From the NCBI GenBank assembly GCA_044239605.1, contig JBIIBC010000005.1, positions 32,424-96,423 of the forward strand: DNA of 64,000 nucleotides, read 5' to 3'. Made by a program: the position numbers and the translations under genes. Below the pieces are notes generated by a model. It was not told the origin of the DNA, ran no database searches, and was given only the letters and a program-made list of their open reading frames with translations. The stretch comes from Bacteroidia bacterium (GTDB lineage: Bacteria > Bacteroidota > Bacteroidia > UKL13-3). This document shows, piece after piece, positions 1 to 64,000 of the stretch (the first letter of the stretch is position 1; the number at the start of each line of letters is the position of its first letter).

Positions 1-551
1 TTAACCTGCGGAACCATGCGGGTTAATAATCCTTCAATTCCTCTTTTTAGCGTTACCGTTGATGATGGACAACCACTACAAGAACCTTTCAATTCAACGG
101 TTACCAAGCCACTTTCCTCGTTAAACGATTTAAATGAAATCATTCCGCCATCGTTTTCAACCGCTGGCTTGATATAAGTATCTAAAATATCTAAAATTTG
201 AGCAACTATAATATTATCAGCACCTTCAATATTTGATTTGTCCGATTTATAGCTAATTGGCTCGCCAGCTTCTACGTAAGCTTTTAAAAATTCTTTAACA
301 ATTGGTGTAATTTCGTGCCATTCAGTTTCAGGAGCGCGAGTAATGGTTACAAAATTATTCATTACAAAAACACCATTTACAAAGCTAAATTCAAATAAAC
401 TTTTAGCTATAGGAGAGGCATTTGCTTTTTCTTTTGTAGGATAATCTTCAGCCTCATCAGGTAAAATCATTTTATTAAAAACAAACTTCATCGTTTCAGG
501 ATTAGGAGTTTGTTCAGCATATATATTCCAATATTCAGTATTTTCAGTCAT
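1..551 (-). CDS. NifU/Nfu-type Fe-S cluster scaffold protein, C-terminus cut by window edge (absent from supplied ORF track)
   Basis: Own translation of the minus strand from ATG 551-549 gives MTENTEYWNIYAEQTPNPETMKFVFNK...VELKGSCSGCPSSTVTLKRGIEGLLTRMVPQV. The frame is still open at base 1. An Nfu-N-like domain is followed by a NifU C-terminal domain with CxxC (GSCSGCPSS). Confidence 0.8.
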   Translation of the reverse strand, partial: MTENTEYWNIYAEQTPNPETMKFVFNKMILPDEAEDYPTKEKANASPIAKSLFEFSFVNGVFVMNNFVTITRAPETEWHEITPIVKEFLKAYVEAGEPISYKSDKSNIEGADNIIVAQILDILDTYIKPAVENDGGMISFKSFNEESGLVTVELKGSCSGCPSSTVTLKRGIEGLLTRMVPQV

Positions 552-814
552 CTTATTTTTATTTAGTCTAATTAAGTTTGATATGCAAACATACAATTAA
601 CATTTATATTCACTCAAAAGTTTTTATGATTTTTTTAGCCTATTCTCAGGCATTAGAAATAAAAGAAGATTTTTTCTATTAATTTTATAATAATGTGTCA
701 TTCTTTATATTAATACTTGAAATTTTTTTATGAAAAATCAAAATTAGTTTGTGGCAATTTTTAGTTATTTTAAAAATTTATCTATTTAATTATCAGTAAT
801 ATGTAATTATATAT

Positions 815-1273
815 CTATTTTTCAACTTTAAATTTTAAACTCAGTAATTCCTCATCGATTTTTTGCTGAATTTCATTCATACCGAATTGGGTTTTTAGTA
901 AAATACTATCTAATTCTGTAAAGTGCCTTAATTCATCCATAAATAGCTTATGGTAACCAATAACAGAGGCTGTATTCTCCTTTAAGAGCTCAAACTTATT
1001 AGCTAAATTTTTGATATTATTGATTTCATTATCAATATTTAACGAAGGTTTTTCGGTCTTTATCATTTCACCTTTTCCTATCATTAGCCAAGTGGCATCA
1101 ATGGTAGGGTAGGTGTGCAGAATTTTTTGCAAAATATCTACTCCAGGCTTATTTCTGCCAGATGAAATATGGGTAATTACAGGTAAACCAACACCCAATT
1201 CAGTTGCAAATATTGATTTAGAGCCACAAAAACGTTCCATCACATCACATACACGTTTGTTAAGTTCATCCAT
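815..1273 (-). CDS. small helix-turn-helix (Cro/C1-XRE-like) DNA-binding protein with C-terminal coiled coil
   Basis: 152 aa. The N-terminal HTH-like segment is SKSIFATELGVGLPVITHISSGRNKPGVDILQKIL and the C-terminal half is heptad-rich. An operator-like repeat array lies directly upstream. Confidence 0.6.
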   Translation of the reverse strand: MDELNKRVCDVMERFCGSKSIFATELGVGLPVITHISSGRNKPGVDILQKILHTYPTIDATWLMIGKGEMIKTEKPSLNIDNEINNIKNLANKFELLKENTASVIGYHKLFMDELRHFTELDSILLKTQFGMNEIQQKIDEELLSLKFKVEK

Positions 1274-1294
1274 ATTGACAATCAGCTATATAAT

Positions 1295-1324
1295 ACATTT
1301 GTAAAGACGCAAATTTACAAATGT
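1295..1324. promoter_or_regulatory. perfect 11-bp inverted repeat ACATTTGTAAA-N8-TTTACAAATGT, candidate operator
   Basis: Read directly from the sequence. It lies 22-51 bp upstream of the ATG (1273) of the HTH gene on the minus strand. Confidence 0.55.
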
Positions 1325-1332
1325 TTTCGTAG

Positions 1333-1368
1333 AATACAAATGTAAATGATATGGTTTACATTTGTATT
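1333..1368. promoter_or_regulatory. perfect 14-bp inverted repeat AATACAAATGTAAA-N8-TTTACATTTGTATT, candidate operator
   Basis: Read directly from the sequence. It has the same TACAWWTGTAAA core as the 1295-1324 repeat, and the two centres are about 41 bp apart. Confidence 0.55.
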
Positions 1369-1554
1369 TACACATTGATATCTTTAGGGTGTTTTTTAGT
1401 AAAGATTTATTACTATAACATACTGTTTTATTGCATATTGTATTAATAAAATTGAGCTTGTTTTTGGTAGTTTTTTTAAGGCTATACAATTGTAAATACT
1501 AGAAATATTAATATTTTTAAATGTAGGTTATAATAAATATTTGTATTGATAGGC

Positions 1555-1581
1555 ATAAAAAAAGCCGCATAAAGCGGCTTT
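1555..1581 (-). terminator. Rho-independent terminator downstream of the sugar kinase gene
   Basis: The stem AGCCGC/GCGGCT has a 5-nt loop. On the minus strand it is followed by a T-run (A-run 1557-1563 on plus). Confidence 0.75.
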
Positions 1582-1601
1582 AAAATAAATATAATTTTTA
1601 G

Positions 1602-2477
1602 TTATGTATTTAAATGGAATTGAATCAAATCGTCCATTGGAGACTTAATTACTTTTCCAATTTTCATATCATAACTTAAAGCTACTTCTTCTAAAATTTC
1701 TTTAAATACAAATCCTACGGAACCTACACAATTAAATGTGTATTCTTTATAATTTGGGTATTTCGATACTAAGTTTTTAAAGAAATCTCTAAATCCATCA
1801 CGTACTTTATTCTTTATATATGGGTGGGATACATATTCGTCTGCAAATTTGCAAAAACTAGCTAAATATCTATTGGGAAATTGAGTTTGGTATAAAGTAG
1901 TGAAAATTTGTTCATTATCTTCAATTTGAAAGCGCTCTTTAAATCTAGCTTGTAATTCAGGCTGGAGATTACCTCTCATAAAGTCGCGTAATATTTTTTT
2001 ACCAATATAACTTCCGCTTCCTTCGTCACCCATTAAATAACCCAAAGAATCAATATTATGGAAAACATCAAATCCGTCATATAAACATGAATTGGTGCCG
2101 GTGCCTAAAATAGCTGCAAAACCTTTTCCTTTACCTAAAAGTGCACGAGCAGAAGCTAGTAAATCATGGCCTACAAAAATATCTGGTACATAAGGAAAGC
2201 TTCTTGTTAATGCTTTTCTAACAATATCTTTTTTTTCAGTTGTAGAGCAACCTGCTCCATAAAAATAAACTTCTGAAATAGACGTTCCATCTAAATCCTT
2301 TAATAAATTTTCACTAAGTGAGTAATAAATTGCTTCACTGTCAATAAAATAAGGGTTATACCCAATTGTATGGAAAGTCTTGCGACCAGTACCATCTTTA
2401 TTAATTATTACCCAATCGGTTTTTGTAGAACCACTATCTGCAATTAATATCATATTATTTAAATTTATTTTCGGCAA
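1602..2477 (-). CDS. N-acetylglucosamine kinase-like ATPase (BadF/BadG/BcrA/BcrD family)
   Basis: Motifs ADSGSTKTDW, GTGTNS and GDEGSG of the ASKHA-fold sugar kinases are present. The true start is possibly the internal ATG at 2453 (MILIADSG). Confidence 0.8.
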   Translation of the reverse strand: MPKINLNNMILIADSGSTKTDWVIINKDGTGRKTFHTIGYNPYFIDSEAIYYSLSENLLKDLDGTSISEVYFYGAGCSTTEKKDIVRKALTRSFPYVPDIFVGHDLLASARALLGKGKGFAAILGTGTNSCLYDGFDVFHNIDSLGYLMGDEGSGSYIGKKILRDFMRGNLQPELQARFKERFQIEDNEQIFTTLYQTQFPNRYLASFCKFADEYVSHPYIKNKVRDGFRDFFKNLVSKYPNYKEYTFNCVGSVGFVFKEILEEVALSYDMKIGKVIKSPMDDLIQFHLNT

Positions 2478-2623
2478 AATAATATTTTCTTACAAACCAT
2501 CATAAAATTTATTTTAAAAATTAATCAGTTAAAAAATTAATTGATGACTAAGCATTTAATGCTAATTGAAGCAAAATTATTTTTTAGCAGTATTTTTATT
2601 GTTTAGAAGGTAAAAGTAAATGA

Positions 2624-2642
2624 TACTATGTATTGCATAGTA
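2624..2642. promoter_or_regulatory. palindrome TACTATG-tattg-CATAGTA, candidate PadR operator
   Basis: A 7-bp perfect inverted repeat lies about 40 bp upstream of the probable PadR start at 2681. Confidence 0.4.
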
Positions 2643-2680
2643 CTAAAATATTATTATGTTTGTCCAGTAATTTTTTTCAA

Positions 2681-3007
2681 ATGGATATAGAAAATAGTAA
2701 AGCACAAATGAAAAAAGGAATACTCGAACTTTGTATTCTTACCATTATAAGTAGGGGCGAAGCATACGCTAGTGATATTATTGTGGAACTAAAAAAAGCA
2801 AATTTAATTGTGGTTGAAGGTACATTATACCCTTTACTAACTAGGTTAAAAAATGAAGATTTATTAAATTATAATTGGTTTGAAAGTAATAGTGGACCAC
2901 CCAGGAAATACTATCAATTAACTAAAAATGGACAACAGTTTTTAAAGGAAATCAATCAATCATGGATGGATTTGGTAAACTCAGTAAATACAATCACAAA
3001 AAATTAA
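2681..3007 (+). CDS. PadR family transcriptional regulator
   Basis: GILELCILTIISRGEAYASDIIVELKK...EGTLYPLLTRLKNEDLL...PPRKYYQLTKNGQQFL is a winged-helix PadR signature. I chose the start at MDIENSK within track ORF 2633-3007. Confidence 0.85.
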   Translation: MDIENSKAQMKKGILELCILTIISRGEAYASDIIVELKKANLIVVEGTLYPLLTRLKNEDLLNYNWFESNSGPPRKYYQLTKNGQQFLKEINQSWMDLVNSVNTITKN

Positions 3008-3017
3008 AAGAACAATT

Positions 3018-4790
3018 ATGATAACATCTATCAAAATAAATTTAAACAAAACAACCTTCACATTAAATAATGATGCTTACCATCAATTGAATAATTATGT
3101 TTCTGCATTAAAAAACAGTTTTAAATCAGAACCCAATATTTTGTTCGATGTGGAAGCTAGAATAGCTGAATTATTAACTTTACAATTGGCAGCTACACAA
3201 GCTGAAATGGTTGAAGCAAATCATGTCAATGAAGTAATAAAAACACTTGGAACTGTTGAAGAATTAACCAACAGCCATAAATCTGAAAAAAGTTATTCAA
3301 ATCATGAACCTAATCAATCAGATTTTACTAATATAAATTCATCAAAACCTAAATTAAGAAGAAATCCATTTAACCAAAGTTTGGGTGGTGTATGTAGTGG
3401 AATTGCCAATTATTTAAGCGTGGATACTAGTTTTATTAGAATTGCATTTGTGGTCGCTTTCTTCTTTTTTGGAACAGGTGTATTGGCTTATATTGTGTTA
3501 TGGGTTGTAATACCTAAAGCAATTGGAGAAGATGCTGATAAGATTATTAAAAATGAAAATAATAACGTTCACAAACTTTATAGAAACAAGGAAACTAAAG
3601 CAATAGGAGGGGTTTGTAGTGGATTGGCATTGCATTTTGGAATTGAAATTTGGGTGGTAAGATTGGCCTTTTTTGCGGGATTGTTTTTATGGGGAACTTC
3701 TTTTTTAATTTATATCATTGCTTGGATTACCATTCCTGAAGCCAATAATAAATTTCAAAAAACTAAGTTAAATAATAATCAAAATTATGTTGAACAAAAT
3801 GACACACAATTAAATGGTATCAGAAATATTTTCAATTTTATTATATCGGGATTTGCACTCATTTTATTGGGGTTAATAATCGTTTCAATATTTTTCACAA
3901 CTATTACATATAAAATATTTTCAGAATCAGAATATTTTGATGTATTACATTTAAATATTTTGCTTGATGAAAATATTAACTGTGTATTAACTGGTATTTT
4001 GCTTTGTCTTTTTACACCTATTTTATTTTTATTGGCTGTAATTTCAAAGTTTGTTTTTAAATCAGCAATTAGTTTTAGGTATGCAGGAATGGGTTTGGTT
4101 ATATTGTTTTTTATTGGTGTTGGTTTGTTGGTTTATAGTGGAATAAATTTAATCCCAAAATATTTTAATCAAATAGAAAGTAGTGAAATAGATAATCAAA
4201 TATTGGCACAAAATGATTCCATCTATTTTATTATTAATGAAGTAAAAACCAATAAACAAATTAACTTTTTTGAACATAATGATTTTAAAATTCAAAAATG
4301 CGATAGCGGTCAATTTGTACCTATTGAATTTGAAATTATGGAAACTTTGGAAGACTCTTCTAATTTCAGTGTTTCAAAGCAGTACAGAAGTGCCAAGGAT
4401 ATGATTGAAGACAACCAAAGTATTATTAAACTTGAATATCAAATAATTCATGATTCTATTATTTTTCCAAGTCATTATTTTCTTTCTAAAAATCACCCTT
4501 TTTTGTTTCAATCGGTTAAAGTTAAATTTTATGTAAAAGCAAAAAATCATTTTTACGCTAATAAAACCGCTCAGCAGGCATTTGGATTTATAGCAAAAAG
4601 AGAAAAACCGACCCAATTTTGGTTTGAAATAAATAACATAAACAGCTATAAAAACGAGGATAGTAACCAAAGTGAATTTGAGAGAAAACAAGAAAAAATA
4701 GAACGTAAAATTGAAGAGAAACAGGCAGAAATTGAACGCAAATTGGAAGAAAAAGGAGCTGAACTAGAAAGAAAAGCTAATAATTTATAA
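3018..4790 (+). CDS. PspC domain-containing membrane protein (two PspC domains, C-terminal coiled coil)
   Basis: Two PspC-type segments are present (GGVCSGIANYLSVDTSFIRIAFVV...WVVIPKA and GGVCSGLALHFGIEIWVVRLAFF...WITIPEA). It sits 10 nt after padR, the usual PadR-PspC operon layout. Confidence 0.8.
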   Translation: MITSIKINLNKTTFTLNNDAYHQLNNYVSALKNSFKSEPNILFDVEARIAELLTLQLAATQAEMVEANHVNEVIKTLGTVEELTNSHKSEKSYSNHEPNQSDFTNINSSKPKLRRNPFNQSLGGVCSGIANYLSVDTSFIRIAFVVAFFFFGTGVLAYIVLWVVIPKAIGEDADKIIKNENNNVHKLYRNKETKAIGGVCSGLALHFGIEIWVVRLAFFAGLFLWGTSFLIYIIAWITIPEANNKFQKTKLNNNQNYVEQNDTQLNGIRNIFNFIISGFALILLGLIIVSIFFTTITYKIFSESEYFDVLHLNILLDENINCVLTGILLCLFTPILFLLAVISKFVFKSAISFRYAGMGLVILFFIGVGLLVYSGINLIPKYFNQIESSEIDNQILAQNDSIYFIINEVKTNKQINFFEHNDFKIQKCDSGQFVPIEFEIMETLEDSSNFSVSKQYRSAKDMIEDNQSIIKLEYQIIHDSIIFPSHYFLSKNHPFLFQSVKVKFYVKAKNHFYANKTAQQAFGFIAKREKPTQFWFEINNINSYKNEDSNQSEFERKQEKIERKIEEKQAEIERKLEEKGAELERKANNL

Positions 4791-4803
4791 GATAAAAATA
4801 CAT

Positions 4804-4835
4804 AATCCGAAATTTAGAATTTCGGATTTTTTTTA
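4804..4835 (+). terminator. Rho-independent terminator between convergent genes
   Basis: The stem AATCCGAAA/TTTCGGATT has a 7-nt loop and is followed by TTTTTT. Confidence 0.8.
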
Positions 4836-4849
4836 TTAGAATTTCGTTA

Positions 4850-5500
4850 TTATTCTTTCCATAAAAAAGGAAATAATACATAAGCCAACGCAGCCACTAA
4901 TACATTCATGGCTGCTAAAAGGAATAAATCGGTATAAATTAGGCTTACATCTATGCCATCCATTGCTTTTTTACTTGATTTGATAAGTAAAAGCAAAAAT
5001 GGGATAATAATAGGGAAACTTAAAATAGGCATGAGCAGGTTACCATTCCCGCTTTTTTGTGCAATGGCCGAAATCATAGTAAAGGTAAAAGCAAAACCAA
5101 TGGATGCTAAAACCAATATCAAACAATAAAACCCTAAACTGTGAATTGGGTTGCCCAAAACAGTGCTGTAAAACAACAGGGCAATAAAACTTAGTACCAA
5201 ATTTAAAATGGCACTGTAAATTGATTTTGCTAAAATTAGATGTTCTGGCAAGATTAAACCATGAAAGTAAAGCATTTTACCTTTTGATTCGGCTATAAAA
5301 CTTTTGGCAATGGCATTGATAGAACTAAATAAAATCAATACCCAAAAAATGGCGTTCCATGTAGGTAAATTAAGCATTTTAACCGACAGCGACACTGTAA
5401 AAATAGACGAAAAAACATACAATAAAATTCCATTTAAAGCATAGCGCTCGCGCCATTCAATAAGCAAAAGGTTTTTTATCAATTGTTTTATTTCTTTCAT
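4850..5500 (-). CDS. CcmB-like ABC-type (heme) exporter permease
   Basis: 216 aa with six predicted TM segments. The N-terminus LIEWRERYALNGILLYVFSSIF resembles Bacteroidota proteins annotated CcmB. Confidence 0.55.
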   Translation of the reverse strand: MKEIKQLIKNLLLIEWRERYALNGILLYVFSSIFTVSLSVKMLNLPTWNAIFWVLILFSSINAIAKSFIAESKGKMLYFHGLILPEHLILAKSIYSAILNLVLSFIALLFYSTVLGNPIHSLGFYCLILVLASIGFAFTFTMISAIAQKSGNGNLLMPILSFPIIIPFLLLLIKSSKKAMDGIDVSLIYTDLFLLAAMNVLVAALAYVLFPFLWKE

Positions 5501-5521
5501 TTTTTTTGTTAATTATTGCTA

Positions 5522-5610
5522 GTCATTCCGTAGGAATCTTCCTTGATTTTATTTATGGCAAGCTAATGGAAAGTACCCATTTAAAGCTAAGAAGATACTT
5601 ACAGTATGAC
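5522..5610. repeat. imperfect palindromic element (arms GTCATTCCGTAGGAATCTTCCT / AAGAAGATACTTACAGTATGAC)
   Basis: The arms match 17/22 as an inverted repeat. The left arm recurs at 52467-52489 with compensatory changes. Confidence 0.5.
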
Positions 5611-5671
5611 GGCCATGACAAGTCGCCTTAAAACTTATCCAAGGTTGGTGTCCTCACAAACCTTTTTATTA

Positions 5672-6808
5672 TTACTCCAAGCCTAATAATTGTTTGAAAT
5701 TATAATGAATTTGGGTGTTTTCATAAATTCCACCAAACAATTCAGCTCCAGGGCCAAAGGCAAAAACAGGTACCATTATTCCTGAATGACCACCAGTTGA
5801 GTAATTTGGCTTAAATTGTTTTTTATTGTCTTTGTTTGGGTGTAAGGAAAGTCCACCAGTTTCGTGGTCTGCTGTAACTACTACTAATATATCACCTTGT
5901 TTTTCAGCGTAATCTAAAACTGCATTCATGGTTTGGTTTAAATCGTACAATTCTGTTTTCATGTACTCGTAATTATTATCGTGTCCGCCCCAATCTACCT
6001 GACTTCCTTCAATCATTAGCAAATAACCATTTTTGTTGTTATTTAACTGACTGATAGCATGCATAGAAGCAAGTTTTAAATAATCATTTCTGCCATCTAA
6101 TTTACGTTTCATGCCATCGTAAGCTAAAGTGTAAACTTGTTTGTTGCCATTAAACGGCTCAAAATTATTGGTGGTATCTGTTTTTACAATAAAGCCATTC
6201 AATTTCAATAACTCCGTTAAATTCTTTTTATCTTTTCTATCGGTAATAAACTTAGTTCCACCACCAATAGCTATATCGCAATTGCCTTTTAATAAAAATT
6301 CTGCAATATCATCTTCGCTTTTGCGCGATGAAACATGTGCATAAAAACAAGCAGGGGTGGCGTGCGTAATAGATGAAGTAACAACTACACCAGTTGCCAT
6401 GTTTTTCTTTTTCATCATTTCAAATAAACTTGGATATGGCAATGAATCGGTTCCCACACTAATTCCGTAATTGAAAGTTTTTTTACCAATTGCAAAAACA
6501 GTTGCGCCAGCACCGCTATCGGTAACATAATTATCGGCCGATGAAGTTTTACTTAATCCAATTACCTTAAAACGTTCAAAAGCATTGCGGTCAGTGCTTT
6601 CGCTCATGGCTCCGCTAATTTGAGCAAGCCCCATTCCATCGCCAATTATAAAAATTACTTTTTTAACTTTTGGCTTTTTAGCTTTTTGGGTAAACGAATA
6701 AGATCCGCCAATAGCAAGCAACACCAATAGTATTACTCCAAAACTGAATACATTTTTTTTCAATTGTTTAAAAAATTTATTGGGTTCAAATATAATAGCC
6801 TTATTCAA
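5672..6808 (-). CDS. alkaline phosphatase (PhoA family)
   Basis: Motifs IGDGMG, TDSGAGAT, DWGGHDN, ADHETGG and GGHSG are present, with an N-terminal membrane anchor or signal. Confidence 0.9.
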   Translation of the reverse strand: MNKAIIFEPNKFFKQLKKNVFSFGVILLVLLAIGGSYSFTQKAKKPKVKKVIFIIGDGMGLAQISGAMSESTDRNAFERFKVIGLSKTSSADNYVTDSGAGATVFAIGKKTFNYGISVGTDSLPYPSLFEMMKKKNMATGVVVTSSITHATPACFYAHVSSRKSEDDIAEFLLKGNCDIAIGGGTKFITDRKDKKNLTELLKLNGFIVKTDTTNNFEPFNGNKQVYTLAYDGMKRKLDGRNDYLKLASMHAISQLNNNKNGYLLMIEGSQVDWGGHDNNYEYMKTELYDLNQTMNAVLDYAEKQGDILVVVTADHETGGLSLHPNKDNKKQFKPNYSTGGHSGIMVPVFAFGPGAELFGGIYENTQIHYNFKQLLGLE

Positions 6809-6843
6809 TTCCTTATTCTTGCAGCGTAAATTAATTATTAATT

Positions 6844-7332
6844 ATGGCAATTAGACTTTTTGTAACAGGCGGAACTTTTGATAAAGAATACAATGAATTA
6901 ACAGGACAGTTGTTCTTTAAAGATTCACATATCAATGAAATTCTGAAACTTGGCCGCAGCCGATTAGATTTAAGCGTTCGCACATTGATGTTAATTGATA
7001 GTTTAGAAATGACAGATACGGATAGAAATATCATTTTGGAAAGTTGCCAGCGATGCGATGAAAATAAAATAGTAATTACCCACGGAACCGATACCATGAC
7101 CGAAACGGCTAAATATTTAGCTGATAAAATTCCGGACAAAACTGTGGTAATTACAGGCGCTATGATTCCGTATAAATTTGGCTCAAGTGATGGATTATTT
7201 AACCTTGGAAGCGCATTGGCTTTTGTACAAAGCTTACCTGCTGGTATTTATATAGCCATGAATGGCCGCTATTACGACTGGAATAACTGCAAAAAGAACA
7301 AACAAACTGGCTTTTTTGAGGAATTGGGTTAG
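6844..7332 (+). CDS. short asparaginase-domain protein (N-terminal asparaginase/glutaminase domain only)
   Basis: VTGGTFDK and ITHGTDTM motifs are present. The protein is only 162 aa. Confidence 0.7.
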   Translation: MAIRLFVTGGTFDKEYNELTGQLFFKDSHINEILKLGRSRLDLSVRTLMLIDSLEMTDTDRNIILESCQRCDENKIVITHGTDTMTETAKYLADKIPDKTVVITGAMIPYKFGSSDGLFNLGSALAFVQSLPAGIYIAMNGRYYDWNNCKKNKQTGFFEELG

Positions 7333-7582
7333 GGTTTGGTTGATTGGTTAATAAGGTAATTAAGTGATTGGTTGGATGAAATTTTATTCTAAAATGTAAT
7401 TCTTAAAGTCAACTAATTTTAAATTATTGTTTGTAAACCGCCCTGCTAGGGAACAAAGCATATTTGAACGGTATTGGATATTTTACATTGCAATAACTAG
7501 CAGCCAAAAGCTAATTCACAAATCATAAATCAAAAATCAAATATTAGTTTTATTTTGCAACACAAGTATTTTATCAGTATTA

Positions 7583-8842
7583 ATGAAAGTTTTTAAATTT
7601 GGGGGTGCATCGGTAAAAGATGCAGATGCGGTCAGAAATGTCGCAAAAGTGTTAGGCAGTTTTGCCAACGAAAATGTATTAATTGTTATTTCAGCAATGG
7701 GAAAAACTACTAATTTATTAGAAAAATTAGTGGATGCCTATTTTAATAGAACCGATGCTAAGTACTCAACTTTGGAGGAAATAAAGCAATTTCATTATAA
7801 TATTATTGATAAATTATTACCACAAACAAAAAGCCATGCTTTTGACGATATAGAGAACATTTTTATTGAATTAGAATGTTTGCTAGAGGCGGAGCCTGAT
7901 AATAATTACGATTACCATTACGACCAAATAGTAAGTTATGGCGAAATTTTATCGACCAAAATAGTAAGTACTTACCTAAACGAAGCTGGTTTAAAAAACC
8001 GTTGGATGGATGCTCAAAATTTTATCAGCACTGATAATACTTACCGCGAAGGAAAAGTAAATTGGAGTTTAACCAACGAAAAAATAGCCAAAACCTTAAA
8101 ACCAATCGTTCAAAAAAAGATGGTTATTACCCAAGGTTTTATTGGTCGCAGTTCGGTCAATACCACGGTAACATTGGGCAGAGAAGGTTCTGATTATAGT
8201 GCAGCCATTTTTGCTTTTTGTTTAGATGCCGAAAGTGTAACCATTTGGAAAGACGTAGCCGGAGTTATGAATGCCGATCCAAAGCGTTTTGCTGAAGCAG
8301 TAAAAATTTCGGGTTTGAGTTATAATAAAGCCATTGAAATGGCCTTTTATGGCGCTACGGTAATTCACCCAAAAACTATTCAACCACTTTTAAACAAAGA
8401 AATTCCTTTATATGTAAAATCGTTTATCAATCCAAGCGATGAAGGAACAACAGTAGGGGTTCCTCGAGAAAAAGAAGACTTGGTTCCAACTTATATTTTC
8501 AAGCAAAATCAAATGCTGATTTCTATAGCTAGTAAAGATTTTAGCTTTATAGTAGAAGAAAATCTGAGCAGTATTTTTTCATTATTTGCTAGTTATCGAG
8601 TAAAGATAAATGTAATGCAAAATTCGGCTATTAGCTTTACCGTTTGTGTTGACTATAATGAGCACAAATGCAATGATTTAATTAACGAATTAGAGCAGAA
8701 TTACAGGGTAAAATCGAACAGTAATTTAGAGCTTTTAACTATTAGCAATTACGAATCGGCTGAGACCAATAAATTTACCGAAGGCAAAAAAATATTGTTG
8801 GAACAACGTAATAGGCGCTCATTGCAATTAGTATTGGCATAA
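7583..8842 (+). CDS. lysC: aspartate kinase
   Basis: KFGGASV, an amino-acid kinase fold and C-terminal ACT-like repeats are present. Confidence 0.9.
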   Translation: MKVFKFGGASVKDADAVRNVAKVLGSFANENVLIVISAMGKTTNLLEKLVDAYFNRTDAKYSTLEEIKQFHYNIIDKLLPQTKSHAFDDIENIFIELECLLEAEPDNNYDYHYDQIVSYGEILSTKIVSTYLNEAGLKNRWMDAQNFISTDNTYREGKVNWSLTNEKIAKTLKPIVQKKMVITQGFIGRSSVNTTVTLGREGSDYSAAIFAFCLDAESVTIWKDVAGVMNADPKRFAEAVKISGLSYNKAIEMAFYGATVIHPKTIQPLLNKEIPLYVKSFINPSDEGTTVGVPREKEDLVPTYIFKQNQMLISIASKDFSFIVEENLSSIFSLFASYRVKINVMQNSAISFTVCVDYNEHKCNDLINELEQNYRVKSNSNLELLTISNYESAETNKFTEGKKILLEQRNRRSLQLVLA

Positions 8843-8961
8843 AAAATAAGCAAAAGCAACCATATTAAATTTTAGGCTGACTTTTGCTTATATACAATTT
8901 ACTGTTACTTTTGGCAGGCAATTTGTAAACCTTATTTAATAACACATAACATAGATATACC

Positions 8962-10365
8962 ATGAAAAAAACGCTTTTAGTTTTAATGTGCTTAATAACC
9001 CTTAGTGGTTGGGCACAAAAAAGTCAAGTAGAGTCAGCTGCTCTATACTTTAACAATGCAGAAATGGAAGATGCTAAAAAAGCCATTGATGCCGCATTTG
9101 AACATCCAGATACAAAGGATAATGTTAAAATGCTTTATTACAGAGCTGCAATTTATGATACCATTGCTACATCGAAAGATGAAAAAGTAAGAAAATTAGA
9201 TATTGATGCTGCAGAGAAATGGGCTTTGGCTGCAAAACGTTGCTTAGAGTTAGATAAAAAAGAAATTTACAAAGAGCAAATTGAATATAATATAGTAAAT
9301 GCTGCATTTGCTTGTAATAGTGCTGCATACGAAGCTAGCCAAAGAGGTGATTACAAGAAAATTCAATCATATTATCAATTGGTTATTGACTTATTGCCTT
9401 ATGATAAAAATGGTGATATGAAAACCAACAATTTAACTGAAAAGTCAATTGTTTTCAATCAATTCTATTTTGCTAATAAAGAAAAAATCAAGGAAGATCA
9501 AAAAAAATATTTGAAGCGTTTAATTGAATTAGACTACCAAGATCATTTGATTTACGCCTATTTAACTAATATATATCTTGAGGAAGGTGATACTAATACA
9601 GCAATTACCTATTTAGAAAAAGGAAGAACTTTATTTCCAGAAAAGAAAGATTTAATTGGACAAGAGATCAATATTTACATAGCTCAAAATAAGTTAGATA
9701 TTTTAATGCAAAAGGTTGAACTTGCAAATGAACAAAAACCTGAAGATCCAGATTTAATTTATACAAGAGGAAACCTTTATGACAATGCAGCAACTGGATT
9801 TGCTAAAGAAATTAAAAAGTATAAGGACGAGGCTGCCGCAGCTAATAAAAAAGCCAAGTTAGAAAAAAATGTTGCGACTAAAAAGCAATTAGAGGCACAA
9901 GCTAAAGATTTGAGCACAAAAGTAATGGAGTTAAATAAAAAAGCTGCTCAATACCAATCAAAGGCAGAGGCTGATTACTTTAAAGCCATTGACTTAAATC
10001 CCGATATGATTGATGCTTATTATAATTTGGGTGCATTAACAAATAATAAAACTACTGTAATTGCTGAAAAAATTAATGCTATAGATGCTAAAACACAAAT
10101 TGAATATGACAAAAAATTCAACGCATTGAAAAAAGTGCAAGACAGTATTTTTAGTGTGGCAATTTCACAGTTTGAAAAAGTAATTGAAATTGCTGAAGTA
10201 AAATCGGAAAAAACACCTGAAGATAAAGCAATTAAATACGCATATCTTAAAGATGCATATTACAGTTTACAACTAATTTATGCAGGTATGAAAAATGAGA
10301 GTAAATCGAATGAATACCGAGCTAAGAAAGAAGAAATAATAATTAATAGCAAGAAAAAAGGGTAG
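8962..10365 (+). CDS. secreted TPR-like / helical repeat protein, function unknown
   Basis: It has a signal peptide (MKKTLLVLMCLITLSGWAQ), TPR-like helical content and a K/A-rich coiled segment. Confidence 0.5.
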   Translation: MKKTLLVLMCLITLSGWAQKSQVESAALYFNNAEMEDAKKAIDAAFEHPDTKDNVKMLYYRAAIYDTIATSKDEKVRKLDIDAAEKWALAAKRCLELDKKEIYKEQIEYNIVNAAFACNSAAYEASQRGDYKKIQSYYQLVIDLLPYDKNGDMKTNNLTEKSIVFNQFYFANKEKIKEDQKKYLKRLIELDYQDHLIYAYLTNIYLEEGDTNTAITYLEKGRTLFPEKKDLIGQEINIYIAQNKLDILMQKVELANEQKPEDPDLIYTRGNLYDNAATGFAKEIKKYKDEAAAANKKAKLEKNVATKKQLEAQAKDLSTKVMELNKKAAQYQSKAEADYFKAIDLNPDMIDAYYNLGALTNNKTTVIAEKINAIDAKTQIEYDKKFNALKKVQDSIFSVAISQFEKVIEIAEVKSEKTPEDKAIKYAYLKDAYYSLQLIYAGMKNESKSNEYRAKKEEIIINSKKKG

Positions 10366-10390
10366 TACCTAAATTGATAATAACCATAGA

Positions 10391-10422
10391 AACCGACTAA
10401 ATAATACTTAGTCGGTTTTTTT
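10391..10422 (+). terminator. Rho-independent terminator
   Basis: The stem AACCGACTA/TAGTCGGTT is followed by a T-run. Confidence 0.8.
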
Positions 10423-10532
10423 ATATTAAAACTAATACTTAACATAATGTTAATTATAGGCTATTTGTTTGTGATGTAAAAAGAATATATTTGAGGTATC
10501 CAATTAGATTTAACAGCGATAAATATTTATAA

Positions 10533-12293
10533 ATGAGTGTTTATATTCGATTATGTTTCATTTTAGTATGTATTTTAGATTCATACTATAGCGTTGCTCA
10601 AAAAATTAATATTACCAGTCAACCATATACCATATACCAATGTTTAAATAACAAAGTTATTTTTCAGGTTTCAACTGATTTGTCATTAGGTATTAATATT
10701 CAATGGTACAAAAACAATATTTATTTAAATAGTCAAAATTCGAATGCATTAATAATAAACAACGCAACGAATTTAGATACTGGAATTTATTTCGCTAAAA
10801 TTTGGACTTTAACTGATACTGTCTATTCTGACTCTGCTAAATTAATTATTACTCCTAAACCAGTAATAACACTACAACCACAAAATACAAATGTTTGTTA
10901 TAAAACAGCTTCAAAAATCAAAATTAATGCTTCAGGATCAGTGGTTTTGAGTTATCAATGGTACAAAAATGGGTTAAAAATAATAGGACAAACAAAAGAT
11001 TCACTCTACTTTGGTGAGACAAATTATTCTGACACTGCCTACTATCACGTATTAATTAAAGGTTTATGTGATAGTACAATTTCTAATATTGTAAAATTAA
11101 ATATTTTCCCAAATCAATAACCCAATTTACCCAATATTAGTAATTTATGCATTAAGTCTAATGCTTTGGAAGTATTACATTTCAAAGATTATTTATGGAG
11201 CAATGGAGAAACAACTAGCAAAATTTTTGCAAATATGAATGGAAAATATTGGGTAAAAACAACTGATACTAATAATTGTATTAGTTTTGACACTACAATG
11301 GTTATTTTAAATTCATTAGCCAATATTTATGCAGGTAAAGATACCATAATTTGTAATATTTTGGAGCTTAAATTAAATGCAAATTATATCAATGCTGATT
11401 CTGTAATTTGGCAAAATAATCCGTATGGGAGTTTTAACAACAAATACTCTTCTAATGCGATTTTCACTCCAAATTCTTTATATTCAGGGAATTGCGATAT
11501 TATTATTTTAGCTAAAAACAAATGTGGAATAACCTCAGACACATTAAATCTTACCCTCGCTCCAGTTCCTGATTCCAATTTTAACGTTTCTGATTCTATT
11601 ATTTGTTTAAACTCAATTCCTGTTAAACTAATGCCAAAAGAAATCGGTGGAATATTTTATGGTGAAAATGTTTTTAATAACCAGTTTAATCCAATAAAAT
11701 CAGGCATTTTTTATATAAAGTATCAAATAAGTAAAAATTATTGTAGTAGTTTATCCTCTAAAAAAATTGAAGTAAAAGTTGCTCCAAATCCAAGTTTCAG
11801 CATAAGTCCATATAACCCAATTATTGACGAAAATGTTGTTTTTTCTTCAAAAAACGAAGCAAATACAAGTTATTCTTGGTATATTGGAAATGCAGCTTTA
11901 GGTAGTTCACATGAATTAACAAAAAATTTTGAAACCTCTGGTAATTATCAAATCAAATTGTTAGCCAGCAATAGTTTTTGTAAAGATACTTTACTTCAAA
12001 ATTTAATTATAAGTGAAAGTAAATACTTATATGTACCAAATGCTTTTTCTCCAAATAATGATGGAATTAATGATGAATTTAAGGTGGTTTATAAAAACAG
12101 TTATGAAACACGGTTGAACATATATAATACTTGGGGTGAACTTGTATTTAGTTCGGATAATAAACTTTTGGGATGGGATGGCAATTATAATGGAAACAAT
12201 TGCCCAATAGGACTATATATTTACATAATAGAGTATAAAGATTATGATAATATAAACAGAAAAATACAAGGAGTATTAAACTTAATGCGTTAA
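10533..12293 (+). pseudogene. Ig-like repeat adhesin with T9SS type B (gliding-motility) C-terminal domain, interrupted by one in-frame TAA
   Basis: ORFs 10533-11120 (signal peptide plus Ig-like repeats, WYKN motifs) and 11166-12293 (YVPNAFSPNNDGINDEF...GLYIYIIEY type B CTD) share a frame. The 45 nt between them contain no stop codon. The only interruption is TAA at 11118-11120. Confidence 0.7.
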
Positions 12294-12369
12294 TTATAGT
12301 GTTTTATGTATAAATTTATGAAAAAAATGTACTTTAAAAATTAATTCATATACATTATCTTGCGCCTTT

Positions 12370-13137
12370 ATGATAAAAGAAGCAACATTAGAATACAATA
12401 CCGAACGAAATAAATTAATACTTTCGGAATACGGACGCAGTATTCAAAAAATGGTAGATTATGCTACCCAAATAGAAGACATTGAAAAACGCAAAAAAGT
12501 AGCTGACGAAATTTTAACTTTAATGGGTCAGCTTAACCCCCACTTACGCGATATTGCTGACTATAAACACAAACTATACGATCATTTATTCATTATTTCT
12601 GATTTTAAATTAGAGCTTGATTCGCCTTATCTAAAACCTACTAGAGAAACAGTTTTTGTTAAGCCCGAACCAATGAAATATCCGCAAAGCAAAATTTCAT
12701 ATAGGTTTTACGGTAAAAATATTCAAAACATGATTAACAAGGTTACTGAATTGCCCGAAGGTCCTTTCAAAACCTCTTATATCAATGCTATTGGTAGTTT
12801 TATGAAAACCAATTGCCGCAATTGGAACGATGAAGTAATTGGCGATGAGCAAATAATGGCTCACTTAGAACAACTAAGTGATGGCAAAATTCAAATTAAC
12901 GATTCGGAGGATATTGACTTTAAGGCGCAACAAATGCGCAGAATGAACAATAACCAAAACAACAATCACAGAAATAACAACAATCGTAATTTTAGAAATA
13001 ACAACAATAATAACAACCACCGCAACAACAATAATAACAATAACCGTAAACCAAATAACAATAACCCAAACAACAAAAATCCTACTTTAGGAAGTAATGA
13101 TAGCGGTTATAGAAAATTCAATAGTAAAGACAGATAA
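12370..13137 (+). CDS. DUF4290 domain protein with Asn-rich C-terminal tail
   Basis: The N-terminal LEYNTERNKLILSEYGRSIQKMVDYA is typical of DUF4290. The tail NNNQNNNHRNNNNRNFRNNNNNNNHRNNNNNNNRKPNNNNPNNKNP is low complexity. Confidence 0.7.
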   Translation: MIKEATLEYNTERNKLILSEYGRSIQKMVDYATQIEDIEKRKKVADEILTLMGQLNPHLRDIADYKHKLYDHLFIISDFKLELDSPYLKPTRETVFVKPEPMKYPQSKISYRFYGKNIQNMINKVTELPEGPFKTSYINAIGSFMKTNCRNWNDEVIGDEQIMAHLEQLSDGKIQINDSEDIDFKAQQMRRMNNNQNNNHRNNNNRNFRNNNNNNNHRNNNNNNNRKPNNNNPNNKNPTLGSNDSGYRKFNSKDR

Positions 13138-13150
13138 TTAAATTATTTCC

Positions 13151-14479
13151 ATGCATTTACAACGTATTATTTTCAACTTTAAAAATGGCATGGAAGCCCT
13201 ACTAACCAATAAGTTTAGGGCCTTATTAACTTCGCTTGGGATTATATTTGGAGTGGCAGCAGTTATAGCAATGCTTGCCATTGGTAATGGTGCTGAAAAA
13301 CAAATTTTAGAACAAATTAAACAAGTGGGTTCCAATAATATTGTTATAAAACCCATTATTAAAACCAAAGAAGAAGAAAAGCAATTGAAAGAAAGTGGTA
13401 TTGAACAAAAAAAGTTTAGCCCCGGTTTAAGTATGTACGATGCTGAAAACATTAGACAAGTGTTAACCGATGTAGAAGTAGTTAGCAGCGAAATTGAACA
13501 ACAAACTTTATTTATTAGATCAGGAATTAAACTTGGCGGCAAACTTGTTGGCGTAAGTAACGATTATTTCCATTTGCTTGATTTTTCATTAATAAGTGGT
13601 AACTTTTTCAGCGACTTTCAATTAGTAAATGCGCAGCCAGTTTGTATAATTGGCTCCAAAGTAGCCACCAAATTTTTTAATACAGAAGATCCAATTGGTA
13701 AAGAAATAAAATGCGGCAATAATTGGTTGAAAATTGTGGGTGTTTTAAATAATAAAAACGTAGATGAAGGCAACATGCAAAAGCTTTCTATCCGAAATGT
13801 TGACCTAGAAATATATACTCCCGTAAAAACATTTTTATTACGTTATAAAAACCGTGGTTTGGTAACTATTTCGGGCTTAAAAGCTTCGCAAAACCAAGAG
13901 GAAGGTAACAATCAAAATGCAACAGATAATAACTACCATCAATTAGATAGATTAGTGGTTAAGGTGGCCAAAAGTTCTGAAATTGAAGCTACAGTAGATG
14001 TATTGCAACGCATTTTATTGCGCAGGCATAATGGAGTGAACGATTTTGAAATTATTGTGCCTGAATTGCTTTTAAAACAAGAGCAAAAAACCAAAAAATT
14101 ATTCAATACCGTATTAGGAATTATAGCCTCAATATCGCTTTTAGTGGGCGGAATTGGTATTATGAATATTATGCTAGCAAGCGTTTTAGAACGTGTTAAA
14201 GAAATTGGTTTGCGCATGAGTATTGGAGCTAGTAAGCGCGATATTGTAATGCAATTTATGGCCGAAAGTGTAACTATTAGCGTTAGTGGAGGTATTATTG
14301 GTATTTTCTTAGGAATTGCCATCAGTTTAATCATTCAAGCAGCCACTGATATTGAAACAATTGTTTCACCAATAAGTGTATTTTTAAGTTTTACCATTTC
14401 AATTAGCGTTGGATTAGTGTTTGGTATACTGCCTGCCAAGCGCGCGGCAATGCAAGATCCAGCCGAGTGCTTACGATAA
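13151..14479 (+). CDS. ABC transporter permease, MacB/FtsX family
   Basis: It has an N-terminal TM segment, a large periplasmic domain and a C-terminal FtsX-type 3-TM bundle (GIGIMNIMLASVLERVKEIGLRMSIGA). Confidence 0.85.
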   Translation: MHLQRIIFNFKNGMEALLTNKFRALLTSLGIIFGVAAVIAMLAIGNGAEKQILEQIKQVGSNNIVIKPIIKTKEEEKQLKESGIEQKKFSPGLSMYDAENIRQVLTDVEVVSSEIEQQTLFIRSGIKLGGKLVGVSNDYFHLLDFSLISGNFFSDFQLVNAQPVCIIGSKVATKFFNTEDPIGKEIKCGNNWLKIVGVLNNKNVDEGNMQKLSIRNVDLEIYTPVKTFLLRYKNRGLVTISGLKASQNQEEGNNQNATDNNYHQLDRLVVKVAKSSEIEATVDVLQRILLRRHNGVNDFEIIVPELLLKQEQKTKKLFNTVLGIIASISLLVGGIGIMNIMLASVLERVKEIGLRMSIGASKRDIVMQFMAESVTISVSGGIIGIFLGIAISLIIQAATDIETIVSPISVFLSFTISISVGLVFGILPAKRAAMQDPAECLR

Positions 14480-14496
14480 TTCATTCAAAAAAATTT

Positions 14497-15939
14497 ATGC
14501 AAAAAATAGTCAATTATATTAATGGAGCATTAGTAGAACCTAATGCAAAAAGTTATTTAGACAATATAAATCCTGCTACAGGAAAAGTATATTCGCTTTG
14601 CCCTGATAGCGATGAAACCGATGTAGAACTAGCTTACCAAGCAGCAAACGCAGCTTTCCCTGAATGGAGCAATATGAGTGCCGATGGAAGAAGTAAAATT
14701 CTTTTAAAATTGGCTGCGCTAATGGAAGAAAATATCGAACAATTAGCCATCGCTGAAAGCATAGATCAAGGTAAACCGGTATGGTTAGCAAAGCTAGGTG
14801 AAATACCAAGAGCAGTTCAAAATATTCATTTTTTTGCTACCGCAATTGAGCATTATACTAGCGAGTCGCACTCTATGGGAAGCCACGCCATTAACTATAC
14901 TTTGCGCACGCCAATTGGAGTTGTAGGTTGTATCAGTCCTTGGAATTTACCTTTGTATTTATTTACTTGGAAAATAGCCCCTGCCCTTGCTGCTGGAAAT
15001 TGTGTGGTAGCCAAACCAAGCGAAGTTACTCCAATGACTGCTTACTTATTTTCTGAATTATGCATTCAAGCAGGAATGCCAAAAGGCGTTTTAAATATTG
15101 TTCATGGTTTGGGTGGAAAAGTAGGTTCTGCTATTGTTTCGCATCCTGGCATTTCAGTTATTTCATTTACAGGTGGAACCAAAACTGGTGCTGAAATAGC
15201 TAGAGTGGCTGCACCCATGTTCAAAAAACTATCGTTAGAATTAGGAGGAAAAAATCCAAATATCATTTTTGCTGATTGCGATTTCGAAAAAGCTGTGAGT
15301 GAAAGTGTTCGTTCATCGTTTACCAATCAAGGTGAAATATGTTTATGTGGCTCTCGTATTTTTATTGAAAAACCAATTTACGAAAAGTTTAAAGCAGCAT
15401 TTATTGAAAAAACCAAAACCATGAAAGTGGGCAATCCCCTACTCGATGATACTAAAGTGGGCGCCATTGCTAGCAAAATGCACTTCGAAAAAGTGTTAAG
15501 CTATGTTGATTTAGCCAAACAAGAAGGTGGAACCATTTTATTTGGAGGCAATAAAGTACAGCTTGATGGTGAAAATGCAGCAGGTTATTTTATGGAACCA
15601 ACCATTATAGAAGGTTTAGCGTATAACTGTAGAACTAACCAAGAAGAAATTTTTGGCCCTGTAGTTACCTTAACTCCATTTGAAACCAAAGAAGAAGTTT
15701 TGAAAATGGCTAATAGCACACAATATGGTTTAGCTGCTACCATTTGGACAGAAAATTTAAATACAGCTCATTACATGGCTGCACAAGTTAAAAGCGGAAT
15801 TATTTGGATAAACTGTTGGTTATTGCGCGATTTAAGAACTCCTTTTGGAGGCATGAAACAAAGCGGTGTAGGCAGAGAAGGTGGCTGGGAAGCACTTAGA
15901 TTTTTTACAGAACAAAAGAATGTTTGTATAAAATTATAA
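14497..15939 (+). CDS. NAD(P)-dependent aldehyde dehydrogenase
   Basis: ELGGKNP and FTNQGEICLCGSR (catalytic Cys) motifs are present. I chose the start at MQKIVNYING within track ORF 14467-15939. Confidence 0.9.
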   Translation: MQKIVNYINGALVEPNAKSYLDNINPATGKVYSLCPDSDETDVELAYQAANAAFPEWSNMSADGRSKILLKLAALMEENIEQLAIAESIDQGKPVWLAKLGEIPRAVQNIHFFATAIEHYTSESHSMGSHAINYTLRTPIGVVGCISPWNLPLYLFTWKIAPALAAGNCVVAKPSEVTPMTAYLFSELCIQAGMPKGVLNIVHGLGGKVGSAIVSHPGISVISFTGGTKTGAEIARVAAPMFKKLSLELGGKNPNIIFADCDFEKAVSESVRSSFTNQGEICLCGSRIFIEKPIYEKFKAAFIEKTKTMKVGNPLLDDTKVGAIASKMHFEKVLSYVDLAKQEGGTILFGGNKVQLDGENAAGYFMEPTIIEGLAYNCRTNQEEIFGPVVTLTPFETKEEVLKMANSTQYGLAATIWTENLNTAHYMAAQVKSGIIWINCWLLRDLRTPFGGMKQSGVGREGGWEALRFFTEQKNVCIKL

Positions 15940-16974
15940 CTAATACCCTCTCCTATTTAATTCGTTTTGATATTTGCGTGCATTTATTTGATGTTGGCTA
16001 AAAGTTTCAGCAAAATTATGATACCCACTAAAGTCTTCTTTTGCGCAAAAATAAATGTAATTATGATTTGGCGCATTCAACACTGCATCAATGGCAGCAG
16101 GCGATGACATGCATATTGGTCCTGGAGGTAGGCCTTTATTTAAATAAGTATTATATGGATTATTAATAGCTGTATGGATACTCAAAACTCGCTTTACTGC
16201 TGTATCGTTCAAGGCAAAAATAATAGTAGGATCGGCTTGTAAAGGCATTCCTATTTTAAGTCTGTTCAAATATGTCCTGGCTATAATTGGCATTTCATCT
16301 ACCTTATTGGTTTCGCTCATTACTATTGAGGCCAATGTAGCAACTTGTAGTGGACTCATTTTTAACAATATGGATTTGGTGGTTCTGCTGCTATTCCAAA
16401 AACTATTGTACTCTTTAAACATGCGTTCCATAAAGCGAGTGCTATTAATATTCCAGTACAAGTTATAAGTATTTGGTATAAACAAGCTGATAATATTATT
16501 GCTATCCATATTTACTTTTTGCAAAACAATACTATCACTCATTAATGCCATGAGCTTGTTGCTATCTAATTCTATTTGTTTGCTGATAGTTGCTGCTAGG
16601 TTGCTTTTTCTTCTTGCATAGTTAATTATTAAGTTAACGGGCTCTTGCCTACCCAATTTTAAAATTCTAATCAATTGAATATTACTTAAGCGCGGTATAA
16701 TCTTGTATCGTCCTGGCTTTATGTTTTTATCCAAATTCAATAATTTAGCTACCCTTTCAAACGATTCTACATTGTCGAGCAGATTATCTTTTTGCAAATT
16801 AAAAATGAGCCTATCAAAACTTTGGTTTGATTGAATATAAATATATGCGGTTTTGTTTAAATTGGGATTGGTATTACTTAAAAACAAGTCGGAAGTAATT
16901 TTATACAAAGCAAAAAGCAATAATAGTCCAATAATTATACTTGTATAACGCCAACTTATGGTATAGTTTCTCAT
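15940..16974 (-). CDS. mltG: endolytic murein transglycosylase MltG (YceG-like)
   Basis: It has an N-terminal TM segment and a YceG fold with ASIVMSETN and LQADPTIIFA motifs. Confidence 0.85.
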   Translation of the reverse strand: MRNYTISWRYTSIIIGLLLLFALYKITSDLFLSNTNPNLNKTAYIYIQSNQSFDRLIFNLQKDNLLDNVESFERVAKLLNLDKNIKPGRYKIIPRLSNIQLIRILKLGRQEPVNLIINYARRKSNLAATISKQIELDSNKLMALMSDSIVLQKVNMDSNNIISLFIPNTYNLYWNINSTRFMERMFKEYNSFWNSSRTTKSILLKMSPLQVATLASIVMSETNKVDEMPIIARTYLNRLKIGMPLQADPTIIFALNDTAVKRVLSIHTAINNPYNTYLNKGLPPGPICMSSPAAIDAVLNAPNHNYIYFCAKEDFSGYHNFAETFSQHQINARKYQNELNRRGY

Positions 16975-17119
16975 CTAGTTATATATTTGCAGTGGCACAA
17001 TAAAAACATTTGATTTGAATTTATCAATTCAATAAAGTTATTTGCCATAAATTTTTTAGAATATTAATTCGCAAATGCTTTTTTCAAGTTAAAACAAAAG
17101 TATTTTTATAAAACAATAA

Positions 17120-18088
17120 ATGATAGTAATTACAGGTGCTGAAGGGTTTATAGGTTCATGTTTGGTAGCCCAATTAAACCAACATAATTATAATGATTTA
17201 ATTTTAGTTGACGACTTTGATACTTGGCCAAACCGTGCTGCCAATTTAATAGGTAAAAAATATTCGGCAAAAGTAAACAGAAAAGACTTTTTTGCTTGGT
17301 TTGCGCAAAATGCCAATCAAGTTCAGTTTGTATTTCATATTGGCGCACGCACTGATACTACCGAAACCGATGCAGCTATTTTTAAAGAACTAAATTACGA
17401 TTTCAGTAAATCACTATGGGATATTTGCGTGAGCGAAGGAATAGGAATGGTTTATGCATCAAGTGCAGCCACCTATGGCGAGGGCGAGAATGGTTATGAT
17501 GACGATGTAACCAAATTAAACACTTTAAATCCATTAAATTTATATGGAAAATCGAAAAATGATTTTGACAAATGGGCTGTAAACCAAACTAAGCAACCTT
17601 ATTTTTGGGCAGGGCTAAAGTTTTTTAACGTATATGGTCCTAACGAATACCACAAAGGGCGGATGGCATCGGTTATTTTCCATGCATTTAATCAAATTAA
17701 GGAAAATGGTAAGGTGAATTTATTTAAGTCGCACAGGGCTGATTATAATGATGGGGAACAAATGCGCGATTTTATTTATGTCAAAGACCTTTGCAATGTA
17801 TGTTTATTTTTAATGGAAACACGTAAAAATTCGGGTATCTATAATTTAGGAACCGGTAAAGCCCGTACTTGGAACGATTTGGTAAAAGCTATTTTTAGTG
17901 CATTGCATTTAGAATCAAATATTGAATACATTCCAATTCCTGAAGATATTAGAGATAAATACCAATACTTTACCGAAGCCAATATGGATAAATTAAAAGA
18001 AATTGGTTATTCAAAACCATTTACACCAATTGAGGATGCTGTAAATGATTATGTAACCAACTATTTAGAGCAAGGTTTGTATGAGTAA
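17120..18088 (+). CDS. hldD: ADP-L-glycero-D-manno-heptose 6-epimerase
   Basis: It carries the ITGAEGFIGS Rossmann motif. FFNVYGPNEYHKGRMASVIFH and YIPIPEDIRDKYQYFTEANMDKL align by eye with E. coli HldD. Confidence 0.8.
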   Translation: MIVITGAEGFIGSCLVAQLNQHNYNDLILVDDFDTWPNRAANLIGKKYSAKVNRKDFFAWFAQNANQVQFVFHIGARTDTTETDAAIFKELNYDFSKSLWDICVSEGIGMVYASSAATYGEGENGYDDDVTKLNTLNPLNLYGKSKNDFDKWAVNQTKQPYFWAGLKFFNVYGPNEYHKGRMASVIFHAFNQIKENGKVNLFKSHRADYNDGEQMRDFIYVKDLCNVCLFLMETRKNSGIYNLGTGKARTWNDLVKAIFSALHLESNIEYIPIPEDIRDKYQYFTEANMDKLKEIGYSKPFTPIEDAVNDYVTNYLEQGLYE

Positions 18089-18089
18089 A

Positions 18090-18494
18090 TTAAAAATATT
18101 TTTCTTCCATATCGCTCAATTCAAATTCAAGTGCATTGGTTGAAATATTTATTTCAATTAATGAAAGCGAAAGCGATGCTAAAAATATAAGCAAACTGAG
18201 TCCAAAAATTAATTGGGCTACTAGTGGGTAGTTTACATATAAAAATATCATACACAATACACACAGAAATATGCTTAAAACGCCTAAGCCTTGCATGTAT
18301 TTTATTAACTTTATTCTTAACCTTAAGTTTTTAAGTTGTGCTATTACCACTTTTTCGTTTTCGCCATTTTGAATAAATTTTGCATGTAAGTTTCTGATTA
18401 AATTAGCCAATGCCAAAAACCTATTGGTATAAGCAAGCATAAGTAAGCTAATGGCAGGAAATAAAATGGCTGGTGTGGTTAAGGTTAATTCCAT
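18090..18494 (-). CDS. DUF2721 family membrane protein
   Basis: 134 aa with three TM segments and the LMLAYTNRFLALANLIRNL motif. Confidence 0.6.
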   Translation of the reverse strand: MELTLTTPAILFPAISLLMLAYTNRFLALANLIRNLHAKFIQNGENEKVVIAQLKNLRLRIKLIKYMQGLGVLSIFLCVLCMIFLYVNYPLVAQLIFGLSLLIFLASLSLSLIEINISTNALEFELSDMEEKYF

Positions 18495-18547
18495 TATATA
18501 AATATAAACATATAGAAAAAAATGAAAGTTGCTAACTGAATAAATAA

Positions 18548-19006
18548 TTATTCTAAAATATATTCTTCGGCTTCTAGGCCATCATTTTCCAGCCTGATAA
18601 TAGTTTGGTGTTTATGAGTTCCAATAATTATTGCTTCAGCAATAAAAAGACCATCCTCTTCCTCTACTAACACGTCATCAATTTTATCATTAATTAAATT
18701 TTGCCAAGCGTTGGTTTTACTTGCATTACGTGTTTGATATTGCAAACTACAAGAAAATTCAACTTGTAAATTATGATTTAAAAGCTCAATATCCAATGTG
18801 GTAATTGGTAAAATCATTTCACTGATTTCTTCTGCTTTTTGAAGAATCAACTTACTATTGTCGGTAAACTGTAGTTCTATGTATTCCAGAAAACTAAATA
18901 TATCTTGCGGGTTGGCCTTATTTACCCAAAAGTGGTATAAAACATTGCTAAGCATTTTACCTTCAGCACTTTTGAGCAACTTTAGGTGTTCCGGATTGTA
19001 ATACAT
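18548..19006 (-). CDS. hypothetical protein
   Basis: 152-aa ORF packed tightly downstream of purC on the same strand. I recognise no family. Confidence 0.4.
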   Translation of the reverse strand: MYYNPEHLKLLKSAEGKMLSNVLYHFWVNKANPQDIFSFLEYIELQFTDNSKLILQKAEEISEMILPITTLDIELLNHNLQVEFSCSLQYQTRNASKTNAWQNLINDKIDDVLVEEEDGLFIAEAIIIGTHKHQTIIRLENDGLEAEEYILE

Positions 19007-19007
19007 A

Positions 19008-19958
19008 TTACATTGCTAGTTTTTCTAATTCTGATAAAATTGCTTTTTCCATTTTATCTTCAAAATTATCGTAACCATTTTTAATAAACTCTAAGCCGGT
19101 AATACTTTGATACAACTCAACATAGCGATTGGTAATGCTATCAATTAAATCATCAGGGAATGTTGGTGCTGTAGCTCCCTCCTGCCCTTGAAAACCTTGG
19201 CTGATTAACCATTGACGCACAAACTCTTTAGATAATTGGCGTTGTTGCTGGTCTTTAGCTTGAATTTCATGGTAAGTATCTGCATAAAAATAACGCGATG
19301 AATCGGGAGTATGCACCTCATCCATTAACATAATTACACCATCTTTATTACCAAACTCGTATTTAGTATCAACCAAAATTAAACCTTGTTTTAAAGCAAA
19401 CTCAGTTCCAAATGCATATAATTCGCGGGTATATTTTTCAATTTGAGCAAAATCTTCAGCACTCACTAAACCTTGAGCTATAATTTCTTCTTTGCTAATA
19501 TCAGTATCGTGTCCGCTAGTAGCTTTAATTGTTGGGGTTATAATTGGTTCAGGGAACTTATCATTTTCATGCATTCCTTCAGGCATTGAAACACCGCAAA
19601 TTGTACGTTTACCACTTTTATATTCGCGCCAAGCATGACCAGTTAAATATCCTCGAATCACTATTTCAACTTGGTATGGAACACATCTATGTCCTATAGT
19701 CACATTGGTGTGAGGAGATGAAATAATCCAGTTAGGAACTATGTGTTTTGTTAAATCAAAAAAGAATGCCGCAGTTTGGTTAAGTACTTGTCCCTTATAT
19801 GGAATAGCCTTAGTCATAACTACATCAAACGCAGAAATTCTATCGGTAGCAACCATTACCAAAACATCATCATTTATATTATAAACATCTCTAACTTTAC
19901 CTCTGTAAAAGTTTTTTTGTTTTGGAAAAAAAAAGTTTGTTGCAATAATAGCTTTCAT
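19008..19958 (-). CDS. purC: phosphoribosylaminoimidazole-succinocarboxamide synthase
   Basis: It shows long-form SAICAR synthetase motifs (GKVRDVY, ATDRISAFD, LVDTKYEFG). I chose the start at MKAIIATNFFF within the track ORF. Confidence 0.9.
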   Translation of the reverse strand: MKAIIATNFFFPKQKNFYRGKVRDVYNINDDVLVMVATDRISAFDVVMTKAIPYKGQVLNQTAAFFFDLTKHIVPNWIISSPHTNVTIGHRCVPYQVEIVIRGYLTGHAWREYKSGKRTICGVSMPEGMHENDKFPEPIITPTIKATSGHDTDISKEEIIAQGLVSAEDFAQIEKYTRELYAFGTEFALKQGLILVDTKYEFGNKDGVIMLMDEVHTPDSSRYFYADTYHEIQAKDQQQRQLSKEFVRQWLISQGFQGQEGATAPTFPDDLIDSITNRYVELYQSITGLEFIKNGYDNFEDKMEKAILSELEKLAM

Positions 19959-20060
19959 ATATTTATAGAAATTAAGAAGCCACAATAATACAATTTTAAC
20001 TATTTAATTTGACCACTGTTTATAAACAAATGATATCAAAAGGTAAACAACCTTTTGGTT

Positions 20061-20594
20061 TTAGAACATTAAATCAAATTCTTGCTTAACAAAAATTAAA
20101 GCTTTATGGGTAGGTGTATCGTTTAAACTTATAATTTCTTCAAAAATGGCTTTACTTAGGTCTATACCCACACAGGTGGGGCCTAAGTTAGCGTAAGAAG
20201 TATTAATTAAATTAATCATTTCTTCTTTTACTACCCTAATCATTTGCCAGCACTGTGCTGAAACATATAATTGTTGTGAAATATTATGACTGAACTCTTG
20301 GTTAATACTAGCTATCAAATCCATTTTTAATTGTGAAGCACTAATACCAGGCTGATGAATTCGAATAACCAAACTTTCAGGACTAATACGCTCAATAAAC
20401 AAAATCATGCGTTCATAGGCTTGCAATTTTAATGGCAATAAAGTCTTTTCTTGTTCTTTTCTTAGGTCAATCATTCGCTTTTGGTACTTATCATCAAAAA
20501 ATGCTTTTTGTTGATAGTAAACCACTAAAAATATTACCAAAGCAGGTAATAAATATTTTAAAAAATCTAGGAAAAATGCAAAACTTTCGTTCAT
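20061..20594 (-). CDS. hypothetical membrane-anchored protein
   Basis: 177 aa with one N-terminal TM segment. I recognise no family. Confidence 0.45.
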   Translation of the reverse strand: MNESFAFFLDFLKYLLPALVIFLVVYYQQKAFFDDKYQKRMIDLRKEQEKTLLPLKLQAYERMILFIERISPESLVIRIHQPGISASQLKMDLIASINQEFSHNISQQLYVSAQCWQMIRVVKEEMINLINTSYANLGPTCVGIDLSKAIFEEIISLNDTPTHKALIFVKQEFDLMF

Positions 20595-20605
20595 GAATAT
20601 TTTAA

Positions 20606-21619
20606 TTAATTATTGGTTTTAACCTCTTCCGTTTGGTAATCTAAAACCTTGTTTAAATGAATGCTTTCCGCATCTATTTCTATGTTCACTTCAGTTTCAG
20701 CAAGTAAATCTTCGGATTCTGTTTCTTCAGATAAGCTATCTTCCAAATCTTCATTTATCAGATTATCATTACTTTCATAAATAGTTTCATTTGGAATTTC
20801 TTCAATTTCTTCATCAACTAAAACCTCTTCTTCCCTATTTTCAATTTTTTCTTGTTGGATAAAAAAGTCTTTAGGTGTATTTTTAAGCAATTCAAGTGCT
20901 TTTTCTGAAGCTTGCTGTTCAGCTTGTTTTTTATTGGTATGTTCGGCTTCGCCAAACACTTTTTTATTTACAATTACCGAAACTTTGAATATTTTTTGTT
21001 TTCCATGAGCTAACTCATCCAGTTTAAAATCAAGGTTCATACCCGACTTTTGAGTGTATTCAATTAGCCTGCCTTTAAAGTTTTTTTCAGTTTGTTGCAA
21101 TTTATCTACATCAATGTGCAAACGAAGCAACTTTTCAATGATAAAGTATTTTGATTTTTTAAATCCTTTGTCTAGGAATATTGCACCAATAAACGCTTCT
21201 AAACCATTGCCAAAAATGCTATTTCTAACATTGATATTTTGCATGCTTTTTTTATCGTATTCAACCAATTCGCTCAAACCAATTTTAAGAGCCAAATCGT
21301 TTAAACTAACACGACTCACAATTTTTGACCTCAATTCAGTTAAAAAACCCTCGTCTTTATATGGATATTTTTTAAATAAATATTCAGCAATTACTGAGTT
21401 TAATACTGCATCGCCCAAAAACTCTAGTCTTTCATTGCTATCTTTGCTACCGCTATTATGAATTTTACTGGCAATAGAATGATGTCTTAACGACTGCTTA
21501 TAACAACTTAGGTTTAAAGGTGTAATACCTGTAATCTGTTTTATTCTTGTAAATAAAACACGATCCTTAGAAAAATAGTATTTAAAATTAGAAAAAAAGG
21601 TAATCAAATTATTCCTCAA
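20606..21619 (-). CDS. rnc: ribonuclease III with roughly 90-aa acidic C-terminal extension
   Basis: The RNase III signature NERLEFLGDAV and a dsRBD (KGRLIEYTQK...QASEKALELL) are followed by an E/D-rich tail. Confidence 0.9.
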   Translation of the reverse strand: MRNNLITFFSNFKYYFSKDRVLFTRIKQITGITPLNLSCYKQSLRHHSIASKIHNSGSKDSNERLEFLGDAVLNSVIAEYLFKKYPYKDEGFLTELRSKIVSRVSLNDLALKIGLSELVEYDKKSMQNINVRNSIFGNGLEAFIGAIFLDKGFKKSKYFIIEKLLRLHIDVDKLQQTEKNFKGRLIEYTQKSGMNLDFKLDELAHGKQKIFKVSVIVNKKVFGEAEHTNKKQAEQQASEKALELLKNTPKDFFIQQEKIENREEEVLVDEEIEEIPNETIYESNDNLINEDLEDSLSEETESEDLLAETEVNIEIDAESIHLNKVLDYQTEEVKTNN

Positions 21620-22862
21620 ATTTCTTTATTATAATCGAAGCATTGTGGCCACCAAAACCGAATGTATTACTTAAAACTGCTTTTACCTCACGGTGCTGGG
21701 CTTTATTAAAAGTTAAATTTAATTTTGTGTCAAATGCAGGATCATCAGTAAAGTGATTGATAGTTGGAGGAATGATACCTTTATTAATGGCCAACAAACT
21801 GGCAATTGCCTCAATAGCACCAGCTCCCCCAAGTAAATGACCTGTCATTGACTTTGTAGAACTAATATTAATATTGAAAGCATGTTCTCCAAAAACAGTT
21901 TGAATAGCTTTTATTTCCTGCGGATCACCAAGTGGAGTTGATGTTCCGTGTACATTCACGTAATCAATTTCGGTTGGTTGCATACCTGCATCTAACAATG
22001 CAGCTTTCATAACATTGGCAGCACCAATTCCTTCTGGATGTGGAGCAGTCATGTGGTAAGCATCAGCAGTTGCTCCGTAACCTACTATTTCGCCATAAAT
22101 TTTAGCACCACGAGCTTTGGCATGCTCTAATTCTTCAAGCATTAATGCACCAGCACCTTCGCCTAACACAAATCCATCTCTCTCTAAATCGAATGGACGT
22201 GAGGCAGTTTCTGGACTATCATTTCTTTCAGAAAGCGCTTTCATTGAGTTAAAGCCACCCATTGCAGCTTCGTTTACTACGGCTTCTGAACCACCAGTTA
22301 AAACCATATCGGCTCTATTTGATTGAATATACATAAATGCATCTCCAATTGCGTTGGTACTTGAAGCACAAGCAGAAACAACTGCAAAGTTTGGACCTCT
22401 AAATCCGTATTTTATTGAAATTAAGCCCGCTGCAATATCAGCAATCATCATAGGAATGAAGAAAGGGCTAAAGCGAGGGGTTCCATCGCCTTTAGCAAAC
22501 GAAGTAACTTCGTCTAAGAAAGTCTTTAATCCACCAATCCCAGAAGCCCAAATTACACCTACTCTATCTTTGTTAACTGTCTCTAAATCAAGTCCGCTAT
22601 CTTTAACGGCTTCGTCAGAAGTTACCATAGCAAATTGGGTAAATCTGTCCATTCTCCTAGCATCTTTTTTATCAAGAAACTGGTTAGGATCAAAGTTTTT
22701 TACTTCGCAAGCAAATTTTGTTTTGAAATGGGTGGTATCAAATTGGGTAATTGGCGCGCTGCCACTCACCCCATTTGATAATCCATTCCAATACTCCTGC
22801 AAACTGTTACCTATTGGAGTTATAGCTCCAAGGCCAGTAATTACTACTCTGCGTTTATGCAT
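21609..22862 (-). CDS. fabF: 3-oxoacyl-ACP synthase II
   Basis: Active-site ACASS, HGTSTP and GHLLGGAG motifs are present. The gene lies downstream of acpP. Confidence 0.95.
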   Translation of the reverse strand: MHKRRVVITGLGAITPIGNSLQEYWNGLSNGVSGSAPITQFDTTHFKTKFACEVKNFDPNQFLDKKDARRMDRFTQFAMVTSDEAVKDSGLDLETVNKDRVGVIWASGIGGLKTFLDEVTSFAKGDGTPRFSPFFIPMMIADIAAGLISIKYGFRGPNFAVVSACASSTNAIGDAFMYIQSNRADMVLTGGSEAVVNEAAMGGFNSMKALSERNDSPETASRPFDLERDGFVLGEGAGALMLEELEHAKARGAKIYGEIVGYGATADAYHMTAPHPEGIGAANVMKAALLDAGMQPTEIDYVNVHGTSTPLGDPQEIKAIQTVFGEHAFNINISSTKSMTGHLLGGAGAIEAIASLLAINKGIIPPTINHFTDDPAFDTKLNLTFNKAQHREVKAVLSNTFGFGGHNASIIIKKFEE

Positions 22863-22917
22863 GTAAGATTAGTTTTGGGAGATGTTTGTTTTAATTTTTT
22901 TTGTAAAAATTAGCTGA

Positions 22918-23157
22918 TTATGCTTTTACATTTTGTTCAATGTAACTAACAGCCTGTCCAACTGTACCAATTTTTTCAGCTTGATCATCAGGAATTGCAA
23001 TATTAAATTCTTTTTCAAATTCCATAATTAGCTCTACAGTATCTAATGAATCTGCGCCTAAATCGTTTGTAAAACTTGCTTCGTCTGTAATTTCAGCTTC
23101 TTCAACACCAAGTTTGTCCATGATGATGGTTTTTACTTTTCCTTTAATTTCTGACAT
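22918..23157 (-). CDS. acpP: acyl carrier protein
   Basis: 79 aa with the phosphopantetheine site [13 protein letters not shown]. Confidence 0.95.
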
Positions 23158-23412
23158 TTTTGTATTGTTTAAATTTTTAGATGTGGGTGCAAATAAAGCA
23201 GTTTTTATTAAAAAAATAAATTTTTATCTATTTCAGTAATTACTTAAGCTCGTTTTGCGGATGAATTTTGTTTTTATATATTGTTTTTTTTTTAATATTT
23301 ATGATGTAATATATTGATATTCAACGCTATTTAATTTAACATTTTATGTAGCAATTTTGTGAATAATATTTATTCTTATTGAACAATTTAACTTTCTATT
23401 AGTAGTAAATAT

Positions 23413-24057
23413 TTATATTTTTATACCATATGCTAAATCACCAGCATCACCTAAACCCGGAACTATATAACTATTTTCGTTTAAATCCTTATCAACTGCA
23501 GCCGTTATAATATTAGCTTTAGGCATAAAACGGTTTACATAAACCAAACCTTGCTCACTTGCGATGAGACTAGCAATAATAACTTTAGCAGGAACCCCAT
23601 GTTTGCAAATGGCTTGATAAGCCAAATACATGCTTCTGCCTGTAGCTAACATTGGGTCTATCAATATTACTGTTTTATCTTGCAAATTAGGCGAAGCCAT
23701 GTATTCAACTACAATTTCAAATTCTCCAGGTGCGCTATGCTTTCTGTAAGCCGATACAAATGCAGAGTCTGATTGATCAAAAAAATCTAAAAAACCTTCA
23801 TGCATAATTAACCCAGCACGTAAAATGCTGCAAACTATAGGTTGATTATTAACTACTTTCACCTCTGTGTTTGTCAATGGAGTAGTAACAGTTTTGGTTT
23901 CGTAGTTTAATTGCTTACTTACCTCGTAAGCCAATATTTGAGCTATTCTGAATAAATTTTTTCTAAACCGAAGCCCATCTTTTTGTACTTCTTTATCTCT
24001 AATTTGAGCTAAAAAATGTTGAACAATGGAGTTGTTTTCAGAAAGATTGATTAACAT
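23413..24057 (-). CDS. upp: uracil phosphoribosyltransferase
   Basis: It has the PRPP-binding VILIDPMLATGRS motif and the C-terminal YIVPGLGDAGD motif. Confidence 0.85.
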   Translation of the reverse strand: MLINLSENNSIVQHFLAQIRDKEVQKDGLRFRKNLFRIAQILAYEVSKQLNYETKTVTTPLTNTEVKVVNNQPIVCSILRAGLIMHEGFLDFFDQSDSAFVSAYRKHSAPGEFEIVVEYMASPNLQDKTVILIDPMLATGRSMYLAYQAICKHGVPAKVIIASLIASEQGLVYVNRFMPKANIITAAVDKDLNENSYIVPGLGDAGDLAYGIKI

Positions 24058-24079
24058 AAATAGAGGTAATTAAGTTAGT

Positions 24080-25276
24080 TTACTTTTTTAACGATGGTGT
24101 TTTGTAAATTTTAACTGTATCAATTTTAGAATTGTTAATGTTTGTGTTTTTTACACTTGATTTGAAAGCCTTTATTTGAAATTTCAAACTATCTTGCTTA
24201 GTCAATGTCCTAATTTTCATTACACTGTCAATCGCATTTTGAAATTTATTGATTCGCATTTTACTGGCATCATTTAAACCCATCGTAATTGGGTCTATTA
24301 AGTCTGTAGGATAAATTCTTACACCAAAATCAACTGAACCTTTTAACATAGGTGCTGCTGCAATTTGACTGTATTTTTTTAAGAAAACTAAATCCCTAGT
24401 ATTATAATTTTGACTTGAAATATTCTCAATTAGTCTACCCGTTTCCACTTCCCAAATTTTTATGCTACCATCATTGCATCCAGTTGCACAATATTTACTA
24501 TCAAAACTAAAAGCTACAGATGTTACTTTCCAACAATCAACTGGTAGTCTTTTTAATTCTTTGCCAGTTTTTACCTCCCAAATCCGAGCACTTTTATCAT
24601 TACTTCCGCTCAATAGATACTGTTGATTGGGGCTAATTTCTATGGCATTTATCATATCAGAATGACCAACAAATGAACGTTGAACTTGACCATTAGCAAC
24701 ATTTATAACTTTAATAGTTGGCTCTCTCCCTGCTACAAATACTGTTCTTGGATCATTACTCATGACCATTGAATTTACTGCACTGCCAGTATTCAACTCT
24801 CTTAATTTTTTCTGTGTTTCTAAACTCCAAATAATAATTTTACCATCATCATCGCCACTAAAAACTACTTTACCACTATTATCAAACATAACTGAATTAA
24901 TGTTGGAAACATGGCCATCATTGGCTATTAACATTTTAGTTTTTCTGAAAGTACTGTCAAATACATTTACTACAAAATCGTTTGAAGCGCTGGCTAATAA
25001 ATTTCCTTGTTTATTAAATTTTAAAGCATTGATTGGTGCTCTATGTGCATCATTAATCGATTTAATTAGTTTAAATGTAGTGTCATTGCAATTGTAAATA
25101 TTGATGGTATTATCCCAACCTGCAGATGCTAATAAATTAAATTTAAAAGAAAAAGCCAATGCATTAACATCATTAGTGTGTCCTGGTAAAATTAACTGAT
25201 GAGAGGTAAGTTGTTTTTGAGCAAAAGCACTTTGCAATACAAAAATAAAAAGTACAAATGGAATTAATTTCTTCAT
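24080..25276 (-). CDS. secreted WD40-repeat protein
   Basis: A signal peptide is followed by multiple WD-like repeats (GHTNDVNALAF, SGSNDKSARIWEV, GCNDGSIKIWEV). Confidence 0.75.
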   Translation of the reverse strand: MKKLIPFVLFIFVLQSAFAQKQLTSHQLILPGHTNDVNALAFSFKFNLLASAGWDNTINIYNCNDTTFKLIKSINDAHRAPINALKFNKQGNLLASASNDFVVNVFDSTFRKTKMLIANDGHVSNINSVMFDNSGKVVFSGDDDGKIIIWSLETQKKLRELNTGSAVNSMVMSNDPRTVFVAGREPTIKVINVANGQVQRSFVGHSDMINAIEISPNQQYLLSGSNDKSARIWEVKTGKELKRLPVDCWKVTSVAFSFDSKYCATGCNDGSIKIWEVETGRLIENISSQNYNTRDLVFLKKYSQIAAAPMLKGSVDFGVRIYPTDLIDPITMGLNDASKMRINKFQNAIDSVMKIRTLTKQDSLKFQIKAFKSSVKNTNINNSKIDTVKIYKTPSLKK

Positions 25277-25355
25277 TTTATCTTAAAAAAATATTTGTCG
25301 CAATCTAATGTTTTATAAGTAAATTCAAATAAATTTGTTGTTAAAAGTCCAAAGT

Positions 25356-26009
25356 TTAAATGTATAACCCTTTTTGCCATTTAGGATAAGATTTACAAAA
25401 CTGAGTCAGTTTACACTCATTGCATTTTGGCGATCTTGCGGTACAAGTGTATCTTCCATGTAAAATTAACCAATGGTGAGCCACAGCCACAAATTCTTCT
25501 GGTATATATTTAATTAATTCTTTTTCTGTTTGAAGTGGTGTTTTTGAATTGGTAGTTAAACCGAGGCGATTACTCACTCTAAAAACGTGTGTATCAACAG
25601 CCATGCTTGGTTGGTTATAAACCACCGAAGTAATTACATTAGCGGTTTTACGGCCTACTCCCGGCAGTTTTGTAAGAGTTTCTGTTGTTTCTGGCACTTT
25701 TCCGTTAAAATCATTTACCAACATTTGCGCCATACCAATTAAATGTTTGCTTTTATTACTTGGATAGCTAACTGATTTTATATAGTGAAAAACTTCATCA
25801 AACTCAGCTTCGGCTAATTTTTGTGGCGTTGGAAAAGCTTTAAACAATGCTGGCGAAATCATATTGATACGTTTATCGGTGCATTGGGCCGAAAGTATAA
25901 CTGCTATTAAAAGTTGAAAAGGATTTTCATAATGCAGTTCTGTTTCTGCAATTGGCTGATTAGTTTTAAAATAGTTTATAATTTGCTCAAATCGTTCTTG
26001 CTTTCTCAT
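25356..26009 (-). CDS. nth: endonuclease III
   Basis: It has HhH-GPD (LPGVGRKTANV) and a C-terminal 4Fe-4S Cys cluster (CTARSPKCNECKLTQFC). I chose the start at MRKQERF. Confidence 0.9.
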   Translation of the reverse strand: MRKQERFEQIINYFKTNQPIAETELHYENPFQLLIAVILSAQCTDKRINMISPALFKAFPTPQKLAEAEFDEVFHYIKSVSYPSNKSKHLIGMAQMLVNDFNGKVPETTETLTKLPGVGRKTANVITSVVYNQPSMAVDTHVFRVSNRLGLTTNSKTPLQTEKELIKYIPEEFVAVAHHWLILHGRYTCTARSPKCNECKLTQFCKSYPKWQKGLYI

Positions 26010-26100
26010 AAAATGGGTTTGTTTTATTTCTACAATATTATGCTCAAAATGTTTAAACAATAATTGTATTGATTATTATTGCTCCAAAATAAATAAAAAC

Positions 26101-26625
26101 ATGAAACTATTTTCAACCATTGCCTTTATTTTGGTATTTAATGTTATTGGCTTTTCGCAAAACAATGCCGATTCGTTAATGAATGCTTTTACGCCTGAAA
26201 AAAAATCGGCTAAAATATTTACCCAAAAAGCCATTCAATTTAATTCAAACGATAGCATCAATCCTGATTATGAGTTAAAAGCTGGTAATAAACTATTATT
26301 TGAATATGAGTTTAGAAGCAAAGAATACCTTCAAATAGCCGATGATGAAATAGTAGAAAGGTTAATTTTTACCATTAACCCAAAAGTAAAAAGGTTTTAC
26401 TTTAAATCATCTAATTTAAAAAACATACCCATATTATATACTCAAAGTTGTTTTTGCCGCGATGCTGGTACTTATAAAATAAGAAACGGAACATTTATAG
26501 GTACAAAAGTTAACAGCACTACTTGGAAAGTAAAAATTAAATTTAGCTATATAGCTCGTAACTCTAATTTAGTGGTAAAAAAAGCATACACATTAACTTA
26601 CAAAATAGCTAAAAATAATGACTGA
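26101..26625 (+). CDS. hypothetical secreted protein
   Basis: It has a signal peptide. I recognise no family. Confidence 0.4.
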   Translation: MKLFSTIAFILVFNVIGFSQNNADSLMNAFTPEKKSAKIFTQKAIQFNSNDSINPDYELKAGNKLLFEYEFRSKEYLQIADDEIVERLIFTINPKVKRFYFKSSNLKNIPILYTQSCFCRDAGTYKIRNGTFIGTKVNSTTWKVKIKFSYIARNSNLVVKKAYTLTYKIAKNND

Positions 26626-27100
26626 TATTTTTGAAATAAAACCTGCTACCAAAAATGATGCAGGAATCATTTTAGAATTAATAAAAGATATAGCCGAATA
26701 CGAAAAATTATCGGATCAAGTAGAAGCAACCGAAGAAAGTATTGTAAAATATTTATTTGAGGAAAAAGCTTTTGCCGAATGCTTGATTGGTTTTGAAAAC
26801 CAAGTTCCAGTTGGCTTTGCCTTGTTTTTTCATAACTACAGTACCTTTGTGAGCAAGCCCGGTATTTACTTAGAAGATTTATTTGTTAAAGAAAAATACA
26901 GAGGAAAAGGTTATGGCAAAAAACTATTGTTAAGCCTTTTGAAAATAGCACATGAGCGCAACTGCGGCAGAGTAGAATGGAGTGTATTAAATTGGAATAA
27001 ACCTGCCATTGATTTTTATGAAAACTTGGGCGCTACACCTATGAGTGAATGGACCGTTTACCGATTAAACCAAGAAGCAATAAATAAGTTAGTATTATAA
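26618..27100 (+). CDS. GNAT family N-acetyltransferase
   Basis: It has the acetyl-CoA motif KYRGKGYGKKLL and overlaps the upstream ORF by 8 nt. Confidence 0.85.
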   Translation: MTDIFEIKPATKNDAGIILELIKDIAEYEKLSDQVEATEESIVKYLFEEKAFAECLIGFENQVPVGFALFFHNYSTFVSKPGIYLEDLFVKEKYRGKGYGKKLLLSLLKIAHERNCGRVEWSVLNWNKPAIDFYENLGATPMSEWTVYRLNQEAINKLVL

Positions 27101-27595
27101 ATGATTGTAAATATATATACCGATGGTTCGGCAAGAGGAAACCCCGGAAATGGTGGTTATGGAATAGTTTTAACCAGCGGACAATTTAGAAAAGAACTTT
27201 CGGCTGGCTACCGATTAACTACTAATAACAGAATGGAGTTATTGGCTGTTATTGTAGCATTGCAACAACTAAAAAAACCAAATACACAAGTTAATATTTA
27301 TACAGATAGTAAGTATGTTTGCGATGCCATTGAAAAAAAATGGGTTTTTGGATGGAAACAAAAAAACTTTGCTGGTAAAAAAAATGGTGATTTATGGAAT
27401 GAGTTTTTGAAAATTTATGCCCAACACCAAGTAAAAATGCATTGGGTAAAAGGCCATGCAGGACATCCTGGAAATGAACGCTGCGACCAATTAGCCACAG
27501 CAGCTGCCGATGATAGAGCTAACCTAATGATTGACCATGTATATGAACAAGAACAAAAAGCCGAAAAAGGTTTATCTAAACTTTTTCATATTTAA
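27101..27595 (+). CDS. rnhA: ribonuclease HI
   Basis: YTDGSARGNPG, NNRMEL, YTDSKY and VKGHAGHPGNERCD motifs are present. Confidence 0.9.
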   Translation: MIVNIYTDGSARGNPGNGGYGIVLTSGQFRKELSAGYRLTTNNRMELLAVIVALQQLKKPNTQVNIYTDSKYVCDAIEKKWVFGWKQKNFAGKKNGDLWNEFLKIYAQHQVKMHWVKGHAGHPGNERCDQLATAAADDRANLMIDHVYEQEQKAEKGLSKLFHI

Positions 27596-27674
27596 ATAGG
27601 TTTGGCCCAATGATTTTCAGGTAAAATGTTTCTTACAATTATTTGTTTATGATTTAAGGAATAAAATTAAAATA

Positions 27675-27705
27675 CTTGTTTATGAATTAATTAAAGTTAC
27701 CTTGC
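27675..27705 (+). promoter_or_regulatory. candidate Bacteroidota-type promoter for csp (TTG -33-like at 27676-27678, TACCTTG -7-like at 27698-27704)
   Basis: The 19-nt spacing fits the published TTG / TAnnTTTG architecture, but the -7 box is one T short of consensus. Confidence 0.35.
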
Positions 27706-27731
27706 GCCTTCATATTTAATAATTTTATACA

Positions 27732-27926
27732 ATGCAAGAAGGAACAGTGAAGTTTTTTGATGAAACAAAAGGCTTCGGATTTATCACTCCATCAGAAGGA
27801 CGTGAAGACATTTTCGTACATTCAACAGGTTTAATCGACAGAATTCAAGAAAATGACAAAGTACAATTTGAAACAGAAAGAGGAAAAAAAGGTATCAATG
27901 CTGTAAGAGTGCAGGTATCAAGATAA
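27732..27926 (+). CDS. cold-shock domain protein
   Basis: It carries RNP1/RNP2-like motifs (KGFGFI, DIFVH). Confidence 0.9.
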   Translation: MQEGTVKFFDETKGFGFITPSEGREDIFVHSTGLIDRIQENDKVQFETERGKKGINAVRVQVSR

Positions 27927-27976
27927 TATTCTAATTTTATTACAAAATTTTATTTACAATTAATTACAACAAAACA

Positions 27977-28168
27977 ATGCAAGAAGGAACAGTTAAGTTT
28001 TTTAACGAAACAAAAGGATTTGGTTTTATTTCACCAGCTAATGGTGGAGAAGATATTTTCGTACATTCATCTGGTTTAATAGACAGAATTAGAGAAAATG
28101 ACAAAGTAACATTTGAAGAAGAAAGAGGAAAAAAAGGCATGAACGCAGTACGTGTTCAAGTTGCTTAA
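27977..28168 (+). CDS. cold-shock domain protein (tandem paralog)
   Basis: It has the same motifs as the upstream csp gene and diverges from it at many synonymous and some nonsynonymous positions. Confidence 0.9.
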   Translation: MQEGTVKFFNETKGFGFISPANGGEDIFVHSSGLIDRIRENDKVTFEEERGKKGMNAVRVQVA

Positions 28169-28192
28169 TATTTATTTTTATATTCAATACCA

Positions 28193-28224
28193 AAAGCCTG
28201 TAATGAAAATTACAGGCTTTTTTA
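28193..28224 (+). terminator. Rho-independent terminator after csp pair
   Basis: A 12-bp stem AAAGCCTGTAAT/ATTACAGGCTTT has a GAAA loop and is followed by a T-run. Confidence 0.85.
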
Positions 28225-28445
28225 TTTAAAAAAATTTTATTGGATTGACTAAAAAATGAGTGGTTATGTTATAAAAATGATTTGCTTTTTATTATTCATA
28301 ATTTTAAAAAAAGGCCTATTATAGATTTAAGTAAATTATAACAAAAAATCAAAAAAAGGAAAGTACTTTGCAACGTTTTGCTAAAAAATATACATAATAT
28401 ATATTAAATTGACATTTTAATTCATTGAAAAAATAAGATAAGCAT

Positions 28446-30095
28446 ATGAAAAAAATAAGATCAATAATTATTGTAGTACTTACTACTACATTAAAATTAT
28501 CAGCCCAAAGTAATGCTGTTAACGATGATTTTACAAACAATAATACAAAACTTATAGAGCGCAAAGTGAATAGTGTAGTTAGCAATGTAACTGTTTTTAA
28601 TAGCCAAGCACAAGTCACTAGGATAGCGAAATTAAATTTTGAAGGGAGTGGTATTTTTAATATTGTTTTCGACAAACTTTCGCCTTATATAAATATAAAC
28701 AGTATAGAGGCTAAAGCCGATGCTCGAATAACTATTTTATCGGTTAGCAATAGAAATAATTATATGAACAAAGACGAAAAGCCTGATGAAATAATTTTAT
28801 TGGAAGATTCATTAGTTAAAATAAATACAGAGTTAGACGATTATAAAGCCGATAAAGAAACCATTGTTCACCAAAAAGAATTGATGTTAGCCAACAAAAA
28901 TGTTTTCAGTAATCAAGTGGGCGTTAAGGCCGATGAATTAGACGATTTAATGGAATTATACAAAAAGAAATTGGATGATTTTAAAGTAAATTGGTTCAGG
29001 TTAATACGTTTGGAGGAAAAATATAACAAAGCGAAATTAAGTATTGAGCAACAATTGGCAGCTTATAACAACGGCAAACTAACTTTAAACAATGAAGTAA
29101 TTTTAACCGTTAAAGTAGAAAATAGTTTGCAAAATGCACAAGTAGAGTTAACTTATTTGGTTGGAAATGTAAGTTGGTCACCCTATTACGACATACGTGT
29201 AAAAGATAATAAAAGTGATGTGCAATTCTTTTTAAAGGCTAATATTTACCAAAGTACTGGCGAAGATTGGAACAATGTGAAATTAAAACTAACCACAGCC
29301 AATCCTGCTGAAGGAGGCGTAAAACCTGATTTACAAACCAATTGGTTAGGGTTTGAAATAATTAGAAATGATGCTTCTGTCACAGAAATCAAATCAAGAG
29401 GTTCTCGTCCTGAAGGAAGTGCTTATTACATTGATGGTGTTAGATTATTAGCAGATAAGGCAACACCTAAATCAAAGGTTTCACAAAACATGTTCAATAC
29501 AGAGTTCGAAACCAATATAGCTTATTCTATTCCAAGCGATAACCAAAACCACCAAGTGGATTTAACCAGTTTTGCGCAAAGTGCTGTTTATGGTTATTCG
29601 GTAGTTCCAAAACTGAACAAAGAAGTGTTTGTAACTGCGCAAGTCTTAGCCAACGAATTAATCAATCAAATTAGTGGTGAAGCCAATGTATATTACGATG
29701 GTACTTTTACTGGTAAAACAATGATTAGTCCAACTGCAAACGATACTTTATTACTTACTTTAGGTAAAGACAAACGAATTCAGGTAGAAAGAAAAAAATT
29801 AAAGGAGTTTTGCTTTAATTCGTTTTTTGGAGGTACCAAAACCGAAAGTATAACATGGGAAATTACCATTAAAAATACGCGTAAAGAAGCAGTTACATTA
29901 ACCATTGAAGATCAAATTCCGGTAAGCACTGACAAAGAAATTGAAGTAAAACTAACCGATAAAGGAAATGCTACTTTAGATGAAGCAACAGGTAAGTTAA
30001 CTTGGAAATTAGATTTAGCACCTGAAAAAAGTCAAATAATCAAATTTAGCTTTGAAGTTAAACATCCTAAAGACAAACCGTTAACAGGATACTAA
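28446..30095 (+). CDS. DUF4139 / mucoidy-inhibitor MuiA-like secreted protein
   Basis: It has a signal peptide, an N-terminal DUF4140-like beta region, a central coiled coil and a C-terminal DUF4139-like region (SWSPYYDIRV, ITIKNTRKEAVTLTIEDQIPVS). Confidence 0.65.
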   Translation: MKKIRSIIIVVLTTTLKLSAQSNAVNDDFTNNNTKLIERKVNSVVSNVTVFNSQAQVTRIAKLNFEGSGIFNIVFDKLSPYININSIEAKADARITILSVSNRNNYMNKDEKPDEIILLEDSLVKINTELDDYKADKETIVHQKELMLANKNVFSNQVGVKADELDDLMELYKKKLDDFKVNWFRLIRLEEKYNKAKLSIEQQLAAYNNGKLTLNNEVILTVKVENSLQNAQVELTYLVGNVSWSPYYDIRVKDNKSDVQFFLKANIYQSTGEDWNNVKLKLTTANPAEGGVKPDLQTNWLGFEIIRNDASVTEIKSRGSRPEGSAYYIDGVRLLADKATPKSKVSQNMFNTEFETNIAYSIPSDNQNHQVDLTSFAQSAVYGYSVVPKLNKEVFVTAQVLANELINQISGEANVYYDGTFTGKTMISPTANDTLLLTLGKDKRIQVERKKLKEFCFNSFFGGTKTESITWEITIKNTRKEAVTLTIEDQIPVSTDKEIEVKLTDKGNATLDEATGKLTWKLDLAPEKSQIIKFSFEVKHPKDKPLTGY

Positions 30096-30191
30096 TTTTT
30101 ATTACTTAGAGCTTTCTATTGCTTTCCGTGGGATGCAGTTGTTGTGTCTCCTGACAAACAACAGCAGCTACGAATAATCTACAAATCACAA

Positions 30192-31211
30192 TTACAAACT
30201 CAACAAAAACGCAATAGTATCTAAATTATCAGCATAATCCCAAAGTTCAGGTTGTTGCGTTTTTCCAAATGGAATATTATAACCTAAATCTATTTTACTT
30301 ACCACACATTGTATTTCGTCTTTACGCGCTTCAAGAGTAGCTTTTACTTCATCCAAATTTTCATAATACTCGTAAAATAAACTTGCCAAAGGCGATGCCA
30401 TGGCTTTATCTTCTTTTAAATTAATCAGTCCATTTTCTAAAAAATCATCCTGGTTCAATAACCAAATTGATTTATGGTACATTAAGTTATTGCCATATTT
30501 ATTGTGTTTTAAATACTCATCGTAATCGTGGGTATTTTCAAAAAACAAAGCCATATCAAAACCTTTTGGTAAGTATAATTTGCTTACGTTTCTACAACCT
30601 AAACCAAAATAAGTAAAAATATCTTTGGCTAAAAGTTTCATTTCTTCATCGGTTTCGTGGCCAGTTAAAACTGCTACACTGTTGCGATTTTTACGTAAAA
30701 TATTAGGAAACTTACTAAAGTAATATTCAAAATATCGGTTGCTATTATTGCTACCTGTGGCTATTACAGCATCATAATTATTTTCTAGTTTTTCATCGTC
30801 TTTAAGCAGTTTAATTTTATCGGCAAAAGCAGGTTCAATTTGCATTAAAGCCGCAACAATAAACTTGGGTAAAATTTTATCATCGCTACTTAATTTAACT
30901 ATGGCTTTATGTCCGCAAAGCAAAACACAAATTAAATCATGTAAACCAACTAAAGGAATATTACCGGCCATTACTATGGCTACTGTTTTTTCGTTTACTG
31001 GTTTTTCAAAATCATATTTTTCAATCCATTGGTTCATTTTATGCTCACTTAAAGCATCGGCCCAAGCTTGTAAAGCAAGGCGTTGGCTTTCTTCGGTAAA
31101 CCAATTGTTATATAAATAGGCTTCAACTATGGCCTTATGTGCATTATTAGCAGCATCTTGTAAAAAATTTCCTAGTTGAATAAAAGCTTGTACACGTTGT
31201 TGAAAAGTCAT
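30192..31211 (-). CDS. acyl-CoA reductase (LuxC-like) family protein
   Basis: 339 aa. My recognition rests on general resemblance to the conserved Bacteroidota LuxC-like family (AIVMAGNIPLVGLHD, GLGCRNVSKLY). Confidence 0.6.
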   Translation of the reverse strand: MTFQQRVQAFIQLGNFLQDAANNAHKAIVEAYLYNNWFTEESQRLALQAWADALSEHKMNQWIEKYDFEKPVNEKTVAIVMAGNIPLVGLHDLICVLLCGHKAIVKLSSDDKILPKFIVAALMQIEPAFADKIKLLKDDEKLENNYDAVIATGSNNSNRYFEYYFSKFPNILRKNRNSVAVLTGHETDEEMKLLAKDIFTYFGLGCRNVSKLYLPKGFDMALFFENTHDYDEYLKHNKYGNNLMYHKSIWLLNQDDFLENGLINLKEDKAMASPLASLFYEYYENLDEVKATLEARKDEIQCVVSKIDLGYNIPFGKTQQPELWDYADNLDTIAFLLSL

Positions 31212-31310
31212 GTTATTTAGAACGATTCTATTTTTAGATTTGAGAGAACAAAACTAATCTTGCAGTAGTTAAATACAATAGAAAAAACAAAAATTAATTT
31301 ATAACATATT

Positions 31311-31655
31311 ATGGCAATAATGATAACTGACGAATGCATTAACTGTGGTGCATGCGAACCTGAATGTCCAAACAATGCAATTTACGAATCAGGAGCTGAG
31401 TGGGCTTGGAAAGATGGAAATAGTTTAAGTGGAAGTGTTGATATTGATGGCGAAACGGTTGAAGCAAGTTCACGTTTTGCTCCTAAATCAGACGATACTT
31501 ATTACATTGTAACTGGCAAATGTACGGAGTGTGTTGGTTTCCATGAGGAACCTCAATGTGCTGCTGTTTGCCCTGTTGATTGCTGCTTACCTGATCCTGA
31601 TAACGTAGAAACACAAGAACGTTTATTAGAAAAGAAACACAGAATGCATTTATAA
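31311..31655 (+). CDS. 4Fe-4S ferredoxin
   Basis: [12 protein letters not shown] and [21 protein letters not shown] cluster motifs are present. Confidence 0.9.
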
Positions 31656-31680
31656 TCAATTGAATGTATATTTAATATAA

Positions 31681-31713
31681 AACGGCTACTTTTTTTAAGT
31701 GGCCGTTTTTTTT
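31681..31713 (+). terminator. Rho-independent terminator
   Basis: A 9-bp stem AACGGCTAC/GTGGCCGTT (one G-U pair) is followed by a T8 run. Confidence 0.8.
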
Positions 31714-31800
31714 GTAGTATTAAATTTACAAAAAGAATGTGTTGGTTTTATATTTTTTTATATTATTGCAGACTTTAAATAATAAAAAAATCAACTCGTA

Positions 31801-32268
31801 ATGAAAAAACACCTACTTGTATTTTTAATGTTAGCTTTTATAGTAAGCTGCGATGAAACACCTACTGCTAGTAGTGAAATTAAGGCTAATGTTCCCCATC
31901 AATTTAAAGATCCTTATATAAAAATGCTTGACCTATGTGGCGATTGGGAAGTAATTTTTAAAGTACATAAAATTAATAACAAGCGCCATACCGAAAAAGT
32001 AATAAAGGAAAAATGGAAAATTAAGCATGAAAGTAACAGGATTATTTTAAATGTATTATCTGGAAATACTAAAGGTTGGAGTACAGTAAAACGTTTTGAA
32101 GGTGAGATTACTGGAGATAAACTCACAGTTGAAGGTGAAAATTTAAATGTATTTACAATGTATGAAATAAATATACTAAACGAAAAGGAATTAAACGGAA
32201 TAAAAAACGTTATTTTTCCTGATCCTGCAAGCGTGGACTATAAATTTACAGCAGTTAAAGTTAATTAA
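31801..32268 (+). CDS. hypothetical lipoprotein
   Basis: It has a lipobox-like LAFIVSC motif. I recognise no family. Confidence 0.4.
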   Translation: MKKHLLVFLMLAFIVSCDETPTASSEIKANVPHQFKDPYIKMLDLCGDWEVIFKVHKINNKRHTEKVIKEKWKIKHESNRIILNVLSGNTKGWSTVKRFEGEITGDKLTVEGENLNVFTMYEINILNEKELNGIKNVIFPDPASVDYKFTAVKVN

Positions 32269-32313
32269 TAACTCTTCGATATTAATAAATTCGTTTTTAA
32301 ATTTATTTAGTTG

Positions 32314-33090
32314 ATGGGAAAATTTGGCTTGGTTTTATCTGGTGGAGGAGCAAGAGGATTTGCACATCTAGGAGTAATTAAGGCCTTAGAGGAGGTGGAT
32401 ATTATTCCAAGCATTATTTCAGGAACCAGCGCAGGTGCAATTGTAGCTGCTTTTTATGCTGCTGGTTTTAATCCTGAAGAAATTATAGAAATAGCATTAC
32501 AAGGTAATTTTTTTAGCTTTTCTAATTTGTTATTAAATAAATCTGGTTTATTTAAAATGCAATCGTTTGAAAAAATTTACAAAACTCATTTCAAACAAAA
32601 CTTAATTGAAAAATTACCCATACCGATTTGTATTACAGCTACTGATATCATTAAAGGTAAATCAAAATATTTCACAAGTGGAAGTATATCAAAAGCACTT
32701 TTAGCATCATCTTGTTTGCCTATGGTATTTGAACCAATAAAATATAATGATACATTATATTTAGATGGAGGAATTTTAAATAATTTACCTGTTGAGCCAG
32801 TTATTGGAAAGTGTGATTTTATTATTGGTGTACATACCAATGAAATGAGTTTAAAAGCTGAAAATTTTCATATGAAAGATATTTTGGATAGAAGTTTTCA
32901 CTTAGCCATGAGTAAGACAGTATATGATAAAATACACTTGTGCGATTTATTTATTGAACCACCCGAAATGAGTAAATATGGTTTATTTGATGTGAAGAAA
33001 GCTGAAGAAATATTTTTATTTGCTTATCAATACACCAAAGAGTTTTTACAAACGAAGGAAGTATTTGAAAAAATAGAAGATTTAATATAA
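32314..33090 (+). CDS. patatin-like phospholipase
   Basis: It has the GGGARG oxyanion motif, the GTSAG nucleophile motif and the DGG catalytic Asp motif. I took the ATG at 32314 rather than the TTG at 32311. Confidence 0.9.
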   Translation: MGKFGLVLSGGGARGFAHLGVIKALEEVDIIPSIISGTSAGAIVAAFYAAGFNPEEIIEIALQGNFFSFSNLLLNKSGLFKMQSFEKIYKTHFKQNLIEKLPIPICITATDIIKGKSKYFTSGSISKALLASSCLPMVFEPIKYNDTLYLDGGILNNLPVEPVIGKCDFIIGVHTNEMSLKAENFHMKDILDRSFHLAMSKTVYDKIHLCDLFIEPPEMSKYGLFDVKKAEEIFLFAYQYTKEFLQTKEVFEKIEDLI

Positions 33091-33343
33091 TGAAATTAGA
33101 CTATTTAGTTGAATTGAATTCAGCATTTTAAATTAAGAATTAAGCGAAAATATAAACACCTACTTAATTTTTTTTTTTGACAAAATGAGATTCAACAAAT
33201 GGCTAAACATTATAGTCAAGAATGAAGATTTTACCAACTTATTAAGATATGAATGAGTTGTTGTTTGGAGTTTACTAAAACCAATGAAATAAATTTGTTA
33301 AAACCTTAGTTGAAAAAAAAGATATTTGTTCAAAACTTACTAA

Positions 33344-33805
33344 ATGAAAAACATTTCAAAAAAAGATATTTTCTTTGTTGGTAACCAATTGGTTTTATTC
33401 CTAATTTATTTAATATCTACTCCTGCCTATCCACTAAAATATGATAGCAAAATAGCAGAGAATATCTTTTTTATTATAACTCTAGTAGGCATTTTATTAA
33501 TTGGGATTTCATTGCTTTTGCTCAACAAAAATTTAACACCTTTTCCTACCCCAAAACAAGATAGTGAATTAATAAAAACTGGAGTTTATAAAATTATACG
33601 TCATCCAATATACACTGGTTTAATACTGACTACATTTTTTTATGCGCTTTATTCACACAGTTTAGTAAAGATAGTCATAGCAATTATACTTTTTATATTG
33701 TTTTACTTTAAATCAAAATATGAAGAAATTTTATTGTGTGATAAGTTTCCTGAATATAATAATTATATAAAAAAAACATATAGATTTTTTCCTTTTATTA
33801 TTTAA
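33344..33805 (+). CDS. isoprenylcysteine carboxyl methyltransferase (ICMT)-family membrane methyltransferase
   Basis: The protein is multi-TM and carries the GVYKIIRHPIYTG motif. Confidence 0.7.
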   Translation: MKNISKKDIFFVGNQLVLFLIYLISTPAYPLKYDSKIAENIFFIITLVGILLIGISLLLLNKNLTPFPTPKQDSELIKTGVYKIIRHPIYTGLILTTFFYALYSHSLVKIVIAIILFILFYFKSKYEEILLCDKFPEYNNYIKKTYRFFPFII

Positions 33806-33816
33806 TTCCTTTATAC

Positions 33817-33845
33817 AAAAAGAGCCGTAAAAACGGCTTTTTTTG
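33817..33845. terminator. bidirectional terminator between convergent genes
   Basis: The stem AGCCGT/ACGGCT has an AAAA loop, with an A-run before it and a T-run after it. Confidence 0.75.
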
Positions 33846-33860
33846 TATAACTATAATTCA

Positions 33861-34472
33861 TTATTTTATTAAGGACAAACCTTCTAACGAAGAAGTATCA
33901 TTTGGTGCTAATAATAAAACTCTATTAAATAATTGTTTTGCTTCCTTATGTTTACTTAACCTGTAATTTGTCCACGCTAACATATGCAAACCATCATAAG
34001 TAAATGGATATAAATTAACCAATAATGTAAAACATTTATGTGCTTTTTCAAATAGTTTTCCATTGTAATAAATCACGCCTAAAGCATATAATGCAAAACT
34101 ATTATTGGGATCTAGTTTTAAAACAGCTTGGTATTGAAAAACTACCTCATCCCATTCGTTTAAAACTGATAATGGATAAATATAGCCAAACTTTGCTTCA
34201 AGCGAAAAAGGCATTAATTCCATAGCTATTTTATAATATTGTTTTGATTCTTTTTGTAAACCAGCACAATAATTTAGCCAACCAAGTCGCAAATTAATTT
34301 CGTATGATGATGGGCTGTAAACTTCCATCATTTTACTTATGGCAGTTGTGTAATTACTTTTGTTTTCAAACCCTAAGCTAGAAGCAAAAGCAGTTTTAAC
34401 TTTATCATCTTGCGCATGGGCAAATCCGATAATAGTTATTGTAATAAAAATGGATAAAATTGATTTTTTCAT
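33861..34472 (-). CDS. secreted TPR-repeat protein (last gene of cluster)
   Basis: It has a signal peptide (MKKSILSIFITITIIGFAHAQ) and TPR-like repeats (YYKIAMELMP, AVLKLDPNNSFALYALGVIYY). Its start lies 1 nt after the stop of the upstream gene. Confidence 0.6.
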   Translation of the reverse strand: MKKSILSIFITITIIGFAHAQDDKVKTAFASSLGFENKSNYTTAISKMMEVYSPSSYEINLRLGWLNYCAGLQKESKQYYKIAMELMPFSLEAKFGYIYPLSVLNEWDEVVFQYQAVLKLDPNNSFALYALGVIYYNGKLFEKAHKCFTLLVNLYPFTYDGLHMLAWTNYRLSKHKEAKQLFNRVLLLAPNDTSSLEGLSLIK

Positions 34473-34473
34473 A

Positions 34474-35367
34474 TTATAAATTGTATTTGATTCCTAAAAA
34501 AATAGAGTTAAAGTGATAATCTGTTTTTGATAAGTTATATTGTTTTCTTTCAAATTGATAAACACCAAACAGATATAAATTATTAGCAAATTCGTACCTT
34601 AAATTAATATTTGTTCTATCGTAAGATTTATCAATAGAGTTATAAATTACAAATCCATTTTGGTCACTATAATTTACTTCATTAGTATAAAAATAATCAG
34701 CACTTATATAAACTTCCTCGGTAATAGCAAAACTAACAGATGGCTTATAAAAGGTACTAGCATTACCATTATTTATAAAATGATATAGACCAAAGCTAAA
34801 AACTAATGCTTCATTATTTTTTGTATCAAATAACACCTCCCCACCTACCTGAAATTGATTTTGTTTTTCAGATAAATTATTAAGATTGCTATAAGCAATT
34901 AACGGTTTAATATATAATTTTTTAAAAGCTACCGTTGCATGCAATAAACCTAAATAATTATTGTTATTAATTATTGAATTTGTAATGCGCGCCCTGCTAT
35001 TTAAATAGGAACCAGCAAAACCTAATTTTAACTTACCATTTACTTTGTATTCAAAATTGGCATAATATCCTGACTGGCTAACATTTCCCCAAAAATTATC
35101 TTGACTCAAATAATTGTAAGAATGGAATAGCGTTAGCTTCTTCCTAAGTTGGTGTCGCAAACCTATCAAACCCATATGCAAACTGCCAATGGTATCCATA
35201 TTGCTACTCCATTTAACCCCTGATTCAACATATATTTGATTAAATAAATTAGTTTTTCCTAGCCTTGCTATTCCAGTTGGTTTTATGAAACTACCATTTA
35301 AATTTACCTCATTCGCCATAATAGGTTCAAGGTATAAAAACATTATTACTATTATTATACTTCGCAT
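34474..35367 (-). CDS. putative outer-membrane beta-barrel protein
   Basis: The N-terminus is hydrophobic and the sequence is rich in alternating aromatic/polar beta-strand patterns throughout (YHFINNG, YLFGVYQFE, IFLGIKYNL). It overlaps the upstream gene by 13 nt. Confidence 0.45.
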   Translation of the reverse strand: MRSIIIVIMFLYLEPIMANEVNLNGSFIKPTGIARLGKTNLFNQIYVESGVKWSSNMDTIGSLHMGLIGLRHQLRKKLTLFHSYNYLSQDNFWGNVSQSGYYANFEYKVNGKLKLGFAGSYLNSRARITNSIINNNNYLGLLHATVAFKKLYIKPLIAYSNLNNLSEKQNQFQVGGEVLFDTKNNEALVFSFGLYHFINNGNASTFYKPSVSFAITEEVYISADYFYTNEVNYSDQNGFVIYNSIDKSYDRTNINLRYEFANNLYLFGVYQFERKQYNLSKTDYHFNSIFLGIKYNL

Positions 35368-37556
35368 GTTGCCTCAAATTTAACACCATTAATAGTTGAT
35401 TCGAATAGATGTATTTTAGCATCTGACAAGGTAATTGTACTTGTTAAATGTTTATTAACCATAAAGGCAGATTTTAGATTGATATTGCTCTGTAATACAA
35501 TTTTTCTCGTATACAAATAATCATCAATTGAAAAATATGTTAACCTGTATTCTGCTTTAAGTAAATTTTTAAAAGGTAAAATAAAATCATTCGCAAGCCT
35601 ACTCAAAGGTTTGAAAACATCATATATTGGCAATGAATCACTTATAACCATATCCTGATAATAGCTAAACAATATTTTATGAGCATTAATATAAAAACTA
35701 TATAGTAAACTATTTTTATTCCCTTCAAATGAAGTGAAATAAAATTGATGACTATCAATACAAAACCAAGCTGTTGAGTTAGTGTTGTAACAATATATAT
35801 AAGAGTAATTATTAATATCGGTAAATACTTCCCATTTTACTAACTCCGATTTTCCGTTTTCGAATTTTAAATCCCAATTCAATTTTTTTCCTGGAATAAA
35901 GTAAAAGGCGCTTTTCAGTAATGAATTAATTGTGGCATTAGCTACAATATCATTCTCTTTCGGAATACCATTACTGTAATAAACGTATTTATCATTCTCC
36001 TTTACTATATAATTACTTAATGGATATTTTATAGTAGTTGCGGCTAAAACTGCTGTACTTTGAAGCTGAAAATGAAGGTGTGGCTCTGGAGAACGACCTG
36101 AACTCCCATTGCTAGCCAAAACCTGACCTTTGTATATATAATCGTTTATAGCCACTTTGAAACTTTCCTTTTTAATATGGCTAATTTTACTGTACAGAAA
36201 TTCTGCATGTTTAATGATTATAGTGTTACCCCAATTTTGTTGTAAATTAACATCACCAATTAAATTATCATCAATACCATCAATAATATCAACTACATAT
36301 CCATCTGCAGGAGCCAAAATGGGTAATGTGTAGCAATAATAATCTTCTAGATTTGTTCCAGGTAATCTAAATGTTTTTAATTCATCATCCTTAATAACAA
36401 AATCCCAAGCATATTGATATTCATTTTTATGGGTAATATTTCCATTTTGTCCTTGCGAAATATACCACTCTCCATAAAATGGCAAACCTATTTTCAGATA
36501 AACCTCATCATTAAACCTTGCTTTTTCATTTAGGTATCTGTACAAATTTTTTTCTGGAGAAAATAATTGAACTTGAGTTAATTTAAGTTTATCAGCCTTC
36601 ACTCTATTGTATAAAAAGTAAAGAACCATTATAACCATTATATTGAAAGGTAATGACAAAACAGGCAATCCAAAAGAACCTAAAATAGTAGCTGAAGCTG
36701 CAATAATCATTGAAATTATGGGCGCGGCAACAATAACCAATAAAAATGAATATGAATTTGATAACAAAAAATACCCACCAATGGCTATAGCAGCTAAAAT
36801 AAAATTGAAACCTATGTAGGTATAGTTAATAAGGCCAATATTACCTTGAAGTAAAATAAAAAAATAGTATCCACTCAAAAAACCTACTAAAGAAAGCATA
36901 AATGCAATTCGTGAGAAAATTAATAAGCCAATTACGATTAAAATCCCTGCAACAATATTATATTGAAAAATAATTGCCCCTAATGATTTTAAATATACAT
37001 CAATGATTTGAGGTAATTCAATATTATCGTAGAAATGATATGCATTCACCATATCGCTCCCTCCTAGTTTCATTAAGTCATTATAAATAAAAATACTACT
37101 ATCGCTATCTATTAATGATGTAAAATGTGGAGTAGCCAAAATTATTAACCAAACAGTAAACAGGAATGGTAAACTTAAAAATGGTAATTTTTTATTGGCT
37201 TGAAGTCCAGCAATAACAATGGTTAACACGAAACATAAAAAACTAGCAAATGCTGAAAATAATAACAATTGCCAACTTGGTGCATAAGTATAACCTATAA
37301 ACAAACCAACCAATAAACTATTAAAACCATAATAACCTTTTTGAATAAAATGATGGTTATAATTTAAAATATTGGCGAAAAAATTAGTTAGAACAACTGA
37401 TAACAAACCAAACAAACCAACATAAATATTAATAAATGAGGCCAAAATAACCAAGGAAGCAAGCCAATAACTATCAGCCAAAAATAGTTGAGAGTAACTA
37501 TTTACCAATCCCTGGGTATATAAATTAAAATAATATGATAACTTGGCTTTGTTCAA
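35355..37556 (-). CDS. fusion protein: urea-transporter (UT)-like 10-TM domain + M23 peptidase domain + about 230-aa C-terminal domain of unknown function
   Basis: UT-like motifs are SQLFLADSYWLASLVILASF and KGYYGFNSLLVGLFIG, with a second repeat half. The M23 region is GNTIIIKH...GQVLASNGSSGRSPEPHLHFQ. The TTG start follows directly after an in-frame stop. Confidence 0.65.
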   Translation of the reverse strand: MNKAKLSYYFNLYTQGLVNSYSQLFLADSYWLASLVILASFINIYVGLFGLLSVVLTNFFANILNYNHHFIQKGYYGFNSLLVGLFIGYTYAPSWQLLLFSAFASFLCFVLTIVIAGLQANKKLPFLSLPFLFTVWLIILATPHFTSLIDSDSSIFIYNDLMKLGGSDMVNAYHFYDNIELPQIIDVYLKSLGAIIFQYNIVAGILIVIGLLIFSRIAFMLSLVGFLSGYYFFILLQGNIGLINYTYIGFNFILAAIAIGGYFLLSNSYSFLLVIVAAPIISMIIAASATILGSFGLPVLSLPFNIMVIMVLYFLYNRVKADKLKLTQVQLFSPEKNLYRYLNEKARFNDEVYLKIGLPFYGEWYISQGQNGNITHKNEYQYAWDFVIKDDELKTFRLPGTNLEDYYCYTLPILAPADGYVVDIIDGIDDNLIGDVNLQQNWGNTIIIKHAEFLYSKISHIKKESFKVAINDYIYKGQVLASNGSSGRSPEPHLHFQLQSTAVLAATTIKYPLSNYIVKENDKYVYYSNGIPKENDIVANATINSLLKSAFYFIPGKKLNWDLKFENGKSELVKWEVFTDINNYSYIYCYNTNSTAWFCIDSHQFYFTSFEGNKNSLLYSFYINAHKILFSYYQDMVISDSLPIYDVFKPLSRLANDFILPFKNLLKAEYRLTYFSIDDYLYTRKIVLQSNINLKSAFMVNKHLTSTITLSDAKIHLFESTINGVKFEATCEV

Positions 37557-37629
37557 CTTTTAGTTTTACGATTAAAATAAAAAATACATTTGGCTAGTAT
37601 TAACATTTCATCATTAATAGAAACAGTCC

Positions 37630-37674
37630 TTTATAAAAAAGATGTCGAACTTAATAAAAAAGTTCAACATCTTT
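37630..37674 (-). terminator. terminator-like hairpin between decarboxylase gene and UT-M23 gene
   Basis: A 13-bp stem AAAGATGTTGAAC/GTTCGACATCTTT (one G-U pair, minus-strand sense) is followed by a T-rich tract. It may attenuate rather than fully terminate. Confidence 0.5.
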
Positions 37675-37696
37675 TGTGATTATTTATCTAAATAAA

Positions 37697-39055
37697 TTAT
37701 AACTTAAATTCACTTAAATAGCTAGGTGTTACTTCTAAACTATTCATGTATTCTAACGTTTCTTTTTTTCTAATTAAATGAGGCTTTCCTTCCATATCAA
37801 TAATCACCACATTTGGTCTCATTGAAATAAACTGCATCCACTGAGTCATGTTATATGCACCAACAGTATGTACAACAACATTATCGCCTTTTTTCATTGG
37901 TGGTAATGTTACATTTTCTCTTATAACATCAATATTCATGCACAATGGACCGTAAATAACAGAATCTTCTGTATAGTGGCTAAACTCTTGAGCTGGGGAT
38001 ATTTTATGTTCGTACCAAAATGAGGTAAATAATAAATTTACACCAAAATCCATAATGGTAGCCTTACGTCCATCACTTAGACGTTTATTAGCTAAAACAG
38101 TTCCAAGTAAATAACCTGCATCATCCACCAACGATCGGCCACTTTCTAGTATTAATAATGGCAATTCATCTTTACTGTAATCAGAATTTAGTAATGCTGA
38201 GCAAATTGCTTCTGCATAATCATCAAATGTAGGAACTGTATCAGCACCCATTAAATATGAACCTTTTAAAGTATTACGAGACGCAAATCCACCTCCCATA
38301 TCAATGTAAGAAATATTTTTTCCAAACTTGGCTTTTATATGGAACGCTAAATCAGAAAGCTTGGTAGCAGCCACCGCATAAGCACTTGGTGTTAACATAA
38401 AAGTACCAATATGTGAATGCAAACCTATTAAGTCCATTTTATCAGTTAAGATGATTTTATTAATTGCATCCCATGCTTGCCCACTTTCATAATTAAATCC
38501 AAACCTGTCCCACATAGGATAAACTCCAGTATCCATGTTAACCCGTATAGCAACTTTAGGACGTTTTTTTAGTTCTTCTGTTAATTCAATAATTCTATAA
38601 AGTTCATCAAGATGGTCAATATGAATCATTGATTCATTATTAATAGCTAGGATTAAATCCTCATCGGTTTTATCAGGACCATTGAATATAATTTTATTTC
38701 CTGGCACACCATTCAATAATGCTTTATTATACTCAAATCCAGAAACAACTTCCGACCAACTTCCCTCTTGATGAAACACATTACAAATTGCATTATTATA
38801 ATGCGTTTTGTAACTCCAAGCAAACTGTACTTTCGGGTAACGAGTTGTGAAAGCACGAACTGCATCCTTATATGTTTTACGAATTGTTTGCTCACTCATT
38901 ACAAATAAAGGAGAACCAAATTCGGCTATTAAATCTTTAACTTTAGCTCCATCAATATTTGTAAATGGAGTATATTCTGTACGAGTACCGTACTTGTTCA
39001 TTACGCCAGTATTTAACTTTTTAATTACTGGTCTTTCATATCTAATTTTTTCCAT
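37697..39055 (-). CDS. PLP-dependent decarboxylase, Orn/DAP/Arg decarboxylase (fold III) family
   Basis: Family motifs are present: the Lys region FAWSYKTHYN, HSHIGT, DMGGGF, ESGRSLV and the active-site Cys region YGPLCMNIDV. Confidence 0.8.
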   Translation of the reverse strand: MEKIRYERPVIKKLNTGVMNKYGTRTEYTPFTNIDGAKVKDLIAEFGSPLFVMSEQTIRKTYKDAVRAFTTRYPKVQFAWSYKTHYNNAICNVFHQEGSWSEVVSGFEYNKALLNGVPGNKIIFNGPDKTDEDLILAINNESMIHIDHLDELYRIIELTEELKKRPKVAIRVNMDTGVYPMWDRFGFNYESGQAWDAINKIILTDKMDLIGLHSHIGTFMLTPSAYAVAATKLSDLAFHIKAKFGKNISYIDMGGGFASRNTLKGSYLMGADTVPTFDDYAEAICSALLNSDYSKDELPLLILESGRSLVDDAGYLLGTVLANKRLSDGRKATIMDFGVNLLFTSFWYEHKISPAQEFSHYTEDSVIYGPLCMNIDVIRENVTLPPMKKGDNVVVHTVGAYNMTQWMQFISMRPNVVIIDMEGKPHLIRKKETLEYMNSLEVTPSYLSEFKL

Positions 39056-39210
39056 TGTTATATTTGTTGCAGCTGGCTGCTGGCTCTCAGCAGCTAGCTA
39101 ATTTTGTTTACTTGGTTGAATAATATTTTACTTTTTGTATTTCTATTTGCTAGAAGCAAGAGGTCAATAGCTTGAAGCTTGAAGCCACAGGCTAGATTCC
39201 AGAAGCTAAT

Positions 39211-40257
39211 TTAAAGCTCCCCTACCGTTGAAATTTGCTCAAATTCCTTTAAATCAACAATCATATCATAAGAATACCTAATGAACATTTTACCTATTTC
39301 GTAATTTCCAAAAGGTTCAACAGATTTTCCTAAAGCTAATTTAACCAATGCCTCGGGCTGATTATGGCCACAACCAGCAGCTAAATATACCCACGCTGGA
39401 AAACGTGGATTTATTTCAAGTAAGTAGTATTTGTTTTCAGCAGTTTTAATAAACTCTAGCTCCATTCCACCTCTCCATTTTGATGAAGAAATTACATTTT
39501 TAGCAATATTTACTAATTCATCATCATCTAATGAAATACCTGCCCAAGCCTTGCCTTTATCGGTAATAAATAATTTACGCATAGGTACTGCACTAATTGC
39601 ATTTCCTTTTCCGTCTCCAAGTGCGGTAACATTTACTTCACTTCCAAATACATATTCTTGAATAATAATAGGTAAACCCCATTTAGCACTCAATTTATTA
39701 AAATAATTAGCAACTTGTTCTGGATTATATGCAATGTAAGCTTCATAAAACTTTCCTTTAACCACCATTGGGTATGAAAATTCAATTGCTATAGCACTTA
39801 TCTCATTGGTACTAAACATCATTTTACTGTAAGGAACGCTTACTCCATGCTTTTGCCCAAATTCAAATAAATTAGCTTTATGTCTTTCATCAAACTGTTC
39901 TTGAGTTGGTAAAAACATACTAATTCCAAGTTCTGTTTTTAACCGTTGCTCAAGTTTCATGAAATTAGCTAATTCAGCATCAAAATTAGGTATTACCACA
40001 TCTACATTTTCTTGATTATTGATATAACTTAAACGTTCCATCAATGAATCAACTCCTGCACTTGGTAATGGTATTTGATATGACTTATTCACTAAATCGT
40101 GCATGTATAAACCTGGCTCAAGTGTTTCATAACTTAACCCAATTATGTTAACATCAAAATCTTTACTTTCTTTTAATGCACGAATTACGGGTATTCCTGG
40201 TCCAGGACTATCAATATTATTAAGTCCAGATACTGCGACTGTTATTTTAGGTTTCAT
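39211..40257 (-). CDS. ATP-grasp carboxylate-amine ligase family protein
   Basis: It shows the ATP-grasp core (YPMVVKGKFYEAY, IIIQEYVFGSEVNV, MELEFIK...YLLEINPRFPAW). Confidence 0.8.
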   Translation of the reverse strand: MKPKITVAVSGLNNIDSPGPGIPVIRALKESKDFDVNIIGLSYETLEPGLYMHDLVNKSYQIPLPSAGVDSLMERLSYINNQENVDVVIPNFDAELANFMKLEQRLKTELGISMFLPTQEQFDERHKANLFEFGQKHGVSVPYSKMMFSTNEISAIAIEFSYPMVVKGKFYEAYIAYNPEQVANYFNKLSAKWGLPIIIQEYVFGSEVNVTALGDGKGNAISAVPMRKLFITDKGKAWAGISLDDDELVNIAKNVISSSKWRGGMELEFIKTAENKYYLLEINPRFPAWVYLAAGCGHNQPEALVKLALGKSVEPFGNYEIGKMFIRYSYDMIVDLKEFEQISTVGEL

Positions 40258-40277
40258 AGTATATATTAAATTTATTA

Positions 40278-40526
40278 CTATTCCCCCTCGTCACCTACTT
40301 GATTATTTTGAAGCATCATTACAAAATCGTAATAATCTTTTTCAAAGGTAGATTCATCAGCATTGTATTTACTTAAAATAGCTTTTCTGATATCATCTTT
40401 ACCCTTTTCGTCCTTTAGCATTCTTATTATTTCTAATCCAATTGGATTAGTGCTAAACGAATCACCTGTAGTTGGATTGAATATAAATCCAGATTCGCTA
40501 ATGGCTACATTTTTTTTTATTTTCAT
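40278..40526 (-). CDS. PqqD-family (RRE-like) small protein
   Basis: 82 aa. FIFNPTTGDSFSTNPIGLEIIRMLKDEKGKDDIRKAILSKYN...FEKDYYDFVMMLQNN has the pattern of a PqqD-like peptide-binding winged helix. Confidence 0.65.
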   Translation of the reverse strand: MKIKKNVAISESGFIFNPTTGDSFSTNPIGLEIIRMLKDEKGKDDIRKAILSKYNADESTFEKDYYDFVMMLQNNQVGDEGE

Positions 40527-40653
40527 GAGCGTATTATTTATAATTAACTTTTGCTAATTTGTAATACAAATAAAATCTTCTCAATAAAAATAAATGTTAT
40601 AATTTTTTATAATTAAGTTATAAAATTATGAAAAAGCACAAGTTTCCTTTGTT

Positions 40654-42783
40654 TTAATTTTTAATACACTTAAACGTTTGAACGTTTGAGCCTGATTCAA
40701 TTTGAAGAATATAAATGCCATTTGATAGTTTTTGTACCTCTGGCATTTCAATAAGATTATCGCCTATAAATAGATTGGCTTCATAATTCACTACCTTACA
40801 ACCCCAATTATTTAATAAAGTAATATTGGCTTTAGTGCCTGTTTCAGAGATTATATTTATATTTAAAAAATTAGTAAATGGATTTGGACTTACCACTACT
40901 TTTTCACTAGTAATTTTTGTAACTTTTTCAACTCTACTGTAACTGAAATTACCATCAAAATCAATTTGTTTGATTCTGTAGTATAAAATGTTATTTGAAA
41001 TAATTGAACCAATTTCGTCTGTAAAAGAATATGTTTTTACACTATTGCTATTTCCTGCACCATTAACTTCATTAATTTTTATCCAGTTAGTGCCATCATA
41101 ACTTTTTTCTACTTCAAATTTATTGTTATTTACTTCACTTGCAGTTTTCCAATTTATTAGCACATTGGCAGGATTTACAAATGCGGCATTAAATGACAAC
41201 CATTTTACTGGTAAAGACACAATTCCACTATTAAAGTAAGTTGATGTATTGTAATTAGATATGTTTGAAACTCCATTATACTCCACAATTGCAAAGTAAT
41301 AATTGGTAGTATTATTTAAACCTGTAATATTGCAAGAACTACCCGTTCCATTGTATACCACAAAACAATTATTTCCAATATTAGAACCATTTCCAAAAAC
41401 TGAATTAGCGGTATAAGCCACAGTATCTATTGGTAAAGAATTAACCGCACTTCCAACTTTACAAATAACCAATCTCCTTATACCATTACCCGTTTTCCAA
41501 TTTAAGTTTACTGTATTTATGCCATTATTGGTATATGAAAAATCAGTTGATGCGATAGTAGGTTCATTATGAATTGAACCACCCCATATTCGTTGAGCAT
41601 ATTGCGGACTGTCAATGAATGGATTCCTATTTCCTTGAATTGCAGCTATAGCATTATTTCTTTTTATTTCCTTATCACTCACAGGGTCTAGGTTATGCCA
41701 ACTTAATAGTACACTTAACTGCCAAGGTTTAAAAACAGGATAGTTATTCCCTGCAAGAATATCTGAAGCATTGCCATTTGACAACCAAGAAGCAATTAGG
41801 TTTTCATACCTTGTTGCCATAAAAAAATAGCCTCTTGCTAAGTCACCTTTATATTCATCAATTGGCTCAAAAACAACTCCTGTATAACCAAAATTATTAG
41901 CACTGGTACCTAATTTCCCTCCATAAAGGCTAGTATTACTAGCATTTGTTACATACCCATATGGAAAGTTGCTTCTCAAACCATTTACTTTTCCATCCGA
42001 GGCAAATACGTGATTTAATTCGGTTTGCATCGGAGTAGCGGAATTAAACCAACTTTGAGGGAATGAATGCTCCCTGTTATAACAATCACCTTCTGTAGAA
42101 TAGGTACCACATTGATTACTACCCATGGTGTATTCATAAGGAGAAGCCTGGTCTAACCTTGTACTGTAGATGTCCCAAACTTTTCCATTTGGCTGAACAT
42201 CGGTAGTAGCGTATGCATTCCAAATAGCTGAGTAACTAATTGATGTTACTCCAGAAGAAATTTTATTATAAAGTGCCGTTTTTAAAGCTGCACCCCTAAC
42301 ATTTCCTATGCTATTAAAATAAGTGTTAGCGCCTGATGGAACTGTTGTTGCTATGCATGTTCCGCTAACTAAAACACTAACGGAAGCAGAACCAATACTG
42401 CTATTTAAAATTGAATTTGAAGTACTTGGATAAAGTGCAACTAAAGACGGACTAAAACGAACAAATATTTTGGTATTAGCGATTGTGCCGGCCGAAGGTG
42501 TCAGAGTAATTTTATTACTGTAACCATAATTATAATTTAATGAAACCTCAAAGGCGGTTGAGGCAGAAATCACGATTGGAGCCGTAAGTAAAGTTCCAGA
42601 AACCGAATAATTTAAACTTGAGGAACTATTATATGGATATACATTTCCAAATGATGGAAGTGACAAAGTGGTTGTTGTTATAGAACCTGCTTTTATATAA
42701 TTACAAAGCACTATTAAAAGTATGAATAGGAATGTTTTTGCTCTCACTTGGCAAATATAAATAAATATTTGAGCAACAAACAT
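40654..42783 (-). CDS. secreted endonuclease I-family nuclease with T9SS type A C-terminal sorting domain
   Basis: The endonuclease I core is YNREHSFPQSWF, HVFASDGKVNGLRSNFPYG and NRNPFIDSPQYA. The C-terminal VVSPNPFTNFLNINI...GIYILQIESGSNVQTFKCIKN is a T9SS CTD. Confidence 0.8.
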   Translation of the reverse strand: MFVAQIFIYICQVRAKTFLFILLIVLCNYIKAGSITTTTLSLPSFGNVYPYNSSSSLNYSVSGTLLTAPIVISASTAFEVSLNYNYGYSNKITLTPSAGTIANTKIFVRFSPSLVALYPSTSNSILNSSIGSASVSVLVSGTCIATTVPSGANTYFNSIGNVRGAALKTALYNKISSGVTSISYSAIWNAYATTDVQPNGKVWDIYSTRLDQASPYEYTMGSNQCGTYSTEGDCYNREHSFPQSWFNSATPMQTELNHVFASDGKVNGLRSNFPYGYVTNASNTSLYGGKLGTSANNFGYTGVVFEPIDEYKGDLARGYFFMATRYENLIASWLSNGNASDILAGNNYPVFKPWQLSVLLSWHNLDPVSDKEIKRNNAIAAIQGNRNPFIDSPQYAQRIWGGSIHNEPTIASTDFSYTNNGINTVNLNWKTGNGIRRLVICKVGSAVNSLPIDTVAYTANSVFGNGSNIGNNCFVVYNGTGSSCNITGLNNTTNYYFAIVEYNGVSNISNYNTSTYFNSGIVSLPVKWLSFNAAFVNPANVLINWKTASEVNNNKFEVEKSYDGTNWIKINEVNGAGNSNSVKTYSFTDEIGSIISNNILYYRIKQIDFDGNFSYSRVEKVTKITSEKVVVSPNPFTNFLNINIISETGTKANITLLNNWGCKVVNYEANLFIGDNLIEMPEVQKLSNGIYILQIESGSNVQTFKCIKN

Positions 42784-42812
42784 CGATGAATAACATTATT
42801 CAATTTAATACT

Positions 42813-42850
42813 AAATAAAAAAGGCTTCACAGAATTTCTGTAAAGCCTTT
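42813..42850 (-). terminator. Rho-independent terminator after tRNA
   Basis: The stem AAGGCTTTACAG/CTGTGAAGCCTT has one mismatch or wobble and is followed by a T-run on the minus strand. Confidence 0.7.
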
Positions 42851-42855
42851 TTAAT

Positions 42856-42932
42856 TGGTAGCGGGGAGCAGAATCGAACTGCCGACCTCAGGGTTATGAA
42901 TCCTGTGCTCTAACCATCTGAGCTACCCCGCC
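42856..42932 (-). tRNA. tRNA with anticodon CAT (Met; lysidine-modified Ile2 cannot be excluded)
   Basis: The minus-strand sequence GGCGGGGTAGCTCAGATGGTTAGAGCACAGGATTCATAACCCTGAGGTCGGCAGTTCGATTCTGCTCCCCGCTACCA folds as a cloverleaf. The T-arm GGTTCGATTC-like element and an encoded CCA are present. Confidence 0.9.
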
Positions 42933-43052
42933 ATTATTTCAAATTTATCTTTTTATTAAATCTAAGAATTAAATTTTTGTTGAGTTAATAAATAATATTA
43001 CACACTGTAATAAGGGCTGCAAATGTAAAAATATTTATTTTATAAGCAAATA

Positions 43053-43349
43053 TTATTTTACTTTTTGCAATAATTCTAAACTAAATGCCTGAGGTTTATT
43101 ATTAAATAAAATTTTGGTTTGCGCCCAAGTAGTTTTAAATAAATTTGAAAAACGGTATTTGTTTAAATGTTCTTCACTTTCCCAATAGCTTAAGGTATAT
43201 AAAACATTTTTTTCGTTGGCATCCTGCATTAACTGTAATCCGTTACAGCCATCAAAAGCTGCAATTTGAAGTTTTGTAGCTTCAAATACTCTGTAAAAAT
43301 CATCTACTTTTGTTGGCTCAAAACTTAATCGTACTATTCTAGTTATCAT
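43053..43349 (-). CDS. antibiotic biosynthesis monooxygenase (ABM)-like small protein
   Basis: 98 aa with a ferredoxin-like ABM pattern (IVRLSF...YTLSYWESEEHLNKY). Confidence 0.55.
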   Translation of the reverse strand: MITRIVRLSFEPTKVDDFYRVFEATKLQIAAFDGCNGLQLMQDANEKNVLYTLSYWESEEHLNKYRFSNLFKTTWAQTKILFNNKPQAFSLELLQKVK

Positions 43350-43353
43350 ATTT

Positions 43354-44130
43354 TTACAAAAATTCTATCATTATTTTACTCCCTACCCTTAGTCCTAATA
43401 GTTGTGAGGCGCTTCCTTCATTGGTAGCTATTTCTAAGTAACCACTTGAATTAAATAAAATAGCCTCCTCTCCTTTTTCTACCTCTTTATAATGCTTATT
43501 AATTTTATCAAAAAACTCTTTTCTTGCATAATATATCTTAAACAATCGTCCTTCCCTTATTTTCTCAAAAAGTATTTTATCAACATTCAAAATAGCATTA
43601 CCAAAACCATCTACAAATGCTACAAACGCAACTATGCCCTGATCGTGAATTTCTATATTAGGATGGCTTAATTTATAATTTAATTTGCCATTTGTGGCTA
43701 TTAAATTAATGGGTAGGTTTGAAACTAAGTGTTTTGCAATAAAAACAAATGCTTCATTTTCAATAAACGAATCGTTAGAGTTACAAAGGTTATCATTTAA
43801 TGCCCAAATTTCAACTGTCTCACCTTCAAACATAAGGTTCAAGATTCCATTATCTAATGATATAAAATACTGATTTTGATGCTTTGCAATTATTATTTGT
43901 TCATACATAAACAAGTTTGTATCAACACAAATAAGATGGATTGTTCCTTCTTCAAAATTTTTATAAATAGCGTTTAGAATAAATGCAGATTGCATTTTAT
44001 TGAACTTTTCAATTGTATGCGAAATATCAATAATTCTAATATTAGGAACTGTTTTGAATAAATTACCCTTTAAAGCAGCAGCATAATGGCTTGCATTTCC
44101 ATAATCTGATATTAAGGTAATATTTTTCAC
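43354..44130 (-). CDS. SAM hydroxide adenosyltransferase (DUF62) family protein
   Basis: The N-terminal ITLISDYG...AALKGNLF...IIDISHTI pattern and the size are typical of the family. Confidence 0.7.
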   Translation of the reverse strand: MKNITLISDYGNASHYAAALKGNLFKTVPNIRIIDISHTIEKFNKMQSAFILNAIYKNFEEGTIHLICVDTNLFMYEQIIIAKHQNQYFISLDNGILNLMFEGETVEIWALNDNLCNSNDSFIENEAFVFIAKHLVSNLPINLIATNGKLNYKLSHPNIEIHDQGIVAFVAFVDGFGNAILNVDKILFEKIREGRLFKIYYARKEFFDKINKHYKEVEKGEEAILFNSSGYLEIATNEGSASQLLGLRVGSKIMIEFL

Positions 44131-44189
44131 TTGTAGGACTTGGCTATTTTAATAAATTCGTGCAAAAATATAATTAAGCAGCATATAAT

Positions 44190-45146
44190 TTGAATAATAA
44201 AGAAATACTTATCGAAAATTTAGACCCTTTAGAATTATTGGGTCACAATAACCGTAATTTAAAAATACTTCAAGCACATTTTCCCAAACTAAAAATTGTA
44301 AGCAGAGGCAATCAGTTAATATTAACTGGGGATGAATTGGAAATGGAATTATTTGAAGAAAAATTTACTCAACTTGAAGCTGTTATATTTAAGAATGGAA
44401 CCATATCTGATAGTCAGTTTAAGGCACTTTTAGCTGGAGATATTTCGCAAAGTAGGAACGAGGCGGTAGAATCAAATACCCATAATGCAGATGTAATTTT
44501 ACATGGAAATGGAGGGAAAGCTATTAAAGCAAAAACACCAAATCAAAAATTAATGGTGGAGCATATTCAAAATAATGATATACTTTTTGCAATTGGGCCT
44601 GCCGGCACGGGAAAAACATACACAGCTGTCGCACTAGCTGTAAGAGCTCTAAAAAACAAAGAAGTTAGACGAATAATATTAGCAAGGCCCGCAGTAGAAG
44701 CTGGCGAAAGTCTTGGATTTTTACCCGGTGATTTAAAAGAGAAAATTGATCCTTACTTGCGTCCACTTTATGATGCATTGGATGATATGATCCCTGCCGA
44801 AAAACTGAAACAATACATTGAAACTCGCGTAATTGAAATTGCTCCTTTGGCTTTTATGCGTGGAAGGACACTTGATAATGCTTTTGTTATTTTAGACGAA
44901 GCTCAGAATGCAACCGATTTGCAATTAAAAATGTTTTTAACCAGAATGGGGCCTCATGCTAAATTTATTGTTACAGGCGATTTGTCGCAGATAGATTTGC
45001 CTAAAAAACAACTTTCAGGATTATTAAAAGCTGTTAAAATATTGGAAGGAATTGAAGGTATAAGATTTCAATATTTAACCTACGAAGATGTTGTTAGACA
45101 CAAGTTGGTTAAGGATATTATTAAAGCATATGACAAAGGGGAATAG
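44190..45146 (+). CDS. phoH: PhoH family ATPase
   Basis: Walker A GPAGTGKT, ILARPAVEAGESLGFLPGD and Walker B FVILDEAQN are present. The annotated start is TTG. Confidence 0.9.
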   Translation: MNNKEILIENLDPLELLGHNNRNLKILQAHFPKLKIVSRGNQLILTGDELEMELFEEKFTQLEAVIFKNGTISDSQFKALLAGDISQSRNEAVESNTHNADVILHGNGGKAIKAKTPNQKLMVEHIQNNDILFAIGPAGTGKTYTAVALAVRALKNKEVRRIILARPAVEAGESLGFLPGDLKEKIDPYLRPLYDALDDMIPAEKLKQYIETRVIEIAPLAFMRGRTLDNAFVILDEAQNATDLQLKMFLTRMGPHAKFIVTGDLSQIDLPKKQLSGLLKAVKILEGIEGIRFQYLTYEDVVRHKLVKDIIKAYDKGE

Positions 45147-45156
45147 TAATATTCCT

Positions 45157-46437
45157 CTATTTGTTTAATATTTTAAGAACTACTTCCTCTATTTTTGCAC
45201 TGCTTGATTTTTGAATTGTAAATTCAAATCCATCAATTACCAATTTCTCTCCTTGCATTGGAATATCCTCGTGATTTGCAGTAATGAAGCCACCTAATGT
45301 ATTGTATTCTCCCTCAGGTAAGTTCAAATCATATTTGTTATTTATATAATATATTTCTAGCCTTCCCGAAAATAAATATTCATTTTCACTTAATACCTTC
45401 TCTGTTAACGATTCTGTATCATGCTCATCATCTATTTCACCAAAAATTTCTTCCATCACATCTTCAATAGTTACAATTCCGGCTGTTCCACCAAGTTCAT
45501 TTACAACTAAAGCTATGCTTTTTCTGGTTTTGCTAAATCTATTTAAAACATCCATAACAGAAGTAGTAGCTGGAACAATTTCTATTGGAAAAACGATTTC
45601 TTTAATTGAATTTACTTTTTTGAAAATCTCTTTTTGGTGCACATATCCAATAATATTATCAGAAGTACCACCATATACTAAAATTTTAGAAAGTCCCGTT
45701 TTTACAAATTTTTCATATAATACTTCTGGTGTTTCTGTTATGTCAATTATCTCCAAATCGGTTCTAGGAGTCATACAATCACGCACCTTTAAATTTGAAA
45801 AATCAAGCGCATTCTTAAACATTTCTGTATCAACCTCTGCATCTTCATCTAAATCGTTATCACTAACTTGATTGATGTAATCATCCAAATCGATTTTAGT
45901 AAATACAGGCGTAGTTTCCGTATATTTTATTTTTAAGAAACCATTTAAAATAATTTTAGATAACCAAATTATAACATGTACAACAGGCCAAAATAAATAA
46001 TAAAAAATTAAAAAAGGTAATGCTAAAACTTGTAGAACCAAATCTGGATTTATTCGGAAAAGCACTTTAGGTATAAACTCTGCGGTTACTAATACTATTA
46101 ATGTAGAAACAATAGTTTGGGTAAATAATAAAAGAAATTTATGTGTTTCGAAATAGGGTGAAATGCTAACTAAAAAAGGATCTAATACCTTAGCCATATA
46201 AATACCATAAATTACTAAGCCAATGTTATTGCCTACTAATGTGGTGCTTATAAATTTTGAAGGATTATTAACAAAATTTGATAATATATTGGCAGTAACG
46301 CTTCCCTGTTTACTTTTTAACTCAATTAAAAGTTTATTTGAGGATATAAAAGCAATTTCGGTTCCTGCAAAAAAAGCAGAAAACAAAATACTTGATAATA
46401 TAATGACTGAATAATTATCCATAATATAATAATGCAC
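45157..46437 (-). CDS. CNNM/hemolysin-type transporter (DUF21 + CBS pair + CorC_HlyC)
   Basis: It has an N-terminal 4-TM DUF21, tandem CBS domains and a C-terminal CorC-type domain. Confidence 0.85.
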   Translation of the reverse strand: MHYYIMDNYSVIILSSILFSAFFAGTEIAFISSNKLLIELKSKQGSVTANILSNFVNNPSKFISTTLVGNNIGLVIYGIYMAKVLDPFLVSISPYFETHKFLLLFTQTIVSTLIVLVTAEFIPKVLFRINPDLVLQVLALPFLIFYYLFWPVVHVIIWLSKIILNGFLKIKYTETTPVFTKIDLDDYINQVSDNDLDEDAEVDTEMFKNALDFSNLKVRDCMTPRTDLEIIDITETPEVLYEKFVKTGLSKILVYGGTSDNIIGYVHQKEIFKKVNSIKEIVFPIEIVPATTSVMDVLNRFSKTRKSIALVVNELGGTAGIVTIEDVMEEIFGEIDDEHDTESLTEKVLSENEYLFSGRLEIYYINNKYDLNLPEGEYNTLGGFITANHEDIPMQGEKLVIDGFEFTIQKSSSAKIEEVVLKILNK

Positions 46438-46601
46438 AATAATACAAAAAATGTGCGATTTTTAAATTGAATTTCTATTTTACTTTATTTATTTAAGTGA
46501 CTAATTTTTTATTTTTATCGAAATTTATAAACAAACCACTTTTAAAAAATTTGTATCAAATCAGTAAAAACCATTATTGTTGCCAATTAAAAAATGAAAA
46601 A

Positions 46602-47372
46602 ATGAAAAAAACAGCACTAATAACTGGCAGCACAAGTGGAATTGGTTTGGCCATAGCAAATAATTTAGCAGCTAGCGGATATAATATTATTTTTAACGGA
46701 TTAGAGGCAAATGGCGAGCAAATAGCTGCAGAAGTTGCTCAAAAACATGGTATTGAATACCTTTTTTCGCCATGCAATTTATTATACACTGAACAAATAG
46801 AAACCATGGTTAGCCAAGCCTTGGCTAAATTTGGTAAAATAGATGTATTGGTTAACAATGCCGGTATTCAATTTGTTTCTCCTGTACAAGATTTCCCTTT
46901 GGATAAATGGAATCAAATTATTGCCATAAATTTAACTGCTACTTTTGTTTTAACCAAGCTTTGTTTTCCTAGTATGATTGAAAACAAATTCGGAAGAATA
47001 GTAAATATAGCTTCAGCACATGGATTAGTAGCAAGTGAATTTAAATCGGCATATATTGCTTCAAAGCATGGTGTAGTTGGTTTTACTAAAACAATTGCTT
47101 TAGAGGGTGCCCCACATAATATTACAGTAAATGCAATTTGCCCTGGATATGTTCATACGCCAATTGTTGAAAATCAAATTGGGGACCAAATGAAAGCGCA
47201 CGGACTTAGTAGAGAAGAAGTGATTGAAAAAGTAATGTTAAGCAAACAAGCTATTAAATCATTTATAGCTATTGAAAGTATTGCTCAAATGGCAGCCTAT
47301 TTAATTTCTGACAACGCAGCAACAATAACAGGAACTGCAATTCCGGTAGATGGAGGATGGACAGCACAATAA
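46602..47372 (+). CDS. short-chain dehydrogenase, 3-hydroxybutyrate dehydrogenase-like
   Basis: TGSTSGIG, NNAG and the catalytic YIASKHG motif are present. I chose the start at MKKTALITG within the track ORF. Confidence 0.8.
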   Translation: MKKTALITGSTSGIGLAIANNLAASGYNIIFNGLEANGEQIAAEVAQKHGIEYLFSPCNLLYTEQIETMVSQALAKFGKIDVLVNNAGIQFVSPVQDFPLDKWNQIIAINLTATFVLTKLCFPSMIENKFGRIVNIASAHGLVASEFKSAYIASKHGVVGFTKTIALEGAPHNITVNAICPGYVHTPIVENQIGDQMKAHGLSREEVIEKVMLSKQAIKSFIAIESIAQMAAYLISDNAATITGTAIPVDGGWTAQ

Positions 47373-47373
47373 T

Positions 47374-48219
47374 ATGGATAATTTTACTAGTAATTTTTTA
47401 GAAATTAATAATATTAAACTGCATTTTTTGCATTACCCCAATGCCAATAAACCAATAATATTATTATTACATGGATTAACAGCCAATTGCCATGCCTTTG
47501 AAGGTCTGGTTAATAATGGTTTGAATAATAATTTTGAACTTATAATACCAGATTTAAGAGGCAGGGGATTAAGTAGTCATCCTGCTTTTGGGTACAGCTT
47601 TAAACTTCATGCTGAAGATATTATTGGATTAATAAAGCCTTTTACTAATCGTGAAATAATATTGATAGGGCATTCATTTGGTGGACTTTTATCTTCGTAT
47701 TTATGTTATTACTATCCTAATTATTTTAGTAAAATTATTTTTTTAGATGCCGCCCCCGAAATGAATCCAAAAACCCCATTAATGTTACAAACTTCGATGG
47801 GTAGACTTGATAAAAAATTTGAAAATAAGGAGGCATATTTCCACCAAGTAAAAAATGCTCCATACATTCATTTTTGGGATAATGACATGCAAACCTATTA
47901 TGATGCAGATATTGATATCAATGAAGATGGTACGGTGGAATCAAAATCAGATTTAGCACAAATAATTCAAATAGCCACTCATGTTAGTAAGGAGCCATTT
48001 GCCATGTACTTTAGTTCTATAAAAAAGGATACTTTGCTAATTAGTGCAGAAGGCGAGTATAACTTAAGTGAACCTATTTTACCTAGATACCTTGCTAGAA
48101 AGGCGGTTAACTTATTAAAAAAAGGAGAACTAAAAACTAGTGAGGGGAATCACCACACAATGTTATATGGCGAATTTGCGGTTGAAATTGTTAATTGGAT
48201 AAATCAATTTTTATCCTAA
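47374..48219 (+). CDS. alpha/beta hydrolase
   Basis: It has HGLTAN and the nucleophile elbow GHSFGG. I chose the start at MDNFTSNF. Confidence 0.8.
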   Translation: MDNFTSNFLEINNIKLHFLHYPNANKPIILLLHGLTANCHAFEGLVNNGLNNNFELIIPDLRGRGLSSHPAFGYSFKLHAEDIIGLIKPFTNREIILIGHSFGGLLSSYLCYYYPNYFSKIIFLDAAPEMNPKTPLMLQTSMGRLDKKFENKEAYFHQVKNAPYIHFWDNDMQTYYDADIDINEDGTVESKSDLAQIIQIATHVSKEPFAMYFSSIKKDTLLISAEGEYNLSEPILPRYLARKAVNLLKKGELKTSEGNHHTMLYGEFAVEIVNWINQFLS

Positions 48220-48726
48220 TAATTTTTCAATAGCTTGCTTAAGTTTTAGTGAATTAGGTTTGGTTACAGTGAAATAATAATCAACAACTTTACCATCCTT
48301 GTTCACTAGATATTTATGAAAATTCCATTTGGGATACATATTTACTGTTCCATTCAATCTTTTTTCACTTAAAAATTGATATAATGGGTGTGCACCAAGT
48401 CCTTTTACTTTTATTTTATTAAAAATAGTAAAAGTAGTATTGTATTTGGCATGACAATAATTTTCAATATTAACGCCACTTAAGGGTTCTTGAAATCCAA
48501 AATCATTACTTGGAAAAGCCAATACCTCAAACCCTCTATCTTTATATTCCCTATAAATTTCCTCCAATTCTTTGTATTGATCAGCATAACCACATTCACT
48601 TGCGGTGTTGACAATTAGCAGTACTTTTCCTTTGAATTTATCTAATAATACCTCCGCACCAAGTAAATTTTTTAATTTGAATTTATAAATATTTAATTGT
48701 TCTTTTTCACTTACTAACATATTCAT
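48211..48726 (-). CDS. glutathione peroxidase (Cys type)
   Basis: NTASECGY, FPSNDFGFQEP and WNFHKYL motifs are present. Confidence 0.9.
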   Translation of the reverse strand: MNMLVSEKEQLNIYKFKLKNLLGAEVLLDKFKGKVLLIVNTASECGYADQYKELEEIYREYKDRGFEVLAFPSNDFGFQEPLSGVNIENYCHAKYNTTFTIFNKIKVKGLGAHPLYQFLSEKRLNGTVNMYPKWNFHKYLVNKDGKVVDYYFTVTKPNSLKLKQAIEKLLG

Positions 48727-48836
48727 TACAACTAAATTGTTTTGTAAAAGTTTTATTGATTTCGAAAAAAATTACAATACAAATTATTTTCTACCATTTG
48801 CAATGTATATTCTTGTATTTAATAAAATTTATAAAT

Positions 48837-51431
48837 ATGATAAAAACCAATACCTTATTAAAGTTGCTATTTGTAATACCTGTACTATTTATTTCATTGA
48901 CGGTATTTACCACTTCAAGTAATCCACCTGCTGCCAATGCTGGAGAGCCTGCAGGAACAAACTGTACCTCGTGCCATTCGGGAACTGCAATTACAAGTGG
49001 AGCTAATTGGAATGCAATTACCATTAGTGGTTTACCACTAAATGGTTATGTTCCGGGTACAGTATACGCACTTACGGTTAGTGGTGGTGCTGCGGCCACA
49101 ACTAAAAACGGTTTTCAGGTTACTTGTTTAACCTCATCAAACACCAATGCAGGAAGTATGGCAGCAGGTACAGGAACTACAACTAGTTCAAGCAATGGTA
49201 AAACTTATATTTCGCATAGTCCATCAAGTACCAGTGGAACTTGGACATTTAATTGGACTGCACCTGCATCAGGAATAGGAACAGTTACATTTTATACTAG
49301 TTATAATGCTACAAATGCTGATGGAAATTTCAGTGGTGATTTAGTTTATACCAAATCATTTGCATTATCTCAATCCTTAACTAATCCTCCAACCGCAGTA
49401 ATAACTGCATCGAGTACAACAATATGTGTTGGCGACACTTTGTATTTGAGTGGAAGCGGTCAAAATAATCCTACTGGATATAGCTGGGTATTTGTTAATA
49501 GCAATCCAAGTTCTGCTAATACCAAGGATGTAAAACTTGTTTATACTTCAGCGGGAAACAGACAAGTTAGGTTAACCACTTCTAATGCAGACGGGAATTC
49601 ATCGCAAGTATCACAAACTATTCAAGTTATAGCTAAACCAACTGCTACCATAACTTCAAGTACTACAACCATATGTGGAAACGATTCAATAAACTTGCAA
49701 GCAAATACGGGAGCTGGACTAACCTATTTATGGACTCCTGGAAATTTTATCACTTCATCAATATACGTTAAAGATAGTTTAAGCTATAAAGTAAAAGTAA
49801 CGAATACAAGCGGTTGTTTTGCTACATCTACAAGTGTTAAGCCTAGCAAAGCTAGTTATCCTCAAGCCACTTTAGTTAGTAATAAAGACACCATCTGCAA
49901 TAGCGACAAAGTAATGTTTGATATAATAGGAAATGGATTTAGTGCTCAATATTTTGTGAACGACACCTCTGTACAAAACTCATTAAATTTGCTTTACGAG
50001 TTCAGTAGAAGCAATGCTGGAGTGTACAAAGTAGCAGCAAAAATTACAGCAGCAGGTTGTGCCACCAATTTACCAGCTAAATACATATCAGTTGAAAATC
50101 AACCAAGCGCACCAATTGTAAATTGTGGCAATAGCACATCAAATTCTATAGAATATACTTGGCAGCCTGTAGGTAATTTTACTAATTATGAAATTAGCTT
50201 AGATACCGGCAAAACTTGGGTAAATGCAAATGGAGGTAATCAATTATCGCATACCATAAACAATTTATTACCTAATACTACCAAAACTATTTGGGTTAGG
50301 GTTAAATCAAATGGCGTTTGCGGAAATGGATTAATTGCTACTAAAACCTGTGTAAATAATGGCTGCAATCCTATTAATAGTTTTTATAATTACAAACGTT
50401 TTGTTTGCCTTAGCGCTAATGAGTTAGTTACTACAACTCCTTTTGAGGTTAAAAATATTTCAAATCCTAAATACTTAATTCAATTCGAAACAGATTCAAT
50501 TACAAGTGCTTTTTCTCGCAATACCATTTTTAATATGCCGATAAAACCGGGTAATAATACTGTTAGGATAAAAATAAAAGACAGTATTGAAACAGGATGC
50601 CCTATTATTGATACTACTTTTACCATAAAAGGAAATAGAAACCCTGTAATTCCAAATATTACTAGTAATAAACCTAATGCAACTTATTGCAAAGGGCAAA
50701 ATATTATATTAACTGCTAATAGAGCAAACGGACTTAACTTGTTCTCGTTTTATCAATTAAATCCTACCAGAACACTATTACAAGCTGGATTTAGCAATGC
50801 AATTAACTTGACCAATAAATTGACTTTACAAAACACATTGATTAAAGCCACTGTAATTGATACAGCTACTTTTTGTGCCGATTCGTCAACTGTAATTACA
50901 GTAACTGAAAATCCCAATCCAATTGCTAATTTTAGTATTGAATATTTTAAGTCGGATTCAAATAACGTAAATAAAAACAGCGTAGTATTTACCAATTTAA
51001 CCACCGATTCGAATAATTATACTTGGCATTTTGGCGATGTTGCTAATAGTACAGCTAATAACAAAAACACTAGCTTTGTTTATACCAAAGGTGGTGTATT
51101 TTCAGCTTCACTAGTAGCTGTAAATTCTTTCGGCTGTAAAGATTCGGTAAGTAAATCTGTTACCATAACCAATACTGCTGTTAAAACTTTGTCAAATCAA
51201 TTAGGTGTTAAAATATATCCAAATCCTGCCAACGATTTTATTACTATTGAAACCAATGAAAATAGTAAAAATGCCGTTTATTATTTATTGGATATAAATG
51301 GTAAAACAATACAACATGAAGCCTTTAATAAATTTCAAACTATTGACATTACTTCATTACCTGCGGGTGTTTATTTTATTAAGTTAGCAATAGCTGAAAA
51401 AATAGTTTATGAAAAGTTTGTAAAAAACTAA
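48837..51431 (+). CDS. large T9SS-secreted surface protein (N-terminal CxxCH-containing domain, PKD/Ig-like repeats, type A CTD)
   Basis: The signal peptide begins at MIKTNTLLKLLF and CTSCH lies at 48963-48977. PKD-like repeats include YTWHFGD. The CTD is KIYPNPANDFITIE...GVYFIKL. Confidence 0.7.
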   Translation: MIKTNTLLKLLFVIPVLFISLTVFTTSSNPPAANAGEPAGTNCTSCHSGTAITSGANWNAITISGLPLNGYVPGTVYALTVSGGAAATTKNGFQVTCLTSSNTNAGSMAAGTGTTTSSSNGKTYISHSPSSTSGTWTFNWTAPASGIGTVTFYTSYNATNADGNFSGDLVYTKSFALSQSLTNPPTAVITASSTTICVGDTLYLSGSGQNNPTGYSWVFVNSNPSSANTKDVKLVYTSAGNRQVRLTTSNADGNSSQVSQTIQVIAKPTATITSSTTTICGNDSINLQANTGAGLTYLWTPGNFITSSIYVKDSLSYKVKVTNTSGCFATSTSVKPSKASYPQATLVSNKDTICNSDKVMFDIIGNGFSAQYFVNDTSVQNSLNLLYEFSRSNAGVYKVAAKITAAGCATNLPAKYISVENQPSAPIVNCGNSTSNSIEYTWQPVGNFTNYEISLDTGKTWVNANGGNQLSHTINNLLPNTTKTIWVRVKSNGVCGNGLIATKTCVNNGCNPINSFYNYKRFVCLSANELVTTTPFEVKNISNPKYLIQFETDSITSAFSRNTIFNMPIKPGNNTVRIKIKDSIETGCPIIDTTFTIKGNRNPVIPNITSNKPNATYCKGQNIILTANRANGLNLFSFYQLNPTRTLLQAGFSNAINLTNKLTLQNTLIKATVIDTATFCADSSTVITVTENPNPIANFSIEYFKSDSNNVNKNSVVFTNLTTDSNNYTWHFGDVANSTANNKNTSFVYTKGGVFSASLVAVNSFGCKDSVSKSVTITNTAVKTLSNQLGVKIYPNPANDFITIETNENSKNAVYYLLDINGKTIQHEAFNKFQTIDITSLPAGVYFIKLAIAEKIVYEKFVKN

Positions 51432-51463
51432 AGAAAAAATACAATAACAATTTATCAAAGCAA

Positions 51464-51504
51464 AAAGCCCTTTCAAAATTTATTTTGTTAGGGCTTTTTT
51501 ATTT
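51464..51504 (+). terminator. weak terminator-like hairpin
   Basis: The stem AGCCCT/AGGGCT has a long loop and is followed by a T-run. Confidence 0.4.
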
Positions 51505-51518
51505 TATAACCTTGCAAA

Positions 51519-52343
51519 ATGCAAAGCGGCCCTATAGGTATATTCGATTCAGGTTACGGTGGTTTAACTGTAATGAAAGAAATTGTTGAAACGTTGCCAC
51601 AATACGATTATGTTTATTTGGGCGATAATGCACGTGCTCCTTATGGAAACCGTAGTTTTGAAACAGTGTATGAATATACTTTGCAGTGTGTAAATGCCCT
51701 TTTTAACAAAGGCTGCAAATTGGTAATTTTAGCTTGTAATACGGCATCTGCTAAAGCCCTGCGCAATATTCAGCAACGCGATTTACCATTAATGGATAGT
51801 CGCCTCCGAGTATTAGGTGTTATTAGGCCCACTACCGAACTAATTGGTACTTTTAGTAAAACAAAACAAGTAGGAGTTTTGGCTACTTTAGGCACTGTTA
51901 CTTCCAACTCCTACCCTATTGAAATTGAAAAGTTTTTTCCTGAAATAACTGTTCATCAGCAGGCATGTCCCATTTGGGTTCCGCTTATTGAAAACAATGA
52001 GTTTGATAACCCTGGCGCAGACTTTTTTATTCAAAAACACCTAAACCAACTCATGGCTAAATCGGCCGATATTGATACCATTTTGTTAGGTTGTACACAC
52101 TACCCTTTATTGCAAGATAAAATCAAAGCACTTTTGCCCGATGGAATAAATTTACTAAGCCAAGGTAAAATAGTAGCCAATAGCCTAACACAATATTTAG
52201 AGCGACATTCTGCTTTAGAAAATCTTTGTAGTAAAAATGGTAAAATGGCTTTTTATACTACCGATTCCACAGAAATATTTGACCAACAAGCCGAAATATT
52301 TTTTGGCAAAAAACTTAAAAGCGAATACCTACATATTGATTGA
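51519..52343 (+). CDS. murI: glutamate racemase
   Basis: IGIFDSGYGGLTV, LACNTAS and GCTHYP motifs are present. Confidence 0.9.
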   Translation: MQSGPIGIFDSGYGGLTVMKEIVETLPQYDYVYLGDNARAPYGNRSFETVYEYTLQCVNALFNKGCKLVILACNTASAKALRNIQQRDLPLMDSRLRVLGVIRPTTELIGTFSKTKQVGVLATLGTVTSNSYPIEIEKFFPEITVHQQACPIWVPLIENNEFDNPGADFFIQKHLNQLMAKSADIDTILLGCTHYPLLQDKIKALLPDGINLLSQGKIVANSLTQYLERHSALENLCSKNGKMAFYTTDSTEIFDQQAEIFFGKKLKSEYLHID

Positions 52344-52466
52344 TTTAACGATTTTTCGATTTGGAGATTGTCAAATTGTTGGATTAATTGTTGTTCATTA
52401 CTCGTTGTTCGTTGTCCGATGCTCGTTATTTTCCAATTGCCTATTGCAAATTGCTTATTCCCTCAA

Positions 52467-52489
52467 GTCATGCCGTAGGCATCTTCCTT
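52467..52489. repeat. second copy of GTCATnCCGTAGGnATCTTCCTT hairpin motif
   Basis: It matches 5522-5544 at 21/23 positions. The two differences (T to G, A to C) preserve the ATnCC-GTA-GGnAT palindrome. Confidence 0.5.
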
Positions 52490-52791
52490 AACTAACTAAT
52501 AGCTTTCCATTATCTGCTTGCCTAGATTAGTATTCTACCCTTTTGCGCCCATGTTGAATTTAGCAAAGCAACACCAACATGAATTCTGCCCATTTAAGTG
52601 TTTTAACTTTGCGATACCAACAAAAAACTATTGAATTATTTTTTCTTTTCAATATTCCAAAAACAGTATTTGCTTTTTAAATTAATTTTCGAGTGTTTTG
52701 ATATATTGTAAATTGATAAGGGAAAAGTGGTTTGTCAAGCTTCGCTTAACACAACAATATCAATATTAAACCTTTTAGTCCTGTAAATACC

Positions 52792-53538
52792 ATGAGTAAA
52801 ATGAATAAATTTTTGATCTTAATTTTATGCACTTGCTCCTGTGGAATTTATAGACAAAATGTGGTGAATGTGCCTGCAATTACTCAGAAAGGCCAATTAC
52901 AATTGAGTGCGCACCAAAGTTTTAATGGAAGCGAAATTCATGGAAGTTATAGTGTAACAAACAATATTGCATTAATGGCCAATTATGGAAGTATAGGTAA
53001 TGACGAAGAAAATAACGCTAGTAATAAAATTGTTCAAAACCATTATTTCAAGGAAATTGGATTAGGTTTTTACAAGCCTTCTGCGCCAAATAATAATCAA
53101 ACCATTAAGGAAATTTTTGCCATAGCTGGCCAAGGTTATACTTCAAAATATACCGAAACTTTTGTAGGCTCAAAAACTAAATTTGATTCTAAAGAAGCCT
53201 ATTATGATAGATTAGGAATTCAAGTTGATTATGGCGTAAAGACCAATCAATCTTCATGGATTATTTCTCCAAGGTTGCTTTACGTAAACTATTATGGAAT
53301 AAAAGATACCGCTGCATTAATATTCAGGCAGCAGGCCAATTCATTTATAAGAGGTGAAGTTGCACTTACCTATCGTTACCATTTTAATCCATATTTTTCT
53401 TTATCGGGCCAATCCTGCATTATGGTTCCATTTACCGATTATTTAGATGATATTGTTTATGACGATTTTTCAGTATTAAATGCAAGTATTGGCTTGGCCT
53501 TTAATTTAAACCTATTTAAATTTAAGCCAAACAATTAA
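52792..53538 (+). CDS. hypothetical lipoprotein / outer-membrane protein
   Basis: It has a Cys-containing signal region (LILILCTCSCG) and a beta-rich sequence. I recognise no family. Confidence 0.4.
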   Translation: MSKMNKFLILILCTCSCGIYRQNVVNVPAITQKGQLQLSAHQSFNGSEIHGSYSVTNNIALMANYGSIGNDEENNASNKIVQNHYFKEIGLGFYKPSAPNNNQTIKEIFAIAGQGYTSKYTETFVGSKTKFDSKEAYYDRLGIQVDYGVKTNQSSWIISPRLLYVNYYGIKDTAALIFRQQANSFIRGEVALTYRYHFNPYFSLSGQSCIMVPFTDYLDDIVYDDFSVLNASIGLAFNLNLFKFKPNN

Positions 53539-53646
53539 ACTTTATCCAAACGTTTTTAAGTTTCTAAGGCACCCTCTCCTATTTTATTTATAATTAATTC
53601 TTTTTAGGCTAATTCTTTTTCATTTCTTTTTCTAAAAAAAATAATC

Positions 53647-53716
53647 TTTGCCTTTGGTCGGTGTTTTCACCGACCAATTCAAAGAGTAGGTTGGTGAAAT
53701 ACCGACCACAGGCAAA
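53647..53716 (+). repeat. 70-nt structured repeat, copy 1 (TTTGCCT...AGGCAAA termini, two internal hairpins)
   Basis: The first 53 nt match 49/53 with 54762-54814. The internal hairpins are GGTCGGTG-tttt-CACCGACC and GGTTGGT-gaaat-ACCGACC. Confidence 0.6.
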
Positions 53717-53825
53717 TACTGAACGAGGTAGAAGAATTAATAGTAAAATACAATGCTACTATACCTGCCCCAAAACCTAGACCTAAAAAACCGAAACACT
53801 AGTAACACCAGAAACTAAATAAACC

Positions 53826-53853
53826 AAAAAGCCTCTACATGGAGGCTTTTTTT
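53826..53853 (+). terminator. Rho-independent terminator with no intact gene upstream
   Basis: The stem AGCCTCT/GGAGGCT (7 bp including one G-T wobble) is followed by a T7 run. It lies after a stop-terminated 27-codon reading frame. Confidence 0.65.
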
Positions 53854-53893
53854 GTGAAATATATTTCATGAATTGGCGTTATATAATCCAATT

Positions 53894-54475
53894 ATGATAA
53901 AGACTATTTTCATCCTATTATTTATTTCTGCTGTTTCTATTGCCTCCGGACAATCTAATTTTTATAAAAAATTAGCAGATTCAGCTTTTACCTTAACAAA
54001 ACAAGTTGTTAGTTATGATCCAACTTACTTTCAAATTGACTATCCAAATGGTGATGTTCCAAATGGCAAAGGAGTATGCACTGATTTGGTAATTAGGGCT
54101 TACAGGAAATTTGGAATTGATTTGCAAAAAGAGGTTCATGAAGACATGAAAGCACACTTTTCAAAATATCCAACCAATTGGGGGCTAAGTAAGCCTGATA
54201 AAAACATTGACCATAGACGTGTTCCTAACTTAATGACTTTTTTTAAAAGAAATGGGACTTCCAAGCCCATAACAACAAACACTAACGATTATTTGCCGGG
54301 CGATTTAGTATGTTGGAACCTTGGAGGTTCAGTAACACATATTGGGATAATAGTGAATAGGAAATCTTTAGATGGTGAAAGATTTCTAATAGTTCATAAT
54401 ATTGGCGGTGGGCAATTAATGGAAGACTGTTTGTTTAGCTTTAAAATAATTGGACATTATCAATATAAAAAGTAA
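53894..54475 (+). CDS. DUF1287 domain protein
   Basis: The signal peptide begins at MIKTIFILLF. GVCTDLVIRAYRKFGIDLQKEVHEDM and NIDHRRVPNL motifs are present. Confidence 0.7.
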   Translation: MIKTIFILLFISAVSIASGQSNFYKKLADSAFTLTKQVVSYDPTYFQIDYPNGDVPNGKGVCTDLVIRAYRKFGIDLQKEVHEDMKAHFSKYPTNWGLSKPDKNIDHRRVPNLMTFFKRNGTSKPITTNTNDYLPGDLVCWNLGGSVTHIGIIVNRKSLDGERFLIVHNIGGGQLMEDCLFSFKIIGHYQYKK

Positions 54476-54685
54476 AGAACTTAGGTACATTCTATTTGAA
54501 ATGGCAGTCCTTTCTTAAATTTTTTATAGCTATAAAATCATTTTATGTTTGAATTAAAATTACTTTGTTTTTTTATCTTTTATTAGCATGTTTACCGAAC
54601 GTTTGTGAATGTTCTTGTAGTTCAGGAATTCATTCGATGATTTAAGATGCAATGTTAATTATCCAAATTGCAGAAATAAAATAGT

Positions 54686-54763
54686 ATGGAATTTAAAAAA
54701 TATAACTCAATAGAAAATTCTTATCAAGATGACTTTATTAGTTCAATAATTGAGCAGGGTTTT
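54686..54763 (+). pseudogene. N-terminal remnant (26 codons) of an Rnl2-like RNA ligase gene, truncated at repeat copy 2
   Basis: MEFKKYNSIENSYQDDFISSIIEQGF parallels the T4 Rnl2 N-terminus [25 protein letters not shown]. The frame then runs into the repeat and stops at 54848-54850 before reaching the expected nucleotidyl-transferase lysine motif. Confidence 0.45.
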
Positions 54764-54832
54764 TGCCTATGGTCGGTGTTTTCACCGATCAATTTAACGA
54801 GTAGGTTGGTGAAAACAACAACCTCAGGCAAA
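54762..54832 (+). repeat. 70-nt structured repeat, copy 2
   Basis: It has the same termini and first hairpin as copy 1. The second hairpin differs in sequence (GGTTG...CAACC) but can still pair. Confidence 0.6.
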
Positions 54833-54967
54833 GTGGTAATTACAAATTGAATTCAATAAAATTACTTTGTTTATTTTTTACAAATTGGTTTTATTCGGAA
54901 ATAATTGAGTTGCTCCGTGTCCTTCAAATTTTATAATTAAACTATATAAAAGTGTTTTAAAGTAACC

Positions 54968-55279
54968 ATGAAAATTAATACAAAAATGCCCAAGAAACTT
55001 GTTCCTTATTTTAACAAAGAACTTAACAATGCGGCTATTGCTTTTAAGTTAAAAAACTTCCATTTATGTTGGCAACATCTTGAAAGAGCTCACATTTTAG
55101 GCCAACCTTATCCTTTGGCTCATACCATTGTACATTATAAAATGTTGGTCTTTGGTGGTGTAAAATCATTTGTTGGGGAAATTCCAATAGGTAATACAGG
55201 TGGTGCAAATGTTCCACCGTTGAAGCCAATGCAAATACCTAAAGATTTGAGCCAAATTATTCATCAAACAAAAAAATAA
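54968..55279 (+). CDS. DUF3703 domain protein
   Basis: HLERAHILGQ and PIGNTGGANVPPLKPMQIP motifs are present. Confidence 0.6.
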   Translation: MKINTKMPKKLVPYFNKELNNAAIAFKLKNFHLCWQHLERAHILGQPYPLAHTIVHYKMLVFGGVKSFVGEIPIGNTGGANVPPLKPMQIPKDLSQIIHQTKK

Positions 55280-55310
55280 ATCAACCCCACACTTAAAATA
55301 ATAGAATAAT

Positions 55311-55832
55311 ATGAATTTAAGAAAGGCCACTTTTATAGAAATACCTGCTATTTGGGAAATATTACAGCAAGCTATTCAGCAAAGGAAGCTGGATGGTAGC
55401 GACCAATGGCAAAATGGTTATCCAAATGAACAGGTTATTCATAATGATATTTCGAATGGTTATGGGTATGTGCTAGTTGACAATAACATAATTATAGCTT
55501 ATGCGGCTATTATATTTGGTATTGAACCTGCTTACAATGATATAAAAGGAAAATGGCTAACCAATGGCGACTATTTGGCAATACATAGAGTGGCAACATC
55601 AAATGCAGTAAAAAGAAAAGGAGTTGCTACACATTTATTTAAGATGATAGAAGATTTATGTGTAAAGGAAAATGTTTATAGCATTAAGGTGGATACTAAT
55701 TTTGACAATATACCCATGCTCAAAATTTTTGATAAATTAAGTTATATTTATTGTGGTGAGGTTTTGCTAATGGGAGCACCCAGAAAAGCCTATGAAAAGG
55801 TAATTTCAGGAACCTTTACTTCTACAAAATGA
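55311..55832 (+). CDS. GNAT family N-acetyltransferase
   Basis: It has the acetyl-CoA binding motif VKRKGVATHLF. Confidence 0.8.
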   Translation: MNLRKATFIEIPAIWEILQQAIQQRKLDGSDQWQNGYPNEQVIHNDISNGYGYVLVDNNIIIAYAAIIFGIEPAYNDIKGKWLTNGDYLAIHRVATSNAVKRKGVATHLFKMIEDLCVKENVYSIKVDTNFDNIPMLKIFDKLSYIYCGEVLLMGAPRKAYEKVISGTFTSTK

Positions 55833-56123
55833 CAAAAAAGAAGTGTAAAATAATAATTGCGGCAGAGGGAAATATATTTAACACATAAATGGCAATTAAT
55901 TGAAATTAGAAATTAGATAAAGAAAATAATAAAAGAAAATATCCAAATGGTTGTTTTACCAATTCATTTATTGCTATTAAGGAGAAAACACTTTTTGTAT
56001 TTATGTAATTAATTTAAAAAAATCTTGAAATTTAAGTTCACTTTACAAACCCAAAAACCGAAATTCTATTTATGAATTATTTTATGATATTGTGAAATAA
56101 TTAACCCAAACTAAAGACCCAAA

Positions 56124-56822
56124 ATGAAAAGAACTTATAAACTCATCTTTATTTTATTCTTCTTTATCAATACAAGCGGTTTTGCTCAAACTAATACATT
56201 AAAGATAAATATAACTCCAACTTTTGGCAATTTGGTTTTGCAATTGGCTGATTCATTCTTTATAGCAAATGATTCTACTCAATTACAGGTTGATGTTTTG
56301 AAATTCTATATTTCTAAAGTTCAATTATTAAATGACGGGAAAATAGTATTGGAGGAGAAAAATAGTTTCCATTTGATAGATGCAAGCGAATTAAAATCGG
56401 TACTTTTACCAATTGAAAATAAAGAAAATATTCATTTTGATGAACTTAAATTTGATTTAGGAATAGACAGCACAACAAATGTTTCGGGTGCAATGGGTGG
56501 CGACCTTGACCCAACTAAGGGAATGTATTGGACTTGGCAAAGTGGCTACATTAATTTTAAACTAGAGGGTAAAAGTAAACTTTGCAAAACACGAAACAGT
56601 GAATTTCAATTTCATTTGGGAGGCTATCAGCAACCCAATTATTGTGTACAAACTTTGCGCTTCCAAATTACAAACTCAAGTGTGATAAATTTAAAATTAG
56701 ATTTGAAAAAAATATTTCAACAAATTGATTTAGCAAAAACAAATCATATTATGTCGCCCTGCTTGGAAGCCGTTTTACTTTCAAAAATAGTATCTAACTC
56801 ATTAACCGTAATAGAAAATTGA
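56124..56822 (+). CDS. mbnP: MbnP family periplasmic (copper-binding) protein
   Basis: It has a signal peptide and the motifs LKFYISKVQLL, GGDLDPTKGMYWTWQSGYINFKLEG and FQFHLGG. The partner peroxidase gene overlaps it by 4 nt. Confidence 0.6.
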   Translation: MKRTYKLIFILFFFINTSGFAQTNTLKINITPTFGNLVLQLADSFFIANDSTQLQVDVLKFYISKVQLLNDGKIVLEEKNSFHLIDASELKSVLLPIENKENIHFDELKFDLGIDSTTNVSGAMGGDLDPTKGMYWTWQSGYINFKLEGKSKLCKTRNSEFQFHLGGYQQPNYCVQTLRFQITNSSVINLKLDLKKIFQQIDLAKTNHIMSPCLEAVLLSKIVSNSLTVIEN

Positions 56823-57853
56823 AAAGAAAATTATTGATATTATCATTGATTAGTTTCACAATAGTGGCGTTTCGCTACATAGATAACCCGCTAATTGTAA
56901 TACCCAAAATTTTCCCTAAACCTGTTTATGATTTTTCGAAAAATCCGTTATCAGAGAATAAAATTAAGTTAGTTAGGGCCTTATTTTACGACCCAATCCT
57001 TTCGCGAAACAACATGATTTCGTGTGCCAGTTGTCATTCGCAATTTTCAGCTTTCACCCATGTAGATCATGCCTTGAGTCATGGCATTGAAGATAAAATT
57101 GGATTCCGTAATTCCCCTACCCTGATGAATTTAGCTTGGCAATCATCATTTATGAGAGATGGTGCTATTAACCATTTAGATATGCAAGCTTTGGCCCCAA
57201 TAAGTAATCCCGTTGAAATGGATGAAAGTATAATACATGTAGTTTCAAAACTACAATCAAACCAACTGTATACTAAGCTGTTTTACAAAGCATTTGGCGA
57301 TTCAGTTATTACTGGTGAACACACCTTGAAAGCCATTTCACAATTCATGCTCACTTTGGTTTCAAGCAATTCAAAATATGATAGCGTAATGCGAAAGCAA
57401 ACTGCATTTACTGAACAAGAAAATAACGGCTACAAATTATTTAAGAAAAATTGTGCATCGTGCCACCATGAACCACTATTTACCAATGATGAATTTAGAA
57501 ATAATGGTCTATCATTAGACACATCGTTGAATGATTATGGCAGATACCGTGTAACAAAAAATTCATCTGACTCCTTAAAGTTTAAAGTACCAACGCTTCG
57601 GAATATTGAATTCTCATATCCATATATGCACGATGGCAGATTTAAGAAACTTTCGCAAGTTATGAATCACTACACTAATGAAGTTGTAAAAAGTAAATCG
57701 CTTTCACCAGAACTAGATAAGTCTATTGTATTGAGTTCAAATGAAAAGGTTGATATCATTGCGTTTTTGCTAACACTTACTGACAAATCGTTTCTCTTTA
57801 ACCCCCAATATTTTTACCCTAAAGAATTTTTTTTGGAAGGTGCGAAGGATTAA
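56819..57853 (+). CDS. mbnH: di-heme cytochrome c peroxidase / MauG superfamily enzyme (MbnH-like)
   Basis: It has two CxxCH motifs (CASCHS, CASCHH) and the conserved PTLRNI and YMHDGRF motifs. The TTG start overlaps the mbnP stop. Confidence 0.8.
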   Translation: MKRKLLILSLISFTIVAFRYIDNPLIVIPKIFPKPVYDFSKNPLSENKIKLVRALFYDPILSRNNMISCASCHSQFSAFTHVDHALSHGIEDKIGFRNSPTLMNLAWQSSFMRDGAINHLDMQALAPISNPVEMDESIIHVVSKLQSNQLYTKLFYKAFGDSVITGEHTLKAISQFMLTLVSSNSKYDSVMRKQTAFTEQENNGYKLFKKNCASCHHEPLFTNDEFRNNGLSLDTSLNDYGRYRVTKNSSDSLKFKVPTLRNIEFSYPYMHDGRFKKLSQVMNHYTNEVVKSKSLSPELDKSIVLSSNEKVDIIAFLLTLTDKSFLFNPQYFYPKEFFLEGAKD

Positions 57854-57924
57854 AAATATTTATTGTTTAATTATTAATTAAAAAAATCAAAAAAATTATT
57901 TGATTTCTAGTCTTATTCCAGCCG

Positions 57925-57946
57925 TTGCAGGCGTCCTCGCCTGCAA
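57925..57946. other. GC-rich hairpin TTGCAGGCG-tcct-CGCCTGCAA without T-run
   Basis: A 9-bp perfect stem lies 72 nt after the mbnH stop. With no U-tract on either strand, it is not a canonical intrinsic terminator. Confidence 0.4.
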
Positions 57947-58033
57947 TAACAGAAAACTAATTCAACCGTAACTTCTATTCATTTTATAGTTTTGTATGTA
58001 ACATGAGCCAATTTTAAAAGCTTATTATTGAAA

Positions 58034-60559
58034 ATGGCTGAAAATAATTTCAATATAATTGGTTTAACAAATGAGCAAGTAATTATTGCCCGCAATAAGT
58101 TTGGACAAAACAAGCTAGATTATAAAAAAGAAAGCAATTTTTTAGATGCTTTGAAACGCACCATCAAAGACCCTATGATGATTCTGCTTTTGGTGGCAGC
58201 ATCTATTTACTTTATGAGTGGCAAAATAGGCGATGGTATTTTTTTAACCGTTGCCATTGTGTTCCAAACTTCTATTTCGTTATACCAATTTTCGAGAAGT
58301 AAAAATGCACTGGAAAAACTAAAAGATTTTTCGCAACCCAAATGCAAGGTAATTCGCAATGGAGAGGTGGTGGAAATTACAAGCCAAGATTTGGTAATGG
58401 GCGATAGCATTTTGGTAAACGAAGGCGCAGCCATAGCAGCAGATGGCACCATTGTTAATTCAAACGATTTTTCGGTAAATGAGTCTATTTTAACTGGCGA
58501 ATCGTTAGCTGTGTTAAAAGATAAAACCACAGATGACCATTCTGTTTACAGCGGAACGACAGTAGCCACAGGTTTGGCCGTAGCCACCATTACAGCCATT
58601 GGCAACAAAACCAAATTAGGCAAAATAGGAAGCAGTTTAGAAAACATAGTAGAAGAAAAAACTCCTTTAGAAATTCAAATTGCCAACTTTGTTAAAAAGA
58701 TGGCCATTTTTGGTGCCCTAGTTTTTATAATAGTTTGGGGTATTAATTATTGGCATTCCCAAAATTTACTTACCAGTTTACTGCAATCGCTTACTTTAGC
58801 TATGAGCATATTACCAGAAGAAATTCCGGTAGCTTTTACCACTTTTATGGCATTGGGTGCTTGGCGATTAATGAAAATGGGCATAGTGGTAAAACAAATG
58901 AAAACTGTTGAAACACTTGGCAGTGCCACCGTAATTTGCACCGATAAAACTGGAACCATAACCGAAAACAAAATGAGTTTAGCCAAAGTATTTTTATTAT
59001 CGGCCAATAAAATTATTGAACCTAAAGATATATTGAGTGAAGAGGAAAAAGACTTGATAAAAACAGCTATGTGGGCCAGCGAACCAACCCCTTTCGATCC
59101 AATGGAAATGGCTTTGCACCAAGCGTATACTAACTTAAAAATGGAAGATGAAAGACCTAATTACAAGTTGGTACACGAGTATGCATTAGATGGTCAACCA
59201 CCCATGATGACCCATGTGTTTGAAAACAAGGAAGGTAAAAAAATTATAGCTGCCAAAGGCGCTCCTGAAGCTTTGATATTGGTTTCAACATTAACCGAAA
59301 ACCAAAAACAACAAATAAACGCAGCCATTGAACTTTTAGCCAATGATGGTTATAGAATATTAGGCGTGGCCACCAGTAATTTTAGCGCGCAAAATTATCC
59401 TGAAAAACAACAAGATTTACCATTTGAGTTTAAAGGATTGGTAGCCTTTTTCGATCCACCAAAAAACAATATTGCGCAAGTGTTAACCGATTTTTACACT
59501 GCGGGCATAGCAGTAAAAATTATTACTGGAGATAATGCTGAAACAACCATAGCAGTGGCCAAACAGATTGGTTTTAAAGGTTTTGAAAATACCATAACAG
59601 GCAATGATTTGATGGAATTATCAGATGCAGAACTGAAAACTTGCGTGATGGAAACAACCATTTTTACACGTATGTTTCCCGAAGCTAAGTTAAAAATTAT
59701 CAATGCTTTAAAAGCCAATAACCAAATAGTAGCCATGACTGGCGATGGCGTTAACGATGGACCTGCTTTAAAGGCAGCACATATTGGTATTGCCATGGGT
59801 AAAAAAGGAACTGAAATAGCCAAACAAGCGGCATCGCTTATTTTATTGGAAGACGATTTATCGAAAATGGTACATGCCATTGCCATGGGTCGTAAAATTT
59901 ATAGCAACTTAAAAAAAGCCATTCAATACATCATTTCCATTCATATTCCAATTATCTTAACTGTTTTTATACCCTTGGCTTTGGGGTGGATTTATCCTAA
60001 CATTTTTTCGCCCATTCATATTATATTTTTAGAAATAATAATGGGGCCAACTTGTTCTATTATTTACGAAAACGAACCCATGGAAAAAAACACCATGCAA
60101 CAAAAACCCAAACCACTTACCGATACATTTTTTAATTGGAAAGAATTATCTATTAGCATTGTACAAGGATTGGTAATAACTGCTGGTGTATTATTTACTT
60201 ACCAATATGCTATATTCAATGGTTCAAGCGAGGCCATTACAAGAACCATGACTTTTACGGTTTTAATAACTTCCAATATTTTTCTTACCTTGATTAATCG
60301 TTCGTTTTACTATTCTATATTTACCACCATTAGGTATAAAAACAATATGGTTTTTTTTATCATTTTTATAACCGTAACCTTAGTGGTATTAATGCTTTAC
60401 ATAAAACCACTCACTTCATTTTTTGAGTTTGAAACCTTGAGTTTATTGCAATTAGTAACCTGTATTGTTATTGGATTAGTTTCTGTAATTTGGTTTGAAA
60501 TAGTTAAAATATTTAAAAGAAGAAAACCAATAAATAATAATAAAAGTTTAAAAATTTAA
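58034..60559 (+). CDS. P-type cation-transporting ATPase (P2/P3-like, Ca/Mg type)
   Basis: DKTGTIT, TGES, MTGDGVNDGPALK and the TM4 PEEIP motif are present. There is no CPC motif and no N-terminal CxxC metal-binding domain. I took the ATG at 58034 rather than the TTG at 58028. Confidence 0.9.
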   Translation: MAENNFNIIGLTNEQVIIARNKFGQNKLDYKKESNFLDALKRTIKDPMMILLLVAASIYFMSGKIGDGIFLTVAIVFQTSISLYQFSRSKNALEKLKDFSQPKCKVIRNGEVVEITSQDLVMGDSILVNEGAAIAADGTIVNSNDFSVNESILTGESLAVLKDKTTDDHSVYSGTTVATGLAVATITAIGNKTKLGKIGSSLENIVEEKTPLEIQIANFVKKMAIFGALVFIIVWGINYWHSQNLLTSLLQSLTLAMSILPEEIPVAFTTFMALGAWRLMKMGIVVKQMKTVETLGSATVICTDKTGTITENKMSLAKVFLLSANKIIEPKDILSEEEKDLIKTAMWASEPTPFDPMEMALHQAYTNLKMEDERPNYKLVHEYALDGQPPMMTHVFENKEGKKIIAAKGAPEALILVSTLTENQKQQINAAIELLANDGYRILGVATSNFSAQNYPEKQQDLPFEFKGLVAFFDPPKNNIAQVLTDFYTAGIAVKIITGDNAETTIAVAKQIGFKGFENTITGNDLMELSDAELKTCVMETTIFTRMFPEAKLKIINALKANNQIVAMTGDGVNDGPALKAAHIGIAMGKKGTEIAKQAASLILLEDDLSKMVHAIAMGRKIYSNLKKAIQYIISIHIPIILTVFIPLALGWIYPNIFSPIHIIFLEIIMGPTCSIIYENEPMEKNTMQQKPKPLTDTFFNWKELSISIVQGLVITAGVLFTYQYAIFNGSSEAITRTMTFTVLITSNIFLTLINRSFYYSIFTTIRYKNNMVFFIIFITVTLVVLMLYIKPLTSFFEFETLSLLQLVTCIVIGLVSVIWFEIVKIFKRRKPINNNKSLKI

Positions 60560-60670
60560 GTTAAGGTTTTTACTTTTAAGGCTAGAGTGAATTTGCTTGA
60601 CAAATATTTATGTAAGTTAAACAAATTATAAAATAGTGGATTTTAAATTATAAAAAAATAAATAATTAGT

Positions 60671-60910
60671 CTATTCAACTAGTTTACCATCTTCTCTTGG
60701 GCCACGTAAATGAATAACTAAACCATTTAAAAAATTACGTAAAATTTGGTCACCACAATCCATGTATTTAGGGTGGTCTTCCTTGCGAAAAAGTGCACCT
60801 AATTCACTCTCAGAAATTTTAAAATCTACTAACTTTAATATTTCTATTATATCAGTATTTTTCAATTGTAGCGCTACCCTTAGCTTTTTTAATATATCGT
60901 TATTGCTCAT
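60671..60910 (-). CDS. DUF1456 (YehS-like) protein
   Basis: 79 aa. NDILKKLRVALQLKNTDIIEIL has the family pattern. Confidence 0.65.
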   Translation of the reverse strand: MSNNDILKKLRVALQLKNTDIIEILKLVDFKISESELGALFRKEDHPKYMDCGDQILRNFLNGLVIHLRGPREDGKLVE

Positions 60911-60930
60911 GTTTTTTCTGTTTTAAAAAA

Positions 60931-62169
60931 TTAATTTGCCCATTTTATGCCTAAAGTATCTTTTGGTATTGATAAATATACAGCTTCTTTAGCCATCAAT
61001 CCTTTAAGTATTACTGTATGTGTTTCATTACTTGCCCCAATTTTAACTTCCTGTTTAAAGGCTTTTTTATCATCGAGTTTATAAACAAAACTTTTAGTTC
61101 CTTCGGTATGCACACATTCTATTGGAATACTCAACACTTTTTTTAAGGTATTAGTTGAAATGCTGTTGGAAGTGGTCATAGCTGGTCTCAATGAAGTATC
61201 GATTGAAGTAACATCAATTACAACCTCAAATACTTTTGCTTCACTATTGGGTTTTTGTTCACCAATACTTGCTACCGATTTAACAATACCTTGTAGTTTT
61301 TTGCCACTTTGAGCATCAAGGCCAATATTAACCAATTGATTAGTTTTAACTTTTTGAATATCTACTTCATTAATATATGTTATACTTTCCATTGTTCTTA
61401 AATCTGGTAAATTTGCAACTGTTGGATCCCAGGTATTAACAGTACTCCCAACTATTTTTTTCTTTCCATCCCATTCTTTTGCGTAAATTACCATACCACT
61501 TTTGGGGGCAGTAATGGTAAACTGAGCTAAAGTAGTGGTTAGTTCCGAAAGTCTATTTTGTGCCTTAGTTAATTCGTTACCTATAATTTGCATTTTGGTA
61601 ACGCTCTGTTGTTGCTTGGTTTTATAGTTTTCTTTTTTCTGATCGTAGTTTCTTATTGCTTTTTCATATTCAATTTCGGCTTGTCGCAATACAGCTGGGG
61701 GCTCATAAATAGATTGCTCTTTTGTTAGTTTTCTTTCCTCTACTGCATATTTTAAATTAAACAATTCATCTCTAGCATCTCGCATTGTTAAGGTTGTATC
61801 AAGTTGAGTTGATTTAAATTCAGATTGTTTTTTTTGTACATTTAATTGTTCTTCATTAATTTTATTCATTATTTCAGTTTTATCTAACTCAGCTACAAAT
61901 TCTCCCTCTTTTACTACAGTGCCCTCGGCAACTAAATTACTAATTTTGACTTGCCAGATTCCTACTTGTCGTAAGGCACTTGGAGCAGAAATTTCAGTAT
62001 AATTTTTTGCACGTAACTCACCTGTATTTAAAACTGTTACATCAAAACTTCCCTCCTCTACCAAAACCATTATTTGATTTTCATCCACCTTTTTTATTAC
62101 CACCCAATAAATGGTAGCCATCGCTATTAACACAGCTAATGCTATAAATTTTCCTCTATGTTTTTTCAT
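60931..62169 (-). CDS. HlyD-family efflux periplasmic adaptor
   Basis: It has an N-terminal TM anchor, a lipoyl-like hairpin (VKEGEFVAELD), a long coiled coil and beta-barrel domains. Confidence 0.8.
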   Translation of the reverse strand: MKKHRGKFIALAVLIAMATIYWVVIKKVDENQIMVLVEEGSFDVTVLNTGELRAKNYTEISAPSALRQVGIWQVKISNLVAEGTVVKEGEFVAELDKTEIMNKINEEQLNVQKKQSEFKSTQLDTTLTMRDARDELFNLKYAVEERKLTKEQSIYEPPAVLRQAEIEYEKAIRNYDQKKENYKTKQQQSVTKMQIIGNELTKAQNRLSELTTTLAQFTITAPKSGMVIYAKEWDGKKKIVGSTVNTWDPTVANLPDLRTMESITYINEVDIQKVKTNQLVNIGLDAQSGKKLQGIVKSVASIGEQKPNSEAKVFEVVIDVTSIDTSLRPAMTTSNSISTNTLKKVLSIPIECVHTEGTKSFVYKLDDKKAFKQEVKIGASNETHTVILKGLMAKEAVYLSIPKDTLGIKWAN

Positions 62170-62175
62170 TTATAA

Positions 62176-62586
62176 TTACTTAACTGGTTGTTTAATTGTA
62201 TTTATATTATTTTTAATCGTTTCAAATACCTGAATGGTATTTTTATCCATTAAATGTTTAAGCGTATCATATTTTTGTTCCAATTCATTATATCTTTTTA
62301 AAGTTTGCATCATTACTTTTTGAGTATACTCTGTAGTGGTATCAAAAATATTAGAATGCAGTTGAATTGCAGTATCGTTAAAACTTAGTGCAGGATTAGA
62401 TGGGTCTGTAATATTAAATAAGTTGGTATCGCCATACAATACTTCAACATAATGTTTATTCACTCTTAATAAAGAATCAGAAAACTCTTTGAACAAAACC
62501 ATTTCATTCTTTATTTTTTGCTGTTTCGTTTCGCATGAATAAATGGAAACAATCATAGCAATTACCAAAATATTTTTAAACTGCAT
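62176..62586 (-). CDS. hypothetical lipoprotein
   Basis: It has a lipobox-like IVSIYSC motif. I recognise no family. Confidence 0.4.
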   Translation of the reverse strand: MQFKNILVIAMIVSIYSCETKQQKIKNEMVLFKEFSDSLLRVNKHYVEVLYGDTNLFNITDPSNPALSFNDTAIQLHSNIFDTTTEYTQKVMMQTLKRYNELEQKYDTLKHLMDKNTIQVFETIKNNINTIKQPVK

Positions 62587-62993
62587 ATTTTTATTTAATA
62601 TTTGTTACAATAAATGTAATTAAATTTAATTTTAAAAGAAATAGTTTTAAATATAAGTAACTCATTGAATTTATTTGTAATTTTTATTAACTATATTTCA
62701 TTAAATTTTATGTTTCACAAGGTTTTTGAATCAAATTTTATTGCTAACTTTTATTGTTAAGAAATTATTACATCACTGAAATTCGTTGCAATAAACATGA
62801 GCTATTTATAAAATTTACTTATTTAAAATGTGTATAAAATTGGTGTCAAAATCAGGTAAATAGAAATGAATATTTCTGTTATTAACAGTTAACTAACACT
62901 ATCTTTTTTATGTGTATATCATTTTTCAATTTGGGTACTAGTACATTTTAGTACATTTTTGGGAGATAAGTAATAAAAAAAAGTAAAAGTAGC

Positions 62994-64000
62994 ATGGCGG
63001 AAATAGTTGCAAATAGAAAGAAAAGAACACTAACAAATGCTCAAATTTTTGAGACGGGAAAATTACCACCGCAAGCACCCGAATTAGAGCAAGCAGTTTT
63101 AGGTGCTTTACTTTTAGAAAAAGATGCCATTAATATTGTTGCAGAAGTTCTAAAACCAGATAGTTTTTACGATCCCAAACATAAAAATATATATGAGGCT
63201 ATTTTAAATTTATGGCAAAATGGAAGTGCGGTTGATATTTTAACTGTTAGTCATGAACTTAAAAAGAAAGGTAATATAGAAATGTCTGGAGGTGCATACT
63301 ATGTTACATCATTAACTAATCGAGTAGCAAGTGCGGCTAATATAGAATACCACTCACGTATCATTGCGCAAAAATTTTTACAACGTGAGTTAATTAGAAT
63401 AAGTGGTGAAATTGGAACTGAAGCTTATGAAGATGGCACAGATGCCTTTGAATTGTTAGATAGCGCTGAACGAAAACTATTTGAAGTTTCGCAAGGAAAC
63501 ATTAAAAAGGATTACCGTAACATTAGTAGCGTAATGCAAGAAGCTATTAATGAAATTGATGAGTTAAGAGGAAAAGAAGGTGGATTAACAGGCATTCCTT
63601 CTGGATTTAGTAAATTAGATAGAGTTACTTCTGGATTTCAAAAATCTGATTTAATAATTATTGCTGCTCGTCCTGGTATGGGTAAAACTGCATTTGTATT
63701 GAGTGTTGCTCGTAATGCTTGTTTATCAAATACCGAAACACCAAGGGCTGTAGCTATTTTTTCACTAGAAATGAGTTCTAAGCAATTGGCAAATCGTATG
63801 ATAAGTGCAGAAGCTGAAATAGAATCAGACAAGTTGAAAAAAGGAATTTTAGCTGACCACGAATGGCAGCAATTAAATTCTAAAATAGCGAAGTTAAGCG
63901 AAGCCCCAATATTTATTGATGATACACCTGCTATTTCAGTATTTGAGCTACGTGCAAAATGTAGAAGGTTAAAACAACAGAATAATATTCAAATGATTAT
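62994..64000 (+). CDS. dnaB: replicative DNA helicase DnaB, 3-prime end beyond window (absent from supplied ORF track)
   Basis: Own translation from ATG 62994 gives MAEIVANRKK...PPQAPELEQAVLGALLLEKDAI...GIPSGFSKLDRVTSGFQKSDLIIIAARPGMGKTAF (Walker A)...FSLEMS. The frame is open to base 64000. Confidence 0.9.
   Translation, partial: MAEIVANRKKRTLTNAQIFETGKLPPQAPELEQAVLGALLLEKDAINIVAEVLKPDSFYDPKHKNIYEAILNLWQNGSAVDILTVSHELKKKGNIEMSGGAYYVTSLTNRVASAANIEYHSRIIAQKFLQRELIRISGEIGTEAYEDGTDAFELLDSAERKLFEVSQGNIKKDYRNISSVMQEAINEIDELRGKEGGLTGIPSGFSKLDRVTSGFQKSDLIIIAARPGMGKTAFVLSVARNACLSNTETPRAVAIFSLEMSSKQLANRMISAEAEIESDKLKKGILADHEWQQLNSKIAKLSEAPIFIDDTPAISVFELRAKCRRLKQQNNIQMI

Follow-up and report, generated by a model that had tools for sequence, protein, structure and literature searches.

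A widespread, previously undescribed operon joining a PqqD-like protein, an ATP-grasp ligase and a PLP decarboxylase to a urea-channel fusion and envelope proteins

In the biosynthesis of the AHBA side chain of butirosin, the carrier BtrI, the ATP-grasp ligase BtrJ, the decarboxylase BtrK and the deprotection enzyme BtrG handle an amino acid tethered by its distal group. BtrK is a fold-III enzyme of the DAPDC clade, BtrJ carries out two ligations, and the later amide cleavage removes a protecting group. The rhizoferrin system FslA/FslC (FigA/FigC), to which the SbnH and AcsE steps are related, also ligates first and then decarboxylates the conjugate. FigC, SbnH, AcsE, MccE and BtrK belong to a clade that acts on conjugated amino acids (PMC7857480). 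The NRPS-independent amides fungal E-64 and closthioamide combine ATP-grasp ligation with a PLP decarboxylase that gives the amine end. In RiPP pathways (PQQ, lasso peptides, mycofactocin), a small standalone PqqD protein is encoded beside, and sometimes fused to, a modifying enzyme, and the cluster includes a peptidase. A small protein gene also lies beside an ATP-grasp gene in the LysW/LysX system.

An operon that resembles each of these systems in part occurs in many uncultured bacteria, and is described here from a 64,000-nucleotide stretch of a Bacteroidia genome (the window). A preliminary description of the window had listed six genes, which an ORF check found at exactly the positions given, all on the minus strand; an HMM scan likewise confirmed their domain assignments (PF05402, ATP-grasp, Orn_Arg_deC_N, UT, Peptidase_M23 and TPR_2). 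The genes were also said to be tightly packed. This holds for the 13-nt overlap of the UT-M23 and outer-membrane (OM) barrel genes (35355-35367) and the 1-nt gap between the barrel and TPR genes (34473), but not for two longer spacers, one of 155 nt at 39056-39210 and one of 140 nt at 37557-37696. The overlap suggests that UT-M23, OM barrel and TPR protein are translationally coupled. The combination had not been recognized as a described pathway, and nothing found since contradicts this: literature searches returned no paper describing a ligase–decarboxylase–urea-channel system, NCBIfam gave only sub-threshold matches for the operon proteins and no curated family covering the system, and a PADLOC scan gave no match.

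Comparative sequence evidence marks the six genes as a real, strongly conserved operon and one functional unit. Following the suggestion to look for synteny in relatives, the block was found syntenic in 13/13 genome loci, and all six genes are kept in 8/8 more distant contexts, whose flanks are unrelated. Among 80 metagenome loci seeded solely by the ATP-grasp motif (GC 31–78%), the genes almost always run PqqD, ATP-grasp, PLP decarboxylase, UT fusion, with PqqD present in 69/73, the decarboxylase in 58/58 and UT in 51/53. The synteny is reciprocal, as seeding by UT-M23 or by ATP-grasp recovers the block, and the clustering is far beyond chance. Two forms are found in the metagenome loci, in which ATP-grasp number and the domain fused to UT are strictly correlated. 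Type A has a single ATP-grasp with UT–M23 (37/37), and its sister form, type B, has tandem ATP-grasp modules with UT–sirtuin (SIR2; 10/10). UT+SIR2 and UT+SIR2+GNAT proteins occupy the same operon position as UT-M23, with sirtuin motifs intact. The operon of the window represents type A, as found in Bacteroidota, of a multi-gene system that is widespread and previously undescribed. Its invariant core consists of a PqqD-fold adaptor, one or two ATP-grasp modules, an FslC/BtrK-clade decarboxylase, an inner-membrane UT-fold channel whose cytoplasmic C-terminus is fused to an amide-cleaving domain, and a secreted TPR protein, to which the OM beta-barrel is added in Bacteroidota. Rosetta-stone fusions join PqqD to the ATP-grasp N-terminus (P0522) and ATP-grasp to the PLP decarboxylase (P0473). 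The preliminary description had correctly seen a conserved unit but missed its breadth, the two architectures, these fusions and the third domain of the UT-M23 protein.

The PqqD-like (RRE-fold) adaptor of 82 aa (40278-40526) matches PF05402 at 1.4e-9 (38.6 bits, cut-off 23.4), and among NCBIfam models it comes closest to RiPP chaperones. It is standalone in 290 homologues, with N6, A8, S10, G13, F16, P18, G21, S23, N27, G30, I33 and a helix E62-K63-D64..D67-F68 invariant. The carrier role of LysW type once suggested for it is not borne out. Its C-terminus is acidic among close relatives, but across homologues the tail varies in length and sequence, ending in E, A, N, D, G, K or H, and this variable tail with no fixed final residue is not LysW-like. 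The conserved C-terminal Glu motif of LysW is missing, and the fold is that of PqqD, not the LysW zinc ribbon. BtrI, similarly, is a phosphopantetheinyl ACP, whereas the operon's small protein has no PP-binding signature. Unlike RiPP pathways, the operon lacks a radical-SAM enzyme, a lasso cyclase and YcaO, and we know of no RiPP class with such partner enzymes (a CPS-like ATP-grasp and a fold-III decarboxylase) or with a UT channel. It also lacks a precursor gene. The earlier failure to find a precursor-peptide ORF was reproduced in the operon spacers of the window, which hold no conserved small ORF, and extended to ~95 related loci, which hold no conserved same-strand small ORF; all small-ORF families there are antisense shadows of neighbours. 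This search is blind to precursors <15 aa, too divergent to align or encoded by unlinked genes.

The ATP-grasp ligase (39211-40257), CPS-like or PRK12767-like, constitutes its own family. It matches ATPgrasp_Ter (7e-11) and ATP-grasp_3 (1.3e-6), but every Pfam and NCBIfam match is under the equivalog cut-off. PDB searches gave no characterised close relative, the best match being the structural-genomics entry 2pn1 (2e-9). The Mg/ATP motif (E266, E268, E281-x-N283-P-R285) is invariant, and relatives at E<=1e-30 form 278 clusters (50% identity). By Pfam and NCBIfam the enzyme is not of the graspetide type. Within NCBIfam, Ddl matches are marginal (E 1e-3) and, in a further difference from LysX, LysX/RimK matches are absent. 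The two ATP-grasp modules of some variants recall the two ligations of BtrJ.

The fold-III (alanine-racemase-fold) PLP decarboxylase (37697-39055) matches Orn_Arg_deC_N (1.9e-29) and Orn_DAP_Arg_deC (9.4e-13) and contains the PLP lysine, Lys83. It falls in the FigC/SbnH/AcsE/MccE/BtrK clade, closest by sequence and structure to the rhizoferrin enzyme: the best PDB match is FslC (7kh2, 8.7e-55), against only 3.5e-25 for BtrK. Its 'GPLCMNID' and 'LLFTSFWY' motifs match the Met355 (Met-after-Cys) and Thr-for-Arg changes of FigC rather than the Glu and Arg343 of DAPDC, and these specificity motifs are kept down to 35% identity. Because the FslC/FigC specificity changes are shared, the substrate is probably an already-conjugated amino acid, and the analogy drawn earlier to butirosin, in which a ligase and a decarboxylase act on a tethered amino acid, is reasonable. 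The DAP-type decarboxylation proposed at the same time is contradicted. Both DAP-recognising residues are replaced, and a DAP decarboxylase was rejected on this ground and on the lysA model TIGR01048 (219 against a cut-off of 298). The rhizoferrin parallel also has its limits: NF041039 scores 228 against a cut-off of 500, the operon's ligase is an ATP-grasp rather than a NIS (IucA/IucC) synthetase, and genes for MFS export and TonB-type receptor uptake are not linked. Among genomes, the decarboxylase is 94-100% identical where UT-M23 is only 72-78% identical.

The fusion protein (35355-37556) has so far been published only as a listed domain combination (PMC12998343). Its urea-transporter-fold channel domain (residues 17-314; 36615-37508) matches PF03253 at 3.9e-55 (187.5 bits), is modelled by AF2 with pLDDT 88.8 and superposes on D. 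vulgaris UT 3k3f with TM 0.83; both twin signature motifs read LPxxSLPF, and the central loop is acidic. The M23 metallopeptidase domain (residues ~364-505; 36042-36467; Pfam match 5.1e-12 over 412-500) has sequence and fold matches in the PDB to DipM, Csd, ShyA, lysostaphin and LasA. No other segment of the fusion is as conserved (40% invariant columns), and the catalytic residues H376, D385, H450, H460, H493 and H495 (H493xH495) are invariant. The first zinc motif of this domain reads H376-x8-D385, not HxxxD. A third, beta-rich domain of 228 residues (506-733; 35358-36041; AF2 pLDDT 90.8, pTM 0.87) is found in most UT-M23 loci. It has no Pfam match and no significant PDB match, only weak LolA-like ones (E 2e-3, TM 0.3-0.38). 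The M23 domain is almost certainly cytoplasmic, because it comes after the C-terminus of the UT fold, which lies in the cytoplasm, without a further TM helix (none follows H302-316 in the model), and because the sister form has there an NAD-dependent sirtuin, which NAD+ necessarily places in the cytoplasm. Two further features favour this topology: in alignment the K/R-rich linker of the fusion matches the cytoplasmic tail of human UT-A, and the central loop of the UT domain has its acidic character. C39-ABC exporters offer an architectural analogy, having a hydrolase on the translocator's cytoplasmic face and cleavage coupled to passage; here, however, the translocator is a passive urea-channel fold rather than an ABC pump, with M23 or a sirtuin as its hydrolase.

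The product of 34474-35367, described earlier as a putative OM barrel, is retained as a probable outer-membrane beta-barrel on the basis of sub-threshold Pfam matches (Autotransporter 4.8e-5, BBP2_2 3.6e-3) together with a signal peptide, a C-terminus that resembles the beta-signal of OMPs, and strand-like alternation in all orthologues. The window encodes a barrel-only version; orthologues elsewhere (402-513 aa) have an N-terminal TPR and weak OMP_b-brl/DUF2490 matches. The secreted TPR protein (33861-34472; TPR_2 8.5e-17) has an SPase I signal, with signal peptides in all orthologues. Both architectures include such a protein, encoded downstream in type A (23/29) and upstream in type B.

The reading we prefer, tentatively and with a probability of about 0.4, is that the system ligates, decarboxylates and then cleaves an amide at the mouth of the UT pore. 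Cytoplasmic ATP-grasp and PqqD would link a carboxylate through an amide bond to an alpha-amino acid's side chain, leaving alpha-NH2 and alpha-COOH free. The decarboxylase would remove the alpha-carboxyl of the conjugate to give an N-acyl-amine, and M23, tethered under the UT pore, would hydrolyse an amide in this conjugate, perhaps for release, deprotection or trimming. A small uncharged product could then cross the inner membrane through the pore, and the periplasmic TPR protein and OM barrel might handle it further. PqqD and ATP-grasp are one polypeptide in some lineages, the decarboxylase pocket matches enzymes of already-conjugated amino acids, and butirosin (7ru7/2j66), E-64 and closthioamide are precedents for ATP-grasp and PLP-decarboxylase amide chemistry. 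None of these is a full parallel. Butirosin lacks the UT fusion, TPR protein and OM barrel, and the operon lacks BtrH/O/V and aminoglycoside genes; E-64 and closthioamide come from unrelated organisms and enzyme subfamilies without PqqD, channel fusion or envelope proteins. Against this reading, UT pores admit only small neutral solutes, which limits exportable products, and the UT domain could import instead, or merely anchor and trimerise the complex; its signature motifs are degenerate in sirtuin-fused variants, and the PqqD/ATP-grasp-PLPdc core of L024/L025 has no UT at all. The ATP-grasp is without a characterised close relative. Were M23 or the sirtuin simply to undo the ATP-grasp ligation, the pathway as a whole would seem futile, except where the acyl group serves for protection or as a carrier.

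A PqqD/RRE fold normally implies a peptide substrate, and the lack of a linked peptide gene weighs on the preferred reading as well as on an unlikely PQQ- or mycofactocin-like one, a RiPP or a peptide-derived small molecule, in which PqqD would bind a ribosomal peptide encoded elsewhere. ATP-grasp and decarboxylase would modify it, one possibility being that a diamino acid is ligated to the carboxylate of the C-terminus or of an acidic side chain and then decarboxylated, and M23, a Gly-Gly-type endopeptidase fold, would excise leader or modified residue before export. The PqqD match above the Pfam cut-off, its RiPP-chaperone neighbours and a PqqD–ATP-grasp fusion exactly like RRE fusions to RiPP enzymes all favour such a peptide, as do the joining of a peptidase to a membrane protein, which recalls peptidase-containing exporters, the action of clade member MccE on a peptide conjugate, and LytS/LytTR pairs directly upstream in ~14 loci. 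A UT pore cannot, however, let a peptide through, the ATP-grasp does not belong to the graspetide type, the ~95 loci yielded no candidate, and compact operons (83-nt upstream gaps, overlapping genes) leave no room for one. The preferred reading also has a specific chemical version, itself unlikely, in which N(epsilon/delta)-acyl-Lys or -Orn, made by the ATP-grasp, is decarboxylated to N-acyl-cadaverine or -putrescine and M23 or sirtuin frees the diamine at the membrane. FslC, with the same pocket changes, decarboxylates N5-acyl-ornithine, and sirtuins are acyl-lysine deacylases, whose substrate side chain N-acyl-cadaverine would mimic. The GNAT fused in the L023 variant could acetylate the diamine, which resembles diamine N-acetyltransferase logic. 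PylC makes N-epsilon-acyl-lysine, and the ATP-grasp has weak PylC-like N-domain matches; these are below threshold, though, and PylC is absent from the PDB search results. Free diamines carry charge and would probably not get through a UT pore, and the route would waste energy that ordinary Lys/Orn decarboxylases save.

UT channels are bidirectional facilitators, and the well-conserved UT fold, the distantly CPS-like ATP-grasp and the presence of the operon in streamlined freshwater genomes would suit import of a small neutral (urea- or amide-like) nitrogen compound through OM barrel, TPR and UT for cytoplasmic processing. We consider this improbable, as it is hard to see what a conjugate-specific decarboxylase or a PqqD adaptor would do in assimilating a urea-sized solute, and urease, amidase and allophanate hydrolase genes are not linked in any context listed. 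Least probable is the proposal in the preliminary description of peptidoglycan stem-peptide editing or recycling across both membranes by Ddl-like ligation, DAP-type decarboxylation and M23 cross-link cleavage. All three superfamilies include peptidoglycan-related members, M23 has weak NCBIfam matches to peptidoglycan endopeptidases, and peptide-linked DAP with a free D-centre is formally a 'distally acylated' substrate. The proposal is nevertheless very unlikely because M23 is almost certainly cytoplasmic and interchangeable with a sirtuin; the missing DAP-binding Arg and Glu, the failed lysA cut-off, the marginal Ddl matches and the lack of linked Mur, Ldc and AmpG-type genes also speak against it.

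A terminator- or attenuator-like hairpin in the decarboxylase/UT-M23 spacer (37637-37675, minus strand) had been noted as possibly dividing the block into two units of transcription. The hairpin itself is confirmed (arms 37637-37652 and 37660-37675, 16 bp, dG -18.8 kcal/mol, z -5.2, then a U-run), but a general split is not supported, since it is confined to the window's clade and the genes of other lineages overlap or lie 3-40 nt apart. It is kept in L001, L002, L011, L010 and L013, degenerate in L005/L006, and absent from loci with a 3-44 nt decarboxylase/UT spacer. The ATP-grasp/decarboxylase spacer shows a lineage-specific expansion, most other lineages having 20-40 nt there or overlapping genes; it contains a GC-rich palindrome (39071-39099), single-copy in the window, ~15 nt upstream of the decarboxylase start. 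A bidirectional terminator hairpin (33811-33850) closes the operon.

The six open reading frames of the operon (33861-40526, minus strand) lie exactly where the preliminary description had placed them. From 5′ to 3′ they encode a PqqD-like protein, an ATP-grasp protein, a PLP decarboxylase, a fusion of a urea-transporter-fold channel domain (UT) with an M23 metallopeptidase domain, an outer-membrane (OM) barrel candidate and a TPR protein. The reported 13-nt overlap and 1-nt gap are both right, although gaps of 140 and 155 nt break up the tight packing that had been described. The domain calls are backed by a Pfam scan: PqqD (PF05402, 1.4e-9, above the cut-off), ATP-grasp (ATPgrasp_Ter, 7e-11), fold-III PLP decarboxylase (1.9e-29 and 9.4e-13), the fusion of UT (PF03253, 187.5 bits, 3.9e-55) with M23 (5.1e-12), and TPR. 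The fifth product is a putative OM beta-barrel; every orthologue has a signal peptide together with amphipathic, strand-like alternation and a C-terminal beta-signal of the OMP type, although matches to curated families (Autotransporter, BBP2_2, OMP_b-brl, DUF2490) are sub-threshold. The TPR protein, whose ‘...EGLxLIK’ end is conserved in Bacteroidota and not elsewhere, was considered as the modified substrate, but no supporting evidence was found.

That the six genes form one unit is borne out by their arrangement in related genomes. A genome scan seeded on UT-M23 recovered 13 loci, all from uncultured Bacteroidota MAGs (two apparently mis-binned), and the gene order is identical in 13/13, with flanks that differ in the more distant loci. 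The contigs labelled ‘Candidatus Methylacidiphilales’ (L004) and ‘uncultured Bifidobacterium’ (L009) carry a Bacteroidota-type operon and are probably mis-binned, since their enzymes are 89-98% identical to those of the window. Eight further contexts, on long metagenome contigs or in MAGs of Chitinophagales, Flavobacteriales and Bacteroidales, keep the block at ~45-70% identity among unrelated neighbours, and the genes often overlap. Among relatives the decarboxylase is strikingly constrained, with 94-100% identity where UT-M23 has 72-78% and the barrel ~50%. One lineage (L020, 9031-9867) has an extra gene between those for the decarboxylase and UT-M23, encoding a 278-aa member of the IF-2B/MtnA family (a sugar-phosphate isomerase family), which may hint at SAM/MTA-derived chemistry or be incidental. 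Genes are also inserted inside the operon in L060 (7031-7831, 9200-9967) and L061 (5993-6793); the inserts encode two proteins, one of 266 aa whose C-terminus resembles a T9SS tail and one of 255 aa that is secreted.

The operon is abundant. An ATP-grasp profile search over 1.84 billion representatives returned 278 clusters (50% identity, E<=1e-30), many of which are tandem double ATP-grasps, while UT-M23 forms ~4,000 clusters at 90% identity. A metagenome scan with one ATP-grasp motif gave 80 loci of freshwater, soil and marine origin (GC 0.31-0.78), annotated with home-made HMMs. Among loci on contigs long enough to judge each feature, PqqD is upstream in 69/73, the decarboxylase downstream in 58/58, UT present in 51/53, a TPR gene downstream in 23/29 and the OM barrel present in 13/29. 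A single ATP-grasp occurs with M23 (type A) in all 37 loci judged, and a tandem ATP-grasp with a sirtuin domain, SIR2 (type B), in all 10. By these counts and contexts, therefore, the operon in the window is type A of a system that has its core in widely differing genomes, and in which the amide-cleaving domain on the UT channel is exchanged between forms. At 70% GC, L023 encodes a TPR protein, a PqqD-ATP-grasp fusion, a second ATP-grasp-like protein, the decarboxylase and a UT-SIR2-GNAT fusion, and L026 a secreted TPR protein, PqqD, a tandem ATP-grasp, the decarboxylase and UT-SIR2. Two loci of 65% GC (L024/L025) have PqqD and an ATP-grasp-decarboxylase fusion without UT. Downstream of the fusion, these two loci encode a soluble protein of 637 aa (12670-14583) with no significant Pfam match and a faintly cyclase-like C-terminus, and giant TPR, HEAT-repeat and TonB_C-like genes lie upstream. 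Both kinds of fusion are represented among the ATP-grasp clusters (PqqD-ATP-grasp, P0522; ATP-grasp-decarboxylase, P0473). The limit of the orthologous ATP-grasp group is marked by P0441, a homologue at 40% identity in a polysaccharide locus, and not every homologue at ~40% identity belongs to the system. This paralogue lies in a surface-polysaccharide-type locus (L027/L028, 7442-14474) whose neighbouring genes encode an MBOAT protein, an LB_356-family protein, an M1 peptidase and glycosyltransferases, possibly a separate amino-acid-decoration system.

The ATP-grasp protein has intact Mg/ATP motifs. The top-scoring matches are to 2pn1, a structural-genomics entry, and to carbamoyl-phosphate synthetase, and a profile search of the PDB found no closer characterised relatives. 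The PqqD-like protein matches PqqD alone in Pfam, and its homologues are small standalone proteins whose conserved surface falls within the beta-sheet/alpha1 region and within a helix that reads ‘FEKDxxDF’. The natural PqqD-ATP-grasp fusion shows the two to act together. The ‘...GDEGE’ tail of the PqqD-like protein had prompted comparison with LysW, which bears a conserved C-terminal Glu motif. However, the tail varies in length and sequence, and its last residue across 82 loci is D in 12, E in 11, K in 11, A in 8, R in 8 and others elsewhere, which excludes a LysW-like carrier with a C-terminal Glu. The LysW/LysX analogy of the preliminary description fails on the ligase as well, as Pfam/NCBIfam matches of the ATP-grasp protein are limited to ATPgrasp_Ter, ATP-grasp_3 and PRK12767-like models, with no LysX/RimK model among them.

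The nearest solved relatives of the decarboxylase are FslC/FigC, the N-citrylornithine decarboxylase of rhizoferrin synthesis (8.7e-55), followed by the diaminopimelate (DAP) decarboxylase (DAPDC) of M. jannaschii (6.6e-47) and BtrK of butirosin synthesis (7ru7/2j66, 3.5e-25). It scores 219.4 bits against the lysA model TIGR01048 (equivalog cut-off 297.9) and 228.3 bits against the FslC/FigC model NF041039 (cut-off 500). The PLP lysine and other cofactor motifs are intact. Its ‘GPLCMNID’ aligns with ‘GGLCESSD’ of DAPDC and ‘LLFTSFWY’ with ‘MMRPAMY’, and neither of the residues that contact the distal DAP centre (Mj R343 on the specificity helix and the acidic residue beside the catalytic Cys) is present. 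The substitutions are those of FigC: ‘CES’ is replaced by ‘CMN’, placing Met after the catalytic Cys, and ‘RPxxY’ by ‘TSxxY’, placing Thr at the DAPDC Arg. This signature is kept in all variants, down to 35% identity in sirtuin-type loci. The FigC study assigns the same meaning to these two specificity positions and groups FigC with SbnH, AcsE, MccE and BtrK, enzymes that each decarboxylate an amino-acid moiety once it is attached to a larger scaffold (PMC7857480). Given the FigC-type replacement of the DAP-binding residues and the chemistry of that clade, the substrate is very probably a side-chain-conjugated amino acid rather than DAP. With those residues replaced and the score under the lysA cut-off, the DAP-type decarboxylation suggested earlier does not hold. 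In contrast to FslC/FigC, the partner here is an ATP-grasp (58/58 loci), and no NIS (IucA/IucC) synthetase or siderophore transport gene occurs among Pfam-annotated neighbours in 12 contexts. The butirosin logic proposed in the preliminary description stands in part: the fold-III decarboxylase belongs to the DAPDC/BtrK clade, though FslC is closer, but the phosphopantetheinyl carrier is missing, with no PP-binding gene in any listed context. A C-terminal ‘VPxHL’ tail was considered and rejected as a docking site for PqqD: M. jannaschii DAPDC carries it too, which assigns it to the fold.

The AlphaFold model of the fusion protein is confident (pLDDT 88.8) and comprises a UT fold, an M23 fold and a separate beta domain. 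The UT domain shares the fold of UT channels, which have 10 TM helices in two inverted repeats (TM-score 0.83 to 3k3f). Its twin pore signatures read LPxxSLPF vs LPxxTxPF, and Ser takes the place of Thr in ≥90% of sequences; the signature motifs are degenerate in sirtuin-fused variants. The UT domain scores 108.7 against the bacterial Yut model TIGR03441 (equivalog cut-off 274.6). Conservation within the fusion protein is highest in M23, where H376, D385, H450, H460, H493 and H495 are invariant (HxH being H493-L-H495), and its first zinc motif is an invariant H376-x8-D385 rather than the canonical HxxxD. Wider spacing of this motif than HxxxD is known from LasA-type M23A peptidases, and LasA is among the fold matches of the domain. 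The C-terminal beta domain (228 residues) has no significant match; a LolA-like fold was set aside, with weak matches only (TM-score <0.4). The M23 domain is very probably cytoplasmic, because in the modelled topology the last helix of UT is also the last TM helix of the protein, so that M23 extends from the cytoplasmic UT C-terminus. Likewise, the K/R-rich linker can be aligned to the tail of human UT-A, which is cytoplasmic, the UT central loop is acidic, and in type B the same position is held by a sirtuin whose NAD-binding, catalytic-His and zinc motifs are all intact, a domain that can work only in the cytoplasm. Such a placement makes a role in cleaving periplasmic cross-links very unlikely.

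A model of ligation, decarboxylation and cleavage at a pore is given a probability of about 0.4. ATP-grasp and PqqD would link an alpha-amino acid, through its side chain, into an amide, the decarboxylase would convert the conjugate to an N-acyl-amine, and the M23 domain (in type B, the sirtuin) would cleave an amide beneath the UT pore. The small neutral product would then cross the inner membrane via UT and pass to the TPR protein and OM barrel. More tentatively, the operon may represent an unrecognised, multi-lineage, trans-envelope ‘make-and-release’ machine, in which an RRE-like PqqD guides the ATP-grasp and decarboxylase on a conjugated amino acid and the pore-fused M23 or sirtuin frees a new small neutral metabolite into the UT pore, towards the periplasmic TPR protein and OM barrel. 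A protected-diamine version of the ligation-decarboxylation-cleavage model seems rather improbable. The chance of uptake and assimilation is smaller again; the fusion does share the fold of urea channels.

A RiPP with an unlinked precursor, or a peptide-derived metabolite, would accord with a PqqD-fold protein that adjoins or is fused with the modifying enzyme, as in pathways with a PqqD-type RRE, but is unlikely. No rSAM/SPASM, lasso cyclase, YcaO or graspetide-type ATP-grasp occurs in the cluster or listed neighbours. The absence of a precursor ORF from the window spacers, noted in the preliminary description, was confirmed and extends to the family: no conserved same-strand small ORF (15-90 aa) lies in or beside the cluster in ~95 loci, where family-wide clustering gave antisense shadows only. 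The compact operons of relatives leave no space for a precursor gene, and enlarged spacers (up to 725 nt) hold only unconserved ORFs and repeats. Editing of peptidoglycan stem peptides, also raised earlier, is highly improbable, with a decarboxylase that is not DAP-type and an M23 domain whose predicted cytoplasmic location lacks access to the sacculus; the domain does share the HxH motif and catalytic His of M23 endopeptidases. RiPP, LysW, butirosin, LysA, FslC/NIS and peptidoglycan-M23 systems are each contradicted by at least one defining feature, and PADLOC matched none of the six proteins to a known anti-phage defence system. In the literature searched, no paper pairs ‘ATP-grasp’ or ‘PqqD’ with ‘urea transporter’, and UT-M23 is mentioned once in the literature found, purely as a domain combination (PMC12998343). 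The combination is thus, as first suspected, not a described pathway. Source annotations of its components are generic or wrong, such as ‘urea transporter’ or ‘carbamoyl-phosphate synthase large subunit’.

If the model, or its make-and-release reading, is right, the system would represent a new logic of biosynthesis and export, with a use of the bacterial UT fold unrelated to urea nutrition, an M23 peptidase at work in the cytoplasm for the first time, a PqqD/RRE domain active outside classical RiPP pathways and possibly a new signal or small metabolite from environmental Bacteroidota. Clear handles for experiments come from the existence of two architectures (M23 vs sirtuin; one vs two ATP-grasps) and from the natural fusions. 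A co-oriented pair of a LytS-type histidine kinase and a LytTR response regulator lies directly upstream of PqqD in L014 (7884-9511), L017 (7756-9524) and ~12 metagenome loci (e.g. L057, L063, L068, L089, L105), and downstream in L019/L022. As the pair is directly upstream in a minority of (type A) loci and missing from the window's clade, it was rejected as an obligate component. Because such pairs recur, the released metabolite could be a diffusible signal.

The hairpin between the decarboxylase and UT-M23 genes, which had been suggested as a possible divide in the operon, does exist (stem of 16 bp, dG -18.8 kcal/mol, z -5.2, U-run after it), but it is kept solely within the window's clade and was rejected as a general operon boundary. 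The operon ends at a clean hairpin acting as a bidirectional terminator on both strands (33811-33850), shared with a convergent gene for an ICMT/PEMT-like membrane methyltransferase (33344-33805, plus strand) that is kept in the nearest relatives only. A GC-rich palindrome (39071-39099), occurring once in the window, lies in the spacer between the ATP-grasp and decarboxylase genes. In relatives this spacer is enlarged (81-307 nt) and contains GC-rich or tandem repeats of other kinds (L012, 5187-5280; L003/L004), and in L003 the spacer between the decarboxylase and UT-M23 genes is as long as 725 nt; such repeats look like insertions rather than coding sequence. An Rfam search of the window and seven related loci found no riboswitch or other known RNA in the cluster, and in L003 a Flavo-1 sRNA (RF01705, 48.7 bits; 13781-13872) lies directly 3′ of the TPR gene. 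The gene directly upstream of the operon (40654-42783, minus strand) encodes a protein of 709 aa that combines an Endonuclease I domain with a C-terminal T9SS sorting domain; it is kept in the closest relatives only and is therefore placed outside the system; T9SS-cargo genes lie <10 kb from the operon in several other contexts too. Just upstream of the endonuclease gene are a tRNA-Met (CAT) gene (42856-42932, minus strand) and then a hairpin with 21-nt arms (42814-42856).
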